From Methanotrichaceae archaeon (GTDB lineage: Archaea > Halobacteriota > Methanosarcinia > Methanotrichales > Methanotrichaceae), in assembly GCA_963803145.1 (NCBI GenBank), contig CAWDLW010000027.1:64001-128000 (forward strand): a stretch of DNA of 64,000 nt, read 5' to 3'. Shown here one piece after another: positions 1-64,000 of the stretch. The notes below the pieces were generated by a model. The model searched no databases. It saw only the letters and a list, made by a program, of their open reading frames with translations, and was not told the origin of the DNA. Each line of letters starts with the position of its first letter. Within the stretch, counting starts at the first letter, position 1. Made by a program: the position numbers and the translations under genes.

Positions 1-2
1 AT

Positions 3-719
3 AACTGCCTGGCAGGAAACGGAAGACAGACAAACCTCATTCAGAGGGCTGATCTTATTGGAAACGCCACAGGCTGCAATAATTGCGTCAGTCAGGACCT
101 CAACGATCTGGATGCAATTGATAACTGTGTAACGGACTCAAACTTGACTCAATGGTCAATTATGAAGGCTGACACCATAGGCTCCTGGAATGGAGTAGAT
201 CAATGCACCGCATCCGATGCCTATGAAAACTGCCTGACATTGAGCGATCAGAAGCAGATGGCCGATTTTGATGCATGCACCACAGGTGATTACAATTGCG
301 TTTCTCAAGACCTCTACCAGGATGCTTGCAATAACTGCGTGACAACCTCCTGCCTCTGGCAGCAGACCGCCAAGGTAGCCGATATCCTTGGGAGCTACAA
401 TAGTGCCTACCAGGATAACAACCTCCAGTATGCAGATGATAACTGTCTGACGGGATCAGTATTGAACCAGATGATCTGCGATAGCGCTCAGATAACCGGC
501 ACCTGCAATGAGGTTGATCAGGGATCTTGCAACGCGATTGAGACTGATGCCTGCAACAACTGCCTGACCAATGCAGGAATGCTTCAGTCCATCAATAGTA
601 AGGCCCTCATAGCTGGCTGCAACAACTACGTCAATCACGAAGTCTACCTCGACACAGATTGCAACAGTCTGACCGGCGGAATGCTGTCCCAGATATCAAC
701 AATCGTTTCCAACGACTAG
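3..719 (+). CDS. Asn/Gln/Cys-rich 35-aa repeat protein, paralog 1 (5' end outside window)
   Basis: The frame is open from nt 3 (NCLAGNGRQTNLIQRADLIGNATGCNNCVSQ) and aligns with paralog 2. Repeats are GxxNxxxQ...NCLTG...Q and the protein ends QISTIVSND. Confidence 0.85.
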   Translation, partial: NCLAGNGRQTNLIQRADLIGNATGCNNCVSQDLNDLDAIDNCVTDSNLTQWSIMKADTIGSWNGVDQCTASDAYENCLTLSDQKQMADFDACTTGDYNCVSQDLYQDACNNCVTTSCLWQQTAKVADILGSYNSAYQDNNLQYADDNCLTGSVLNQMICDSAQITGTCNEVDQGSCNAIETDACNNCLTNAGMLQSINSKALIAGCNNYVNHEVYLDTDCNSLTGGMLSQISTIVSND

Positions 720-730
720 ACCTTTGATGA

Positions 731-753
731 AAGGCGAGAGCTTCTCTCGCCTT
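731..753 (+). terminator. 3' hairpin after paralog 1
   Basis: AAGGCGAGAG-ctt-CTCTCGCCTT is a perfect 10-bp stem just after the stop codon. Confidence 0.6.
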
Positions 754-990
754 CAGAAATTTTAACATACTGTAGTTTACATCAATATCATGAATTTTGA
801 ACATTGTCCTTCTTCAATATTTTGATATGGAATTGAAAAGCCGGTGATAAGTATTTCAGCTACAATTAGAATTTTCTTAATTTCCGTATTGATGGCATTT
901 TCTTAAGCTAATTTCCCTTTATTTTATTAGAGAGCAAAGCCGTATAAGTGTTAGTGCTCTGCGGTTATTCCAAAACCCACGTAGCACTTA

Positions 991-1010
991 GGAAAAATAA
1001 GGAGGCAAGT
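991..1010 (+). promoter_or_regulatory. Conserved leader/RBS of paralog 2
   Basis: GGAAAAATAAGGAGGCAAGT contains GGAGG and is identical to 2235-2254. Confidence 0.7.
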
Positions 1011-1011
1011 C

Positions 1012-1932
1012 ATGAGAAATCTTTTATTAATAGCCTTGGGCTTCTTAATGCTCGTATCAGCAGCAGCAGCCACAGGCAACTGTAACGATGTTTACACAAG
1101 CATTTATCAAGAGGCATCAGGAAATTGCATCACGGGCGATGTCAATTTAGCCCAGATAACAGATGCATCGTCGTTTGTCCTCGGCTCTAATAATGAAGTG
1201 GATCAGTGCATGGGCCTCAGCGCCGACGATAACTGCCTGACAGGCGTTGGAGAACAGACCAACCTCTGCCAGAGAGGCGATATGACAGGCAATGCAACGG
1301 GCTGCTACAATGATCTTGACCAGGAACTCGATTTGAATGCCTACTGCAACGATCTGACGAACAGCAACATGACTCAGTGGGGCATACAGGCTGGAGATGC
1401 AATCGGTAACTGTAACGAGTTTGATCAGTGCGCCGAAGCCGATGCCTGGTTTAACTGTCTCACCATGAGCGATCAGAAGCAGCTTTCGGACTTCAATGTA
1501 TGCGCGACAGGCGATAACAACTATGTCGATCAGAACCTCTATCAGGAGGCCGATGCTAACTGCCTGACGGGCTCCGAGCTCTGGCAGCAGACAGCCAAGG
1601 TAGCAGATATCCTTGGGTGCGACAACGAAGTCTATCAGGATTGCAACTACCAGTATGCAGATTGTAACTGCCTGACAGGCTCCATGCTGAACCAGATAAT
1701 TTGCGAGAACGCTCAGGTAACCGGCAACTGCAACTATGCCAATCAGGATTCCGAGACAGATGCCTTCAATAACTGCATGACAGGCGCAGGCATGCTGCAG
1801 ACCATCAGTGAGCAGGCTGTCATGGAGGGCTGCAACAACAATATCAATCAGAATGTCTATCTCAATACTGATAGCGATTGCCTGACCGGCGGAATGCTGA
1901 CCCAGTCGTCCTCAATAGTCTCCAACGACTAA
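1012..1932 (+). CDS. Secreted Asn/Gln/Cys-rich 35-aa repeat protein, paralog 2 (curli/Fap-like beta-solenoid candidate)
   Basis: Sec signal MRNLLLIALGFLMLVSAAAA, then about 8 repeats of x9-GxxNxxxQ-x8-NCLTG-x4-Q. Ends SSSIVSND. Confidence 0.9.
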   Translation: MRNLLLIALGFLMLVSAAAATGNCNDVYTSIYQEASGNCITGDVNLAQITDASSFVLGSNNEVDQCMGLSADDNCLTGVGEQTNLCQRGDMTGNATGCYNDLDQELDLNAYCNDLTNSNMTQWGIQAGDAIGNCNEFDQCAEADAWFNCLTMSDQKQLSDFNVCATGDNNYVDQNLYQEADANCLTGSELWQQTAKVADILGCDNEVYQDCNYQYADCNCLTGSMLNQIICENAQVTGNCNYANQDSETDAFNNCMTGAGMLQTISEQAVMEGCNNNINQNVYLNTDSDCLTGGMLTQSSSIVSND

Positions 1933-1943
1933 ACACTCATAAA

Positions 1944-1968
1944 GAAAGGCGAGAGAAACCTCGCTTTC
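1944..1968 (+). terminator. 3' hairpin after paralog 2
   Basis: GAAAGGCGAG-agaaac-CTCGCTTTC, followed by a T-rich tract. Confidence 0.55.
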
Positions 1969-2255
1969 AAAATTTTATTAGCTGTCTTTATCCTTTTTTC
2001 TCTACATAGCGTTCAAAGGTTAAATGTTTTATACAGTTTAGAAGTCTTGACAGAATGCCATAAGAAGATATTTATTGATTATAACAGCAGATAAGTACGG
2101 CTATTACTGTAAAGATTCTCTTAATCCTCTTATTGATAACGGTTTCTAAACCAAGTTTCCTTAAAACTTATAAAAGAAGCAAGCAATGTTAATGTTAATG
2201 TTCCGCTAGAGCTTTCAGCTCTTGCAGAACAATGGGAAAAATAAGGAGGCAAGTT

Positions 2256-3290
2256 ATGAAAGGTCCTATATTAGCACTGTGCTTGCTGCTGCTAGTGTCT
2301 GCGGCAGGTGCAACAGGAAGCTATAATTGTGTAAATGTATACGGTAGTCAAGAAGTGTCAGGAAACTGTCTTACTGGAGCTGCTTTTGCCCAAGTAACTA
2401 ATGTAGATGCCAATCTATTGGGCACCAACATTGATGCTACCCAGTTCCTGGGCCTTCAGGCAAATGATAACTGTATAACAGGAAGCAATAACGGCGAGAC
2501 TAACTTCATCCAGGCCGGCGATATGGTAGCCAATGATACAGGCTGCAATGACTTTGATCTTCAGGCTGAGCTTTTGGCTGCGAACGAGAACTGCCTAACT
2601 ACAGGAAACATTACTCAGATTGCCGCACAGCATGCAGATACTGCAGGCAGCGACAACTATGTAGTCCAGGCAACAGCTGCCGCATTAGGTACAGTCGATC
2701 TCCCATGCTTCTGCCTAGGCAGCCCCAACTGTGTGACGAATAGCGATCTTAGCCAGCTATCTGCATTGAATGCATGCGTTACAGGCACCGATAACCTTGC
2801 AGCTCAGGTAGCTCTGCAGGGCACCTTCGACAACTGCCTGACCAACAGCGTTTACTACCAGCAGGCATCTCTCAACGCCGATATTCTCGGATGCAACAAC
2901 AACGGCATCTGCTTTGATGGAGCCGGATCCTATGTTGACACTATGGATAGCGTAGTTGGACCTTACTCAGATGGCACAGGCATATGCCTGCCGATACAGG
3001 TCAGTGTCCAGTACACAGATGATAACTGTGTGACAGATTCTCTGTTCAACCAGATGAACTGCATGGATGAACAGGTGACAGGAGAATGCAACAGTGTTGG
3101 CCAGTTCGCCCTTTCCGGTGTATCTTATGACTGCTTGACAGCAGGCAGCTTGCTCCAGATGAGCAACTTTAAGGCTGCAGAACTCGGATGCAACAATGCT
3201 ATCGGCCAATCCATCGAACTCAATAACGCTTGCAACAGCATAACTGGCGGCAATATTATCCAGCAGGCTACAGCCAATACCAACGATTAA
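2256..3290 (+). CDS. Secreted Asn/Gln/Cys-rich 35-aa repeat protein, paralog 3 (with loop insertions)
   Basis: ATG 2256 follows the conserved GGAGG leader. Signal MKGPILALCLLLLVSAAGA, same repeat, ends QATANTND. Confidence 0.9.
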   Translation: MKGPILALCLLLLVSAAGATGSYNCVNVYGSQEVSGNCLTGAAFAQVTNVDANLLGTNIDATQFLGLQANDNCITGSNNGETNFIQAGDMVANDTGCNDFDLQAELLAANENCLTTGNITQIAAQHADTAGSDNYVVQATAAALGTVDLPCFCLGSPNCVTNSDLSQLSALNACVTGTDNLAAQVALQGTFDNCLTNSVYYQQASLNADILGCNNNGICFDGAGSYVDTMDSVVGPYSDGTGICLPIQVSVQYTDDNCVTDSLFNQMNCMDEQVTGECNSVGQFALSGVSYDCLTAGSLLQMSNFKAAELGCNNAIGQSIELNNACNSITGGNIIQQATANTND

Positions 3291-3316
3291 AACTGCAATA
3301 CTACCAGAGGAATAAA

Positions 3317-3338
3317 AGGCGAGGATTTACACTCGCCT
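3317..3338 (+). terminator. 3' hairpin after paralog 3
   Basis: AGGCGAG-gatttaca-CTCGCCT, then a T-run. Confidence 0.5.
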
Positions 3339-3498
3339 CAAACTATTTTTATCAAAAAGATGTTGGTTCTTATTAATAGAGGCTCCTAGCTCATAAGTGT
3401 AGGAAATAAGATCCCACACGTTAATGAATTCTACACTTTTTTAAGTAAGGTACTATATTGGATACCGTTCTCGGCAAGTATCACTGGGCTTGATCGGA

Positions 3499-4687
3499 CT
3501 AGTGCAGCATAACACAAGTTTTTTATCCTAGCAAGTCCTTATGATCGCTAATCATGTCGAGGAAAACAATATTCGTCGTAAAATTGACAGATGAGGATCG
3601 GGAATATCTGAACCAGTTTATTCGCCATGGAAAGGCATCTGTAAGAAGCGTGACTCGTGCCAGGACACTGCTCATGGCAGACGAAGGTTACTCCAATAAA
3701 GATATCGTAAAGATTCTAAAAATAACCAGACCTACGGTTAACAGTGCAAGGAAAAGGTACTGCCAGGAAGGTTTGGACTCTGCAATAAACGATAAACCAA
3801 GAAGCGGCGCACCTCCAAAGATAGATGGAAGGATTGAGACACAAGTTACCCTTCTTGCCTGTTCGAAACCACCGGAAGGCAAATCGACCTGGACTCTGAA
3901 GCTTTTAGCCGATAGGCTCGTGGAAATGGAGGTAATAGAATCCATATCTACCATGACCGTTCAGAGGATCTTAAAAAAAGCGAGACCAAGCCTTGGCAGA
4001 AGGTTAGATGGTGTATTGGCGAGATAACAAGCGATTACATCATGCATATGGAAGATGTGCTGGATCAATATGAGCAACCCTATGATCCTAAGCATCCTTT
4101 AATCTGCATGGATGAGATGCCATGCCAATTGATAGACAACGTTTTAGTTCCTATTCCTCCTAAACCTGGAAAATCACAAAAAGTCGATTTTGAATATCGC
4201 CGTAATGGTACATGCTGTGTTTTCATCGCCTTTGATCCACATGCCCGTTGGAGAACAATATCTGTTGAAGAACACCGGACGAAAATTGATTATGCCCATT
4301 TTATGAAAGGGCTTTCCCAGAAATATCCTGAGGCAGAATACCTTAAAGTTGTCCAGGATAACCTTAACACTCACTCATCTGGTTCATTTTATGAAGCATT
4401 CTCGCCTGAGGAGGCGTTCCAGCTTGCCAAGAAGTTTGAGTTCCATTTTACTCCAAAGAAGGGTAGTTGGCTTAACATGGCTGAGATTGAGTTCTCGGCT
4501 CTTTCAAGGCAATGCTTGAACCGACGAATTGGCGATATCAAAACTTTAGCCAAGGAAGCGAAAGCTTGGGAACAGGATCGGAACAGGGCTAAAGTAGCTA
4601 TTCGATGGAAGTTCACCAAAGCCAATGCAAGAGAGAAGTTCTGTAGGCATTACCTTAAGATAAAGAATTAATGTTATGATGTACTAG
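3499..4687 (+). mobile_element. IS630-family element, copy A
   Basis: Ends are CTAGTGCAGCATAACA and TGTTATGATGTACTAG (14/16 inverted match including the CTAG/TA target). Nearly identical to 38155-39343. Confidence 0.95.
3554..4671 (+). CDS. IS630 transposase (two ORFs joined by a -1 frameshift)
   Basis: HTH ORF 3554-4027 and DDE ORF (CMDE, QDNLNTH, SWLNMAE). The A7G slippery site at 3973-3980 leads into KSETKPWQKVRWCIG in the -1 frame. Confidence 0.9.
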
Positions 4688-5878
4688 GTATGACCATATT
4701 GATGGGGCTACAAAGATTGACGCGAAGGTGCCCGTGATCAGACCCACGAATATGGCTAATGAGAACATCTGCAAAGGTTCTGCACCGAAGAAGTACAGAC
4801 ATCCTGCACCAATTACAACGATTCCCACTGTATAGATGGAACGAGTGAACACTTGCTTTACGCTTTGGTCCATGATCTCTGTTGGGTTCCATCCATTAGT
4901 CAGTCCTGAGTTTTCCCTTACGCGGTCGAATACGACTACGACTTCATTTGCTGCGTATCCTATAACGGTAAGCATCGCAGCAATGTAAGTGACATCAATT
5001 TCCAACTTAAAGATAGAGAAAACGCTAAGGAGGAATAGACCCACAGAAACGATACCGATTGTTGCAGCGGTGGCAATCCTCCAGTTGAATCTGAGAGTGA
5101 TGAAGATGAACATTGCTACTACTGCGAGGAATACTGAGATTATCGCTTTCATGGCGAGTTGCTGCGCAACGCTTGGATCTGAGGTGTTCTCTATATATGC
5201 CACGCCTTCGCCGTAGTTTTCTTTGAAGGCATTAACTACGGTTGTGATCTGTTCGTGGGTCAATACACTATCAAAACGAGCTGCGATTTGATTTGAATCA
5301 GTACCTCCAATGGCCACAGTTGCAGCGGGTATTCCTGCATCTTCCATGATGGATGTAGCATTCTCTTGATCGATGGCAGCCGGGAGAGTCACATCGAGGG
5401 CAGTCCCTGCCTTGAAATCAATATCGTAGTTAAAGGATGACAAGGCGATGCTCCCCATGCCTGCGATCAATATCAGTGAGGTAGCGATCAAGATAATATT
5501 TCGATGTCCCAGGATGTTCAGACCCATAGGCAGACTGGGGCTCTTGATTATATCCTTTAGCTCAATGGCGCCGGAGAAGCTATCCTGGTTAAAGACGAAG
5601 AGGCGCATCAATAACCGTGCAAGGAAGACGTTACTAACAAAGCTGGCAATTATGCTCAAGATCATAGTCAGGGCAAAACCTCTGATGGGGCCTATTCCCA
5701 TGGCAAAGAGGACAATTGCTCCGATTATGATAGTGATGTTAGAATCGAATATTGTGCGTAACGAAGATGCATAGCTGTTCTTCAGGGCTTTTACCTCGCG
5801 CTCCAGCTCCTTCGTGCAAACGCTGGTTACCGCAAATATTTCCACTTTTCTTCTTAAGTTGCGGCTAGGTAAAAACAA
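4655..5878 (-). pseudogene. secDF: Truncated bacterial-type fused SecDF (last SecD helices plus SecF); 3' end interrupted by IS630
   Basis: SecD motif TIFDSNITIIIG...GPIRGFALT fused to SecF motifs DIDFKAGT, AAMLTVIGY and VVVFDRVRE. Most of SecD is absent. Confidence 0.75.
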
Positions 5879-6026
5879 GATAAAGGAAAAATATCGCCGC
5901 TAAAATATAGACCAAATATTTCGCCAGGAAAATTATTAAGATATCGCAAATAACAGATTGTCCCAATAAATTATGCAAGATTGAAAATAGGTTTGCGTCA
6001 ATCTGCATAATAAACTGGATATGTGA

Positions 6027-7274
6027 TTATTTCAGCTTAGCCAATAATGCCTCAAGCGAAGACTTGCAGGTGGCGGCATTTGGATTTACGGCGCGGACTT
6101 GCCGCAATACCTGATCGATGGCGGTATCGATTTCCGTCCATTTGGTCGGATTCATCGGTTTCAAGCGAGCTTCGGAATTGTCCCATTCGTATTCCAGATC
6201 ATTGACCCGGGTTTTTGCGCCCGACAAATTGTTGGCGTTCACAAAACCAAGCGTATCCTGGGTTATCGTCTTAAAAACCGTCAAATCACCCAAAGGCGAT
6301 GATGCCGGACCGGATGAATTATCTGCTTGCGATAGAATATTTGCCTTGGCCTGGACCGCTGAATTGCACCAACAGTAGCCGGATACTGAAACAACCAACA
6401 GCAAACAAATAACGGTTGCAGTTTGCCAAATCGCAGGAATGCGTTGCGGTTTAATTTCCACCTCGCCAACTGACGGTTTGGCAATTAAATCCTTTTTGGT
6501 GATCGAAAGGAAAAGGACTGTTGTCAGGATTGCTCCAGTAAATATGAAAGTAGTAACCGTCGCTCCAAGACCCAATCCCCCGTATTTTTGGGATTGTGAC
6601 AGAAAATCTCCCATGGAAGCACCCAGCGGCCGTGTCATAATGTAAATAATCCAAAACGCCAGAACGGAATCCAAACCCATTTTCCAACCGATGGCAAAGA
6701 ATGCAACCGTTGCGACGACAATCACGCCGGTAGTTAAATAGCCAAGACCAAGACGTTCAGCCATCAAATCGCCGGACGCTGTTCCTAGCGCAAATGTAAA
6801 AAGAATTGCAAGCCAATAAAATGCTTCTCTTTGCCTTGTAAAGATTGAATGGATGGAAAGCGTTTTTTCCTTGGCATACCAAATGGCAAAAGTTATTGCC
6901 AGCAAAATGCTGAAAGCTATCGTGCTCAACTCAAGAGGTACATGCATGGCATCGCTTAAATTATCCGTTACCAAAGTGCCAAAGATGCTAATCAAGACCA
7001 CTGTTATCCAATAGATTCCGGGAATGTATCTCTTTGCCCTAAATTGGAAAAATAGCGCAATCAACAATAAAATCCCCATTACAATGGAAGTACCGGTCAA
7101 GCCAAAATTCAAATTAACGTTCAAGAAATCCGATGCGGTTTCGCCAACCGTGGTACAAAGGACTTTGATGACCCAGAAGTAAAGGGTGATTTCCGGAACT
7201 TTGCTTAACAACTCCCTTCCCGCCTCGAAGAAAATCCTTGATTGATTATCTATTGTGTTCATTTTCGTATCCAC
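6027..7274 (-). CDS. COG4705/DUF347 repeat membrane protein with a soluble C-terminal helical domain
   Basis: SKVPEITLYFWVIKVLCTTVGETASD, REAFYWLAILFTFALGTASGD and FWIIYIMTRPLGASMGD repeats. Confidence 0.85.
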   Translation of the reverse strand: MDTKMNTIDNQSRIFFEAGRELLSKVPEITLYFWVIKVLCTTVGETASDFLNVNLNFGLTGTSIVMGILLLIALFFQFRAKRYIPGIYWITVVLISIFGTLVTDNLSDAMHVPLELSTIAFSILLAITFAIWYAKEKTLSIHSIFTRQREAFYWLAILFTFALGTASGDLMAERLGLGYLTTGVIVVATVAFFAIGWKMGLDSVLAFWIIYIMTRPLGASMGDFLSQSQKYGGLGLGATVTTFIFTGAILTTVLFLSITKKDLIAKPSVGEVEIKPQRIPAIWQTATVICLLLVVSVSGYCWCNSAVQAKANILSQADNSSGPASSPLGDLTVFKTITQDTLGFVNANNLSGAKTRVNDLEYEWDNSEARLKPMNPTKWTEIDTAIDQVLRQVRAVNPNAATCKSSLEALLAKLK

Positions 7275-7833
7275 CTTTGAAATCCCAAGCCGATTCTTAT
7301 GTTTTGCACGAGAGACGGGCTAGTGAATATGATTACTGTTGATATTATTGCAACTATCAATATGTCAGCCCATATTTGGGATGATTTCTTCATAAAAGTT
7401 ACACACGGAATTTTAAATAAAATCTTTATGGCGCAAGCTATGGATTATAGAGCAAAGTGTGTATTATTAAGCACATTATTAATTATTATGTGTTAATTTG
7501 ATAAAATACACAGCAAATTAAAGATTTCGCTAATCGGAAGTTGAATTTTAGGTAAGGTCTCAGAGCTTGTATAGAGGATTTCAGCCTAGAACCAATTAAC
7601 GCTGCCTCGCTGGCAAAATAGAAGGCATGATAGCTTCAAGTGGAAAGAAGTTGATTGTGTTGGCCATAGCCATTGAATCCCTGCCCTCGTAATACTTTAT
7701 GATGACATTACATATGATATAGCATATTCTAATTATATTATCTTATTTTAATATTATAAATATTGAAATTAATAATAAAGTCCATAGTTTGCTTCATAAA
7801 GGCTATAACCGATAATGAAAATGGGCTTAAATT

Positions 7834-8181
7834 GTGTATGGAATCAATATCATATCCTGGCTAACGGCTGCGTCAGTGCCATTAGCTCCGAGCGATATTG
7901 GGCTTGAACCCCACGAGGAAACCGAACTGATACTCTGGTTACTTGCAGCCGTGATATCAATAGTTCCTATTGTGGTCTTCTTCGTGAGCTATCTCAGAGT
8001 AAGAAAAACGGTGCTTTTAATAGCAACTTCCGCGTTCTTCATCTTCTTCTTAAAGGCGATGATTTTGGCAATGAAACTATTCATGCCCTATTACGTGGAT
8101 GAGTTCTGGTGGTCGGTTGCTGCGATTTTGGATATCATAATGATAAGTCTCGTTGCCTTTTCCTTAAGTAAGAAGGCATAG
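7834..8181 (+). CDS. Small 3-TM membrane protein coupled to the downstream HTH regulator
   Basis: Three hydrophobic segments; 4-nt gap to the next gene. Confidence 0.7.
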   Translation: MYGINIISWLTAASVPLAPSDIGLEPHEETELILWLLAAVISIVPIVVFFVSYLRVRKTVLLIATSAFFIFFLKAMILAMKLFMPYYVDEFWWSVAAILDIIMISLVAFSLSKKA

Positions 8182-8185
8182 ACAA

Positions 8186-8707
8186 ATGCAAGATGACACC
8201 GTACTTGAGAATAGAAGATTAATCTTTGAGTACATATCAAATAATCCGGGTACTCATCAGAGAAGGATATCAAGAGACCTTGATATGCATTACAGTACCC
8301 TAAGGTACCATCTAGACTATCTTGAGGAAAAGGGCATAATCGTAAGCCAAATGGAAGATAATCTAAAAATATATTTTGCATCAGGAAAGCTTAGTGCTAA
8401 TGAAAAGAAGCTGACAACGTTGCTTCAGCAGAAGAGATTTCGTGATATCATCCTAGTTGTAATCGATAACCCAGGTTCGACATCTTCTCAAATATCAGAT
8501 AAGCTCTCGGTGAAATCCACGACCATCTCAAAATACATGAATATCCTGGAAGACCGAGGAGTACTCTATCATGTGAAAACAGGAAGGGAGAAACGATATT
8601 TCATTAATGATGAAAAGAGCATCATCGGACTCTTGATGACTTATAAAAAATCCTTTTTGGATTCCTTCGTGGATAACGTTTTAATCCTTTATTTGGAAAG
8701 AGAGTAG
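8186..8707 (+). CDS. Double winged-helix transcription regulator (COG3398/ArsR-like)
   Basis: Two wHTH units: NPGTHQRRISRDL...TLRYHLDYLE and NPGSTSSQISDKL...TISKYMNILE. Confidence 0.85.
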   Translation: MQDDTVLENRRLIFEYISNNPGTHQRRISRDLDMHYSTLRYHLDYLEEKGIIVSQMEDNLKIYFASGKLSANEKKLTTLLQQKRFRDIILVVIDNPGSTSSQISDKLSVKSTTISKYMNILEDRGVLYHVKTGREKRYFINDEKSIIGLLMTYKKSFLDSFVDNVLILYLERE

Positions 8708-8823
8708 TCAATAATTCATCATAGTTCACATTTTGCTCCATAGTTCATGATTTGCGTCAGAAAATACTTATACACTAGCTCCAAAGTTGTTGCTCGTGGG
8801 GAAACCACGTGTGAGGAATAATA

Positions 8824-9315
8824 ATGAATCGATCTTTAAAATATGGATTAGTACTACTTTGTGTGTTTGTAGCGCTATCTGTGGGGAATGTTTTTGGAGA
8901 GAAGAGCACATCTGCTAGCACAGTGGCACAATCTAATTCTCTTAGCGCGATAAAGGCCGGATCAAATGCAGATGCAGCTGATGCCAATTCGGCCGTTATT
9001 AATAGCGTTACTTATAGCAAGACAAGCCAATCGGTGGAGATCAAAAATAATGAGACTTCAGCTCTGGATTTAACGGGCTGGAAGCTGGAGGTACAGAATA
9101 AGACAGTATATACCTTCCCAAAGTATACGCTTGATGTAAACGCTACAGTTAAAGTTCACTCAGGATTGGGTATGAATAATAAGACAGACCTCTTTGCTGG
9201 CGCTACTTTATTAACTAACGCAAACGATGAGGCATCCTTACTGGATACGACTGGAAGTGTGATAAGCACCTCTGAGGAATCCAAAGAAGCATCAGATAGT
9301 CCTAATGATGCTTAG
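8824..9315 (+). CDS. Secreted lamin-tail domain (LTD) protein
   Basis: Signal peptide, then VEIKN...LDLTGWKL...YTFP...TVKVHSG. Confidence 0.75.
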   Translation: MNRSLKYGLVLLCVFVALSVGNVFGEKSTSASTVAQSNSLSAIKAGSNADAADANSAVINSVTYSKTSQSVEIKNNETSALDLTGWKLEVQNKTVYTFPKYTLDVNATVKVHSGLGMNNKTDLFAGATLLTNANDEASLLDTTGSVISTSEESKEASDSPNDA

Positions 9316-9373
9316 CTGATACATCTCTGGCACCGGAAATATTTTTTTAAGCCGCAAAGAGAGGTATCATAAT

Positions 9374-9985
9374 ATGAATAAAAAAGTGGCCATCATTTTC
9401 ATCCTTACCCTGGCAGCTCTCGGTTACTTGACCTACTACTCGTTCGGGCCATCTTCGACCACAAATATTGGCCCACAGGTTAATCCAGAGTCACTGAAAC
9501 CTACACAAACAACCGCGGTGTCTCAAAATAATGAAACCCTTAACGTCTATCATAACAAGGATATTGCTGAGAATTTTTATACAATAAGTATTCCACAGTC
9601 CTGGCAGAATTCGTCCTCCACGCCTCGTGCCGGAGAGTATGATTTCATTTTCAGCGATGGAGCTGCAAGAGTCGAGCTAATGGACGTACCGGATAACAGC
9701 ACCCTTGAGCTTTTCGTATTAAGCCAGGAAGAACCCCAACTCAAAAACCTGCTTACCGGCTATAAACGAATTGATTATCAAAAATTGAATATAAGCGGCA
9801 ATGATGCCTATCAGCTTACCTACCTCAGCGATGTAAATGGCACTAAATTTGAGAGTATTAGAACATATATCGCAGGTTCTGATCAAGCTGCCGTTATCAC
9901 ATTCTCGCTTCAGGAAACAATGGCTGCATCGAAGAAGAATACATTCAGTCTTGTAATCAATAGTTTCTCATGGGAGAATAAATAA
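9374..9985 (+). CDS. Membrane-anchored extracellular protein, PsbP/DUF1795-like
   Basis: N-terminal TM; YTISIPQSW, ISGNDAYQLTY and C-terminal VINSF pattern. Confidence 0.55.
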   Translation: MNKKVAIIFILTLAALGYLTYYSFGPSSTTNIGPQVNPESLKPTQTTAVSQNNETLNVYHNKDIAENFYTISIPQSWQNSSSTPRAGEYDFIFSDGAARVELMDVPDNSTLELFVLSQEEPQLKNLLTGYKRIDYQKLNISGNDAYQLTYLSDVNGTKFESIRTYIAGSDQAAVITFSLQETMAASKKNTFSLVINSFSWENK

Positions 9986-9986
9986 C

Positions 9987-10181
9987 ATGAGACAAATTCT
10001 TCTTTTTATATCGCTTGTGGTGCTTTGCTTTGGTCTTTACCTGAAGTTATTCTACGATGTCCCAGACAGCCAGGAAAAAATCAATTTTTTCGTTAGCGGG
10101 TTTTTCATTATTATTGGTATTTCAAGCTTGCTGGTGAATCTCTTTTGGGACACTAAGAAAAAGAGAAAGAATGGGGAGTGA
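9987..10181 (+). CDS. Small 2-TM membrane protein
   Basis: Two hydrophobic helices and a basic tail; overlaps the next gene's start (GTGA). Confidence 0.65.
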   Translation: MRQILLFISLVVLCFGLYLKLFYDVPDSQEKINFFVSGFFIIIGISSLLVNLFWDTKKKRKNGE

Positions 10182-10927
10182 AGGACCTGACCGATATAAT
10201 CGTTGCAGAAAACGTGAGCAAGTCGTATGGAGATAGAAAGGCTGTTGACGCCCTGACACTTCATATACAAGAGGGAGAAATCTTCGGATTCCTTGGACCA
10301 AACGGCGCTGGAAAAACGACAACCATAAGACTGCTCACAGGAATTCTTAAGCCGGATCAAGGCGAAGTAGCAATCGATCAACACTCATTATCGCAGCAGA
10401 GGAGAGAAGTTGCACAGGTGATAGGTGTCATCCCTGAAAGCCGCGGTCTATATAATTGGATGACTGCAACCGAATATCTCTCTTTCTTTGGGCATCTTTA
10501 CGGATTGAAAGAAGAATTGCTGGCAGAACTCGTTGAAGCTCTTCTTTCGCAAGTTGGACTCTTGAAGAGAAAGCACTCGGTGATCGGCACATTCTCCCTA
10601 GGAATGCGACAGCGTTTGGGGCTTGCTCGGGCGCTCATCAACAGTCCGAAAATCCTTTTTCTTGATGAGCCGACTCTTGGTCTTGATCCACAGGGTCAGG
10701 AGGATATTCAGAAATTGCTCAAAAAACTCAATGGCGAGGGTGTGACCATCTTTCTCTCGTCCCATCTCTTAAATGAGGTTTCTGATCTTTGCTCTCGTTT
10801 AGGAATCATCAATAACGGAAAGCTAGTAGCTGAAGGGACGATTGATGAACTTGGAAAAATGACCAATCTCCCAGGTGGAACACTAACTCAAATCTTCTTA
10901 CGTCTAACCGGCGAAGGAGTTGAATAA
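10178..10927 (+). CDS. ABC-2 type transporter ATP-binding protein
   Basis: GPNGAGKTT, FSLGMRQR, LFLDEPT, SSH. Confidence 0.95.
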   Translation: MKDLTDIIVAENVSKSYGDRKAVDALTLHIQEGEIFGFLGPNGAGKTTTIRLLTGILKPDQGEVAIDQHSLSQQRREVAQVIGVIPESRGLYNWMTATEYLSFFGHLYGLKEELLAELVEALLSQVGLLKRKHSVIGTFSLGMRQRLGLARALINSPKILFLDEPTLGLDPQGQEDIQKLLKKLNGEGVTIFLSSHLLNEVSDLCSRLGIINNGKLVAEGTIDELGKMTNLPGGTLTQIFLRLTGEGVE

Positions 10928-10958
10928 GGTGTTCAAATATATTTGGAGAAAAGAATTA

Positions 10959-12356
10959 CTGTACTCTCCAAGTTTCTCACCAATTTATAATCTCCATTCT
11001 ATATCAAGTCATATCTTATATCCCTGTTCTCTGATTAGATAGAGTAAACCACTATCAGGAACTGGCAAATTAAAGTATTGTAATACATATATAAAGGCAT
11101 CAATGAATGCTTGAGCCTTTATACTATCTATCATATCTCCAATCGTTCTATTTTGTTGATTTCTTTCCACTGGTGGGTTTTTGAGTTCATATAAAACGAT
11201 AGCTGTCCAGACTGAGAAAACCATCTGAATAAATCTTTCAATTGATCGTTTTCCTCTTAATTGATAATCCTTGAATCCCAATTTTTGATTTGACTCTCTA
11301 TGAGCAGTCTCAATATCCCACCTATCCTCATAAATAGAAAGGATTTCTACCAAAGATAGTGAACAATTGGTGCTAATAAAGTAGTTGGCGTCACCATTTT
11401 TCTTTTTCTTTGAGATGACTAGCTTTACTTTGCCAATCTTATCTAAGATGACTTCTTTTTCGATTGCATAATATACCTTCTTCTTGCCGCGAACTTGGAC
11501 TGTAGTTCTTCTATAATAAATTTCGTCAATCTGATTTGCCAAGTCCCTGACCTGAAAGGACATATCCTTATTTATCCATACCTTTTTATCAGACTTAATT
11601 TCACAAACGACTTGATGACCTAAGTTCAGGCATTTAGTTATAAAATCAGCAGAAAACCACCAGCTGTCGAAAACAACATAAAGACTCAAGCCTTTTGGTA
11701 TTTTTAAGGGCTCGATGATATCTTTATAAGCGATTTCTATTTTAGTCATGAAATCTTCACTGCTGTCTATCTCTTTAGTATACATTTTTGCTTTATGTGG
11801 TATAAATATACCTCTAGATTGGAGGACTGAGGTAACAAAGTTGTTACCCATAATATAGTCATCTTTGCAATGATCGTAAAACTTGCCCACGCCATCAGTA
11901 CATTTCCCTTCCTTTTCATTATATGTATCGTCTATAATTAATAATATTTTGTCGCTTGCACTTAACTGAAGAGCTTCTATAAATAGATCCGCACTGCGCT
12001 GAGCTACTTCGTTCTCATCCCAGATTGCATCACTAAAGAACCAATTATAGGAAGAGCGTGATTTCGTACATTCTCGATCCTTTGCCATAGCATCACTAAG
12101 GTGTGCGATGGTCTTAGATTTATCACATACGCTCAGTGCTGAAATCATATCACAGAAAGAATTATAGCTCGGTATGGTGAATAAATCTTTAAATTCTTTT
12201 AGAAATGGCTCTAACTGTAATGGAATCTTAACTAATTTGATCATGACATAGTAAAATACTTTTATAAATAAATCTATTTTGTATCAAGAATTAATTTTAA
12301 TGGTAAAAGAAAATATAGCTATAAATATAAAGCTATGAAAAAGTTGGAGAGTACAG
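10959..12356 (-). mobile_element. IS701-like (IS4 superfamily) element inserted in the ABC permease gene
   Basis: 21-bp IRs CTGTACTCTCCAAGTTTCTCA / TGAAAAAGTTGGAGAGTACAG (19/21). 8-bp duplication AAGAATTA at 10951-10958 and 12357-12364. Confidence 0.9.
11009..12244 (-). CDS. DDE transposase, IS701-like
   Basis: LIIDDT, VFDSWW, YEDRWDIETAHRESNQKLGFKDYQLR. Confidence 0.85.
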   Translation of the reverse strand: MIKLVKIPLQLEPFLKEFKDLFTIPSYNSFCDMISALSVCDKSKTIAHLSDAMAKDRECTKSRSSYNWFFSDAIWDENEVAQRSADLFIEALQLSASDKILLIIDDTYNEKEGKCTDGVGKFYDHCKDDYIMGNNFVTSVLQSRGIFIPHKAKMYTKEIDSSEDFMTKIEIAYKDIIEPLKIPKGLSLYVVFDSWWFSADFITKCLNLGHQVVCEIKSDKKVWINKDMSFQVRDLANQIDEIYYRRTTVQVRGKKKVYYAIEKEVILDKIGKVKLVISKKKKNGDANYFISTNCSLSLVEILSIYEDRWDIETAHRESNQKLGFKDYQLRGKRSIERFIQMVFSVWTAIVLYELKNPPVERNQQNRTIGDMIDSIKAQAFIDAFIYVLQYFNLPVPDSGLLYLIREQGYKI

Positions 12357-13105
12357 AAGAATTACAAGGAGAGCTCTATACCTGGAAGAGCATGTTATGG
12401 CTTGTCATCGCTTCACTTCTTTTTAGTTCTACAAGCTATCTTCTTCTTACCGATCGTGAGCTAAGCCTCCTAGACCAAACAGAGCTCATGTTACTTCTCG
12501 GTCAAATCATTATTGTAGTTGCACTTCTGGTCATAGCGATCGATGCATCATCAATCATCACGGCGGAGTTTGAAAATGAAACCGCAGAGACAATTTTCCT
12601 CACACCGCTTTCCATAACGGATTTTCTTTTTGGAAAATTCTTGGCCTCACTTACCCTCTGGGGTTTGCTTTTCGTTGTCTCATTGCCCTATATTATCGTC
12701 GCTTCATCAGGTTCACATCTGACAATAGCATTTATTGGCTACACTGCTCTTCTCGGCACCTTAGGAATCATAGGTGTAGTAGCTTTTATTTTCGCTATCT
12801 CTTTGCTTCTCCGTTCAACTAAAAATACACTCACAACTGCTATTATCACACTTCTTGTTCTTGCCATGCCTGCGTTCTTTTCTACAACCCTCAAGAACAA
12901 TGCCCTGTCACAACTCTTCAGCCAAATAGATCCTATCGATAATATATTCTCATCGCTTGATAATGTCTTAGTTGATTATCAAATCTCGGTCCTGCAAAAT
13001 TGGCAGTTTATTTTGCCAGTTCTTATGTTTTGCTTGCTAATGATTGTGTTCCTTGCTTTTGCTGCACGGAAATTCGATGAACAGGGGGTTATTAAAAGTG
13101 ACTGA
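12335..13105 (+). CDS. ABC-2 permease (native 5' end at about 10920-10958, separated by the IS)
   Basis: Six TM segments and ITAEFENETAETIFLTPLS...FGKF. Removing the IS restores VFKYIWRKELQGELYTWK. Confidence 0.85.
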   Translation: MKKLESTEELQGELYTWKSMLWLVIASLLFSSTSYLLLTDRELSLLDQTELMLLLGQIIIVVALLVIAIDASSIITAEFENETAETIFLTPLSITDFLFGKFLASLTLWGLLFVVSLPYIIVASSGSHLTIAFIGYTALLGTLGIIGVVAFIFAISLLLRSTKNTLTTAIITLLVLAMPAFFSTTLKNNALSQLFSQIDPIDNIFSSLDNVLVDYQISVLQNWQFILPVLMFCLLMIVFLAFAARKFDEQGVIKSD

Positions 13106-13637
13106 TACGAAATGTTTTACCTTTTTATTTATTAGTATTTTTGTAATCATCCTGACGAGCTGTGCTTATGCCAGAAGCCTTCCACCGCCACTAGTCATTA
13201 ATATCACTTCTTCTAAAACCTTGGGTGGCACCGCCGGAGATTATGTGACGGTAGAAGGAACTATAAAAGATATTGGAGATAAACCGCTAAATGATATTGT
13301 CACATACTTATCATTGGTTGATAACGAAACTAAGCTCCCTGTCGATCTCGAAGACTGGAGCGCAGAAAAAGGGCTCTATATTGGGACTATTGGCGCCGAT
13401 CAGACATTACCGCTCAACTGGAAGATCCATTTTGTGAAAGCCGGTACGTACTCTCTCATCATCGTTGCAGAAGCTGCTGGCTACGACTTTCCGCAAGCTA
13501 GTAGCATCGTCCAGTTCAATGTGAATCCTAAGACTAATCTTAACCCAGGAGAGGTACTTCCAGTTGCATTGGGGACACCTGTTGCTCTGACCAGTATATT
13601 GTTTTTATTGGCATACAGAAGACGAGTGGAGGAATGA
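13098..13637 (+). CDS. Secreted/membrane-anchored Ig-like protein
   Basis: GTG overlaps the permease end; signal peptide, beta-rich core, C-terminal TM plus RRR. Confidence 0.7.
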   Translation: MTDTKCFTFLFISIFVIILTSCAYARSLPPPLVINITSSKTLGGTAGDYVTVEGTIKDIGDKPLNDIVTYLSLVDNETKLPVDLEDWSAEKGLYIGTIGADQTLPLNWKIHFVKAGTYSLIIVAEAAGYDFPQASSIVQFNVNPKTNLNPGEVLPVALGTPVALTSILFLLAYRRRVEE

Positions 13638-13873
13638 TTGCTTCCTCATCTTCTAATATATTAACTACAAAGGGGCCAATAGTGAAATCAATAGTTGAAT
13701 ACTTAAAGCATAAACCAAGCTTAAAGGGGCAACTCTTTGATCAGGGGGAGTTGAAACGTCTGGCTAGAGTATGCGGCCTGAGCCCGGAGGGGGCTCGAAG
13801 TGAATTGAGGAAGCAAGGCTTAATCCTAACCAAGAACGATCACGGAATCGCCATTTGGAAAAGATGTGGTTAA
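13634..13873 (+). CDS. Small hypothetical protein
   Basis: ATGA overlap with the upstream gene; 79 aa. Confidence 0.5.
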   Translation: MIASSSSNILTTKGPIVKSIVEYLKHKPSLKGQLFDQGELKRLARVCGLSPEGARSELRKQGLILTKNDHGIAIWKRCG

Positions 13874-13906
13874 CTATGTTATCTTAGCAGCAAGTGGAAA
13901 AGATAA

Positions 13907-14993
13907 TATAGTTAATCATTGAGCTTATTGCCCTATAGATACATTTAATAATTAATGCGTGAAAATACATAGGCATGGGTAGAAAACCTATAATAATTAG
14001 GCATATATCAAAGATAGACCTTGATAAATTATATAAAAAAGAGACTGATCTAAGGATTAAGGAACGGTTATTGGCAATAATACATTTATATGAAGGGAAA
14101 AACGTATATGAGGTAGCTGATATTTTAAAAAGGGGCGAGAGGACAATAAAATATTGGTTAAGCAGATGGAATAATCAAGGCTATAATGGATTGACACCAA
14201 AGAATAGAAATGGCAAAAAGCCAAAGATGTCTCTTGATGAATGGGATAGAGTTATTAAAGAAATTGAAGACAAAGGAATGACGATAAAAGACGTATTAAA
14301 ATATGTAAGGGATACAAGAGGTATAGATTTTTCATATAAATATGGCTGGCGAATTTTAAGAGTAGTGAAAAAAGTTAAGTATGGGAAACCATACATCAGA
14401 AATGAAAAGAGGCCTGCAGATGCAGAAAGTTTTTTAAAAAAGGATAAAATCAGTGCTGACCACTGTTACTGATCCTGTTATAGGATTTCTTGATGAAAGC
14501 TCTTTACAACAGCGCCCTAATACACGTAGAGTCTTAAACACTCATTTAATAAATTATAAACCTGGAAAGGTTAGATCAAGAACTATTTTTGGATTTATAG
14601 CATTAAATGGCAATGATGAGGTTATGGTTTCCAACTCCTCTAAGAAGGAAGCGTTGATGGCATTTGCTCAAAATATAAGAAATAATAATATTATGAGGCC
14701 AATTTGTATACTTTTAGATAATGCTAGAATTCATTTGGCCAAGAAATTTAGAAAACTAGCTGAGGAAATCGATATTCACTTAATTTATAATATCCCCTAT
14801 TCACCAGATTTGAATCCTATAGAATTCGGTTGGAAGGATTTCAAAAGAGAGATCGCCAAATACACTGATTTCGATGAAGCTATTATAGCTAGCCAAGATT
14901 GCGCTTTAGAAATATTTTATTCCAAAAAGGATGGATATTCAAAGTCCTGGGTGGAGCGATTTCTTAGTGCAAAAAGCTAGGAGATTAACTATA
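13907..14993 (+). mobile_element. Second IS630-family element (unrelated to copies A/B)
   Basis: Ends TATAGTTAATCATTGAGCTTATTGCCCTA and TAGTGCAAAAAGCTAGGAGATTAACTATA (23/29 inverted match), with TA at both ends. Confidence 0.85.
13975..14980 (+). CDS. IS630 transposase in two ORFs
   Basis: HTH ORF 13975-14472 and DDE ORF with FLDES, LLDNARIH, PYSPDLNPIE. Confidence 0.85.
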
Positions 14994-15064
14994 ATACAAA
15001 ATGTAATATCTATATTAATATGCTAATAACAAGCATTAGTATATGATAAAGTGCTTAAGAGGGT

Positions 15065-16012
15065 ATGTTGCCTATTAAATCATCGATATCAAAGGAGCGC
15101 TTAAAGCTTCTTGTTATAAACACCATAGTTACGGCGATACTGGCAGTATCCCTACAAATGGCTATTCCCATCCATAGACCTTGCCAGATTGAGCCCAATG
15201 CATATTCAATGTGCTTGCCGTATTATGCTTATCCCAGCATACATGCCAGCACATCATTTTCTTTTGTATTCCCCTTTCTTGGCCATGTCCTGTTTTATCT
15301 GCTGTACATTATTGCATTGCTGATCAGCTGGTCCAGAGTATATCAAGGTCTGCATTCTTGGTTAGATATCGGCGGAGGAATTGCAATAGCTGGGCTGGGC
15401 TACAATATTGCAGAGACGATAGTTAATAAACACAAAAGAATAATATTCAGAGATGACGAGAGATCAAGGCAAGCAGTGCATGCATCGATAGGCTTGCTGC
15501 TATGTTTTATGATACGCCTTATAGGTATTGAAAGGACCTCGTATTTTGTGCTGGCGGGAACTTGCGTTGGTCTTCTAATAATTGACGTTATTCTTATGGG
15601 AGTCAGAGTTCCAGGCATCGATAAATTACTTGATAGATTTGAAAGAAAGGGAGTCATGCCCGGCGAAGGTTCAATGTATTATGCCCTTGGAGTTCTCTTT
15701 GCCATCGGGTTGCTAAGAAATAATTCTGCAGAGGCAATTTCCGTTATATTGATACTGGCACTCGGCGATTCGCTCGCCACATATATCGGCAGATACTATG
15801 GGAAACACAAACTGCCATGGAACAGTGATAAGACAATTGAAGGCTCGCTAGGATTTGCAGCAGGAGCGATGTGTTCTCTATTGGTCTTGCCTGTACCAAT
15901 AACCATCCTTGTAATAATAATATCAACCACTGTCGAATCCCTGCCTATAAGGCTGGATGATAATATAACTCTGCCAATAGCAGTATCTTTGCTGTATTAT
16001 TTTACACTTTAG
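15065..16012 (+). CDS. PAP2 phosphatase fused to a polyprenol/dolichol (phytol) kinase domain
   Basis: N-half has HRP, YPSIHA and SRVYQGLHSWLD. C-half has RQAVH, LGDSLATYIG...KTIEGS and DDNITLP. Confidence 0.8.
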   Translation: MLPIKSSISKERLKLLVINTIVTAILAVSLQMAIPIHRPCQIEPNAYSMCLPYYAYPSIHASTSFSFVFPFLGHVLFYLLYIIALLISWSRVYQGLHSWLDIGGGIAIAGLGYNIAETIVNKHKRIIFRDDERSRQAVHASIGLLLCFMIRLIGIERTSYFVLAGTCVGLLIIDVILMGVRVPGIDKLLDRFERKGVMPGEGSMYYALGVLFAIGLLRNNSAEAISVILILALGDSLATYIGRYYGKHKLPWNSDKTIEGSLGFAAGAMCSLLVLPVPITILVIIISTTVESLPIRLDDNITLPIAVSLLYYFTL

Positions 16013-16116
16013 ATACAATTGAATAATATTGAGTTTGGTTTACAGTAGTAGCTGACTATAAAATCAGGATAAGATCTTTATATTAACCCGAGTCAAGTGC
16101 TAATCGGTGGGCAGGC

Positions 16117-18015
16117 ATGAATGCAGAAGAGCTTATCGATGAGTATGAGAAGGCGCTGAGCATTTACGAAAGAATACTTGCCTTTGAGATGGATTCTGTT
16201 CTGAAGGGTAATATCCAGAGAAAGATTGGGGATATCTATCTGGAGATCTCCAAATTAAAGGGCGGAAAGGATTACCCTATATTGGCGATTCAGGCCTACC
16301 TTAAATCGCTCGTTGGCTATAGTCCAGAGCACTTTCCTGCCCAGTACGCCAGAATCCAGAGAAGCCTTGGGTCTGCCTACTTTATGCTTGGATGTCACGA
16401 GAACGCAGAGATGAACCTCAAGTATGCTATTGATGCCTGGACGGATACAATAAAGTTCTATTCACTGGAAAGCTTTCCATCTGATTACGCAATCCTTCAA
16501 AATGATTTGGGATCTGCCTATAGAAGACTCGCAGGACACAGAAACATGGAAGAGTTCTGCGAGCGGGCAATTCAAGCCTGCAACGAGGCTCTAAGAATTT
16601 ACACGCAGAAGGATAATCCTATACAATACTCGGACATCCAAATAAACCTGGGCAGTACTTACGTAATGCTTATGGAGGCTAAGAATGATGCTGAAAGCTG
16701 CAAACATGCAATTCAGGCATACAAAAATGCTTTAGAGTTTTATACCTTAGAACGCTATCCCGTGCAGAATGCATCGATTAAGAATAATCTAGCCATTGCA
16801 TATATATCCATTTCAGAGCTGGAGAACAAAGCTGAGAACAGCAAACGCGCCATTGATGCCTGCAATGATGCGCTCTGGGTAAGAAGGCTTGAAGAATATC
16901 CTCTGCATTATGCAGCCACACAGAACAATCTCGGAAACGCCTATATCGCTCTTGCAGAGGTTGAGGATGGCACTCAAAACTGCGAATATGCGATCCAATC
17001 ATTCCAGGAAGCATTAAGAGTATATTCGCTTGTTGAGTTCCCGATGCAGTATGCTACAGCCCACAACAATCTTGGAAACGCCTACCTGATCATTGCCGAG
17101 TCTGGGAGCAGGGCGGAGAACTGTATGAGGGCTATTCGAGCGTGCCAAGAGGCGCTCAAAGTATTTACCCTAGAAAAATTTCCGTCGGATTATGCCGAGG
17201 TCCAGGGAACGCTCTGGCTTGCCTATTTGACTTTTGCCGATATTGAGTTCAAAGCAGAAAACTGCGCTCTTGCCCTGGATGCGTGCCTTGAGAGGCTCAA
17301 AGTATATACTGCAGATCAGCCTCTAAAGCATGCATCCTGCCAGAGAGATTTGGCAATCACCTATAACACCCTGGCGAATGTTGAAGAGACAGCAGAGGCA
17401 AAAGCCGATGATTGCAGAAAGGCAATTCTGGCATCAAAAGAGGCACTGCAAATCTACACCTCTGAGGACTTCCCAAGGGGATATGCTGAGATACAGATGC
17501 TGCTATGGGTCGCATTTGTTTCCCTGGCCGAAGTTGAAGGGAAGGCTGAGAACTGCAAATGTGCAATCGTTGCCTGCAATAATGCTTTGAAAGTATATGC
17601 TGAAAAGAGCTCGAAGGATTATGCCGATATACAGAAGAACCTAGGGTATACCTATGTTGCCCTTGCCGAGATAGAGAACAAGGCTGAGAACTGCAGGAGG
17701 GCGATTGAGGCATACAATATTGCACTCGAGTTCTATACTTCAGAGAAAGATCCTTTAGAGCACACCGATATAATTAGGGACTTGGGGTATGCTTATATAA
17801 CCTTATCAGATGTTGAAGATAAGGCGAAAAACTGCAGGAAGGCAATAAAGATCTACAAAAATGCCAACAAATCTTACATAGATCTGGCCAGCCAGCTCTC
17901 AGCAGTTGGAGATCCACGTGCTCTGGATGTGAGAGATAGAGCAGATGAGTGTCACAGATCGATGGATGCCTGCAAGAGAATTATAAAAGCATGTAAGAAA
18001 TCGGGAATGAGTTAA
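16117..18015 (+). CDS. TPR repeat protein
   Basis: Repeats of about 44 aa: YAxxQNNLGNAY...AENCxxAIxAxxEALxVYT. Confidence 0.9.
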   Translation: MNAEELIDEYEKALSIYERILAFEMDSVLKGNIQRKIGDIYLEISKLKGGKDYPILAIQAYLKSLVGYSPEHFPAQYARIQRSLGSAYFMLGCHENAEMNLKYAIDAWTDTIKFYSLESFPSDYAILQNDLGSAYRRLAGHRNMEEFCERAIQACNEALRIYTQKDNPIQYSDIQINLGSTYVMLMEAKNDAESCKHAIQAYKNALEFYTLERYPVQNASIKNNLAIAYISISELENKAENSKRAIDACNDALWVRRLEEYPLHYAATQNNLGNAYIALAEVEDGTQNCEYAIQSFQEALRVYSLVEFPMQYATAHNNLGNAYLIIAESGSRAENCMRAIRACQEALKVFTLEKFPSDYAEVQGTLWLAYLTFADIEFKAENCALALDACLERLKVYTADQPLKHASCQRDLAITYNTLANVEETAEAKADDCRKAILASKEALQIYTSEDFPRGYAEIQMLLWVAFVSLAEVEGKAENCKCAIVACNNALKVYAEKSSKDYADIQKNLGYTYVALAEIENKAENCRRAIEAYNIALEFYTSEKDPLEHTDIIRDLGYAYITLSDVEDKAKNCRKAIKIYKNANKSYIDLASQLSAVGDPRALDVRDRADECHRSMDACKRIIKACKKSGMS

Positions 18016-18091
18016 AGGCATAAAGATTTAGGGGATAAAAACCAATATCTGAAGCATCAAAAGTCGATGGAACTCATGATTAGGAAACAAA

Positions 18092-18568
18092 ATGATCAAC
18101 CTAACGGACAAGCAGGTTGCAGAATACTTCCGACGCTCATACACCGCAGTTGACGGCCTCTGGTTCATGAAGGTCGAGGAGAAATACGGCTTTGATTCTG
18201 CATTACAGCTGGATGAGGCTGTCTGGAGAGTGCTGCCGAAGATTCAGGCTAGAGCGATGAAATCAATGGCCTCCCTGGAGAATGGGCTCGACGGCCTCTA
18301 CGAGGGCATTACAACGCGGCTCGTCCTGGAAGGGTTCGAATTTGAGGCAGAAAAAGATGCTGAAGGTTTTCGAGTGCTCATCGAACGCTGTCCCTGGCAT
18401 GATCTGATGGTGAAATCAGGGCGGGAGAATCTTTCAGCGACCGTAAGCAACATCATCTGCGATATCGAGAACTCCACATGGGCGAATGAGTTTGGGGTAG
18501 CAAAATTTGATCGTGAAGCCAGGATATGCAATGGATCTGAAGGATGTATTCTGCGCTTCCGGCTGTGA
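18092..18568 (+). CDS. DUF6125-like protein
   Basis: AVDGLWFMKVEEKYG...LDEAVW, CPW, and C-terminal Cys residues. Confidence 0.7.
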   Translation: MINLTDKQVAEYFRRSYTAVDGLWFMKVEEKYGFDSALQLDEAVWRVLPKIQARAMKSMASLENGLDGLYEGITTRLVLEGFEFEAEKDAEGFRVLIERCPWHDLMVKSGRENLSATVSNIICDIENSTWANEFGVAKFDREARICNGSEGCILRFRL

Positions 18569-18591
18569 TGTGAAGACAATTCTCTAATTCG

Positions 18592-18831
18592 CTACTGCAT
18601 CCTTTCTATCAGCGATAAAACTAATGATTGGGGTATAACTACCGTTCCCTGCATATTGTTGTTGGCAATCCATGTATTAAGCATTGTGCATACCATTAGG
18701 ACCTGCCGCGGGTCATCGATATTCTCGGCAGTGAGGCTGATGATCTCCTCTCGATTTTGAATTTTAATATCATATACCTGCTCAATTACGGTGAGCTGTG
18801 CATTCACCCTGCCCTCGATTTCGTTCATATG
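18592..18831 (-). CDS. Hypothetical protein
   Basis: Open frame with plausible composition; start uncertain. Confidence 0.5.
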   Translation of the reverse strand, partial: HMNEIEGRVNAQLTVIEQVYDIKIQNREEIISLTAENIDDPRQVLMVCTMLNTWIANNNMQGTVVIPQSLVLSLIERMQ

Positions 18832-19021
18832 CATACCTTCTTGGCTCTGGATTAAAAGTTTAGTGAACCATTCCTTATGTTGTGAACTGTTCATTATTTT
18901 TTTAATCTTATATTGTTATTAACATCTATATTAATTACAAAATCGAGTTCGTCAGGGCATACTACGAACCAAAAAGATCATCTCTTACCGATTACAGACC
19001 TTACCATCAGGGGAGATTGCT

Positions 19022-19546
19022 ATTCCAAGAATCTATGCAGAAGTGGATGATCATACTTTGGCGCAGCTTGAAGAGCTTGCTGAGAAAAGAGGCTGCAGTA
19101 AAAGACAGCTTGTTCTAGATGCAATTGGTCATTTCTTGAGTTATAAAGAGCCTGATATCTCAGAGGTTGATCAACTGAAGTCCGAGCTCAATCAAGCTAT
19201 CTCAGAAAGAGACCTGGCACACTCCGAGTGCGATAAAAAATCTGCTGAGATCAAAAGCATTGATCAGGAGATATCCAAGAGAAATGACGATATTGCAAAT
19301 GCCAAATCAAACATCGATAAACTTACGATCGGTCAGAACCAGCTCAGATCTGAGATCGTCTCAATCAAGGAAGAGGCAGAGAAGTTACAGAGCGAACTTG
19401 AGCATTCGCAGAGCACAATCAAGCAGAAAAACGAGGAGATAGCATTTATGAGAGGCCATATTCAACAGCTTTCTCAAAAGATAATATCTGCTCTGCCATC
19501 AAAAGAGGATAAAGCAAAAGCCGAGAAATGGTGGAAAATTTGGTAG
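19022..19546 (+). CDS. Ribbon-helix-helix (CopG-like) plus coiled-coil protein
   Basis: PRIYAEVDDHTLAQLEELAEKRGCSKRQLVLDAI, long heptad region, KWWKIW tail. Start uncertain (ATT 19022 or GTG 19043). Confidence 0.7.
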   Translation: MPRIYAEVDDHTLAQLEELAEKRGCSKRQLVLDAIGHFLSYKEPDISEVDQLKSELNQAISERDLAHSECDKKSAEIKSIDQEISKRNDDIANAKSNIDKLTIGQNQLRSEIVSIKEEAEKLQSELEHSQSTIKQKNEEIAFMRGHIQQLSQKIISALPSKEDKAKAEKWWKIW

Positions 19547-19675
19547 ATCGGGAGTTAAAGATCCAACTTAACAATTCCTTTTAACGATTTCCTTTAATGA
19601 TTCTATTTGTAATGTTCTATAAGCAAACTGTATATGCCGCTATATCTACTTATAAAATAAGCCGATTTTATCCAT

Positions 19676-20320
19676 CTAGCCACCTAAGGTTATATCTTGC
19701 TGCTTGTACCAATCCAGGGCCTTGTAGAAGTGCTCCGGCTGGAAATCAGGCCAGTAAGAATCAACCACATAGAAATCCGAATAGACCGATTGAACCGGCA
19801 GAAAACCGCTCAGCCTTCTTCTGCCGCCCCAGCGTATTATTAAATCAACCCTTGATACATCCGAAGATTGAATCTTCTCCACAAAGCGCTCCTGCTCTCC
19901 ACCTTCGACCATGGCGCGGCCCAGATCCCACTGCCAGCCATAATTCACCAGAAAGTTAATCTTAACTGCACCGGAGCCGAAGATGGTCCTTCTGGTATAG
20001 GGAAGAAGCTCCTTGGGAAACATCGGCGATTCCGAGTTGCCTACTATGAGAAGAGCTGCATCCTCGCTTGATATAATCTTAACAGCCTCTACACAAGCCT
20101 TTTGGAAGGATAGGGTCTGCTCCTTTGGCCTCTTGGTATTATCCTGCGTGAATCCATAGAAGGTTAGTTCCTTTATTTTCTCCTTCTTACATAGTTTGTA
20201 TAGAGATAAACCCGGAAATAGGCCTGCCTTATATCCTTCCTCCCTAGACAGTCCTCGCTCCTCTGCCCACCTTCTATTGCCGTCGGGAATAATTCCTATA
20301 TGCTTCGGTAATCTTTTCAT
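19676..20320 (-). CDS. uppS: cis-prenyltransferase (undecaprenyl diphosphate synthase family)
   Basis: PKHIGIIPDGNRRWA, YGFTQDN, DLIIRWGGRRRLSGFLP. Confidence 0.9.
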   Translation of the reverse strand: MKRLPKHIGIIPDGNRRWAEERGLSREEGYKAGLFPGLSLYKLCKKEKIKELTFYGFTQDNTKRPKEQTLSFQKACVEAVKIISSEDAALLIVGNSESPMFPKELLPYTRRTIFGSGAVKINFLVNYGWQWDLGRAMVEGGEQERFVEKIQSSDVSRVDLIIRWGGRRRLSGFLPVQSVYSDFYVVDSYWPDFQPEHFYKALDWYKQQDITLGG

Positions 20321-20347
20321 GGTTTTGATAACTACCTTAGAGCTGCA

Positions 20348-20393
20348 TAATTTACAGGAACTGAGTAATTTGCAGGAACTAGCATAATCTGCA
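20348..20393. repeat. Three imperfect direct repeats upstream of the uppS-like gene
   Basis: TAATTTACAGGAACT (20348), TAATTTGCAGGAACT (20366), TAATCTGCA (20385). Confidence 0.6.
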
Positions 20394-20708
20394 AATCGAA
20401 GTGGCATGCTGCCACACATTACTAAAATTGTATATGTTCTCTGAGGCTTTAAGCCTTTTCATACTATTAGTAGTAGAACTACTGTATTATCAATAGTAGT
20501 AATAATATCGTATTCTATAAGAGCTGTCTTATCTGCTTCAGATGAATACACGTCATTGTTATTGAAAATCCGAATTGTAGGGCCGAGATTATCGACTAAA
20601 AACATATCAGCCTTTTTATAAGCCCTTGAAGGATCCAGGCAAATATCATGATAAGTCACCATCTCAATAAGCAAATCACCATGTGAGATTATATCATCAT
20701 AGAGCCAA

Positions 20709-21470
20709 ATGGATGAAGTGATGCATGAAGGCCGTTTTTGGGAGCTGGACCTGATCAGAGGAATAGCTGTTGTAATGATGGTGCTGTTCCATCTGGCCTA
20801 TGATCTAAACTTTTTCGGCGTATATGCATTGGATATCTACTCTGGATTTTGGTTCTATTTCGCTCGCATAACTGCTGGCATCTTCATCCTTCTGGTCGGA
20901 GTCTCGCTTGCCCTTTTTGCATCAAGGTCTACACACCGGAGGCAAGCGGACCTCCCCTTAAAGTTTTTTAAAAGAGGCACTGAGATATTTTCCCTAGGTC
21001 TAGGAATTACGGCTGCCACCTATTTTCTAATTGGCAAAGGGTTCATCATCTTCGGAATCCTCCATTTCATTGGACTTTCTATAATATTGGCATATCCCTT
21101 CCTGAATTTTAAGACATTGAACGTGATAATTGGAGCAGTAATAATAGCTGTGGGCCTCTATCTGCAGAATCTTGCCTTCGATTTTCCATGGCTGCTTTGG
21201 CTAGGGCTCGCTCCGGCGGACTTTTATACCCTGGACTACTTCCCTCTGCTTCCATGGTTTGGACTGATACTTATAGGGATATACATGGGCGATGCACTCT
21301 ACGGAGGGTATAAGCGTAAGGTAGAACTGCCCGATCTGTCGAGCTATGCCTTCATGAAGCCCATGATACAACTGGGCAGAAACTCGCTTGCAATCTATAT
21401 TGTTCATCAGCCATTGCTGATCTTAGCTCTTTATCTTTTAGGGACAAAAATTTCAATCCCGCTTCAATAA
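20709..21470 (+). CDS. DUF1624 / heparan-alpha-glucosaminide N-acetyltransferase-like membrane protein
   Basis: ELDLIRGIAVVMMVLFH, DYFPLLPWFG, LGRNSLAIYIVHQP. Confidence 0.85.
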   Translation: MDEVMHEGRFWELDLIRGIAVVMMVLFHLAYDLNFFGVYALDIYSGFWFYFARITAGIFILLVGVSLALFASRSTHRRQADLPLKFFKRGTEIFSLGLGITAATYFLIGKGFIIFGILHFIGLSIILAYPFLNFKTLNVIIGAVIIAVGLYLQNLAFDFPWLLWLGLAPADFYTLDYFPLLPWFGLILIGIYMGDALYGGYKRKVELPDLSSYAFMKPMIQLGRNSLAIYIVHQPLLILALYLLGTKISIPLQ

Positions 21471-21584
21471 GACAGATATATTCATGTATTGCTACTATTG
21501 TGGTTCCCAATTAGAGTTGAATAAAAAATAGTTAAGGCCCTTCAGATAAATCACTAGCCCTGCGGCTGTCTACTCAGGCATGAT

Positions 21585-22490
21585 TCACTGGGCATATAGA
21601 CCTGCGCCCAGCCACCAGCCATTGTCCACCTTCTCGACATAGCTTAGCTTGAGCCTCGGCGTCATATTCTGTGATGGATCTGGATAGATATAATATGCGA
21701 ATCCTTTTCCCTCCATAGCTGCATCCATAGTGTCTCGAACGAATTTAACGCCATTTGGATCCGTTGCATTGATCCTGTTAGTGCCTATCAGATTCGGCTG
21801 AGTCGGGAGTGCGAGGGCGTTGCCGTTAAAGTCATAAGCGAACACATATAGGCCTCCTTTGAAGAATGCGCCGTTCTTATCGTTGAATTCCTTCAAAGCT
21901 CTCTCTTTTCCATTCTCTTTGGCATATTTAACAGCAGAATCAACGAAACTGACCAGATCATTCCTGGCTGTCTGACTAAAGTTGGCCGACATATTGGATA
22001 AATAGATTCCAGAGCCTAGCCACCAATTGTCGTCCACTTTCATCGCATAGCCAGTCTTGAACTCATTTCTGTTGCCGTGAGCTGGGTTTGGAAAGATGAA
22101 GTAAGTGAATCCCTCTCCACCTTTGGCAGCCTTGATAAGATTCTTAATGTAGGGAATGCCGTTGGAATCGGTCATATTCAGCTTGTTCACACCAATCCAA
22201 TCGGGCTTGAATGGGTGTGCGATATTTGTTCCCTGGAAATCATAGGCATAGATGTAGAGATCTCCTCTAACAAATGAGCCGGTCTTATTGCTGAACTCCT
22301 TCAGAGCCCGATCTTTGCCGTTTGCATGAGCATAAGCTACTGCTTCCTCTACAAAGTTGACGAGATCATCATGAGGCATGCCAATTGGCGATGATATGTT
22401 AACAGCCGTGCTGTAATTTCCATGGGCGGTATCGGCATGAACGCCGATTGGAACTACTAATAACAAAAATATAACTAGAGATGCCTTCAT
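21585..22490 (-). CDS. Secreted protein with two tandem Cache domains
   Basis: Signal peptide; duplicated YIYAYDFxG...AHP...GxN...DxNG...WWLGSGIY units. Confidence 0.85.
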   Translation of the reverse strand: MKASLVIFLLLVVPIGVHADTAHGNYSTAVNISSPIGMPHDDLVNFVEEAVAYAHANGKDRALKEFSNKTGSFVRGDLYIYAYDFQGTNIAHPFKPDWIGVNKLNMTDSNGIPYIKNLIKAAKGGEGFTYFIFPNPAHGNRNEFKTGYAMKVDDNWWLGSGIYLSNMSANFSQTARNDLVSFVDSAVKYAKENGKERALKEFNDKNGAFFKGGLYVFAYDFNGNALALPTQPNLIGTNRINATDPNGVKFVRDTMDAAMEGKGFAYYIYPDPSQNMTPRLKLSYVEKVDNGWWLGAGLYAQ

Positions 22491-22683
22491 TAGCTCCATA
22501 AGTACCATGATTTTTGATGGATATTTAAAGATTCTGTAGCATACGCTTAAAAGGGATTTGTCCTCATCTTTATCGCAATCCACATATTTATTCACATTTA
22601 TATTTGATCTTTTTCTTATAAGCTTTTTTGGAGGTTTTACCTTATCGATTAAGACCCTATAAAATGGAAAGGGTCCATCTTAT

Positions 22684-23685
22684 CTATTCTCCTGGCGTGT
22701 TTATAAAATGCTTGAGCCAGATAGTCACATACACCGCTCCTACCAGAAGACCCATAAAGTAGGTTATTAACCTCCATAATGCCACCAGAATTCCCAAGAG
22801 ATAGGTGGGAACGAACTTTCCATAAATATAGCTCATGCTGAACTCAGCTATGCCGCTGCTTCCGGGTGTCAGAGGCAGTAAACTGATTATTGTTATTATT
22901 ATTTGCGCAGTGATCGAATACAGTAAGCTGGGACTCTGATTCAGCCCAATTAGAAGGATGGATGGAATCAGGAACTCGCATGTCCATATAATCACTGTGA
23001 CTGCTGCCATTGCAGGCATCTCTTTCCTTGCTTCCTTGATAAGATTGATATCCGCCTCGCGGAAAAGCCATGCCTGCTTCTCTATGAAGTCGATAGTCTT
23101 TCCATTGCCTCTTTTTCGTCTAATCCAATCAAATAATCGCGATATTCTATCTGGCCTTTTTATGAGCTCCCAGAGAAAGATCATGAGAAGAATGATCAGC
23201 ACCAGGAAAATGCCGCCAATTTCAAGCCCAACACCAATAACGAAGTTCGTGAGCAAGAGGCAAGCTGCTAGAGCAGCCAAAAAGAGAAAGCTGTCTAATA
23301 GCCTCTCCGCCAAGACGATAGTCATAGCGGAGCCATAACTCATGCCATTATCGGCAAGCATTTTTATTCTAACAGGTTCACCCCCGGCAGTGGAAGGTGT
23401 CAATGAGGCAACAAAGAGGGAAGCAAGAGTGGTCTGCATAGCCAGACCAAAGCTCACCTCTTGAGCAACCAATTTTGACAGGATCTGTATCCTCAGAGAC
23501 CAAAAAACCCAGGAGAGTGCCTGGAGGATGATTGCCAAGATTACGAACGCTACATTGATGCTTGAAAGAGCCTGGTAGGTTACACTAGTATTTGTGAATT
23601 TGAAAATGATGGTTATAGTAACTAGGCTGATAAAGATGGCTAAGATCATCTCTCGAGCTATATTTTTCTTTAAGTCCAAGAACAC
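22684..23685 (-). CDS. UPF0104 / LPG-synthase TM flippase-like protein
   Basis: LTPSTAGGEPVR, ERLLD, PLTPGSSGIAE, LWRLITY. Confidence 0.85.
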   Translation of the reverse strand: MFLDLKKNIAREMILAIFISLVTITIIFKFTNTSVTYQALSSINVAFVILAIILQALSWVFWSLRIQILSKLVAQEVSFGLAMQTTLASLFVASLTPSTAGGEPVRIKMLADNGMSYGSAMTIVLAERLLDSFLFLAALAACLLLTNFVIGVGLEIGGIFLVLIILLMIFLWELIKRPDRISRLFDWIRRKRGNGKTIDFIEKQAWLFREADINLIKEARKEMPAMAAVTVIIWTCEFLIPSILLIGLNQSPSLLYSITAQIIITIISLLPLTPGSSGIAEFSMSYIYGKFVPTYLLGILVALWRLITYFMGLLVGAVYVTIWLKHFINTPGE

Positions 23686-24403
23686 CTTAACTCATCCTCC
23701 TCAAGTCATCCTCCTCAAGCCCAAATAGCTTATCTCCGTCGATGTATTACGCTTCATAACCTGCAAAGGAGAGATATTCCCTCGAAAGGAGTTCCGACTG
23801 CCAGGTTATCCAAAAAGTTGAAATCTATTGTCTCATCGCCCGCAAGGCTTTTGATGATCTGGAGAGCATTAGTAATCATACTGTTATGTATACCTACATA
23901 ATACTGAGCAATCGCAATATCTATAACTGCTGATGCAACAGATATTGATGGAGATATCGCTGGAAGAATAGCAAATGTCGTTATTGAATAAATCATAGCG
24001 ATATTATTGGTTTTGAGCGAGTAAATATCTTATGCCGGAATTTCAAAGTGAAGCTTCATCAAGCTTCAGAGATTACGTATAGACGTATAGGTCCTATGAT
24101 ATCGTCTCGAAGTTGAGGGATATAGCTATTATGCTTTCAGGGAATACCTCTCCGGAAATTTGGCAAGATCTCCTAAGCTCCACGAGCTTTGTAATATTTC
24201 CATCCACTCTGCTTCTAAACTCATCTTTCGATCGTGATGATGACATGAGAGTTATCGGCACTCTTATCATATAATCCAAAGCTCTAAGCATATTAATTAT
24301 TTTTTTAAGAACTTATCAAGGTAATTTTAATTGTTGAAAAGATATAAGTAATATTAGATACAATAGTATAAGGGTCAGGTTTTATCTGACATCTTTAAAG
24401 GAC

Positions 24404-24589
24404 GTGATAAATATGATGCAGAAAGGAGAAGAAACAGACGAGTCCGAAATGGAAGGCGACTGGGGCTGGTGGAAGAATGTTCCCGAAGATAAGAAGAAGG
24501 CCTTTATGAAGGCTAAAATGGATTTTAAGATAAAGAAAGTACAAGCAAAACTGGATTTCCTGAAGGAAATTCAGAGAATCTTCGGATAA
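24404..24589 (+). CDS. Small hypothetical protein
   Basis: AT-rich promoter-like region upstream, helical Lys-rich C-half, hairpin downstream. Confidence 0.55.
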   Translation: MINMMQKGEETDESEMEGDWGWWKNVPEDKKKAFMKAKMDFKIKKVQAKLDFLKEIQRIFG

Positions 24590-24601
24590 GGTATAGTATT
24601 A

Positions 24602-24633
24602 AAAGCTTCGAACATAAATATATTCGAAGCTTT
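24602..24633 (+). terminator. Inverted repeat after the small ORF
   Basis: AAAGCTTCGAA-N10-TTCGAAGCTTT. Confidence 0.5.
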
Positions 24634-25056
24634 CTTGTATTTTCTGAAGACCTTTTGTCAGCTCTTTATCTCCATTTTTCAGTCTTGAGGAGCATCGCCG
24701 CTTCCAGGAGAGAGCCATAAGGGCTCTTGCTTACGGTCCAGCAGAAGCTAAGTCATAAGGAGCAACAATAATCTATTTCCATGCCCAAGCCTACATAGTT
24801 ATTGCCATATTGTTCTACGCCAAGGGGTCGATCCCTTAGGAATTAAACTCATTTTTAAATACTTTACATGTCTGTTAATATTAACTATCATCAAAATAGA
24901 AATGTGGCGCAGATCAAACCACAATTTGAGGATGTAAATTGAAGGCAGCAGTTTCGTCGATTTAAATTCCAGAGATTAATGATGGCACTATAATCACTGA
25001 TGTAAATAATTATTGCACGTTTTCGAAGCACTATATAGGGAACGCCTGGGTGATAG

Positions 25057-27426
25057 ATGGACCGAATGGAAAAGCTCGGAGTATGGATAGCCAAAAACCC
25101 CCTGGTAATAGCAGCTGTGGTTATCCTCATGACTATCGCCTCGGTGAACTTTGCGAGCCAGATAGAGATGCATGGCTTAGACACCGAGGACTTTGTAAGT
25201 ACAAATTCTCCGCTTTACGAAGTTTACAATCACCTTTACCTTGAAAACTTCGGCACCCAGTCCATAGCCATCCTGGTCGAGGGCAACGACGTGACCAATG
25301 AGGACGTCCTCAAGGCCATGTTGCGCCTCACCGACCGTATAAAAACCGAACCAAATGTCGTAGACGCGGTGAGCGTTGCTGACTTAGCGGCAGATGCCGA
25401 GGCAGAGCAAAGCGGCGTTCGCCAGATCCCATCCCAGGATGAGATCGATGCCATCCTGACAGAGGTCAGCCCAAATCAGCTCCAAAGCATCATGCCCGAC
25501 AGCAGGCACACCCTGATATCGGTGGTAGAGCCCAGCTATTTGAACGATGCACAGCAGAAGGACGTGCTCACCGAGACCCAGGCTGCAGTTCAATTTGCCG
25601 ATTTTCCTCCTGGATACAACATCATAGTCACAGGCTCGCCTGCTCTCACGGTAGCGATCACCAACACCATGAGCAGCAGCCAGGTAGAGCTTCTGGCTTT
25701 ATCCGGAATTCTCATGGTAGTGGCTCTCCTCCTGGTTTTCAGACACGTCAAATGGCCGCTGCTTCCCATACCCACAGTCTTTCTCGGAATTATTTGGACA
25801 TTTGGAGCCATGGGACTTTTAAAGCTGCCCATTACCTTGATCTCCTTCTCAGCCTTTCCCATCCTCATTGGGATTGGCATAGATTACGCCATCCAGTTCC
25901 ACAATCGCCTCGATGAGGAGTTCGTCAAGGGCACTCCGCCTGTCCAGGCCATGGCCAATACTGTCAACCATGTGGCTATGCCGGTGTTGATTGCCCTGAC
26001 GGTGACTGGTGCTGGCTTCATCTCCCTCATCAGCTCCTCTGTGCCCATGGTGCGCCAGTTCGGGATACTATGTTTTATGGGGCTCATCATGTGCTACCTC
26101 TCTGCCCTCTTTGTGGGTATGACTGTCCTTTACAGGGTGGAAAAAAGTAGAACGGACAAGAGTGGCCTTGATAAAAGGAACTCCGATAAGAAGAGCCCTG
26201 ATAAGAGGAACCAGTCCGAGAAAAAGAATGGCGAAAGCCGTGAAGTTAAAGGGTCTTCGATTGGATTATTCCTGGCCAGGATCGCCGACTTCAGCATACA
26301 GCGGTGGCAGTTGGTCCTTGCTGTAGCTCTGCTCCTGGCCCTGGCAGGCAACTATGCCGACACCAAGGTGCAAGTGGAAACCAACACCAACAACTACATT
26401 CCCCAGGATCTGCCGCCCCTTGTCCAGTTCAGACATCTGACGGAGATCTTCGGAGGCACCGACTCTCTGCAGTTCCTAATCCGGGCTGATGACGTTACAG
26501 ATCCGTCTCTTCTGAAATGGATGGACGATTTTGGAAACTATATTTCCAGGACCAAGCTTGAGGTTTATGGCGTGGATGATTTGGCCACTGCAATAGAGCA
26601 GGCTAACGGCGGAGAGCTGCCTGACAATAGGACTGCCATCAGGGCCATAATCAACTCCATGTCTGCAACCACCCGGGATAGGTATCTCAGCGGCTATACA
26701 TTGACGGTGATGAACGTAAACCTGGGAAACGCACAGGCTAACCTCGGATCTGAGGGTATCGACCTTATGATAAGGAATTTCGACAGAGACCTGGCATTCA
26801 TGCCCCCACCGCCGAGGGTCTCAGTAACGATAACAGGTCAGCTGGTAGTTTTTTCTACAATCATTGGCGCCCTTACAACAGGCAGAACAGAGACCACGCT
26901 TATTGGCCTTGCACTGATTTTCCTCCTCCTCTTCTTGATCTACAGAGGCGACCTCATCAAAGCTCTCCTGCCGGTCCTTCCAATGCTGGTGGTCATAGGC
27001 TGGATAGGCGGGGTCATGTATCTAGCAGGCCTGAAGTACACGCCTCTGACTGCAACCCTTGGTGCATTGATCCTGGGCGTTGGATCGGAGTACGCCATAC
27101 TCATGATGGGACGGTTCTATGAGGAGCTGCCGAAGGAGCACGATCCTCTTAGAGCTCTAAATATCACCGCCAGCCGAATAGGATCGGCCCTGATCGCATC
27201 GGGAATGACGGTGGTCTTCGGCTTTGCCGCCCTTATAACCTCGCCCTTCAGCATCACCAGCAACTTTGGATTAGTGACGGTCATGGCGGTGCTCTTTGCC
27301 CTTCTGACCACCTTCACCGTCTTTGTGGTGCTCATGGTAAACTTGGAGGAAAGGCGCAGCACCTGGGAGAAGGTCAAGCTCAGACTTCAAAGAGCCCTCA
27401 AGCTCACCAGCCCGGGAGGAGATTAA
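25057..27426 (+). CDS. RND/MMPL transporter (HAE3 family)
   Basis: Two MMPL halves; GIGIDYAIQFHNR and GVGSEYAILMMGRF. Confidence 0.9.
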   Translation: MDRMEKLGVWIAKNPLVIAAVVILMTIASVNFASQIEMHGLDTEDFVSTNSPLYEVYNHLYLENFGTQSIAILVEGNDVTNEDVLKAMLRLTDRIKTEPNVVDAVSVADLAADAEAEQSGVRQIPSQDEIDAILTEVSPNQLQSIMPDSRHTLISVVEPSYLNDAQQKDVLTETQAAVQFADFPPGYNIIVTGSPALTVAITNTMSSSQVELLALSGILMVVALLLVFRHVKWPLLPIPTVFLGIIWTFGAMGLLKLPITLISFSAFPILIGIGIDYAIQFHNRLDEEFVKGTPPVQAMANTVNHVAMPVLIALTVTGAGFISLISSSVPMVRQFGILCFMGLIMCYLSALFVGMTVLYRVEKSRTDKSGLDKRNSDKKSPDKRNQSEKKNGESREVKGSSIGLFLARIADFSIQRWQLVLAVALLLALAGNYADTKVQVETNTNNYIPQDLPPLVQFRHLTEIFGGTDSLQFLIRADDVTDPSLLKWMDDFGNYISRTKLEVYGVDDLATAIEQANGGELPDNRTAIRAIINSMSATTRDRYLSGYTLTVMNVNLGNAQANLGSEGIDLMIRNFDRDLAFMPPPPRVSVTITGQLVVFSTIIGALTTGRTETTLIGLALIFLLLFLIYRGDLIKALLPVLPMLVVIGWIGGVMYLAGLKYTPLTATLGALILGVGSEYAILMMGRFYEELPKEHDPLRALNITASRIGSALIASGMTVVFGFAALITSPFSITSNFGLVTVMAVLFALLTTFTVFVVLMVNLEERRSTWEKVKLRLQRALKLTSPGGD

Positions 27427-28608
27427 ATGGTTATCAGAACAAATCCCAGAATGAATCCCAGAACATACCTCAGAATGTTTCCAAGAATCGATTCCAGAAT
27501 TGATCTCAGGATGGATATCAGAACAGTTCTTTGTATCTGTTTAACATGTCTTCTCATACCTGCAGCCACAGCCCAGACACTGCCCACTACTGCGGCCGAG
27601 TCCGCTCAGGCATATAGCACATATATACCGATTACAGGCGGCCAGAACTACTACAACTTCTACGGCGGTCCAGAGATTGATGCCAGTGTTAGTGGCAACG
27701 ATATGTTCAATCGAGGGGATACCGTAACTCTTCTGGTGAGCCTTGCCAACTACGGCCGAGTTACCGGGTTTCAGCAGGATAAGACGCCCACTACTCCAAC
27801 TGAGTATGCTCTGGCCAATGCCGAGCAGCAGGAGGAGGGGAAGATCACCAATGCCATAAACATCAAGGCCACACTCATATCCAATACAACCCAGATAGAG
27901 GTCCAGTCAGGGGATCAGGTGGTTCAATCTCTGATGGCAGGTCAGACAGCCACAAGCCCCCTCAGGTACACTCTCCAGATAGCCAACCACGCCCCGGCAG
28001 GGCTGTATCCTCTGACCCTCAGAGTAAGCTACGATTACCAGTCCAATGTGGAGGTCTATGCAGCCAATCTGGCCAACATCCAGGGCCTTCCCCCGGTTTT
28101 CGTCAACGGTCAGTGGTCTTACTTCTACAGTCATGTCGTTAAGAACCTGACAGTGCCAATAGAGGTGAAGAAGGCTGCAGATTTCCAGGTGGTTTCAAGC
28201 GAGGCCAACACTACTGCAGGCGCAACCAACGGCCCTATTGTTGTGACTTATAGAAATATTGGCAATCAGCCCGTTACGGACGCTGTAGCCAGGCTCAGCT
28301 TCTTCACTCCCTTCTCCTCAACGGATGACCAGGCGTATCTCGGCAATATGACGCCTGGAGAAGAAAAAACAGTTCTCTTCAGGGTAGACGTGGCCTCGGG
28401 GACTACGGCCAAAGAGTACGGGGTAAACAGCGAGATCAAATACACAGATATAAGGGGAGCTACCGCCCTGTCTGAGGTCCTGATGGTGCCCGTAACCGTC
28501 AATCCATCAGGTTCTTCCATCCTAATACCTGCGATCATCGTTGTAGTCTTGATCGTCGCCATTGGAGGATATTGGTACTTAAGGAGACGAAGAGGAAAGA
28601 ATACGTAA
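27427..28608 (+). CDS. COG1361 S-layer-domain protein, typical partner of HAE3 transporters
   Basis: Signal peptide, Ig-like domains (PFSSTDDQAYLG), C-terminal TM plus RRRRGK. True start may be 27511. Confidence 0.8.
   Translation: MVIRTNPRMNPRTYLRMFPRIDSRIDLRMDIRTVLCICLTCLLIPAATAQTLPTTAAESAQAYSTYIPITGGQNYYNFYGGPEIDASVSGNDMFNRGDTVTLLVSLANYGRVTGFQQDKTPTTPTEYALANAEQQEEGKITNAINIKATLISNTTQIEVQSGDQVVQSLMAGQTATSPLRYTLQIANHAPAGLYPLTLRVSYDYQSNVEVYAANLANIQGLPPVFVNGQWSYFYSHVVKNLTVPIEVKKAADFQVVSSEANTTAGATNGPIVVTYRNIGNQPVTDAVARLSFFTPFSSTDDQAYLGNMTPGEEKTVLFRVDVASGTTAKEYGVNSEIKYTDIRGATALSEVLMVPVTVNPSGSSILIPAIIVVVLIVAIGGYWYLRRRRGKNT
27433..27528 (+). repeat. Eight degenerate 12-bp tandem repeats
   Basis: atcagaacaaat cccagaatgaat cccagaacatac ctcagaatgttt ccaagaatcgat tccagaattgat ctcaggatggat atcagaacagtt. 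Confidence 0.7.
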
Positions 28609-28806
28609 AAAGTCTCAAAAGATTCGTCTAGCGCATAGCTGTTCAGCCCCATGGGCCTATATTGCCCTTCTTTTCGCTTTTAATTACAACACATACTTAA
28701 CTTTGCATTGTATGTCCGCTCATGACGTGCTGTTAGTAAACTATATTCCTACAACTTTATTATAAATACTGCATAAACCTTTCTAAAAATTACAAGAGAG
28801 GAGAAT

Positions 28807-30006
28807 ATGAGGTACGTAGCGGTATTTTTGGTAGCCATAGCCCTCATTGCACTTTCAAGCAGTGCGTTTGCAGAGGATGCAAAGGCTACAAATGATAATT
28901 GCCCGATTAAACCGACAACCTCCTGTATGCCTACAGGTGCAGATTGCCCGACAAGTAGTGGCTGTCCAACTGGACACCATTGCACAACAGATAGCAGTTG
29001 TCCAACAGGATCAGGATGTCCGACTGGTTGTGGCTGTACAACAGGATCTGGATGCACTAGCGGTTCGAGCTGTCCAACTGGCTCAGGCTGCACAACCAAC
29101 TCTGTCTGTGCGTCATGTAGCGGCTGCATAACCAACAGCGGTTGCCCAACCGGCAGCGGCTGTACGACAGGCTCTGGTTGCCCAACAGGAACAGGCTGTA
29201 TTACCGGCTCTGGCTGTACAACTGGCTCAGGCTGTACAACGGGTAGCGGATGCCCAACAGGTTCTGGATGTGCAACTGGATCAGGGTGTGCCACTGCCAG
29301 CAGATGTACAACTAATTCATTCTGTCCGACTAGCTGTGGCTGCGTGACAGGCTCAGGCTGCCCGACAGGGACAGGCTGTACAACTGGCACAGGCTGCCCG
29401 ACTGGAAACCTCTGCACGACCGGCTCAGGCTGTACAACAGGCTGTGACTGCGCCACAGCATCTATTTGTCCAACAGGTAGCGGATGCCCAACAGGTGTGG
29501 GTTGCTCAACAGGATCAACTTGCCCAACAGGTTCAGGCTGCTCAACCAATACGGTATGCCCTAGCGAAACAACCTGCGTAACCAATTCATTCTGTCCGAC
29601 ATGTTCAGGATGCTTAACAACATCCTCTCGTCTGACAGGAGCTACATGTCCAACTGGCTCAGGCTGCACAACCGGCCCCAACTGTCCAAGCGGCACATCA
29701 TGCATAACAGGTACGGGCTGTATAACTGGCACAGGCTGCACAACAGGAGCAGGGTGCACCAGCAGCACATCATGCCCGACTGGAACGAGCTGCACCACAA
29801 ATTCAGTCTGTCCATCCTGCAGCGGCTGCATAACCAATGCCAAGTGCCCGACAAGTACGGGCTGCACAACAGGCTCAGGCTGCACAACTAACTCGTGCTG
29901 TCCAACAAGCAGCGGCTGTGTTACAACCCGTAACTGTCCCACCGGTAGCGGTTGCCCATGCAGTGGATGCAGGTGTCCGACAGGCTCATCTTCGCCGAAA
30001 CATTAA
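28807..30006 (+). CDS. Secreted Cys/Thr/Gly/Ser hexapeptide-repeat protein
   Basis: Signal peptide followed by about 60 units of C-[PT]-T-G-[ST]-G. Varied synonymous codons support a real coding sequence. Confidence 0.85.
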   Translation: MRYVAVFLVAIALIALSSSAFAEDAKATNDNCPIKPTTSCMPTGADCPTSSGCPTGHHCTTDSSCPTGSGCPTGCGCTTGSGCTSGSSCPTGSGCTTNSVCASCSGCITNSGCPTGSGCTTGSGCPTGTGCITGSGCTTGSGCTTGSGCPTGSGCATGSGCATASRCTTNSFCPTSCGCVTGSGCPTGTGCTTGTGCPTGNLCTTGSGCTTGCDCATASICPTGSGCPTGVGCSTGSTCPTGSGCSTNTVCPSETTCVTNSFCPTCSGCLTTSSRLTGATCPTGSGCTTGPNCPSGTSCITGTGCITGTGCTTGAGCTSSTSCPTGTSCTTNSVCPSCSGCITNAKCPTSTGCTTGSGCTTNSCCPTSSGCVTTRNCPTGSGCPCSGCRCPTGSSSPKH

Positions 30007-30074
30007 ATAGCTCTACCGGACCCGCATAGCTGAACCAGCGCTTCATAGTCTAAAGGACGCTTGGTTGATATGCT

Positions 30075-30112
30075 CTGCATGCATACACATGAAGCCACTG
30101 GTATGCATGCAG
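30075..30112 (+). terminator. 12-bp inverted repeat downstream of the Cys-repeat gene
   Basis: CTGCATGCATAC-N14-GTATGCATGCAG, followed by T-rich sequence. Confidence 0.5.
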
Positions 30113-30235
30113 TCGGTTATTTTTCTATTTTTAAGAAGGCTATTTTAGTTATTAATAGGCTGTACTTACTGGAAAATCAATTTTATATAGTCTAGCCGCC
30201 AGTTAATAGATGTAATTGATTTTAGGAGGAATTGA

Positions 30236-30449
30236 ATGAGCGTAGAAGAAAACCCAAGGTTAATGAAAACGTTAGATGATGCTTGGAATGCAGGACCTGA
30301 AGGGCCCTGATGGGAAAATGATTCCTCCAACAAACAAGAAATTCCATATCGAGTTCTGTACGGTAGCTACATGGAAGGATGGCCAGATTGTCGAGGAAAA
30401 GCTGTTCTACGATTTGTTGGGAATGCTGAGGCAAATTGGCGTGATGTAA
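30236..30449 (+). pseudogene. SnoaL-like ester cyclase remnant with an internal deletion
   Basis: GGAGG RBS and MSVEENPRLMKTLDDAWNAGP, then out of frame KGPDGKMIPPTNKKFHIEFCTVATWKDGQIVEEKLFYDLLGMLRQIGVM*. Confidence 0.7.
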
Positions 30450-30479
30450 GGAGATAAAACTTACAAACTTTAATTTGAA

Positions 30480-32039
30480 CCTTAACTCCGCGAATATGGG
30501 GAATAAATTGGGCTTTTAAGTGGTTATTTCGGCTCTAGATTCTTATTTGAGCGAAAGCTTAATTAACCTTTATTCCCCATATGGTGAATATGGAGACTTG
30601 GGCTAAAGAGTGGTTAGAGGATCAAAGAAAGAAAGGAGTTAAATGCCTTGAAATAAAACAGCATGGCGCTAAGCATTATGTTTACCATTCCACGACACAT
30701 TGGGATAAAACTCAAAATAAAGCGATAAAGACCTCAAAATATATTGGTAAACTTGATCAAGAGCGCGGTTTAATAAGGTCCCATGAAGAAGATAGCCAAA
30801 ATGTAAAGGTTGAAAAGTCAACAAAGGTTAGAAGCATTACCGAGTACGGCAATGCCCTTTTGCTTCACGAAGCCATGAAAGACATAAAACCGCTATTGAT
30901 GGAAGGTTTTCCTAACAATTGGTCGGAAATTTATTCGCTTTCTATGTTGAGAGTTATGGGAAATGTCCCTTTAAAAAGAGCTGAAAGCGCATGGCAAAAG
31001 CTCTATAATGTGGAATCCATTGAACCTAATCTCAAGTCTCAACATCTCTCTAAAGTAATGCAAGATATTGGCGGCAACCGCAAAGGTCAGAGCATATTAT
31101 TTAAGGGCCTTCTCGATCAAAGTGAACAGCTTGTATACGATTTAAGTTATATATTTTCGCGTTCTGTAAGCATACGTCAAGCAGAAAAGGGCTATAATAA
31201 AGATAAAATTCAATTACCTCAAATTAACATAGTGCTACTTTGTAACGCTGAAACTGGGCTGCCAACTATGATAAGATCCCTTCCAGGCAGTGTCAAAGAC
31301 ATAGCAACCCTGAGAAAATCCCTTTCTGAATTTGATATCCAAAACAAGATGCTCATATTGGATAGAGGTTTCTCCTCAGAAGATGTCTTTTCGGATTTAA
31401 ATGAACTTGATATCTCATACCTTATTCCGGCGAAAAGAAATAGCCATTATTATGATACGCGCATTCACCTAAATAGTCACTTTCGCTACCGTAAGCGGCT
31501 AATTCGATGTGGTAGCAGAATGTGCAAAGACAAGTATCTCTATCTATTTGAAGATCAAGAACTCTTGCTTGAAGAGCGTAATACCCTTTACGATAAACTT
31601 GATAAAGGTGAGATTGATAGAAATCACTTTGATAAAAATTTTAAAAAAGCTGGAAGGATTTTAATTCTGTCAAATCGAAAGATGTCTGAGCAGGAAGCTT
31701 ATGAATTCTACAAGAAAAGGGACGTTGTCGAGAAATTATTCGATACCTATAAATCAACTTTGTATGCAGATAGATTATACCTACATAACGATGAAAGCGT
31801 TTTCGGACATGTATTTATTGGATTTTTATCTCTCTACGCATATTGTAAAATCGAATCTCTATTAAAGAAAGCCAATCTAAATAGAACTATGATACCAATG
31901 GATTTACTATTTGAGTTTAGCAAAATATATCATATCGACTTTGGTGAAGAGGACGCTATTATGGAAATTCCTAAGAAAGTTCGTGATCTAGATGTAAGGC
32001 TTAAACTAAATCTATTCCCCACGTAATGCGGAGTTAAGG
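30480..32039 (+). mobile_element. IS1634-family element
   Basis: IRs CCTTAACTCCGC...TGGGGAATA. 6-bp duplication TTTGAA at 30474-30479 and 32040-32045. Confidence 0.9.
30581..32026 (+). CDS. IS1634-family transposase
   Basis: YDLS, GYNKDKIQLPQIN, ILDRGF, YKKRDVVEKLF. Confidence 0.9.
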   Translation: MVNMETWAKEWLEDQRKKGVKCLEIKQHGAKHYVYHSTTHWDKTQNKAIKTSKYIGKLDQERGLIRSHEEDSQNVKVEKSTKVRSITEYGNALLLHEAMKDIKPLLMEGFPNNWSEIYSLSMLRVMGNVPLKRAESAWQKLYNVESIEPNLKSQHLSKVMQDIGGNRKGQSILFKGLLDQSEQLVYDLSYIFSRSVSIRQAEKGYNKDKIQLPQINIVLLCNAETGLPTMIRSLPGSVKDIATLRKSLSEFDIQNKMLILDRGFSSEDVFSDLNELDISYLIPAKRNSHYYDTRIHLNSHFRYRKRLIRCGSRMCKDKYLYLFEDQELLLEERNTLYDKLDKGEIDRNHFDKNFKKAGRILILSNRKMSEQEAYEFYKKRDVVEKLFDTYKSTLYADRLYLHNDESVFGHVFIGFLSLYAYCKIESLLKKANLNRTMIPMDLLFEFSKIYHIDFGEEDAIMEIPKKVRDLDVRLKLNLFPT

Positions 32040-32137
32040 TTTGAAATGAATACATGCAGCTTGCGGCGAAGAGTCAAACGGTTGCCACACACGGGCAACA
32101 GGGTATTACGTTTAAATGTAAAAAAAAATCTAAAGCC

Positions 32138-33763
32138 CTAGGTGGGCTCCGTGGAGTTAAAAATCTCAATCCTACCTTCCTCCTTTGGAGCCACAGGGCT
32201 ATTTTTCTTGATATAGGCTGCCAGAGGGTCAACGTCGTTCACAGTGGTATCATACTTTCTCTCTGCCAGCATCTCAGCGAAGAGATAGAAGCCATCTCCA
32301 CCCGCGGCAGTAAAGCTTGGAACCACAGCCTCGTACCTCTTTAGCACATCGAGCGGCTCCCATGTGCCGTTCCTCTGCACAAAGATCCCCGATACTCTTC
32401 TGCCTGGACTTATCATCTTTTTTAGCTTCCGTCCGTCGTAAGTGGCAGCAAAAGGCTCTGCGTTTCTATCAATCTTGAATTTGATTCCGGCCACCTGCAG
32501 AAAACCACCCTCCTGGACCCCTGTAACCTCTGGATCAAGTGCTGCAGCGCTCACCTCTAGCATCTTCTTGATATCCTCGCCAGTCATATTGATTAGAACG
32601 AGAGTGTTGCCGAATGGGAGGATGGCCTTAATGGTCTGGTATGAGATGGGTCCCTTAGGATAAATCCTGTCTCCACGTATTCCTCCTCCATTGGTTACAG
32701 CAATATCGGCCTTTGGGAACCAGGCAAGAGAGGCATCCGATATGAGGTTACCGAGCGGCATTTCTTGGCTTCGCACTAACTTACTTCTGGCATCCAGATC
32801 CACTGCAGTAGATCCTATCTCCTGAGATAGCTTTTTCTGGTAATCCTCAACAAAGGGTGCAAGATAGTCCCGGATGGCTGGATTATAGCCGATGCTTTCG
32901 TTAAGGGGCACTGCTTGCCAGTGAGGACTCTCGATTCCTCTTCCTGTATAGGTGAAGCTCAAAACGCCCACGCGCACGGCGTTCATACCATCCTGGACAA
33001 TCAGCGTCCGCCAGCTATCGGGGCCATTTATGGAGGTATTAACGTAGGTATGATCATGTCCTCCCACAATCAGATCGATGCCAGAAACATTTCTCGCCAG
33101 ATCTTCATCCTGGGCAGATCCCATATGGGAGATAGCTATGATTAGATCAGCACCCTGGCTTCTCAAAGTTTTGACCTGCTCTGATGCTACAACCTCAACA
33201 TCAGTTTTAACAGAGATGCCCCCTCCAGTATTGGCAAGCCTGTCAAGATCAGGGGTCATCAACCCGAAGAGGCCGATTTTAACACCTGAGATATTTAGTA
33301 AGATCGAGGGTTTGATGGCTGACTTAAGCTCCGGATCCTTGACCTCAAGGTTGGCACAAAGAATAGGGAAGCCGACATGCTTAGTCGCATTCAAGTAAAC
33401 AGGCCAGCCCATATCGAACTTGTGGTTGCCAGGACAGGCTGCATCGTAGCCAGCCATAGTCATGGCCTTCATCTCCGGCTCGCCCTGGAAGAATTCATAG
33501 AATGCCCCCATCAGGTCATCACCCGATGAGAGGAGCAATGATCCATCTGTGCTTGCTCTCACGCTTTTGGCAAAGGCGCTGATCCTTTCCAGACCGCCTT
33601 GCGATGGTCCTCCAGGGGTAGCGTTGAAGGGCACAACCCGGCTTTGCAAATCTGATGTAGTCATGACAGCCAGCTTTAGAGGAACATTGGCGGCATGGTC
33701 CATAGCAGGGCTTGGTGCTATCATAATGATACAAGCAATAATCCAAAAGAGACTGTTCTTCAT
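32138..33763 (-). CDS. Secreted 5'-nucleotidase/UDP-sugar hydrolase family metallophosphoesterase
   Basis: Signal peptide; SGD, GNHKFD, SHMG, GGHDH; C-terminal domain NGGGIRG, LPFGN, GGDGF. Confidence 0.9.
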   Translation of the reverse strand: MKNSLFWIIACIIMIAPSPAMDHAANVPLKLAVMTTSDLQSRVVPFNATPGGPSQGGLERISAFAKSVRASTDGSLLLSSGDDLMGAFYEFFQGEPEMKAMTMAGYDAACPGNHKFDMGWPVYLNATKHVGFPILCANLEVKDPELKSAIKPSILLNISGVKIGLFGLMTPDLDRLANTGGGISVKTDVEVVASEQVKTLRSQGADLIIAISHMGSAQDEDLARNVSGIDLIVGGHDHTYVNTSINGPDSWRTLIVQDGMNAVRVGVLSFTYTGRGIESPHWQAVPLNESIGYNPAIRDYLAPFVEDYQKKLSQEIGSTAVDLDARSKLVRSQEMPLGNLISDASLAWFPKADIAVTNGGGIRGDRIYPKGPISYQTIKAILPFGNTLVLINMTGEDIKKMLEVSAAALDPEVTGVQEGGFLQVAGIKFKIDRNAEPFAATYDGRKLKKMISPGRRVSGIFVQRNGTWEPLDVLKRYEAVVPSFTAAGGDGFYLFAEMLAERKYDTTVNDVDPLAAYIKKNSPVAPKEEGRIEIFNSTEPT

Positions 33764-34049
33764 GGCTATATCTCCATGTAGGCTGACTTGTCATCACAGG
33801 CTAAAAATCTTTTCGGTTTGCATAATTATGCGATGGACGTCAGTCCCATCCACAGATCAATAAAAATAAGCTGAAGGCACCTGGACATGTAGGTGCCCTC
33901 CTTTCAAGAGTGCATACCGATTGCTATATCAATCCATACTGATTAGTTCAATCCGCCAAGGCTATTTTGTATCTGGGGTTACTACTATGAATATATATAT
34001 GGATGTACGTTTTTGCAATTAAAACTGATTCAACAACCACTAACTACCC

Positions 34050-36194
34050 TCACTTTAAACCTTTAAAATGAATCCCACATCTAGTTCCATTGATTGTATC
34101 GAGACTCATCTTGCCATCGATCTGCTTAACAAGGGTATCTATCAGTCTGAACCCCAATGTCTTCGAGTCTTTGATATTCAGGTCCCCCTTGATCCCTATC
34201 CCGTTATCGCTTATAACAAGCTTAAAGCAGTCATCCTCAGAACTGAGATCTATACGGATCTCACCGCTCCTGCCACCTGGAAAGGCGTGCTTAATAGAGT
34301 TGGAGACCAGCTCGTTTATGATCATGCCGCAGGGAATAGCTGTGTTTATATTCAAAAAAATATTATCTGAATTAACTTTAAAGTCGATCTTGCGTGAGAG
34401 ATCCCCATAAGATTGAGATAAATAGGCAATCAGCTGCCTTATGTATTCATTGAAATTGACCTTTCCTAGATTTTCAGATTTATACAAATTTTCATGAATG
34501 AGCGCCATGGATTTGATCCGATTCTGGCAATCTTTGAAGATTTTTGTTATATTATCATCGACAAGCTCCGATGACTGTAGAGAAAGAAGAGCAGAGATCA
34601 CCTGCAGGTTATTCTTGACACGGTGATGAACTTCTTTTAGCAGTAACTCTTTCTCAGCAAGGGACGCTATAACCTTTTCCTCGGCCTGCTTGCGCTCAGT
34701 TATGTCCAAAAGAGATGCGACACTTCTCTTTGTCCCAGGGATATTATCAATACGCAGTAGTATATCACTAACATGGCCATTCCTATCTTTGGCTCTAAAC
34801 TCGTAGCTCCTCAGGGCTGCATCGGGATCTATTCTTCTCAATTTGTGCTGCTCCATCATCCTTTTAAGGTCTTCTTCTACAGCGAACTCTGTCCAGCTAA
34901 TCTTGCCCTCAATCTCCCCTTTGCTATATCCAACAAACTTTTCGAACTCTGAATTGGCCAGCGATATGATAGTGTTCTCCTCAACAATTATCGTTGCAGT
35001 GCCCGTATTCTCAAAAATGGCCCTGTACCTATTCTCCGATTCCAGCAGTGCCTTCTCTGCCACTTTGCGTTCGGTAATATCTTCGCCAGAGCTGAGGGTT
35101 CCGATAATGCAACCGTTTTCATCTTTGAGGATTGTAGTGTGCCACGCTATAAAACGCTTTTCACCTTTTTTAGTAAGAACGTAATTCTCATAATATTCGA
35201 AAGCATCGATTTCACCTGAGTTGATTTTTCTGTTGACCTCATGAACTTGCTGGTGCTCTTGGGGAAGTAGACAGGTATGGATCCAATCTTTGCCTATAAG
35301 TTCGCCTTCTTCATATCCAAGCACTTGATGGCCCTTCCGATTTAGGAGGGTTATTCTGGCATGGGTGTCAAGGGCCACAATGATGACTTCCACAATGTTA
35401 AGGTATCTTTCTGCCAGATCTCGTTCTGCCCTGAGAGCTTCTTCTGCCAGCTTACGTTCTGTAATCTCTTCGGATAACATGGCATTCTTTGCTCCCATCT
35501 TAGCAGTGCCTTCTCTGACGAGTTCTTCGAGGTGATCCCTGTGCTTTGCGAGCTCAGCTTCGGCCCTTTTGCGTTCTGCAAGTTCGTTGTCGGCACGTTC
35601 CAATGAATTATGCACGGATTGAAGTGCGGAAAAAGTAAGGCTGCCGGCTCCGCCAAAGATAGCTGTGTATGTGACCCACTGGCTGATGGTGATTGAATAA
35701 TTAGGAGGCGGCAATAGTCCCATAGTTTCTGCCATCATCAGTCCGCCGACCAAGAGAGAGCTGACGGCTGCCGTAACAATCATTCCCCTGAGGTCAAATA
35801 GCAAGCCCGCAGTAATTATCAGCAGCAAGTACATCGCTGTAGTGGGCACACGGATGGTGCCTAAACCTGCGATAATTGCTGTGACACCAATCAACCCCAA
35901 AGCTATCAGACTGATGCTCGTTAGATTTACTCTGCCATGACGCAGCCAGTAGTACAAGATTAAGCATAATATAAAACCCAGAGCATCCATCCCAATCACA
36001 AATACCGGAATCTTGCCGCTAAGGAAATTGGCGATAACGATGACAGGTAGGACCACCAAAAGGTTAATCAATGCGAGGTTGAGCATATTTGCTCGCCGCG
36101 TTTTGTCTTCCTCGTCTGGGAAAACTGGGGGCTCGAGCCATTGTTTGATTCGGAGATTCAGTTCTTCTCTTGGGATGGTTTTTGAAAATCTCAT
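34050..36194 (-). CDS. Membrane PAS-PAS sensor histidine kinase (HisKA_2 type)
   Basis: Multi-TM N-terminus, two PAS/PAC domains (DITERK), EVHHRVKNNLQ, NELVSNSIKHAF, DNGIG. Confidence 0.95.
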   Translation of the reverse strand: MRFSKTIPREELNLRIKQWLEPPVFPDEEDKTRRANMLNLALINLLVVLPVIVIANFLSGKIPVFVIGMDALGFILCLILYYWLRHGRVNLTSISLIALGLIGVTAIIAGLGTIRVPTTAMYLLLIITAGLLFDLRGMIVTAAVSSLLVGGLMMAETMGLLPPPNYSITISQWVTYTAIFGGAGSLTFSALQSVHNSLERADNELAERKRAEAELAKHRDHLEELVREGTAKMGAKNAMLSEEITERKLAEEALRAERDLAERYLNIVEVIIVALDTHARITLLNRKGHQVLGYEEGELIGKDWIHTCLLPQEHQQVHEVNRKINSGEIDAFEYYENYVLTKKGEKRFIAWHTTILKDENGCIIGTLSSGEDITERKVAEKALLESENRYRAIFENTGTATIIVEENTIISLANSEFEKFVGYSKGEIEGKISWTEFAVEEDLKRMMEQHKLRRIDPDAALRSYEFRAKDRNGHVSDILLRIDNIPGTKRSVASLLDITERKQAEEKVIASLAEKELLLKEVHHRVKNNLQVISALLSLQSSELVDDNITKIFKDCQNRIKSMALIHENLYKSENLGKVNFNEYIRQLIAYLSQSYGDLSRKIDFKVNSDNIFLNINTAIPCGMIINELVSNSIKHAFPGGRSGEIRIDLSSEDDCFKLVISDNGIGIKGDLNIKDSKTLGFRLIDTLVKQIDGKMSLDTINGTRCGIHFKGLK

Positions 36195-36264
36195 TAATCT
36201 TCCCCGGCTTATGACATTCTTGTTGGTAGAGCGCTGAAATTTCGGTAAATACCATGGTTTTATT

Positions 36265-37795
36265 GAACATGCTCAATAGCAGGTAAAATTAGCCGACCTT
36301 TGGGATCATATCGGCTAATCTTGGCATAGAAAAGCTATTAGAATAAATATCCTTGACATACAAATAGAATCTAACCTTTTGCTTTCTGCAAGTATCAAGC
36401 ATAGAAAGCAAATTCCCCCAGGCTGCTTTGCCTAACTCAGATCTAGTGCCATAGCTGATCTTTCTTTTTAGCACACCCTCGCGAACAGCTATTTCAGATC
36501 CATTGTTGTGAAGAGGGATCTCCGGAAAATCGAGCATAAGGAGCAACTTATCTCGATCGCTATGGGTCGATGCTATCCGCTTGTCCAGTTCGAAGTATCC
36601 TGTAGTCGTTGTAAACAGGGATTCAAACCTTCGTTCAATTAACCTTCTGAGATCAATCTTTGGTTGGGATTTGAATTTCTTCAATAAATCGTAGAACTTC
36701 CAAAGACTGGCAATGAATTTTTCCAGAATTGATCGGTGAAGGTCCAAATAAGGTTTCAACTTAATGTAATGCTGTATCTCGTGTAACCAGCAGTGACCAT
36801 GATGGCAAGCTATGCCGTCATATTGATGAGCACTATCGGTTACCATCGGAGTAGGCGTCAAGACTCCATCCAATAATCCGAGCAGGTCTCTAATTGTTTT
36901 TCGCTTCCTGTTTTTCTCGATAAAATAAGTAGAAAATTCTTCATTGCCGATATAATGCATATCGCCATTCTTGGCTGAATGCCTTGCGCCAGTACTATCG
37001 GTTTGGAAATACTTGGCGCACCTCATACCGGTTTCAAATATTGCTGATTTCTCAGCTGAGAAGACTCCGCTCTTCTCTTTAGTCAGTATATTTGAGATTT
37101 CGCCTTCTGAGATGAAGATACCAAAATCAGTTAAGATACTATGGATCTTGTTTTCAGTCACTCTGCCTGCATAATAAAATGTAGCAATGAGCGCCTTTAG
37201 GTCGCTGCCAAATTGGGTGTTCTGAATTTCCTTTGGAAGCTCAGCATAATAATGCTTGTCCAGTGACTTGGAATAATAGTGTCCTCGCCGATATTCGATA
37301 TTATCAGTCTGTAGCTTGATATTTTGGATTATTACAGGTTCATACCCACGGTATACAGCATCCGGCGGCAAGATATCGGACTCGATATCTAACCAAACTA
37401 CTCGATTGATCTTTATCTTGGGATTCTTCGATCCCTTTGACCATTTCTTAGACTTCTCTGCTGATGCTTGTTTTGGTTCCAGATTAGGGATGTTTGGCGC
37501 GATCTTCGGTTTGCCCTTCAAACCTTTTAATCTTGCTATTTCATCACCTTGTTGTTGGATTATCTCATTTTGCCGCCGTATCACTTGAGCTTGATATTCT
37601 ATAAAGTTGAGCAACTTTCGGAATAGCTCTTTAGTTGCCTCCTTGTCATCGAAGTCGATCTTATCGATATCAAGGGTTATTATTTCTTCTTCAATTGCCT
37701 TATCCACAAGTATACTTATTTAGTTTTCTCAGCATTTTTAATTTCTGAACGATACGTCTTAATCTGCTGATCTGAACAAGCTATTGAGCATGTTC
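36265..37795 (-). mobile_element. IS66-family (single-ORF type) element
   Basis: Perfect 16-bp IRs GAACATGCTCAATAGC. 8-bp duplication GTTTTATT at 36257-36264 and 37796-37803. Confidence 0.9.
36289..37707 (-). CDS. IS66-family transposase
   Basis: N-terminal coiled coil, QTDSTG, VTD, CWLH, PLHNNGSEIAVR...KRKISYGTRS. Confidence 0.85.
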   Translation of the reverse strand: MDKAIEEEIITLDIDKIDFDDKEATKELFRKLLNFIEYQAQVIRRQNEIIQQQGDEIARLKGLKGKPKIAPNIPNLEPKQASAEKSKKWSKGSKNPKIKINRVVWLDIESDILPPDAVYRGYEPVIIQNIKLQTDNIEYRRGHYYSKSLDKHYYAELPKEIQNTQFGSDLKALIATFYYAGRVTENKIHSILTDFGIFISEGEISNILTKEKSGVFSAEKSAIFETGMRCAKYFQTDSTGARHSAKNGDMHYIGNEEFSTYFIEKNRKRKTIRDLLGLLDGVLTPTPMVTDSAHQYDGIACHHGHCWLHEIQHYIKLKPYLDLHRSILEKFIASLWKFYDLLKKFKSQPKIDLRRLIERRFESLFTTTTGYFELDKRIASTHSDRDKLLLMLDFPEIPLHNNGSEIAVREGVLKRKISYGTRSELGKAAWGNLLSMLDTCRKQKVRFYLYVKDIYSNSFSMPRLADMIPKVG

Positions 37796-37936
37796 GTTTT
37801 ATTAAATAAATGTATCGGACTTAAAATGAGCAAGGTTAATTCCTATGAAATGTATTTGATAATGATATTGCGAGGGAATTTATAAAAACCACGGTTCGGC
37901 CATAAATTTGAGATGTATAATTATGTTTCAATTATA

Positions 37937-38132
37937 GTATGTGTTTAGCTCACTTCAATCAACATCAGTAAACCATTTTTATGTATTTCACATAGCCGGT
38001 TCCAAAGAGCTAACTTCAAGTAACTTCGGTTACAGATGTTGTTTTTCTATTTTGCGCAAGTTGCTGGTCGGCGTTCCTTCATCGACCAAGATCGAGATCA
38101 AGCGAACGATTCTAGGAGAGCTAAACACATAC
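37937..38132. mobile_element. 196-bp MITE-like non-autonomous element
   Basis: Perfect 15-bp IRs GTATGTGTTTAGCTC / GAGCTAAACACATAC, flanked by CAATTATA and CAATTACA (7/8). Confidence 0.75.
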
Positions 38133-38154
38133 CAATTACAATAGTTACTATACC

Positions 38155-39343
38155 CTAGTGCAGCATAACACAAGTTTTTTATCCTAGCAAGTCCTTATGA
38201 TCGCTAATCATGTCGAGGAAAACAATATTCGTCGTAAAATTGACAGATGAGGATCGGGAATATCTGAACCAGTTTATTCGCCATGGAAAGGCATCTGTAA
38301 GAAGCGTGACTCGTGCCAGGACACTGCTCATGGCAGACGAAGGTTACTCCAATAAAGATATCGTAAAGATTCTAAAAATAACCAGACCTACGGTTAACAG
38401 TGCAAGGAAAAGGTACTGCCAGGAAGGTTTGGACTCTGCAATAAACGATAAACCAAGAAGCGGCGCACCTCCAAAGATAGATGGAAGGATTGAGACACAA
38501 GTTACCCTTCTTGCCTGTTCGAAACCACCGGAAGGCAAATCGACCTGGACTCTGAAGCTTTTAGCCGATAGGCTCGTGGAAATGGAGGTAATAGAATCCA
38601 TATCTACCATGACCGTTCAGAGGATCTTAAAAAAAGCGAGACCAAGCCTTGGCAGAAGGTTAGATGGTGTATTGGCGAGATAACAAGCGATTACATCATG
38701 CATATGGAAGATGTGCTGGATCAATATGAGCAACCCTATGATCCTAAGCATCCTTTAATCTGCATGGATGAGATGCCATGCCAATTGATAGACAACGTTT
38801 TAGTTCCTATTCCTCCTAAACCTGGAAAATCACAAAAAGTCGATTTTGAATATCGCCGTAATGGTACATGCTGTGTTTTCATCGCCTTTGATCCACATGC
38901 CCGTTGGAGAACAATATCTGTTGAAGAACACCGGACGAAAATTGATTATGCCCATTTTATGAAAGGGCTTTCCCAGAAATATCCTGAGGCAGAATACCTT
39001 AAAGTTGTCCAGGATAACCTTAACACTCACTCATCTGGTTCATTTTATGAAGCATTCTCGCCTGAGGAGGCGTTCCAGCTTGCCAAGAAGTTTGAGTTCC
39101 ATTTTACTCCAAAGAAGGGTAGCTGGCTTAACATGGCTGAGATTGAGTTCTCGGCTCTTTCAAGGCAATGCTTGAACCGACGAATTGGCGATATCAAAAC
39201 TTTAGCCAAGGAAGCGAAAGCTTGGGAACAGGATCGGAACAGGGCTAAAGTAGCTATTCGATGGAAGTTCACCAAAGCCAATGCAAGAGAGAAGTTCTGT
39301 AGGCATTACCTTAAGATAAAGAATTAATGTTATGATGTACTAG
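38155..39343 (+). mobile_element. IS630-family element, copy B
   Basis: Same length and ends as 3499-4687. One synonymous difference noticed (T4467 vs C39123). Confidence 0.95.
38210..39327 (+). CDS. IS630 transposase (-1 frameshift)
   Basis: Proteins identical to copy A. Confidence 0.9.
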
Positions 39344-39534
39344 TCTTCATCGGCCGCTGATGGGGCCAGAAAAGAAATAACAGCACCAGAAAATCCAAGA
39401 TTATGAGTTTCTTCACGATCAATCCCCTCCTTAGGATCTTCCGGGTATGGGCATGCTTTGGCTTAATTTCCATGAACTTATCTCACTGCTCTATGGTCTT
39501 AGCGAAGTAAGCTTCCGGATCTTTTGATTGCTTT

Positions 39535-40503
39535 TTATACCCCCAGCTTCTTAAGAGCATCTGTAGCTCTCTTCCGGACATCACTATCTTTATCCTTCTG
39601 AGTTTGAGTCAAAGGATCAATGGCTAAGGGAGATCCTATACTTCCTAGAGAATCAGCAGCAGCCATTCGAACATACTTATCATCATCCTTCAAAGCTTGA
39701 ATTAATGGATCAACCGCAGAAGGATCTTTGAGATTTCCGAGAGCAAACGCAGCACTCTGGCGGACAAGACCAGAGTTATCTTTTAGAGCTTTAACCAAGT
39801 GATCTACGGCGCGGGTATCATTGATTTCTCCAAGAGCCTTTGCAGCTTCGTTTCGAACCCAATCATATTTGTCATTTTCAAGAGTATAAATCAATGGCTC
39901 TATAGCCTTACGAGCTTTGATTTTTCCCAGACATTCGGCAGCCCCACTCCTGATCATGCCATCTTTATCATATAAAGCATCTATTAATGGATCTACCGCT
40001 TGCTCTCCCAGATTCACAAGAGACTTTTTGGCATTTATTTGGACATCTACATTATTATCCTTTAGAGCCTGAATTAATGGGGTTATCGTCCTGCTATCAT
40101 TGAGATTTCCCAAGGACTGAGCCGCTGAAGCTCTGATGCTACTATTCTCATCAGTGAGACCCTTAATTAACAAATCAACTTCACTCGACGGAGAATAGTT
40201 TGGAATCTCATTGCTATTGAGGTTGCTGTTCAGGTACTTGCTATTTGTACCTTCTTGCCCTAAATTTTCATTTCCAAGCTCAGGGTTATTATTCACTTCA
40301 CCGATCGGACAGAGTATTTGATTGAAATTCACATAATAAGCACTTCTGCAGACAGGACAGACATAGTTATAGGGATTGGCGACAACTTCCGCCACTTCAG
40401 AAGAGGTTAACTGGAATACGGAACCACATACTGGACACTGCCAGCAGGTCAGTCCCATCGTCTGCCCAAAGGATGTGGTAGACAGCGCAACCATTATTAT
40501 CAC
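39535..40503 (-). CDS. HEAT (PBS-lyase-like) repeat protein with a signal-like N-terminus and a Cys4 zinc ribbon
   Basis: CPVC...CPVC, then VRxxAAxALGxIxDxxAVDPLIxALKD repeats. Confidence 0.85.
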   Translation of the reverse strand: MIIMVALSTTSFGQTMGLTCWQCPVCGSVFQLTSSEVAEVVANPYNYVCPVCRSAYYVNFNQILCPIGEVNNNPELGNENLGQEGTNSKYLNSNLNSNEIPNYSPSSEVDLLIKGLTDENSSIRASAAQSLGNLNDSRTITPLIQALKDNNVDVQINAKKSLVNLGEQAVDPLIDALYDKDGMIRSGAAECLGKIKARKAIEPLIYTLENDKYDWVRNEAAKALGEINDTRAVDHLVKALKDNSGLVRQSAAFALGNLKDPSAVDPLIQALKDDDKYVRMAAADSLGSIGSPLAIDPLTQTQKDKDSDVRKRATDALKKLGV

Positions 40504-40587
40504 AGTGAGAACGAACTTTATACTAATAGTAATACCTCCCAGACATAGTATAATTATTGACCATTAAAAGCTTACGTTGAGAGGAAT

Positions 40588-41145
40588 ATGATAATTAGGT
40601 CGCCTTTTCTAGTTGAATGGAGATGGTATTCTCTAGAGGGCAGTCAATATTACACAGGTTCAGTTGATATCCCAGCTCCAGCAAGTGGAGCTTACTGGGA
40701 CATCTACAATGTCTGGTATTACATCCCTATTGCCAGAAGCGATGCAGCTAATCTGCCAGGCAACTGGCATGTGGATGTCTTCCTCAATGGCAACAAACTT
40801 CTAACAGAGCAATTTTCCATAGGCATTTCAGACGGCACTTCAGCGAGGCTCTCTGTAGAGGTCCCAAAAACCCTGAATGAATGCGAAACGTATGATACTC
40901 AGATTTGCGGCACGTGGACACTTGTTGGCGATAATTTCAATGCAAACTGGGGTACAAACAATAAAGGAACAGTTAAGATACAGCGCTGGGATGCTGGAGG
41001 CGTAGTTCTAACCCGCAACGACGTAAAGGGATTATCTGTACGCTACGATGGCAACATCAGCGGAAATCAGATAGTTAACGGCGTGATCACATGGACTGGC
41101 ACAACAAGTATCTGGAGTGGAACTTGGAGCGCAGAGTGGACATAG
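40588..41145 (+). CDS. Hypothetical beta-rich protein, possibly a 5'-truncated surface protein
   Basis: 185-aa Trp/Gly/Thr-rich ORF with PGNWHVDVFLNG; no signal peptide. Confidence 0.55.
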   Translation: MIIRSPFLVEWRWYSLEGSQYYTGSVDIPAPASGAYWDIYNVWYYIPIARSDAANLPGNWHVDVFLNGNKLLTEQFSIGISDGTSARLSVEVPKTLNECETYDTQICGTWTLVGDNFNANWGTNNKGTVKIQRWDAGGVVLTRNDVKGLSVRYDGNISGNQIVNGVITWTGTTSIWSGTWSAEWT

Positions 41146-41159
41146 CCCACTGATCTGAT

Positions 41160-41400
41160 CAGCATTTTTTGGCTCCTTTGTCCGAGGGAGGAGGCAGAGA
41201 CAAGCGACACCGATATACTTGTGGAGTTCGAGGACCCAACCTACAGGAACTTCATGAGCCTTGCCTTCTTCCTGGAGGACCTAGGCCGGGGGTTTGATCT
41301 TTTGACTCCTGAAGGAAATAGCCATAGATTAGGCCTTTTGTGGAGAAATAGGTGGTCTGGGCTGATTAAGGACCACCCCGTATCCGGGCCACATATGCGG
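41160..41400 (+). pseudogene. Degraded minimal nucleotidyltransferase (MNT antitoxin), possibly with the start of a HEPN toxin
   Basis: FGSFVRG / SDTDILVEFE / FMSLAFFLEDL / GFDLLT split across frames; no start codon for the N-terminus. Confidence 0.65.
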
Positions 41401-41457
41401 GTCGAACTTTGGGCGAAAAAGCTTTTGGTCGCTTCTACGACCTAATTGGAAAGAGAC

Positions 41458-41811
41458 TTAGGGTGGATGGCACAATCCACAAGGCACATAGCCATGTGCA
41501 TGGGCATCCTCAGAGCTTGAGAACCAAATCTCGTTCTCAGGCTTAATTTTACGGGCGGCACTACAGCTTGGATAATGGTATTTATCCGACTTTATAGAGC
41601 CAACGAATACCTTTTCGGAAGCAAGAGTGCCATTAAAAGTGAGAGTGCTGTCTACGGAACCTTGATTGATTTGAAGACTCGGTACTACAGCACTGAGGTT
41701 AACTTGGTGGCTTAATTGACCTCCAACAACTAGACCCATCGATACCAAAACAAGGATTGATATTAAGATCTTCCATCCAGTTTGCGTAATATCCACCTTG
41801 ATTTTAATCAT
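41458..41811 (-). CDS. Membrane-anchored Ada metal-binding-domain protein
   Basis: FVGSIKSDKYHYPSC...FSSSEDAHAHGYVPCGLCHP. Confidence 0.8.
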   Translation of the reverse strand: MIKIKVDITQTGWKILISILVLVSMGLVVGGQLSHQVNLSAVVPSLQINQGSVDSTLTFNGTLASEKVFVGSIKSDKYHYPSCSAARKIKPENEIWFSSSEDAHAHGYVPCGLCHPP

Positions 41812-42183
41812 TAATCATACACGATGAAAAAGCTTTTGGTTAATCAGTGAATCAGCAGCTTACTCATATCATTTTGGCGTTAGCATCACAATCATCGTCC
41901 TCCCAGTCATCACCTACACCGTTCCAATATCCTTCATCTCGTCGGCGGCCGATGCCTCAACAGATCGATATCTGGGCGCAGGTAAGCCATTATTACGTCA
42001 TCTATATCCATTAACTCAACTTAGGTAGGCTACCAGAGAACATGCTTCTAGGAAGCGATAAGATAGAAATGCTCCGTATATCGTCCGTCTGGCGTGAATT
42101 GAGGAAATAATAAAAAGATAGACTGCACAATAACAATAAATGATGAACTCAGAAATTTGAGAATCGAGATGCGAGGCTTTCGA

Positions 42184-42789
42184 ATGGACAAAACAATATA
42201 TCGAGTCGGTTTCTGGCTGGCGCTTATCGCATTTATTGCAGCAATCGGATTCTCTATTGCTCAAATTCTGCAGGTTATAGGTATTACCAAGCCTCCATGG
42301 GATGCAATTCTTATCTATTTATTTTCCCTTTTTATTGCAACGCCATTTATGCTTGTACTACTAGCACTTCATTATGTGACACCGGCCGAGAAGAGGTTTT
42401 GGAGCCATGCGGCGGTTCTCCTTGCCCTAATGTACGCCACATACGTCACTTTGAATTACGTTGTTCAATTGACAGCCGTGATCCCTTATGCCGCCCCGAA
42501 CCCGGTTCTTATACAAACACCCCACTCTCTTTTCTGGACTGTTGATGCATTAGGATACATAGCACTGAGTTTAGCGACTTTATTTGCAATTCCAGTGTTT
42601 ACGAAACAGGGGCTGCAGAAGTGGATCAGATGGTTTTTCCTTGCTAACGGCTTAATTATCCCACTGTTTGCCATAGTATATTTCTATCCGAACTTTTCAA
42701 CGACATTACTGCTTCTTGGTTTGCCATGGCTAGTTACTGCTCCAGGATCGATGTTATTATTGGCACTCTTCTTTAAGAGAGGCCCCTAA
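42184..42789 (+). CDS. Hypothetical 6-TM membrane protein
   Basis: Six hydrophobic helices. Confidence 0.75.
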   Translation: MDKTIYRVGFWLALIAFIAAIGFSIAQILQVIGITKPPWDAILIYLFSLFIATPFMLVLLALHYVTPAEKRFWSHAAVLLALMYATYVTLNYVVQLTAVIPYAAPNPVLIQTPHSLFWTVDALGYIALSLATLFAIPVFTKQGLQKWIRWFFLANGLIIPLFAIVYFYPNFSTTLLLLGLPWLVTAPGSMLLLALFFKRGP

Positions 42790-43121
42790 TAGCTGATGGC
42801 TCGGCATATCTGCTGTGACTGCTCAGCCTGCAGCGGCTTCAGTAGAATAATAGTCGTCCGCTAAACAATCCACGGGCTAAAGCAGCACATATATTTCACC
42901 CTGATATGGATAGGATTCATAGCCTTCAACCCCGGATTGATATCAATTATACTACTCCTGAATGCGGGTTCTCTATATTCCCCCGGGAGTATAGAGATTC
43001 TAGAAGAATAAGGGACATTCTATATATAATCAGGCAAAAATTTATAGAAAAAATTAATTATCCTAGGCGATATACGTTTAATAATAACTTCAAATGTTGT
43101 AACCAAAAAGAGTGTGAAGAT

Positions 43122-43904
43122 ATGCGGTTAAAATTAGTGCACATTGGATTAATGGTGCTAGTCATCGCACTATTGCTTGGAAATCTCGCGGTATGTGTGG
43201 AATCAACAAAGAATCCTCAAGTATGTCGAGGGTCAAAGCCAGACGAATGTAATGGCCATTGTGTTAACCTTCAGAATGATAGGCAAAATTGCGGAAGCTG
43301 TGGAAATGCTTGTAATCACGATGAAGTCTGCCAAAAAGGTGAATGCATTAAAGGTTCCAATAATAACAATAACGGTATCAATGCTAACAACAAAGCAACG
43401 TGCACCGACAATGTGAAGAACGGCAAGGAGACGGATATTGACTGCGGAGGATCGACCTGTTCAGCCTGCGCCGATGGCAAGACCTGTAGCAAGAACACAG
43501 ACTGCTCGAGCCACTTATGTACAAATGGTATCTGCCAGGTATCCTCGGAGCAGCCAGTCACGACGCAAGTAGGCTCCCAGTCGAACAACCAATCAGCAAC
43601 CAATAATACAAAGCTCCTAAAACTAAAGTCGCCCGGTGGCATCAGCGGAGTAGGCGGAATCAAGACGGCTGGGTATTCATGTGATGGGTTGAGTTGTGAC
43701 TGCATAGGTGATGCAGATTGCAATGATATGTTCACTAATGCTGGCTGTGGAGATATTTCATCGTGCAATACAGATGCTAATGGCGTAGTAACATGCTCTT
43801 GTCTTACTGTGGCATTTTCACGAACTAATAATACAACTCTTAAAGGTCCAAAATCTCCTGTTGGACTGATTCCTGTCAAACCAGTAAATATAGCACCTCA
43901 GTGA
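43122..43904 (+). CDS. Secreted multi-module Cys-rich protein (Stig1-like plus ETDxDCGG module)
   Basis: Signal MRLKLVHIGL; CVNLQNDRQNCGSCGNAC; CTDNVKNGKETDIDCGG; a third Cys module near the C-terminus. Confidence 0.8.
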   Translation: MRLKLVHIGLMVLVIALLLGNLAVCVESTKNPQVCRGSKPDECNGHCVNLQNDRQNCGSCGNACNHDEVCQKGECIKGSNNNNNGINANNKATCTDNVKNGKETDIDCGGSTCSACADGKTCSKNTDCSSHLCTNGICQVSSEQPVTTQVGSQSNNQSATNNTKLLKLKSPGGISGVGGIKTAGYSCDGLSCDCIGDADCNDMFTNAGCGDISSCNTDANGVVTCSCLTVAFSRTNNTTLKGPKSPVGLIPVKPVNIAPQ

Positions 43905-44258
43905 CCGACCTAGCCGACCTATAAATTTGTGCTTGATAGCCTTAGGATCACAAATACGAGAGCATTTCATGAGGATACAGATTATGCTAATGCGGGTGTG
44001 GCAATTGATAACGGGATGGTCCCTGGTGCCCTGCAGACAAAGTCCTCCAGTAACTTAAACAATGGCGTACATACAATCGACCTTGAGATTGGGGCCAATA
44101 TATGTAGCTGATGATCCCAACACTCCTGTCACAATTGCCTCCCAGATCGTGAAAAGCGGCAATTCAGACTAAAGTACAATCGTCGATGCTTTGAGTGCTG
44201 GTACTGGTACCCATACCCTCATTGACTCCGCTGTTCCAGGAGCGGGGCCTGAACAAGT

Positions 44259-44512
44259 TTATTCGACAACTGATACCGGCTCCGTCGAGACATCAATCGT
44301 ATGGCCATCTATCGATGGTATGGGTTGGCCCATCCTAAGTCCTAGGACTATCCAACCCTCGATAGCCGAGATAAGCTCCTTACGGCACTCTTCGAAAGTC
44401 TTGCCTGTCACCCACACTCCTGAAAGACCTGGGACATGAGCATAATATGGGCTCAAGATCATCGATTATCTCGTATTTGGCTCGCTCTAAGACAGCCTGA
44501 TTCTGCAACCAT
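44259..44512 (-). pseudogene. hicB: HicB (UPF0150) antitoxin pseudogene
   Basis: MVAE / QAVLERAKYEIIDDLE / PYYAHVPGLSGVWVTGKTFEECRKEL requires two frameshifts; no hicA recognised. Confidence 0.75.
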
Positions 44513-44742
44513 GTCAAATTCCTCGATGTAAATGAAAGGATTTGAACATGCTTGCACGATGCTCGCTGGCAATCCATCTACAAGCACCTCCAACCCACAT
44601 CGGATTCAGTCATTATCACCAATAATCCTCCAGCTGCTGCAGAATACAGAATATTTTGAATAATTCATAAATTTTTATGAAAAAATATATGAGTAGGTTA
44701 GGCTAAAGCCTAGACCTAATTTTTCTCTATAGCTGGCTAATT

Positions 44743-45441
44743 TTATCCTTGGTTGCAATCGCATGTTCCTGTAGCTCCTGTAGCCCCTGTAGCCCCTGTA
44801 GCTCCTGTAGCTCCTGTAGCCCCTGTGGCTCCGGTTTCGCCTTTGTCTCCTTTAAGTCCCTGTAGTCCTTGTGGTCCTGCGGGTCCTGCTACTCCTGCTG
44901 GTCCTTGTGGTCCAGCTGGTCCTTGAGCTCCTGTAGCCCCAGCATCGCCTTGGTCTCCCTTAAGCCCCTGTACTCCTTGTGGTCCCGCGGGTCCTGCTAC
45001 TCCTGCTGGTCCCTGAGGCCCTTGTGCCCCAGTAGCTCCGGTATCACCCTTGTCTCCTTTAAGTCCCTGTAGTCCTTGTGGTCCTTGAGCCCCTGCTGGT
45101 CCTTGCAGTCCTTGAGCTCCTGTAGCCCCAGTATCGCCTTTGTCTCCTTTAAGTCCCTGTAGTCCTTGGAACCCTCGTTCTCCTGTATCACCTTTAGGTC
45201 CAGGCGGTCCTTGAGGTCCTCTCATCAATATATTAAAATTCCCATTAAACCCTGTGAGGTTACCTGTAGCACCGAACGTTAGGTTTTTAACTAATTCATC
45301 AATATTTGTATTAAGATCTACAACAAAAATGACATATTTAACGTCAGTATTATTGATCACCTTTATTGGTTGGCCATCCTGAGCCGTGACTGCTACGGTT
45401 AGGCAGATTATTAGCGCCAACAGCAAACACCAGATTTTCAA
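44743..45441 (-). CDS. Secreted collagen-like protein
   Basis: Signal peptide, short N-domain, about 50 uninterrupted Gly-X-Y triplets, C-terminal TCDCNQG. Confidence 0.9.
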
Positions 45442-45962
45442 GGTTCTCCCTCCTGCTTATCAGTGAAGTATCTAAAACATGGATATCCCATATTTATACG
45501 TACTGACCCTTCTAATAATTTAATTAAAGATTTAGTTAAAAATAATTTCCATGTTTATCTAAATCTAAAGAGGGCACTTAAAATCTCATATTTTAACCTA
45601 TAATATCACTATGAATTTAAATTTACTCTCATGTAATTCTTTTATTCGGAGAATAATCACAACCAAAGATCAAAGTTACTAGTAATTTATGCTTACCTAG
45701 CGAATAGACATCCTATCAACATCACTTCTACGTAAGCACCATAACCACCGTCTCCCCAGGTGCAACCAATACCGTTCTCAAATCCTTTTTGCTTTCCAAA
45801 GTCGAAGGCCCAATATTCTGACTTATGCACACTTTAATCCAGATCTTTTTTATCATCCTTTGTGACTTTGCGATGAGAGTCAGTATTGTATGACCACAAA
45901 AATACAAAGAAATGTTTCGAAGCACGGCTCTATTTTGCAATGAAAAGGCAAAAGAGTCCGAC

Positions 45963-47201
45963 CTATGCCGTCAGCCTCTCAAACCTCTCCTGCGCCTTCT
46001 CCAGTATCTGCTCCTCGCCTGGAATCACTCCATCTCGCATGAGTATTTTTCCGTTGACGATTGTTGTATCAACGCCTCCCGGCATTGCATAGACGAGGTG
46101 AGAGATCATGTTGGTCTCAGGGCTGAACCAGGGACGTCTCAAGTTTATGAGTGCCAAATCAGCGAGTGCTCCTTCGTATAGGCCGAGGTTCAATCCTAAG
46201 GCCTCATATGCATTTTCCGTCGCCATCTGCCATACTTCCACTGCCTTTATGGCATCCGGCCTGCAGAGTGCGTTCTTATGTACGATGGCTGCAACCTTCA
46301 TCTCCTCGAATATATCGAGATTGTTGTTGCTAGAAGCGCCATCTGTTCCGATGCAGACGTTGGCGCCACTATCCAGGAGCTTTTCCAGCGGCGCTATTCC
46401 TGAGGCCAGCTTGAGGTTGCTCACAGGACAATGGACCACATTTACTCCTCTCTTTGCCAGAAGGGATATGTCTCCATCGGACAGCCAAACACAATGGGCG
46501 GCCATAACCCTAGAGGAGAGCAAACCTAGAGAATCCAAATACTCCACAGGGCTCTTTCCGTGCTTCTTCATAGATTCCTCTACCTCACCTTGCGTCTCTG
46601 AGAGGTGAATATGAAGCATCACATCATTCTTCTCGGCAGTCTCTTTTGCCCACAGTAGAGTATCATCGGAGCAGGTATAGATGGCATGTGGGCCTACCGC
46701 CGGGTGAATAAGATCATCGCCCTTCCACCGCCCTATGAAGTCCTCTGTCTCCTTCTTGAACTCCGGCCTGAAATCGAAAACGACTTGCGAGAGGAAGGCT
46801 CGCAGTCCCATCTCTTTGGTAGCTGTTGCTGTCTCCTCCATGAAGAAGTACATATCGTTGAAGCAAGTGATCCCGAAGCGTATCATCTCCAGACAGCCGA
46901 GCTTCACACCCCAGCGGATATCCTCTCCTGTTAATCGTGCCTCGAGTGGCCATATCTTCTCCGTTAGCCAGGGCATGAGGGGCATATCATCTGCATAGCC
47001 CCTGAAAAGCGTCATGGCCAGATGAGTATGGCTGTTAATAAGTCCTGGGATGGCCAATTTTCCGCGGCCGTCAATGATTTCATCAGAAGATTCCGCTGGC
47101 AGATCGCGGCCGACTTTTTTGATCCTATTCCCCTCGATGAGTATGTCGTAGCCTTTGAGAAACTGGCCTAAGTGTATGAGTGAGACATCTTTGATAAGCA
47201 T
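45963..47201 (-). CDS. mtaD: MTA/SAH/5'-deoxyadenosine deaminase family amidohydrolase
   Basis: PGLINSHTH, GPHAIYTC, HIHLSET, AHCVWL, GTDGASSNNNLD. Confidence 0.9.
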   Translation of the reverse strand: MLIKDVSLIHLGQFLKGYDILIEGNRIKKVGRDLPAESSDEIIDGRGKLAIPGLINSHTHLAMTLFRGYADDMPLMPWLTEKIWPLEARLTGEDIRWGVKLGCLEMIRFGITCFNDMYFFMEETATATKEMGLRAFLSQVVFDFRPEFKKETEDFIGRWKGDDLIHPAVGPHAIYTCSDDTLLWAKETAEKNDVMLHIHLSETQGEVEESMKKHGKSPVEYLDSLGLLSSRVMAAHCVWLSDGDISLLAKRGVNVVHCPVSNLKLASGIAPLEKLLDSGANVCIGTDGASSNNNLDIFEEMKVAAIVHKNALCRPDAIKAVEVWQMATENAYEALGLNLGLYEGALADLALINLRRPWFSPETNMISHLVYAMPGGVDTTIVNGKILMRDGVIPGEEQILEKAQERFERLTA

Positions 47202-47505
47202 AAGCGCTAGAAGGCTGAGCTGAATTTAAATTTTCCTTAGGCTAAGAAATATATCGCCGATCTAAAATTATTGGTTAGAATTATGGCATCTGATCTAAGA
47301 TCGGGCTGAGGTAGCCAAGTAGCATAGAGCATATGCATTTGAGGTCGTATGCAGGTGAATATCATTTTGTTTGACTTCTTAAACTTAAACGGAAAAAGAA
47401 TGCATGAAGCAGGAAGCAAATTGCAGTTTTAAGTTCTTGAAATTAGGTCTACTTTAATTTAAAAAATGATTCCTTCTGAAGGAATCGGGTGAATTTGCTT
47501 TATGT

Positions 47506-48249
47506 TTATGTCGTGTATGTGAAATCCCACCAACCCGACTTAAGGCCAGTGTTGTTTGAAGCATCCACAGCCCAAACTCTCCATCGGCCAGGCTGGGCTC
47601 CAAGGAAGTCAAATGTATAGTTTGTACTGTATATTCCTGGAACGACCTCTGAGACCTGCCCTTCATCATTATACCATTTGCTGTTTACACTATCGAAGGG
47701 GTCGATCTCGACGGTGTAGGATGAAGCCCCTGCTACTGGCATCCACTCTAAAGTCGTAGTTCTGGGGAAGTAATTGAAAACCGAGCCAGAGGCAGGAGAT
47801 ACTTGTATAGGTGCTGTAAGCTGCCCTTGCGGATTTTCTCTTTGAAAGATGTATTGATTGACATAGTTGGCTCTGCTTCCATTATCAGTGAATATATGAT
47901 AGGAGTCTACCATCAAATTCTGTCCAGAAGGCTTTATGATCAATGTGGTGACAGAAAATCCAGAATCGAAAACGGCCATTAATGCTCGCGCAGTGCTCGA
48001 AATATCAGAGGATACATCTGGTGCAAAGACATAAGCATCAACAGTTCCCCAATCACATGGAGTTGGTGTACAGGATCCCCAAGAGTGGACCCTGACTGAG
48101 TTTCCGGATACGGAAATATCCAGAGTAGGTATACCTCTCATATTGGGATCTATATTGGTCCATGTGCCTGCGAATTGGCTTAGGCTTGCACAAGCGTTTA
48201 AGCTCAATAAAATTATACACATTGCTACAATGAACAATATCTTAGTCAT
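47506..48249 (-). CDS. Secreted two-domain hypothetical protein
   Basis: Signal peptide; WGSCTPTPCDWG domain; fibronectin-like C-domain (LEWMPVAGASSYTVEI...WRVWAVD). Confidence 0.75.
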   Translation of the reverse strand: MTKILFIVAMCIILLSLNACASLSQFAGTWTNIDPNMRGIPTLDISVSGNSVRVHSWGSCTPTPCDWGTVDAYVFAPDVSSDISSTARALMAVFDSGFSVTTLIIKPSGQNLMVDSYHIFTDNGSRANYVNQYIFQRENPQGQLTAPIQVSPASGSVFNYFPRTTTLEWMPVAGASSYTVEIDPFDSVNSKWYNDEGQVSEVVPGIYSTNYTFDFLGAQPGRWRVWAVDASNNTGLKSGWWDFTYTT

Positions 48250-48609
48250 TCTACCCCTCCCTGGAAGGTAAATAGGCTGTCAGATATAACTATTTATAAT
48301 CTTTTGTTTAACTTTTATACCTAAAGGACCGCCATTAAATTAAAAGGATGTAAAATTGCATATATCGTGAATGAAAGATCTGCAAAATTACTCTCTTAAA
48401 ACTTGTTCTAAAATAAATGCTATGCAGCCGGCTGCGAGATGCGTATATTGATTAAATTATTGGTCATAATAATGATCATAATCCTATAGATATAAGAACA
48501 AGGTGGCTGCCGGTAAGAGGTCATTAGGGGAATTAATAAGCAAATATTTCCAGGGCCGTCTCAAGAAATACTATAAAATAGGTAGCCAAAGCATATCGAA
48601 TAGAGGTTA

Positions 48610-48817
48610 TATGGTACAGGCAAAAAATGGCCAGAATCGTTGTGACATCCACCTAGGTCTAGAGGTCGATGTTATTCTCAAGAAAGATCAGCGCAGCAAT
48701 AAGAGAACCCGTGGAATAGTTGAGGAAATCCTTACCAACTCCTCATATCATCCTCACGGAATCAAGGTTCGCCTGAAGAGCGGCCAGGTCGGCAGGGTTC
48801 AGGAGATAATTCAATAG
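48610..48817 (+). CDS. YwbE/DUF2196 family protein
   Basis: LKKDQR...TRGIV..ILTNS..HPHGIKVRL..GQVGRV. Confidence 0.85.
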
Positions 48818-48886
48818 CTTCAAGAAAGTCTTAAGCTGCTTAAGCAACCTGCAGCTATTAATATTGCCATTAACATCTCGATCCAT

Positions 48887-49171
48887 ATGGTAAAAGAGAT
48901 TCATGCATGCCATATACTGGTCAAGAACGATAAGAAGGCAAAGGAAATTATGGAGAGGCTCGCCAAAGGAGGCGAAAGCTTTTCGGAGATGGCTCGAAAG
49001 TATTCCATATGCCCGTCCAGCAAGAACGGTGGAGATCTTGGCTGGTTCGCCAAAGGAAAGATGGTTCCTGAGTTCGAGAAGGCAGCCTTTGAGGGTGAAA
49101 AAGGCAAGTTAATCGGGCCTGTGCAAACAAAGTTTGGATACCATCTCATTAAGGTACTGGAAAAGAGATGA
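48887..49171 (+). CDS. ppiC: Parvulin-type peptidyl-prolyl isomerase
   Basis: HILV, YSICPS..GGDLGWF, MVPEFE, TKFGYHLI. Confidence 0.9.
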   Translation: MVKEIHACHILVKNDKKAKEIMERLAKGGESFSEMARKYSICPSSKNGGDLGWFAKGKMVPEFEKAAFEGEKGKLIGPVQTKFGYHLIKVLEKR

Positions 49172-49261
49172 CTTGAAGATATGAGGACTATCCGCCTTCT
49201 CATCCGCTCTTCGTTCCTCTCTTCGGGACTTTGTTTTTCTTTTCAGACTCCCTCCAGCCCT

Positions 49262-49876
49262 TCAGGATAAGTTATCGCGGCTTATCATGCTCTCAAATAT
49301 CGGCCCTGCCTCAGCGAGCTTACCATGGGCCTTCGTGAGCTTGCCCATTTGAATATCATCTCCGGATATACCTATAATTGCAGTTAGGTTCTTCATGTCT
49401 CCTGTGAACCTGTCATCAAATTTGACTGCAAGGGGCCTGTATCCCGAGTACTTATCATTAAAGGCTGTAAGGGCAGTTGAAAGGTTCTGATAGCTATTGA
49501 CAGATTCCTGGTTCATTCCCTTACTGGTGTAATCGAGCGTCAGGTTGTAAGGGTTCCTCATATCCATGATATCCTTTGCGAGCATATCCTTTGTGAGAAC
49601 TGCACTTGCATAACTCCCTGCAACAGCAATCACAATTATGACAGCCAGCGATGCTCTGATCAGGTTCTTATTGCTTCTTCTTACCTTCTCACATGTGTTC
49701 AATCTTAGCATATTGTAAATGCCGCATACGCCCGTCGCCGCCTGGAAGACCATGACTACAGCTATTAGATAGAGAAGGATCTGCCATTCTGTGCTTACCC
49801 AGAAGAAGCCCGCAATGAAGCAGACCTCTGCCAGAAAGACTCTAAGAAGCCTGTCAAGAGTGCCTACGTTTTTCAC
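49262..49876 (-). CDS. DUF2892 (YgaP-like) membrane protein with a C-terminal extracellular domain
   Basis: MKNVGTLDRLLRV...GVCGIY...LNTC. Confidence 0.8.
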   Translation of the reverse strand: MKNVGTLDRLLRVFLAEVCFIAGFFWVSTEWQILLYLIAVVMVFQAATGVCGIYNMLRLNTCEKVRRSNKNLIRASLAVIIVIAVAGSYASAVLTKDMLAKDIMDMRNPYNLTLDYTSKGMNQESVNSYQNLSTALTAFNDKYSGYRPLAVKFDDRFTGDMKNLTAIIGISGDDIQMGKLTKAHGKLAEAGPIFESMISRDNLS

Positions 49877-50243
49877 GACCTGGAGGTTAAGTCGCGATTA
49901 TTTAAGGCTTTGTTATTGCTGTACTATCCGATATGTATTGATGCATTGGAATGCTGATGTCGCAAGATACTTACGCAGTAGAATATTGATGTTATGGACT
50001 CTCACCCCATCTATCTCTTCTATGGCTCTTTTCATACATGGCGTTAACCTCTGGATCTTGGACAGTGCATAAATAGCTTTTAAATCCAAAGCTAACGCAG
50101 CACATACCACTACTATTCTGTTTATTCTTGATACATAATGCTACAGACCGGATTTAATTAAATTTAAATGAGGGAAATTACGTGGATTGACGAAGCAAAA
50201 TACAGCCTATGGGCTGATCCTGAAGCCTCGCTAAGTTTACAGG

Positions 50244-51176
50244 TCAAGACAAACTTTTGACCGATTCGATCATCAGCTGCCGCTCGACGACGCCGTACGT
50301 CTTAACAGGCGCGATGGGAAGTGTTGTTTCGCTCACGATGAACTCAGTCATCTCGACCTTCCTTACCCAATTTGAGTCCAGATCGATGAAAATATCTCCT
50401 TTGTAATGTGAGGCTCCAACCGTCCTCGTTTCCAGGTTCGGCAGGGGATTCATAATCATCGTGAACAAGCTCTCTCCGGAATCGAACATCACGACAGCGC
50501 AGGGCCGCTCCTTGACTAGACCTAGGCCTTTGAAATCCAGTATCACTTCGCCGTTCTTGAATGTCGAACCATTGGCGACATTGCTCCCCAGATTAACTGG
50601 CGGTTCGGAAAATGCGGTCTGGTGGACGAGCTTCTGCCCTACATCTTGCAGGTCCTGAATGCCCCGGCCGCTCGATGTCGGGCGTGCGAATACGTCACAA
50701 AAACTATGAAAATCAACAAAGGAGTTATAGACCAAATAAGCCGTGCCCGGAGGCAGGATCTTGCCGTTGTCGTCTAAAAGCTTTTCGAATTTGGCGTGGT
50801 CGATTCCGAGCACCTGTCCTTTTTCGTCACGGCAGTTAGCGGTCTTCCTGAAGATATATGTCCAGCCTTTAAGGGCGGGAATCTCTGCCGATGCTTCATC
50901 GTTTTGTACTAAGAACATGAGGCAGGTATACTCGTCGCCGTCCTTGCCTGTCAACGCAGCAGGGACGCATTTCAGGTCTAGGACAAGAGTATCGACACCG
51001 GAATGTTTCCCGTCAGGAGCGAATCGAATTACTTTGGTTTCCATGTGATAAAACTGGATCTCAGGGGCCCGTTTTCCGCCCAGGTTAAACTTCTGGTTTA
51101 ACAGAAAGGCAGATGTGCCTTGAGGCGCGTTTTGCCCCGCATGTGTGATGGGTCCGCAGAGGCCATGAGGTTTCAT
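50244..51176 (-). CDS. Hypothetical protein
   Basis: 310-aa ORF; no motif recognised. Confidence 0.6.
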   Translation of the reverse strand: MKPHGLCGPITHAGQNAPQGTSAFLLNQKFNLGGKRAPEIQFYHMETKVIRFAPDGKHSGVDTLVLDLKCVPAALTGKDGDEYTCLMFLVQNDEASAEIPALKGWTYIFRKTANCRDEKGQVLGIDHAKFEKLLDDNGKILPPGTAYLVYNSFVDFHSFCDVFARPTSSGRGIQDLQDVGQKLVHQTAFSEPPVNLGSNVANGSTFKNGEVILDFKGLGLVKERPCAVVMFDSGESLFTMIMNPLPNLETRTVGASHYKGDIFIDLDSNWVRKVEMTEFIVSETTLPIAPVKTYGVVERQLMIESVKSLS

Positions 51177-51576
51177 GAATTTTATCTGCCGTTAGGTTAG
51201 AAATAGCTTACTATCAATATGACCGAATAGCTCATGGTCACTACCGGCAAATTATATTGAATTGCTCTCGATTCCGGTGCCCCCATATCGATCTATTTTG
51301 ATAATTTATTCACGCTGAAATTTTGGGTAGTGCCTATCTTGAAAATACGACATATAATATAAAACTTAGAGTATCTCTGGCCCTGCCTATTGATCCAATA
51401 ACACTGCGATTAGAAGGGCTATACACTTTATGTTATCTCAATCGTCTATATCTAGTATAGATTCAAGTTGTTATTACTGTGTTTTTATTGTATGTGGTAG
51501 TCTCTGTGATAAGAGGCGAAAGCTAAATTGAGGAACTGCCATACTCTTCCTCTGATTAAAAATTTATACGTGCTGC

Positions 51577-51608
51577 AATAGCTAATTTACTAAATAGCTA
51601 ATTTACTA
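51577..51608. repeat. Perfect 16-bp tandem duplication in a long AT-rich intergenic region
   Basis: AATAGCTAATTTACTA twice. Confidence 0.7.
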
Positions 51609-51928
51609 TATCGATAGTCTATCCCATATTCCGCAGTATTGATTTTCAAAATCTATAATTTTCATGAAACTTAGGTCAAATTAATATTTACAATTTGCTG
51701 GCCAAATCGTTATTTCACACAAAAAAGAGGTGCCGAGATAACTGGCTGAAATAGTTTCTATTTTTCAAGTTGTTTACTTAAATTCGTTATTAGGATTCAA
51801 TGTGCAAATTTAAATTAGTTTGAAAATTATTTTTGCTTGAAATGAAAGTGCGGAATGTGGGGTCTATGATTAGCTTGTATTACAAATCTGAAAAGACACT
51901 AAAAATTGGATAGCTGAGCCTTGAAGGC

Positions 51929-53161
51929 TCAGGTATATTGCACCCCGAGATCCTCGGGCTCGCTCATATTTCTCTCTTTATGCAGGATCTTGTTTATCGC
52001 ACTCTCAAAATCGCTCTGGTAGATTGTGGTCCGCTCCTCACGGATCGCAAACATGCCGGCTTCAGTAGATATTGCCTTGAGATCTGCTCCACTTGATCCT
52101 TCAGTTAGATCCGCGATTTTGCCCATATCCACATCGTCGTCCAAATTCATATCAGAGGCATGAATCATCAGTATAGTCTTCCTAGCATCTTTATTCGGTA
52201 TGGGAATCTCTATTACTCTATCGAATCTCCCTGGTCTGAGCAACGCGGGATCAAGCATATCCAGGCGGTTTGTAGCAGCAATAAGCTTTACCTCTCCGCG
52301 AGGGTCAAAGCCATCCATCTCTGCCAGAAGCTGCATCAGCGTCCTCTGAACCTCACGATCTCCGCTTGTCGCGCCATCCATCCTGCGTGCGCCAATAGCA
52401 TCCAGCTCATCTATGAATATAATCGCCGGTGCCTCGGCCTTCGCCAGCTCAAACAGCTCGCGGACAAGTCGAGCGCCTTCACCAATATACTTCTGGACGA
52501 ACTCGGACCCAACGACTCTTAGGAAGGTTGCCTCTGTGCTATGTGCAACAGCCTTCGCAAGAATTGTCTTTCCTGTCCCAGGCGGCCCATGAAGGAGAAC
52601 CCCTTTTGGCGGCTCAATCCCTACTGCCTCGAATAGGTCAGGCCTTTTCAGCGGCAGCTCGACAATCTCTCTGATCTCGGATATCTGAGTATCCAGGCCT
52701 CCGATCTGGGCAAAATCCACATTGGGAGCTTCCTCGATCTCCATGCCGAAGACTGCAGGATCGCGCGGCGATGGCAGGACGCACATTACCGCAAATGATT
52801 GCTGATTAAGGCCAACTTGTACACCAGGCTTGATCTCTTCTTCAATGAATTGTGATAGGTTAACAACGAATCTTGGTCCAGTACTGCTTTTAACGATGAC
52901 CCTGTTCTCGTCTAGGACATCGATGATGGTGCCCACGATCATGGGACCTACACGTAATCTCTCAAGCTCGCTTCTAAGTTTTCTGGCCTCCCGCTCGAAT
53001 TTGAGCTTCTGGTTTTCAATGACTCTTTTCTCACCTTCTACTCTATCCTTCTGCTCTCTAAGTGCCAGATTGCGTTCCTCAAGCTGACGCATGCGATCCA
53101 GGATGTAGCGGGAGAAATCCGCGCCACCCTGGGGCTCGTTTAAACCATCTCCGCTGTCCAT
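51929..53161 (-). CDS. pan: Proteasome-activating nucleotidase
   Basis: Coiled coil, OB domain, [39 protein letters not shown]. Confidence 0.95.
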
Positions 53162-53206
53162 ATCTACAAAGATTATTAAACTCCGACCCCTATAAAGGTT
53201 TCCGAA

Positions 53207-53695
53207 ATGAACGAGAAACAATGCGAAATATGCGGCGCTCAGATTCAAGGGAGTCCCAATCGGATAGTGATTGATGGATCTGCTCTAGAAGTCTGCAAAG
53301 GCTGTGCGCGCTTTGGAAAGCCTGATGACAAATGGTCTCCGGTTCCAAGAAGAATGGTCCCGACTGAGAGAGCATTTACTGCCAGACGGCCCAAACCACG
53401 CGACCATTTCAAGGATTTAGTAGAGTTTGTTCCCGAATATGGGCGAAAGATAAGAGATGCTCGTGAGACCCAGGGCCTCACACCTGAAGAACTTGGAGCG
53501 AGAATTAAGGAGAAGGCTGCGCTTATCAAGAAGATAGAGCGCGAGGAGATTGCTCCAGAAGATGATATTCGGAAGAAGCTGGAAAAAGAGCTGAAGATAA
53601 AGCTCACAGACGAGGTATCTGAAGGAAGGGTTAAATCTATGGGCGGAGCAAAAGGCCTGACTCTAGGAGACATTGCCAATATCAAACGGAAATGA
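53207..53695 (+). CDS. mbf1: Archaeal multiprotein bridging factor aMBF1
   Basis: CEICG...VCKGC zinc ribbon, HTH, terminal TLGD motif. Confidence 0.9.
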
Positions 53696-54270
53696 CAGAG
53701 AATGTAAGCCGATTAATCATCGGCGGCGGGGTAGTGGTCTACCCAACTGAAACTATTTATGGACTTGGAGCGAATGCGCTCGACGACCAGGCCATAATGA
53801 GGGTGTTCCAGATCAAAAGAAGACCCCTCACAAAGCCTATCTTCCTAGCAGTCTCCAGCTTCGAGATGCTCGAAAAGGTCGCGGAGATAAGCAAAGAGGA
53901 CTTAGTCATCTTAGAAAAGCTTCTTCCTGGACCAGTATCGGTGCTGGTAAAAAAGAGAAGCATAGTGCCTGATATTCTGACCGCCGGGTCCCCAATGGTA
54001 GGAATTAGGTTCCCTGATCATGAAATTGCACTTAAGATAATAGACCGAGCCGGGCCTATAACCTCAACTAGCGCCAATAGAACTGGAGCGCCATCTCCAA
54101 CAAGCGCATCCGAGGTTTCCAATGAGATAGAAAGCCGCGTTGATGCTGTTTTAGATGGCGGAAAGTGCAAATATTCTCAGCCTTCGACGCTTCTTGACCT
54201 GGCAAACAGAAGGATACTCAGAGAGGGGGCTGGCCTGGATAAAGTGAGGAGCATTCTCGCGGAGCTGTAA
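53692..54270 (+). CDS. sua5: Threonylcarbamoyl-AMP synthase (Sua5/TsaC, short form)
   Basis: YPTETIYGLGA, KRR, PGP, GIRFPDH, STSAN. Confidence 0.9.
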   Translation: MTENVSRLIIGGGVVVYPTETIYGLGANALDDQAIMRVFQIKRRPLTKPIFLAVSSFEMLEKVAEISKEDLVILEKLLPGPVSVLVKKRSIVPDILTAGSPMVGIRFPDHEIALKIIDRAGPITSTSANRTGAPSPTSASEVSNEIESRVDAVLDGGKCKYSQPSTLLDLANRRILREGAGLDKVRSILAEL

Positions 54271-55199
54271 TGAGGGCCAGGATCCGCGATTTTTTTGAGT
54301 CAAAAGATAATTGGATATTCGCCGTTGCTGATTATCATCATACCGATGGCATAAGATCAATGCTCAGGTATGTGCCTGACCATTGCGGAGAGCGTACCGC
54401 TAACGGTATAAAGTACAGAAAGCTAGATTTTGATGACGCTTTTGCTTTTCTCCGGAAAGTTAGGCCGGATTATGTCCAGGATTTACATGTTGTTCCTATA
54501 GAGGATGTAAAACGTCTTTACGATCCGATTGTTGGCCTAAGCAGAGTTATGGAGCAGGACTCGAGAGTAAACAGGATAGCTACTACTTTAGCCGATGAGG
54601 GCATTCCGCTGCAGAAAATGGGTATCACAGGCTCGATGCTTCTGGGTCTACATGGCCCATCATCAGATATCGATTTTGTTGTCTACGGCCCCTGGTGGTG
54701 GAAGGCCCGCGATGTATTATCCAGTGCAAAGTTGGATGGACGAATCCAGGAGCTTGACGTGGCAATGTGGCGCCGGATTTATGCCAAAAGGAAGCCTGAG
54801 ATCAGCTTTGATGAGTTTGTCCTTCATGAAAAGAGGAAGGGCAACCGCGGGATGATCGATGGGACTTATTTCGATCTCCTTTTCACACGCGATTGGAGCC
54901 AAATCGGAGAGGCTCAGAAGCGTGGTAGAACTCTAGGAACGCGAAAGATTGTAGCCAAAGTTAGAAATGCAGAGTTTGCTTTCGACAGCCCCGCAATATT
55001 CGCGCTGGAACATGAAGAGATAAATGAGATTTTCTGCTATTCCCACACCTATGCCGGCCAGGCTCTGCCTGGCGAAACCATTGAAGCCTCGGGCATAGTC
55101 GAGGAAACTCGAGAAGGACGTAGACTGATCGTGGGAACAACACGCGAAGCGAAAGGCGAATGGATAAGATCGCTCACGCTGCTTGAGGGCGGAAGATAG
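54270..55199 (+). CDS. Archaeal nucleotidyltransferase-domain protein (COG1665-like)
   Basis: GITGSMLLGLH...SDIDFVVYG; LRYVP. Confidence 0.8.
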   Translation: MRARIRDFFESKDNWIFAVADYHHTDGIRSMLRYVPDHCGERTANGIKYRKLDFDDAFAFLRKVRPDYVQDLHVVPIEDVKRLYDPIVGLSRVMEQDSRVNRIATTLADEGIPLQKMGITGSMLLGLHGPSSDIDFVVYGPWWWKARDVLSSAKLDGRIQELDVAMWRRIYAKRKPEISFDEFVLHEKRKGNRGMIDGTYFDLLFTRDWSQIGEAQKRGRTLGTRKIVAKVRNAEFAFDSPAIFALEHEEINEIFCYSHTYAGQALPGETIEASGIVEETREGRRLIVGTTREAKGEWIRSLTLLEGGR

Positions 55200-55254
55200 A
55201 ATAGATCCATAACTACTACTACTAATCAGATTACCACCAAAAGAGGTCCTTTCT

Positions 55255-56769
55255 ATGTTGGAAGTTCATCCATTTGATATCGAGATCGGCCAGCACAAGG
55301 TCATGCTCAATATAAAAGATGCCAATGAGCATGGATTGATTGCCGGGGATCGCGTAAGGGTCAGGACAAAGGGAGCTGCAATAACAGCTATATTAGACAC
55401 GACGACTCAGATGGTCAAACCCGGGGAGATAGGCATATTCACAGAGGCTCTCAAAGAGCTAAAAGACGCTAGAAGCGTTGATATCATGCCTGCTCCAAGG
55501 CCACTCTCTCTCTGCTACATAAAGAAGATGATGGATAATGAGAAGCTGAATGAGGAGCAGATAAGGTCGATTGTGCAGGATATAGTAGATAATAATTTGA
55601 GTGAAATTGAGCTTTCCGCATACATTACGACCTCGTACATTTATAAAATGGACTCTCAGGAGACCGAATGGCTGACGAAGGCAATGATCGAGACAGGAAA
55701 TAGAATTCACTTTGATACGCATCCTGTCATGGATAAACACAGCATAGGAGGCGTTCCAGGAAACAAGGTTTCTTTGCTGGTTGTTCCAATTGTTGCAGCT
55801 TCAGGCCTCCTTATCCCCAAGACCAGCTCACGTGCGATAACAGGGGCCGGGGGAACTGCAGATCTTATGGAAATACTTGCACCAGTTGAATTCAGCGCAG
55901 ATGAGATCAAGGAGATAACCGAGCGCGTTGGCGGAGTCATAGCCTGGGGCGGCGCGACGAATATCGCCCCGGCAGATGATAAGCTTATCAAAGCCGAGTA
56001 TGCCCTCTCAATCGATCCCTACAGCCAGATGCTTGCGTCCATTATGGCCAAGAAGGGTGCCGTCGGAGCTGATGCTGTTGTTGTTGATATGCCGGTTGGG
56101 CCCGGCACAAAGCTGCCGACGCCTGAATCCGGGCGTTCCCTCGCCAAAGATCTCATAGACCTTGGAGAACGGATTGGCATCCGCGTGGAATGTGCGATGA
56201 CTTTTGGAGGATCGCCTGTGGGGAGGACCATCGGCCCGGCGCTTGAGGTCAAGGAAGCGCTCACACTGCTGGAGAATAAAGGAGGTCCGAACAGCTTAAA
56301 GGAGAAGAGCTTGTCCCTGGCAGGGATACTGCTGGAAATGGGCGGGGTCGCAGGTAGAGGAGACGGCTATAAGGTAGCTGAGGAGATATTGACCAGCGGA
56401 AAGGCTCACAAGAAGCTGATGGAGATAATCGAGGCGCAAGGAGGCAATCCCAATGTCAAGAGCGAGGAAATCCAAATCGGAGAGCACTCTGAGGCAATCC
56501 TTTCCCCAAGCAGCGGCTATATAGTGGCCTTCTTTAATAAACGACTTGTTGAGCTGGCGAGGATGGCCGGTGCTCCCTCTGATAAGTTAGCGGGCGTATT
56601 AATCCATAAGAAGATGGGCGAACAGGTCAAGAAAGGCGAGCCTCTCATAACGATCTGCTCAAGCTCTGATTGGGAGCTTGAAAGTGCTGTGAAGGATGCC
56701 AAGAAACAAATGCCCATCGTCGTTGAAGGCATGCTCCTGGAGAGATATCCCAGAGTCACAGAAATATAA
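55255..56769 (+). CDS. AMP phosphorylase
   Basis: DKHSIGGVPGNK, PKTSSRAITGAGGTAD, APADD, ASIMAKK. Confidence 0.95.
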   Translation: MLEVHPFDIEIGQHKVMLNIKDANEHGLIAGDRVRVRTKGAAITAILDTTTQMVKPGEIGIFTEALKELKDARSVDIMPAPRPLSLCYIKKMMDNEKLNEEQIRSIVQDIVDNNLSEIELSAYITTSYIYKMDSQETEWLTKAMIETGNRIHFDTHPVMDKHSIGGVPGNKVSLLVVPIVAASGLLIPKTSSRAITGAGGTADLMEILAPVEFSADEIKEITERVGGVIAWGGATNIAPADDKLIKAEYALSIDPYSQMLASIMAKKGAVGADAVVVDMPVGPGTKLPTPESGRSLAKDLIDLGERIGIRVECAMTFGGSPVGRTIGPALEVKEALTLLENKGGPNSLKEKSLSLAGILLEMGGVAGRGDGYKVAEEILTSGKAHKKLMEIIEAQGGNPNVKSEEIQIGEHSEAILSPSSGYIVAFFNKRLVELARMAGAPSDKLAGVLIHKKMGEQVKKGEPLITICSSSDWELESAVKDAKKQMPIVVEGMLLERYPRVTEI

Positions 56770-56785
56770 ACGGGAAAGAGAAGGC

Positions 56786-57631
56786 ATGAAGGTCGCTATA
56801 ACCTATCACGAGGATTTCGGGAAGCACGGATTCAGCGTCCTCAAAGAGAGGATCAGGCCATCCTTTGAAGCGCTGATGGAATCAGGCATAGTTGATGGCG
56901 AGGAGATCCAGATTTTTAAGCCAAGCCCTGCTCCATTGAGGCTTGTTAGGCAGGCGCACACTAAGGAACATATGGATAATATGGCTACAGATCCCTACAG
57001 AGATGTGGCCATATTATCTGCAGGAAGCGTTATTATGGCAGCCGAGCTTGTATGTGCAGGCCAGGCGGAGTCAGCTTTCGCATACACAGGAACTGCAGGC
57101 CACCACGCCTCCAGAGGAAGCTGCTGGGGATTTTGCTACTTCAACGATGTAGCAATAACAATCTTAAGGCTTAGGGAGCTGGGTTTAACGCGTTTTCTTA
57201 TTGTGGATGTTGATCCCCATTTCGGCGACGGGACACGCGACTTCTTCGAAGAAGACCCTGATGTGTTTCATATAAACTTTTACAGCGGCACAGAGGAGAA
57301 GCACGACCCTGAGAGAAACAACTATGATATAGGCCTCGGCTTCGGCGCGAGTAATGATCAATTCCTGAGCGCACTCGTTAGTGCACTGGAGCTTGCCAAA
57401 GACTTTGACTTCCAGTTAGCCTTCGTCATATTCGGCCATGATTCGCATCAGGACGATTATGGAGGCTTTATGCTGACGTTCGATGCCTATCCAGAGATGG
57501 CTAAATTGATCAAGGATGCAGTCGGGGATAAAGGACTTATCTTTGTTCTTAGCGGTGGATCATGCATCCATGTTGCAAAGCAGGTTATACCTAATGTCAT
57601 AAAAGTCCTGGCAGGGCGGTGGCCCCCTTGA
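56786..57631 (+). CDS. Histone deacetylase-family hydrolase
   Basis: GHHA, GFCYFND, DVDPHFGDGT, GHDSHQDD. Confidence 0.85.
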   Translation: MKVAITYHEDFGKHGFSVLKERIRPSFEALMESGIVDGEEIQIFKPSPAPLRLVRQAHTKEHMDNMATDPYRDVAILSAGSVIMAAELVCAGQAESAFAYTGTAGHHASRGSCWGFCYFNDVAITILRLRELGLTRFLIVDVDPHFGDGTRDFFEEDPDVFHINFYSGTEEKHDPERNNYDIGLGFGASNDQFLSALVSALELAKDFDFQLAFVIFGHDSHQDDYGGFMLTFDAYPEMAKLIKDAVGDKGLIFVLSGGSCIHVAKQVIPNVIKVLAGRWPP

Positions 57632-58494
57632 AAATGGCTTCAAACTGTTACCCCTGCATCCTCGACAGAGCGAAGTTCGAGTGTGATCTGGTATTCTCTG
57701 ATGAGCCGGCGAAGAAAGCTGCAATGGAAGAGCTACTGGACTACATGGCATGTCATAAAGGCGGTGTGCCGGCCCTTGTAGGAACTGAAAGGGAGCGGAT
57801 AATAAAGAGACGAAGCGGGTGCCCAGATCCTTACCATGGCCTGAAGGATGAGAGCAACCGTTTAGCAGAGAGGATTCTTCCGATTGCAGAGCAGTTTTAT
57901 TCAAAATCGGAGAATAAGCTGGAGGCACTGATAAGAATTGCAGCCGCAGCCAATTCAATGGAGTTCGGTGTCAAGGGGCACGACTTCAGCAATTCGACCT
58001 TTGGAAATTATTTCGCAAAAACACTGGAGGAAAGGCTCGAAGGGGATCTGGAGAAGGTAAAAAACCTATTAGACGGCTTTAAGAACATCTTCTACCTCAC
58101 GGATAACTCGGGAGAGGTTATATTCGATCTCTTTGTGATATCTAAGCTCAATGATATGAATAAAAGAGTGATAATAGGATCGAAATCCGAGCCTATACTC
58201 AATGATGTCACTGCTGATGAGCTTCGCGGTCTGACCGATAATGAAATAATATCCACAGGCTCAGTCGTTGGGACATCTCTCGAGTGTATCAGCCCTGACG
58301 CTCTCGCGCTTTTGCTCGATAAAGACTGGCTCATAATATCCAAGGGTATGGGAAATTTCGAGACCATGTCGGAGTTTCAAGGAATGCTGAAGGGCAGATT
58401 GATCTATATTCTGCGCGCCAAATGCGAACCGGTTGCCGATAAGCTAGGGGTGCCAAGGGGAACGCTCGTAGCAAGGACTATCGATCAGCGATAA
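57628..58494 (+). CDS. DUF89 / ARMT1-like damage-control phosphatase
   Basis: CYPC, DPY, DNSGE, PILNDVT, SKGMGNFE, KC. Confidence 0.9.
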   Translation: MKMASNCYPCILDRAKFECDLVFSDEPAKKAAMEELLDYMACHKGGVPALVGTERERIIKRRSGCPDPYHGLKDESNRLAERILPIAEQFYSKSENKLEALIRIAAAANSMEFGVKGHDFSNSTFGNYFAKTLEERLEGDLEKVKNLLDGFKNIFYLTDNSGEVIFDLFVISKLNDMNKRVIIGSKSEPILNDVTADELRGLTDNEIISTGSVVGTSLECISPDALALLLDKDWLIISKGMGNFETMSEFQGMLKGRLIYILRAKCEPVADKLGVPRGTLVARTIDQR

Positions 58495-59141
58495 TACATA
58501 TCGCTTTCCTCACAGGTAGGCACTACAGGCAGATCAAACTCCAGGGCCTCCAGAGAGAAGTTCAGGCCGGTGAGGGATTGTACCGCCACTAGAAGATTCT
58601 TGGCTGCCTCGAGGTCCACAGGATCATCGCCTGAAGTTGTTCCAAGAAGACAAATGCCGTTTATCCCGTATAGTGGGGCAAGCCCTGCAAGGAGGCCGTT
58701 TATTCCACCGATGGCCCCAGTACGCAGCAGAGTAATTCCCAATTTTTCCAATTTTTCAGCCGTTTCAATATCACTGGCAACACCCAGGACGTTCTCCCTA
58801 GTATCTCCAACGTAAGCAGCGAGAGTGATGATATCTGTAACTTTAAGATCTCTTGCAGCTCCAAGGATCTCGCCCGCGAGAGCATGCATCTCCCTGATCT
58901 CCAGGGGCTGGGCATCACCAGAAAGCACAAGAATATCCTCTCTGCTTTGAGAAGCCTTCAGCTCAGCATGTAGTAGGTATGAAATGCCATCCTCAACCAT
59001 TACTTGTGCAGGAAAGCCTGATGAAAAAAAGGGCTTGACAGTGTGGCATTCGAGGGCAGTAGCCAAGAAATCTGCCGCCACCTTGCCAACGCTTCCGATT
59101 CCTGGCAGGCCGCCGATACAAATGGTGCCGGAGCTAAACAT
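58485..59141 (-). CDS. PAC2-family proteasome assembly chaperone
   Basis: GLPGIGSVGK, FPAQV, GDAQP, IGGINGLL, C-terminal MYYR. Confidence 0.85.
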   Translation of the reverse strand: MFSSGTICIGGLPGIGSVGKVAADFLATALECHTVKPFFSSGFPAQVMVEDGISYLLHAELKASQSREDILVLSGDAQPLEIREMHALAGEILGAARDLKVTDIITLAAYVGDTRENVLGVASDIETAEKLEKLGITLLRTGAIGGINGLLAGLAPLYGINGICLLGTTSGDDPVDLEAAKNLLVAVQSLTGLNFSLEALEFDLPVVPTCEESDMYYR

Positions 59142-59206
59142 CAACGGAAGGTTTTTCGTACATGTATAACATCCTTTCGGAAGCTGCGGCAGATTGAACG
59201 ATAAAT

Positions 59207-59881
59207 CTATTCTCCTGCGGCTCTTATTATCCAATTCACAGGGATTGTCGTATTTTTGGGCGTGGATATAAGTGCACGGTATAGCCGACCTGTAGATTTA
59301 TCATAGTAATATGAGTTGCCTGTTGCATTTTGTATCTCCGTCAGCAGAAGGAGCTCCGAGTAGCCATAGAAGCAGACGAAGAAGTTATCATTTACTATCA
59401 TTGCAGGTATTTCTATATCTGCCCACTTGATCTCTTTAGTTCCTTGCGGATGGGTGAAGTACGGTAGCTGGGTATCCGAATAATGATACAGAAGCCTGCC
59501 CTCTTTATCACGAATTTCGATGGCAAACGGCAATGGCACTGGATTTCTTTTACTGCTCAAATTCCATCCATCTGTAGCCATTACTAAAACATGTTCGAGC
59601 TTCCATCCCGGCTTTGGCGGCTTGAACTCAACCGTCTGAGCTGTGGCGACGAGGGGTGATGCTTGAAGGGTAACATTCATCTTTGTGAAATTGGTTCCGC
59701 TGTCTTGCTTCAATATAGTAATATTTTCTACAGGTGCAGTTGCCAGCTTAGTATTACCGATGGGTGATGGTATGGGTGGTGGTGTCTTTATCGGTAACTT
59801 AGCAGGCGTATTTACAACTGGGGCACCATAACAGAGGGCTATGCAGAGTAGCATTGCTATAATTAAGATCATCTTTTTCAA
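59207..59881 (-). CDS. Secreted hypothetical protein, paralog of the next gene
   Basis: MKKMILI signal; F.PP..GW.L, EIRD...LLY.YSDTQLPY, PVNWII. Confidence 0.75.
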   Translation of the reverse strand: MKKMILIIAMLLCIALCYGAPVVNTPAKLPIKTPPPIPSPIGNTKLATAPVENITILKQDSGTNFTKMNVTLQASPLVATAQTVEFKPPKPGWKLEHVLVMATDGWNLSSKRNPVPLPFAIEIRDKEGRLLYHYSDTQLPYFTHPQGTKEIKWADIEIPAMIVNDNFFVCFYGYSELLLLTEIQNATGNSYYYDKSTGRLYRALISTPKNTTIPVNWIIRAAGE

Positions 59882-60122
59882 GAGATCACCTAAGTATAGA
59901 AGTAGCGCCTATCAATATATAGCTAGTGCTAAAAGGATAAGGTTATTAGCCCTTAAAATCGCAACCACAGAAACTGAAAGATAATCAGAATCGGATAATC
60001 TCGTTGCAGGAAATGATGCTGATGCAGATTACAACAGAAGATAACAGAGAAAAATATCAGCGACAGGCTGGCGTAAGATATCCTCTTTTCGCCAACCTGG
60101 CCTGCAGGCTATTACCTTAGCC

Positions 60123-60743
60123 TTAGCTTCCGACAACAGACATTATCCAGTTTACAGGCGCTGTCTTGGTCGCGCTTACCGGTAGACTGGCCGGGCCTAA
60201 TGTTACTTCTGCCTCATTGAAGATAAAGGAGCTATTGGTCGATTTATTCTGTAATTCAGAGCCCACTGCGACGGCTCCTCTATCGAAGAAGCAGATGTAA
60301 AACTCACCGCTTACTGGCACAGATGGCAGCTCAATACTGAGCAGCGTCGGCACAGTGAGGTTGAGCAGGAAGTTTGTATAAGGTATCTGAGTATCTGCGA
60401 ACCTATAAAGCAGATTAAACTTACTATCTCGTACTTCAAGGGCAATTATCCTTTGCGTTGGTATAGAGCTAGCTGTACCATTGAACCCATCATAGCCCAA
60501 AATATTCACTCTAGTCAATTTGTAGCCAGACTTTGGTGCTGTGAACTTGGTTACTTCAGCTGTAGCAAGTCCGGGTACACCTATATACCTAACTAAAGTT
60601 GTGTAATTGATCTGGTTTTCCAAGACCATTTGAGTAAGATTTCCTTCATATGACTTTAATACCTGAGCTTCGACGGCGGGAGATATGCTGATCAAAGATA
60701 ACATTGCAAGACATAATATAGCTATTAAGATCATTTTTTTCAT
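60123..60743 (-). CDS. Secreted hypothetical protein, paralog of the previous gene
   Basis: MKKMILI signal; FTAP..GY.L, EVRD...LLY.FADTQIPY, PVNWIM. Confidence 0.75.
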   Translation of the reverse strand: MKKMILIAILCLAMLSLISISPAVEAQVLKSYEGNLTQMVLENQINYTTLVRYIGVPGLATAEVTKFTAPKSGYKLTRVNILGYDGFNGTASSIPTQRIIALEVRDSKFNLLYRFADTQIPYTNFLLNLTVPTLLSIELPSVPVSGEFYICFFDRGAVAVGSELQNKSTNSSFIFNEAEVTLGPASLPVSATKTAPVNWIMSVVGS

Positions 60744-61033
60744 ATGATCACCCCAGCAAGGGATTATTTGCCAACCCATATATAGATAATGGCGCAATGT
60801 TTATTTAGCGGATTTATCCTGACTAAAATAGAATCTTAGATATAGCTTAGCAGCAACTCTATTGGTATTTATTAAAGGTAAAATTAGTAAGATATTTTCC
60901 ATAGCGAATGCGCGACCAAAAGATTATTTTAATTCGATATAAAATATTTTAGGGTGCTTGGCATAACTTTTTGTTCAATAGTAGCACTTCCTCATAAAAG
61001 ATAAGGTTTATTAACCTGTAGACCAAGCTTATC

Positions 61034-62002
61034 TTGGTCCAATTATATCCTTGTGGAGACCTGATGATACCCGAATGGATGAAGGATGTGGATAATGGCC
61101 CTTGCAGATGCAGCGCAGTATCGGGCGGCAAGAAGAGCTTTATTCAGAAGACGCTCGACGGCATATTCTCCTTTTTCCTGGAATCGTTTACGGCCTCAGG
61201 CTTCTCCCAAAGGGACGGGCTGCTTCAAGGCATTGATCCTAGGGTAAAGCTTGTCTCTATACTTGCTCTGGTCTTCGCATTAAGTTTGACCAGGGATATA
61301 AGAATATTAGTAATAGTATACTCTTCAGAGCTTGTGCTCTCTTTTGCAAGTAAAATAGAAATTGGGTTCTTCATTAAGCGCGTCTGGCTATTTATACCAC
61401 TTTTCACTGGTGTAATTGCAGTGCCCATGATCTTCAACGTATTCCTGCCGGGGGACCCACTTGTTATAATAACGTATCTCGGTACAGGCGCTCACCTTGG
61501 GCCTATAACGCTCCCTGAAAGCATTTACATAACAAGGCAAGGCACTCAAGCGGCAGCAATATTTATTATGCGTGTTGCCGCCTCAGTCTCGGCGGTGGTG
61601 CTGCTTTTCCTCACAACCAGGCAGCAGCTTCTCTTCAAATCATTGAGATCTGTGGGAGTTCCAAAGCTCTATGTCCTCACGCTTGAGATGGCCTATAGAT
61701 ACATCTTCCTGCTCATGGATCTTATAAGGGAGACCTATGTTGCAAAAAGGGCAAGGACGATAAAATCGAGGTCTATGTTTGAGGAGCAGAAATGGGTTGG
61801 AGGAAGAATTGGATATATTCTCATGAGATCTTTAAGCATAAGTGAAAATGTTCATTCAGCAATGCTTTCAAGAGGCTTCAGTGGGGATGCGAAGATGATA
61901 GAGGACTTTCACGTGAAAACAGGGGATTATATTGCAGGCATATCCACATTATTGCTGAGCTTACTACTGCTGCTGATATCTCAGAACGTAATTATGATAT
62001 GA
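61034..62002 (+). CDS. cbiQ: Co/Ni ECF transporter T component
   Basis: IDPRVKL, YRYIFLL, AMLSRGF; start probably near 61073. Confidence 0.9.
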   Translation: MVQLYPCGDLMIPEWMKDVDNGPCRCSAVSGGKKSFIQKTLDGIFSFFLESFTASGFSQRDGLLQGIDPRVKLVSILALVFALSLTRDIRILVIVYSSELVLSFASKIEIGFFIKRVWLFIPLFTGVIAVPMIFNVFLPGDPLVIITYLGTGAHLGPITLPESIYITRQGTQAAAIFIMRVAASVSAVVLLFLTTRQQLLFKSLRSVGVPKLYVLTLEMAYRYIFLLMDLIRETYVAKRARTIKSRSMFEEQKWVGGRIGYILMRSLSISENVHSAMLSRGFSGDAKMIEDFHVKTGDYIAGISTLLLSLLLLLISQNVIMI

Positions 62003-62009
62003 TCAGGAC

Positions 62010-62873
62010 GTGATTATGATACAATCAGAACGAGATGACATGGACGACGCCATTTTTGATCTGAGAAATGTTTCCTACTCATATCTTGGGAAGATCGATG
62101 CACTGAAGGATATCTCCTTAGAGATACGCCAGGGTGAGCAGGTTTGCATCATGGGGGCTAATGGCAGCGGCAAGTCAACCCTTCTATGGATACTTGATGG
62201 CCTCGTCTTTCCTACGTCCGGCGAATACCGAGCTTTTGGAGTCCCAATAACTGAGAGTATCTTCGATTCCATAGAGGATAATGAGTTCAGGCATTATTTC
62301 AGGAAAAAGGTGGGCTTCGTCTTCCAGAACTCCGATGTGCAGCTATTCTCTCCCACAGTCTTCGAGGAGATAGCCTTTGGACCGCTACAGCTCGATCTCT
62401 CAAAAGAGGAGGTAAGGTCTAGAGTCGAGGCGATCATGGGGATGATGGATATTGTCCGCCTTAGAGACCGTGCGCCCCATACGCTGAGCGGCGGAGAGAA
62501 GAAGAAAGTCTGCATAGCCTCTGTGCTTGCAACAAATCCCGACGTTCTTCTTCTAGATGAGCCAACTGCTGGCCTCGACCCAAGAACAGAGCTCTGGCTA
62601 ATTGAGCTACTCCAGGAGCTCGGAAAATCTGGAAAGACTATCATAACTGCAACACATGACTTGGATATCATAGAGCAGATCAGCAGCAGGGCTGTAGTCA
62701 TGGGAGAAGATCATAGGATCAAGGTAGATAGAGAGACTCAGTCCGTCCTCAACGATCTTGAGCTTCTGCTTGCAGCAAACCTGATCCATAAGCACATGCA
62801 TCGACACGGCGCGATAGTTCATCAGCATCTTCATTCACACGAGATGGAGCACAGTCATGAGCATATGGCATAA
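62010..62873 (+). CDS. cbiO: Co/Ni ECF transporter ATPase with a His-rich tail
   Basis: GANGSGKST, VFQNSDVQLF, LSGGEKK, LDEPT, HKHMHRH...HSHEH. Confidence 0.9.
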   Translation: MIMIQSERDDMDDAIFDLRNVSYSYLGKIDALKDISLEIRQGEQVCIMGANGSGKSTLLWILDGLVFPTSGEYRAFGVPITESIFDSIEDNEFRHYFRKKVGFVFQNSDVQLFSPTVFEEIAFGPLQLDLSKEEVRSRVEAIMGMMDIVRLRDRAPHTLSGGEKKKVCIASVLATNPDVLLLDEPTAGLDPRTELWLIELLQELGKSGKTIITATHDLDIIEQISSRAVVMGEDHRIKVDRETQSVLNDLELLLAANLIHKHMHRHGAIVHQHLHSHEMEHSHEHMA

Positions 62874-62972
62874 AACTGATACTATGGGTATCAATTAGGT
62901 CGTACAAAATCTACAAGACGAAAAGTTTTTTATTTCTCGTAAGCCAAGTCGCAGGGAAAGGAGGTATCCGGC

Positions 62973-63641
62973 ATAAAATCCCCCGCGTTTTTAACGATAG
63001 CTTCCGCGCTATTGTTATTGGCTACCAGCGTATCGGCATCAGGGAATAAACCAGCAGTCACGGCTGAGCAGGCAGTTCAGAAGCTCATGGAAGGCAATGC
63101 TCGATTTGTTTCAGGAACGGCAACACACCCAGATCAATCTGCAGAGCGCAGGGCTGAGGTCGTTTCTTCACAGCATCCATTTGCAGTCATCTTGAGCTGC
63201 TCTGATTCTCGAATTCCGCCTGAGGTTGTCTTCGACCAGGGGCTAGGAGATATATTCGTGGTCAGAACGGCAGGGCAGGTCATAGACAATGTCGCTTTAG
63301 GCAGCATTGAGTATGCAGTTGAGCACTTGAGCGTACCACTTATCGTAGTTCTGGGCCATGATTCTTGCGGCGCTGTCAATGCTACAGTTGCTGGAGGAAA
63401 GCCAGAAGGCCATATAGGAAGTCTGGTTGAGGCCATTAGGCCTGCCGTTGATGAGGCCAGGAATAAAATCAAATCTCAGGACCAGCTCCTAAATGTATCC
63501 ATCGATAACAACACAAGAAACATAGTCAAATCGATCAACTCATCGAAGCCGATCCTCTCAGAGTATATCAAAAACGGCAAACTGAAGGTCATCGGGGCGC
63601 GCTATCATTTGGATAGCGGCAAAGTCGAGCTGATAACGTAG
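62973..63641 (+). CDS. Secreted beta-class carbonic anhydrase
   Basis: GNARF, CSDSR, RTAG, GHDSCGA. The signal peptide is complete only from ATA 62973 (track start TTG 63012). Confidence 0.9.
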   Translation: MKSPAFLTIASALLLLATSVSASGNKPAVTAEQAVQKLMEGNARFVSGTATHPDQSAERRAEVVSSQHPFAVILSCSDSRIPPEVVFDQGLGDIFVVRTAGQVIDNVALGSIEYAVEHLSVPLIVVLGHDSCGAVNATVAGGKPEGHIGSLVEAIRPAVDEARNKIKSQDQLLNVSIDNNTRNIVKSINSSKPILSEYIKNGKLKVIGARYHLDSGKVELIT

Positions 63642-63899
63642 GCATTTACTGAGCCCTGAAGGCCAACAGGCGCTCAGGCCTTTCATTTTTGCAGCATTAT
63701 AGATATAACCCGCGTATAGGGCGATATCCACCCCTATCTTTTTACCATATGGTTAATCAATGAAGATACAGAGCCGATTTGAAGATATTCAGATCACCAA
63801 CTCTTAAATAATTCCAGAGCCCTTTTATCCAGGAGGAAAGGTCCAAGGCTCGCTGCCAAATACCAAGAGCGCTTGGATATTCCGCCATGGAGTCACCTA

Positions 63900-64000
63900 A
63901 TGATCTATGAGATAGTGATCATACTGCTGCTGGTTCTGATCAACGGCATATTTGTCATGTCCGAGATCTCAATCGTTTCGGCTCGTAAGTTGAGGCTCCG
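63900..64000 (+). CDS. Hemolysin-family/CNNM (DUF21) membrane protein, 5' fragment
   Basis: MIYEIVIILLLVLINGIFVMSEISIVSARKLRL runs off the window end. Confidence 0.8.
   Translation, partial: MIYEIVIILLLVLINGIFVMSEISIVSARKLRL

Follow-up and report, generated by a model that had tools for sequence, protein, structure and literature searches.

Gene content and regulation of the locus

The window, a 64 000-nucleotide stretch of a Methanotrichaceae genome (G000:C27:64001-128000), begins with three adjacent, co-oriented paralogs, found as ORFs at 3–719 (cut at the 5′ end), 1012–1932, and 2232/2256–3290. A sequence-only reading had described at least three such genes in an array that might continue to the left, and both points hold: checking the upstream DNA showed the start of the cut gene and two more paralogs (C27:62455-63387 and C27:60889-61965). 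The stretch studied here (window 3–3290) makes up the right-hand portion of a tandem array of five genes, whose right boundary is an IS630-type transposase outside the repeat-protein family. Five dispersed paralogs occur elsewhere in the genome (C16, C44, C42, and two on C8), for a total of ten copies. The features, in window coordinates, are as follows:

3..719, + strand: 3′ part of paralog a3, 238 codons plus stop; whole gene G000:C27:63760-64719, 319 aa, 22 Cys
876..933, + strand: family-specific promoter block of a4, from the alignment of upstream regions of all 10 paralogs
1001..1005, + strand: ribosome-binding site of a4 (GGAGG), 6 nt ahead of the ATG
1012..1932, + strand: paralog a4, 306 aa, 21 Cys
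2120..2177, + strand: family-specific promoter block of a5 (C27:66120-66177, nhmmer E 5.1e-9)
2256..3290, + strand: paralog a5, 344 aa from ATG 2256; coil pattern as in a4
3554..4671, + strand: IS630-type transposase in two ORFs (HTH_32 and others, 3554-4027; DDE_3, 4042-4671)

Paralog a5 likely starts at ATG 2256 rather than at the in-frame ATG 2232, because a GGAGG lies 6–8 nt upstream, as in all paralogs; because this ribosome-binding site is conserved, a ‘GKIRRQVM’ stretch also seems to be conserved ahead of the starts. The a4 promoter block begins with CTTAA, contains a TTGAT-type element, and closes with a TATA-like T/A run (918–933) that ends ∼79 nt before the ATG. In a whole-genome nhmmer search the block preceded all ten paralogs (E ≤ 1.2e-8), and just one additional site scored E < 1. 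Since each of the ten carries its own copy of one conserved promoter, they are probably co-regulated. Regulators of the HTH_45 and ArsR types are encoded near family loci. A small protein of 149 aa, on C5, has the family promoter as well, and it ends in a segment that is also the C-terminal part of a universal, multi-copy family of secreted proteins of ∼235 aa.

Pairwise dN/dS was 0.18–0.40 in 14 of 15 paralog pairs, the a1–a3 pair not being computable owing to saturated dS. Judged by these ratios and by the promoter and Shine–Dalgarno sequence conserved before 10/10 paralogs, the paralogs are real genes. TRF detected no DNA-level tandem repeat in positions 1–3400 apart from a 6-bp triplet, and the protein repeats must therefore be old.

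Repeat architecture and composition

Both autocorrelation and a repeat HMM confirmed the earlier claim of about eight copies of a 35-residue repeat. For the mature 306-aa protein a4, BLOSUM autocorrelation was positive only at lags 35 (+0.31) and 71 (+0.04), with values of −0.19 to −1.10 at all other lags from 5 to 79, and the HMM recovered eight units (i-E 5e-17 to 8e-12 each). Across the family, 40 of 40 proteins scanned contain 7–9 units, mostly 8. In a4, a signal peptide (residues ∼1–22) is followed by a first half-repeat lacking the long strand (23–48), seven full repeats (49–298), and an 8-residue C-terminal strand (299–306). The N-termini look Sec-like by eye, as had been proposed, with K/R, a hydrophobic stretch, and an Ala-rich end. 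Family proteins are ∼31 kDa, have no anchor, and consist only of repeats after the signal peptide. Longer relatives (406–648 aa) are likewise repeats only, and four of five have no Pfam match; P0051 has a single one, to GH43_C2, below the cut-off (E 2e-4, 21.6 bits vs 22.7).

The window proteins are strongly acidic and poor in Lys/Arg, as first noticed: their mature chains hold 32–41 D+E, 1–6 K+R, and 19–22 Cys, with N+Q at 19–22%. Net charge is about −30 to −48 per subunit, and the computed pI of 4.05 is the floor value of the routine. Gly, Asn, Gln, and Cys had been said to occupy fixed positions. Over 304 repeats of the family this is true of the first three (G 99%, N 95%, Q 80%, N 84%, Q 100%) but not of the ladder Cys, which is present in 50% and otherwise replaced by S (20%), D (8%), T (5%), or K (3%).

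Sequence relatives and distribution

Pfam, NCBIfam, and PDB sequence searches returned no family match. A search of the ESM Atlas gave best scores of 0.77 and 0.76, below the useful range, and a single-protein scan of viral contigs found no relative. We found no description of the family in the literature searched on archaeal sheaths, amyloids, β-solenoids, Cys-rich and curli-like proteins, and MspA, although the supplementary tables of PMC11576556 may catalogue its genes. An apparent member, P0046 (2902 aa, E 4.5e-9), was discarded as a false match to a Ki-67/FHA protein. An ice-binding role was set aside, having been raised only by a meaningless Pfam match (E 5) and the C-x-T array. Cys-rich insect antifreeze β-helices resemble the family in their short repeats with regular Cys and Thr arrays and differ from it in their 12-residue coils and inward Cys in obligatory disulfides.

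The family (E ≤ 1e-5) was detected in 27 of the 99 genomes that represent its taxonomic family, in 3 of 54 genomes of the largest genus sampled, and in none of 101 genomes elsewhere in the class. Full-length members with the 35-residue repeat were confined to 4 of the 16 genera sampled. The family is thus lineage-restricted and patchy.

Predicted fold

The AlphaFold2 model of a4, built on a 35-sequence alignment, is all β (pLDDT 92.2, pTM 0.87), and every repeat follows a regular strand(∼14)–turn–strand(∼11)–turn–strand(3) pattern. The a5 model repeats this pattern at pLDDT 82.7, with low-confidence loops at residues 150–154 and 218–244. The uncapped solenoid that had been expected appears in the models: residues 23–306 of a4 are wholly repeat, leaving neither a cap nor another domain, and the modelled coils are wider than those of curli. 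The prediction is a flattened parallel β-solenoid with eight 35-residue rungs per protein. Within a rung, the chain would pass from a long strand through a G-x-x-N arc into a second strand, and then along a short N-C-L-T-G side to a closing Gln. Conserved Gly, Asn, and Gln, together with small hydrophobic residues, would form the inner ladders, inward and outward facing being assigned purely from substitution patterns.

Fold neighbors were sought with VIA-align over 48,161 chains. The best matches were flattened parallel β-helices of the SufB/SufD/SMS type (Z 19.6–20.1, rmsd 2.6–3.2 over 230–237 residues), followed by curli CsgA (8c50; Z 18.2, with a poor rmsd of 8.9 Å over 199 residues). Ordinary pectate-lyase-like helices scored well below the SufD type (Z 10.7–13.6), and Beta_helix/NosD proteins of that kind differ further in having a coil of ∼22 rather than 35 residues and in giving no Pfam match here. 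Foldseek against the PDB gave nothing at E ≤ 1e-3 (TM-scores ∼0.1). The Fe-S scaffold proteins (9h78_B, 4dn7_B, 1vh4_A, 5awf_A) are the best geometric match, sharing a right-handed flattened helix with long strands, but identity is 6–7% and there is no sequence relation. They are cytoplasmic and carry extra terminal domains, whereas the archaeal proteins are a signal peptide plus repeats only. The common fold shows no common function.

Predicted open ends and head-to-tail stacking

The solenoid had been proposed to stack end to end, and the dimer prediction agrees as far as the contact itself is concerned; the fibre would be its extension. Two copies of a4 residues 23–306 reached ipSAE values of 0.47, 0.47, and 0.50 against 0.02 for the best control, these controls being unrelated proteins other than solenoids, and generic docking of open β-edges may contribute to the score. 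By the tool's own benchmark, 20 of 30 proteins whose solved structure pairs two copies of one chain attain the ipSAE mark, as does 1 of 23 proteins solved as single chains. At least 93% of contacts are common to the runs, with partner pLDDT of 81–82. In the predicted interface, residues 269–306 of one copy lie on residues 23–57 of the other; the pairs N276–N25, L291–I40, and 303–53 share an offset of ∼251 residues, and the ladders continue in register. The modelled dimer is an open head-to-tail contact, not a closed one.

The models also suggest how the ends might be used. Removal of the signal peptide would leave the mature chain shifted against the coil, with no long strand in its first rung and one strand too many at its C-terminus. 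The slot held by the signal peptide in the precursor model is taken up, in the dimer model, by the C-terminal strand of the neighboring subunit, and both AlphaFold2 models (a4 and a5) place the signal peptide as the first strand. The end of the signal peptide may thus occupy the slot in the precursor, keeping that end closed until export.

An HMM built from 73 internal repeats aligns the last 8–9 residues of the signal peptide to the end of the long strand, with a median gain of 8.5 bits over the truncated segment. The gain over a shuffled prefix is smaller (median 2.8 bits, positive in 28 of 34), and by this test the match comes mostly from composition plus an invariant Gly. Conservation is not clearly higher in the end rungs than in internal ones (mean column entropy 1.82 for R1 and 1.99 for R8, vs 1.99–2.13 inside).

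We therefore consider it about an even chance (probability ∼0.5) that this is a lineage-restricted family of exported, acidic, anchor-less, and cap-less solenoids that stack head to tail into a curli-like fibre or matrix. After export, each subunit would contribute its C-terminal strand to the incomplete first rung of its neighbor, and the outcome would be a continuous extracellular structure, a step that we infer from the modelled interface. The net charge of the subunits should oppose assembly unless cations bridge them, and no dedicated nucleator, anchor, or chaperone has been established for the family. A search for sequencing runs listed six of DNA and none of RNA.

Comparison with curli and Fap

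In bacteria, solenoid fibres of the functional amyloid-like type, curli and Fap among them, have been studied in depth. The array had been taken for a candidate curli/Fap-like system, and actual membership is unsupported. The three window proteins and six relatives, scanned against Pfam-A at E ≤ 10, gave no curlin match, and the family profile run against all PDB chains, including CsgA (8c50), found only an unrelated match at E 0.24. In Pfam and NCBIfam, which may lack a Fap model, no family matched, and no Fap-like neighbors were seen. The observation that no csg/fap genes are visible extends beyond the window: Pfam scans showed none near the array or near further family loci. An archaeal cell, having no outer membrane, would presumably have no use for the csg export pore.

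Curli repeats, as described in PMC10192328, are 23 ± 5 aa long, with two N-x-h-x-h-x-Q strands and X-G-X-X arcs between them. CsgA/CsgB share with the archaeal proteins secretion, an all-repeat cap-less solenoid (modelled here), inner ladders of Asn and Gln, an X-G-X-X arc with N-x-hydrophobic-x-Q after it, and polar or acidic outward residues; they also share head-to-tail stacking (predicted here), half-repeat ends that shape the junction, and several paralogs per genome (curli architecture from PMC10192328). By contrast, the archaeal repeat has 35 residues and three strands, with a third short side, and only its local G-x-x-N-x-V-x-Q grammar is alike. The host is an archaeon, no csgBEFG-like genes were found near the family loci, Cys are many, and the amyloid nature is a prediction. 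Bactofilins are another case of cap-less β-helices that form end-to-end polymers, in their case cytoplasmic.

Non-polymeric, thiol-based, and sheath interpretations

The same proteins could tentatively be read as secreted or surface β-helices that do not polymerize, each a rigid scaffold presenting a binding face (to a glycan, a mineral, a partner cell, or the sheath) as a monomer or small oligomer. Such a role would suit a repeat number that is nearly fixed in the 40 proteins, mostly at exactly eight, which we also count against a fibre, as well as end rungs that are not markedly more conserved, a negative charge that disfavors self-association, and the many β-helix fold neighbors that are adhesins or glycan enzymes. 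It fits less well with the lack of any cap, anchor, second domain, or catalytic-family match. The predicted homodimer, moreover, is open, head to tail, and passed its controls, and the offset between the modelled chain ends amounts to exactly one strand, the one needed to finish a neighbor's rung.

The cysteines bear on a second alternative. The proposal of a disulfide-reinforced structure with a stacked Cys ladder is weakened by a variable number of Cys (1 to 25 per protein across the family), by replacement of Cys columns with S/D/E/K/N/T, and by the failure to find an oxidase: genome G000 has no VKOR, DsbB, DSBA, or Thioredoxin_4 match. Extra Cys are not conserved in pairs. Obligatory intramolecular disulfides between neighboring arcs (position 11 with 12 of the next rung) were dropped because a3 keeps one partner without the other at two such sites. 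The Cys would lie on two narrow edges, probably exposed, in numbers that differ between paralogs. Lateral cross-links or thiophilic-metal sites appear more likely than a fold-stabilizing disulfide core.

An extracellular thiol- or metal(loid)-handling matrix, polymeric or not, in which exposed Cys and Asp/Glu bind metals or metalloids or carry persulfide, seems unlikely to us. The Cys columns on the arcs and short side, with polar or charged replacements, speak for it, as does a single scaffold on which Cys number varies from 1 to 25. With no disulfide-oxidase family found, exported thiols may stay reduced. DsbD-type proteins export reducing power, and DsbD_TM loci number only four in the 4.1 Mb of G000. 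Of 23 tabulated family loci (6 genomes), 4 lie ≤4.5 kb from both an ArsR regulator and a DsbD_TM–thioredoxin fusion:

G000, C16
G026, C12
G015, C25
G014, C1

Some of the four also adjoin ArsP, an SBF-family transporter, rhodanese, LMWPc phosphatase, or a methyltransferase. Two of them, however, hold Cys-poor members (3–4 Cys), which means that the association extends beyond Cys-rich genes. Around the array in the window there are no neighbors of this kind, no metal-binding motif was matched, and loci in related genera may share ancestry rather than being independent.

A structural part in the Methanothrix-type sheath, as hoop, hoop linker, or spacer plug, is improbable. In its favor, the group's sheaths are described as amyloid-like, with hoops thought to be disulfide-linked (PMC10593813; PMC11576556), and no protein is assigned to the plugs (PMC11576556). 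The small protein under the family promoter adds to this through the universal secreted family whose segment it carries. Common ground with the SH proteins and MspA comprises the organismal group, secretion, multiple copies, tandem duplicates, and amyloid-like β assemblies (predicted here), and Cys have been proposed to link assemblies both here and in SH proteins. The distribution, in contrast, argues against a core sheath role, with 27/99 genomes of the own family, 3/54 in the largest genus, and 0/101 beyond, whereas SH proteins are given as present in all Methanotrichales (PMC11576556). The modelled parallel solenoid (8 × 3 strands) also differs from the SH core as described in that source, which comprises two six-stranded antiparallel sheets together with cap domains (PMC11576556). 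No SH structure was among the top 50 fold matches, an absence that would not decide the matter by itself. MspA of Methanothrix thermoacetophila, compared by size alone, is 60.9 kDa against ∼31 kDa here (PMC6242892). The sheath option of the sequence-only reading is unsupported as a core role.

A further proposal joins uncapping to thiol chemistry. Typical β-strand spacing of ∼4.8 Å is what would be expected for Cys on adjacent rungs, and the host methanogen group is known for direct interspecies electron transfer. That secretion-coupled uncapping, with the signal peptide as first strand, yields a metal-sequestering or electron-conducting filament whose edge Cys rows bind metals, metalloids, or sulfide is very doubtful.

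Implications for archaeal surface structures

To our knowledge, the known archaeal amyloid-like surface structures are sheath proteins, which have a different topology. If head-to-tail stacking into a fibre or matrix is correct, the curli solution of Asn/Gln ladders, glycine arcs, and open ends would have arisen independently in archaea, without an outer-membrane export machine, and the register shift between chain and coil would be a simple assembly rule. Their small size, repeat-only make-up, and lack of known domains make the family proteins easy to express and assay. Methanotrichaceae are relevant to methane emission and anaerobic granules, and a matrix fibre whose surface thiols are programmable would have consequences for how cells aggregate, handle metals, and make contact with one another.

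Tandem array and repeat architecture

The source genome comprises 4.13 Mb in 51 contigs (completeness 99.3%, contamination 6.8%). The sequence-only reading described at least three adjacent co-oriented paralogs in an array that might continue leftwards; reading contig C27 in that direction confirmed this, giving five members (a1–a5).

C27, start 60889, left of the window: a1
C27, start 62455, left of the window: a2
Window 3–719, + strand: 3' part of a3, ORF cut at the window edge; whole gene starts at C27:63760
Window 1012–1932, + strand: a4, ORF starting at C27:65012
Window 2232/2256–3290, + strand: a5, ORF with two possible starts, C27:66256 being given as the start
Window 3554–4671, after the array: IS630-type transposase in two ORFs, HTH and DDE_3

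Five further paralogs, on contigs C16, C44, C42 and C8 (two), bring the total to ten. A SecD/SecF gene also lies downstream of the array and a phosphoribosyltransferase gene upstream. In the related genome G026, family genes sit between a phosphoribosyltransferase and an ArsR/rhodanese pair, and the transposase behind the array may have broken an ancestral synteny. Some 1.8 kb upstream of the array, a 199-aa ORF with a Pro-rich tail (C27:58475–59074; locus extract L024:8475–9071) carries about six Cys-rich repeats (C-x-x-N-P-x-C-x-[WY]-V-[ND]-G-x-C-x-C) and has no Pfam match; it overlaps the last part of the ORF before it (57900–58517), which encodes a signal peptide, and neighbors a 336-aa secreted protein with DUF7282.

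A repeat HMM recovered eight units in a4 (i-E 5e-17 to 8e-12) and 7–9 in each of the 40 family proteins scanned, and autocorrelation of mature a4 rose above zero at just two lags, 35 and, marginally, 71. Family proteins are strongly acidic and nearly devoid of Lys and Arg, in agreement with the initial description of about eight copies of an acidic, Lys/Arg-poor 35-residue repeat. Fixed positions were upheld for G (99%), N (95%), Q (80%), N (84%) and the closing Q (100%) over 304 repeats, with small hydrophobic residues at alternating sites between them, but not for the Cys of the N-C-L-T-G side, which is 50% conserved family-wide, with S, D, T or K taking its place. Proteins a2, a3, a4 and the C16 paralog contain no proline, and the remaining six have 1–4 each. 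TRF detected no DNA-level repeat in the array region, and dN/dS was 0.18–0.40 in 14 of 15 pairs among six paralogs (dS was saturated for a1–a3, leaving that pair not computable). The protein repeats are old and under selection, and the genes that carry them are real. The third repeat spans 40 rather than 35 residues (region of a4 residues 92–95, window 1285–1296, with relatives in the same column); its N-A-T-G, almost invariant, is the family's only conserved N-glycosylation sequon.

Family range

No sequence match was found in Pfam, NCBIfam or PDB, and the literature searches turned up no published description of the family. Searches returned 11 matching clusters among 5.8 billion and 51 matching representatives among 1.84 billion proteins, one of the latter being a false hit; the only named homolog comes from a 'Methanotrichaceae archaeon' MAG. 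Matches to the family profile were present in 27 of the 99 other genomes from this taxonomic family and in none of 101 genomes from the class's five other families. Full-length members with the 35-residue repeat occur in four genera, and other genera have shorter relatives (∼248 aa) with a 29-residue version. Longer members (406–648 aa) consist of a signal peptide and repeats, with nothing else.

Gene neighborhoods and promoter

Among 23 family loci in six genomes, four, from three genera, have both an ArsR regulator and a DsbD–thioredoxin fusion (DsbD_TM with a thioredoxin-like domain) within 4.5 kb, and at some of these further neighbors include ArsP, rhodanese, an SBF-family transporter, an LMWPc phosphatase or a methyltransferase. 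Cys-poor members occupy two of the four loci, and loci that are related may have a common origin. A second arrangement, headed by one Cys-poor paralog type, continues on the same strand with three secreted proteins without Pfam match; their homology was checked between two genomes (39–54% identity), and order and sizes recur in two more, giving four in total. The three proteins are candidate partners of the paralog, or simply conserved synteny.

C16:112000–128000 (L030); L026, L043, L049: arsenic-resistance/thiol-redox islands with family genes inside or beside them, also including an SBF-family (ACR3-like) transporter and a secreted double rhodanese
C44:13988–17789 (L032, L052); L028, L037, L040: Cys-poor paralog cluster, proteins of ∼232, 387 and 308 aa

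Two odd Cys/Pro repeat ORFs lie near family loci (C42:86563–86967 and C44:13223–13792), one of 134 aa with a C-P-T-G-x-K-C type repeat, the other of 189 aa with about nine N-C-P-T-P-G-I-P-T-T-P-A-P units.

The upstream layout is alike in all ten paralogs, even at 38% protein identity: a 58-nt block that contains a TATA-like element, then ∼60–80 nt of leader, and a GGAGG site. With nhmmer, the block was found before 10/10 paralogs and at one other site with E<1.

C5:9930–10379 (L053:931–1377), outside the window: 149-aa secreted protein, preceded by the sole non-family copy of the block (E 2.6e-4)
C25:99381–104057, C25:48151, C8:355059 (L060–L064): ∼235-aa secreted family, with tandem as well as dispersed copies
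L045:7288–7581, L048:5433–5723, L050:4800–5087: HTH_45 regulator beside family genes

The C5 protein, 80% identical to its counterpart in sister genome G004, resembles the first half-rung (solenoid coil) of the repeat family at its N-terminus, and over its last ∼55 residues it shares homology with the conserved C-terminal part of the multi-copy ∼235-aa family; the protein may link the two families as an adaptor or represent a chimeric relic. The ∼235-aa family, often arranged in tandem clusters, was detected in 55 of 61 related genomes and in every one of the 16 genera sampled; it has an invariant Cys-containing C-terminal motif and no Pfam or PDB match. Its distribution resembles that of the sheath SH proteins as reported in PMC11576556, and it may be that SH family. 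The HTH_45 protein, a small winged-helix regulator (∼97 aa), is encoded no more than ∼1 kb from a family gene at three loci, which span two genera, and is a candidate for the factor reading the promoter block.

Predicted fold

AlphaFold2, run for a4 on a 35-sequence alignment, gave a model with pLDDT 92.2 and pTM 0.87 in which a strand-turn-strand-turn-short-strand unit recurs in every repeat; a5 follows the same pattern (pLDDT 82.7) with two floppy insertions. Foldseek returned no significant match for a4. The best exhaustive structural alignments were to SufB/SufD/SMS-type flattened parallel beta-helices (Z 19.6–20.1, rmsd 2.6–3.2, 230–237 residues), followed by curli CsgA (8c50; Z 18.2 but rmsd 8.9), with ordinary beta-helix enzymes and adhesins at Z 10.7–13.6. 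On the model and these alignments, the protein is very probably a wide, two-faced parallel solenoid without cap or extra domain, the uncapped monomer that the sequence-only reading anticipated.

Cysteines and thiol redox

Disulfide reinforcement, proposed at the outset, fared poorly. Cys counts range from 1 to 25 per protein, both in 35 members and among the ten paralogs, and odd totals occur (21, 25). Cys columns occupy the G-x-x-N arc and the short side, with polar or charged substitutes, and non-ladder Cys are gained or lost between 65–83% identical paralogs without paired partners. The source genome has no match to VKOR, DsbB, DSBA or Thioredoxin_4, unlike the control genomes, and has four DsbD_TM loci. 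Because of these substitutes, unpaired changes, odd totals, missing oxidase matches and DsbD_TM loci, the Cys are probably exposed and often reduced, making them candidates for inter-fiber links or metal binding rather than a built-in disulfide core; confidence in any specific role is low.

Chain ends and predicted assembly

The a4 chain and the coil are offset from each other: the rung formed by residues 23–48 lacks its long strand, and residues 299–306 are one surplus long strand. Both monomer models put the last part of the signal peptide where the strand is missing. An HMM from internal repeats alone also aligns these residues to a strand end, although a shuffled control attributes this mostly to composition and the invariant Gly.

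Two-copy predictions of a4 residues 23–306 scored 0.47, 0.47 and 0.50; the highest-scoring of three controls reached 0.02, and all three were unrelated proteins, not other solenoids. According to the prediction tool, 20 of 30 proteins whose structures were solved as homo-pairs attain the mark reached here, compared with 1 of 23 solved as single chains. At least 93% of contacts agreed, with partner pLDDT at 81–82. The predicted interface is head to tail, residues 269–306 of one copy against 23–57 of the other, and its modeled pairs (N276–N25, L291–I40 and 303–53) exactly match what a continuing solenoid would require. End-to-end stacking, as first suggested, is what the prediction returns, which gives in silico support to open-ended polymerization.

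The family is curli-like in sequence grammar and predicted assembly, but tests of membership place it outside both curli and the SH sheath proteins; it differs from curli, to which the sequence-only reading had likened it, in having no Pfam or PDB sequence match and in the loose fit to 8c50. As regards Fap, neither Pfam nor NCBIfam gave any family match, and no Fap-like genes were seen among the neighbors. We put the probability that these proteins form a head-to-tail extracellular polymer at about 0.5.
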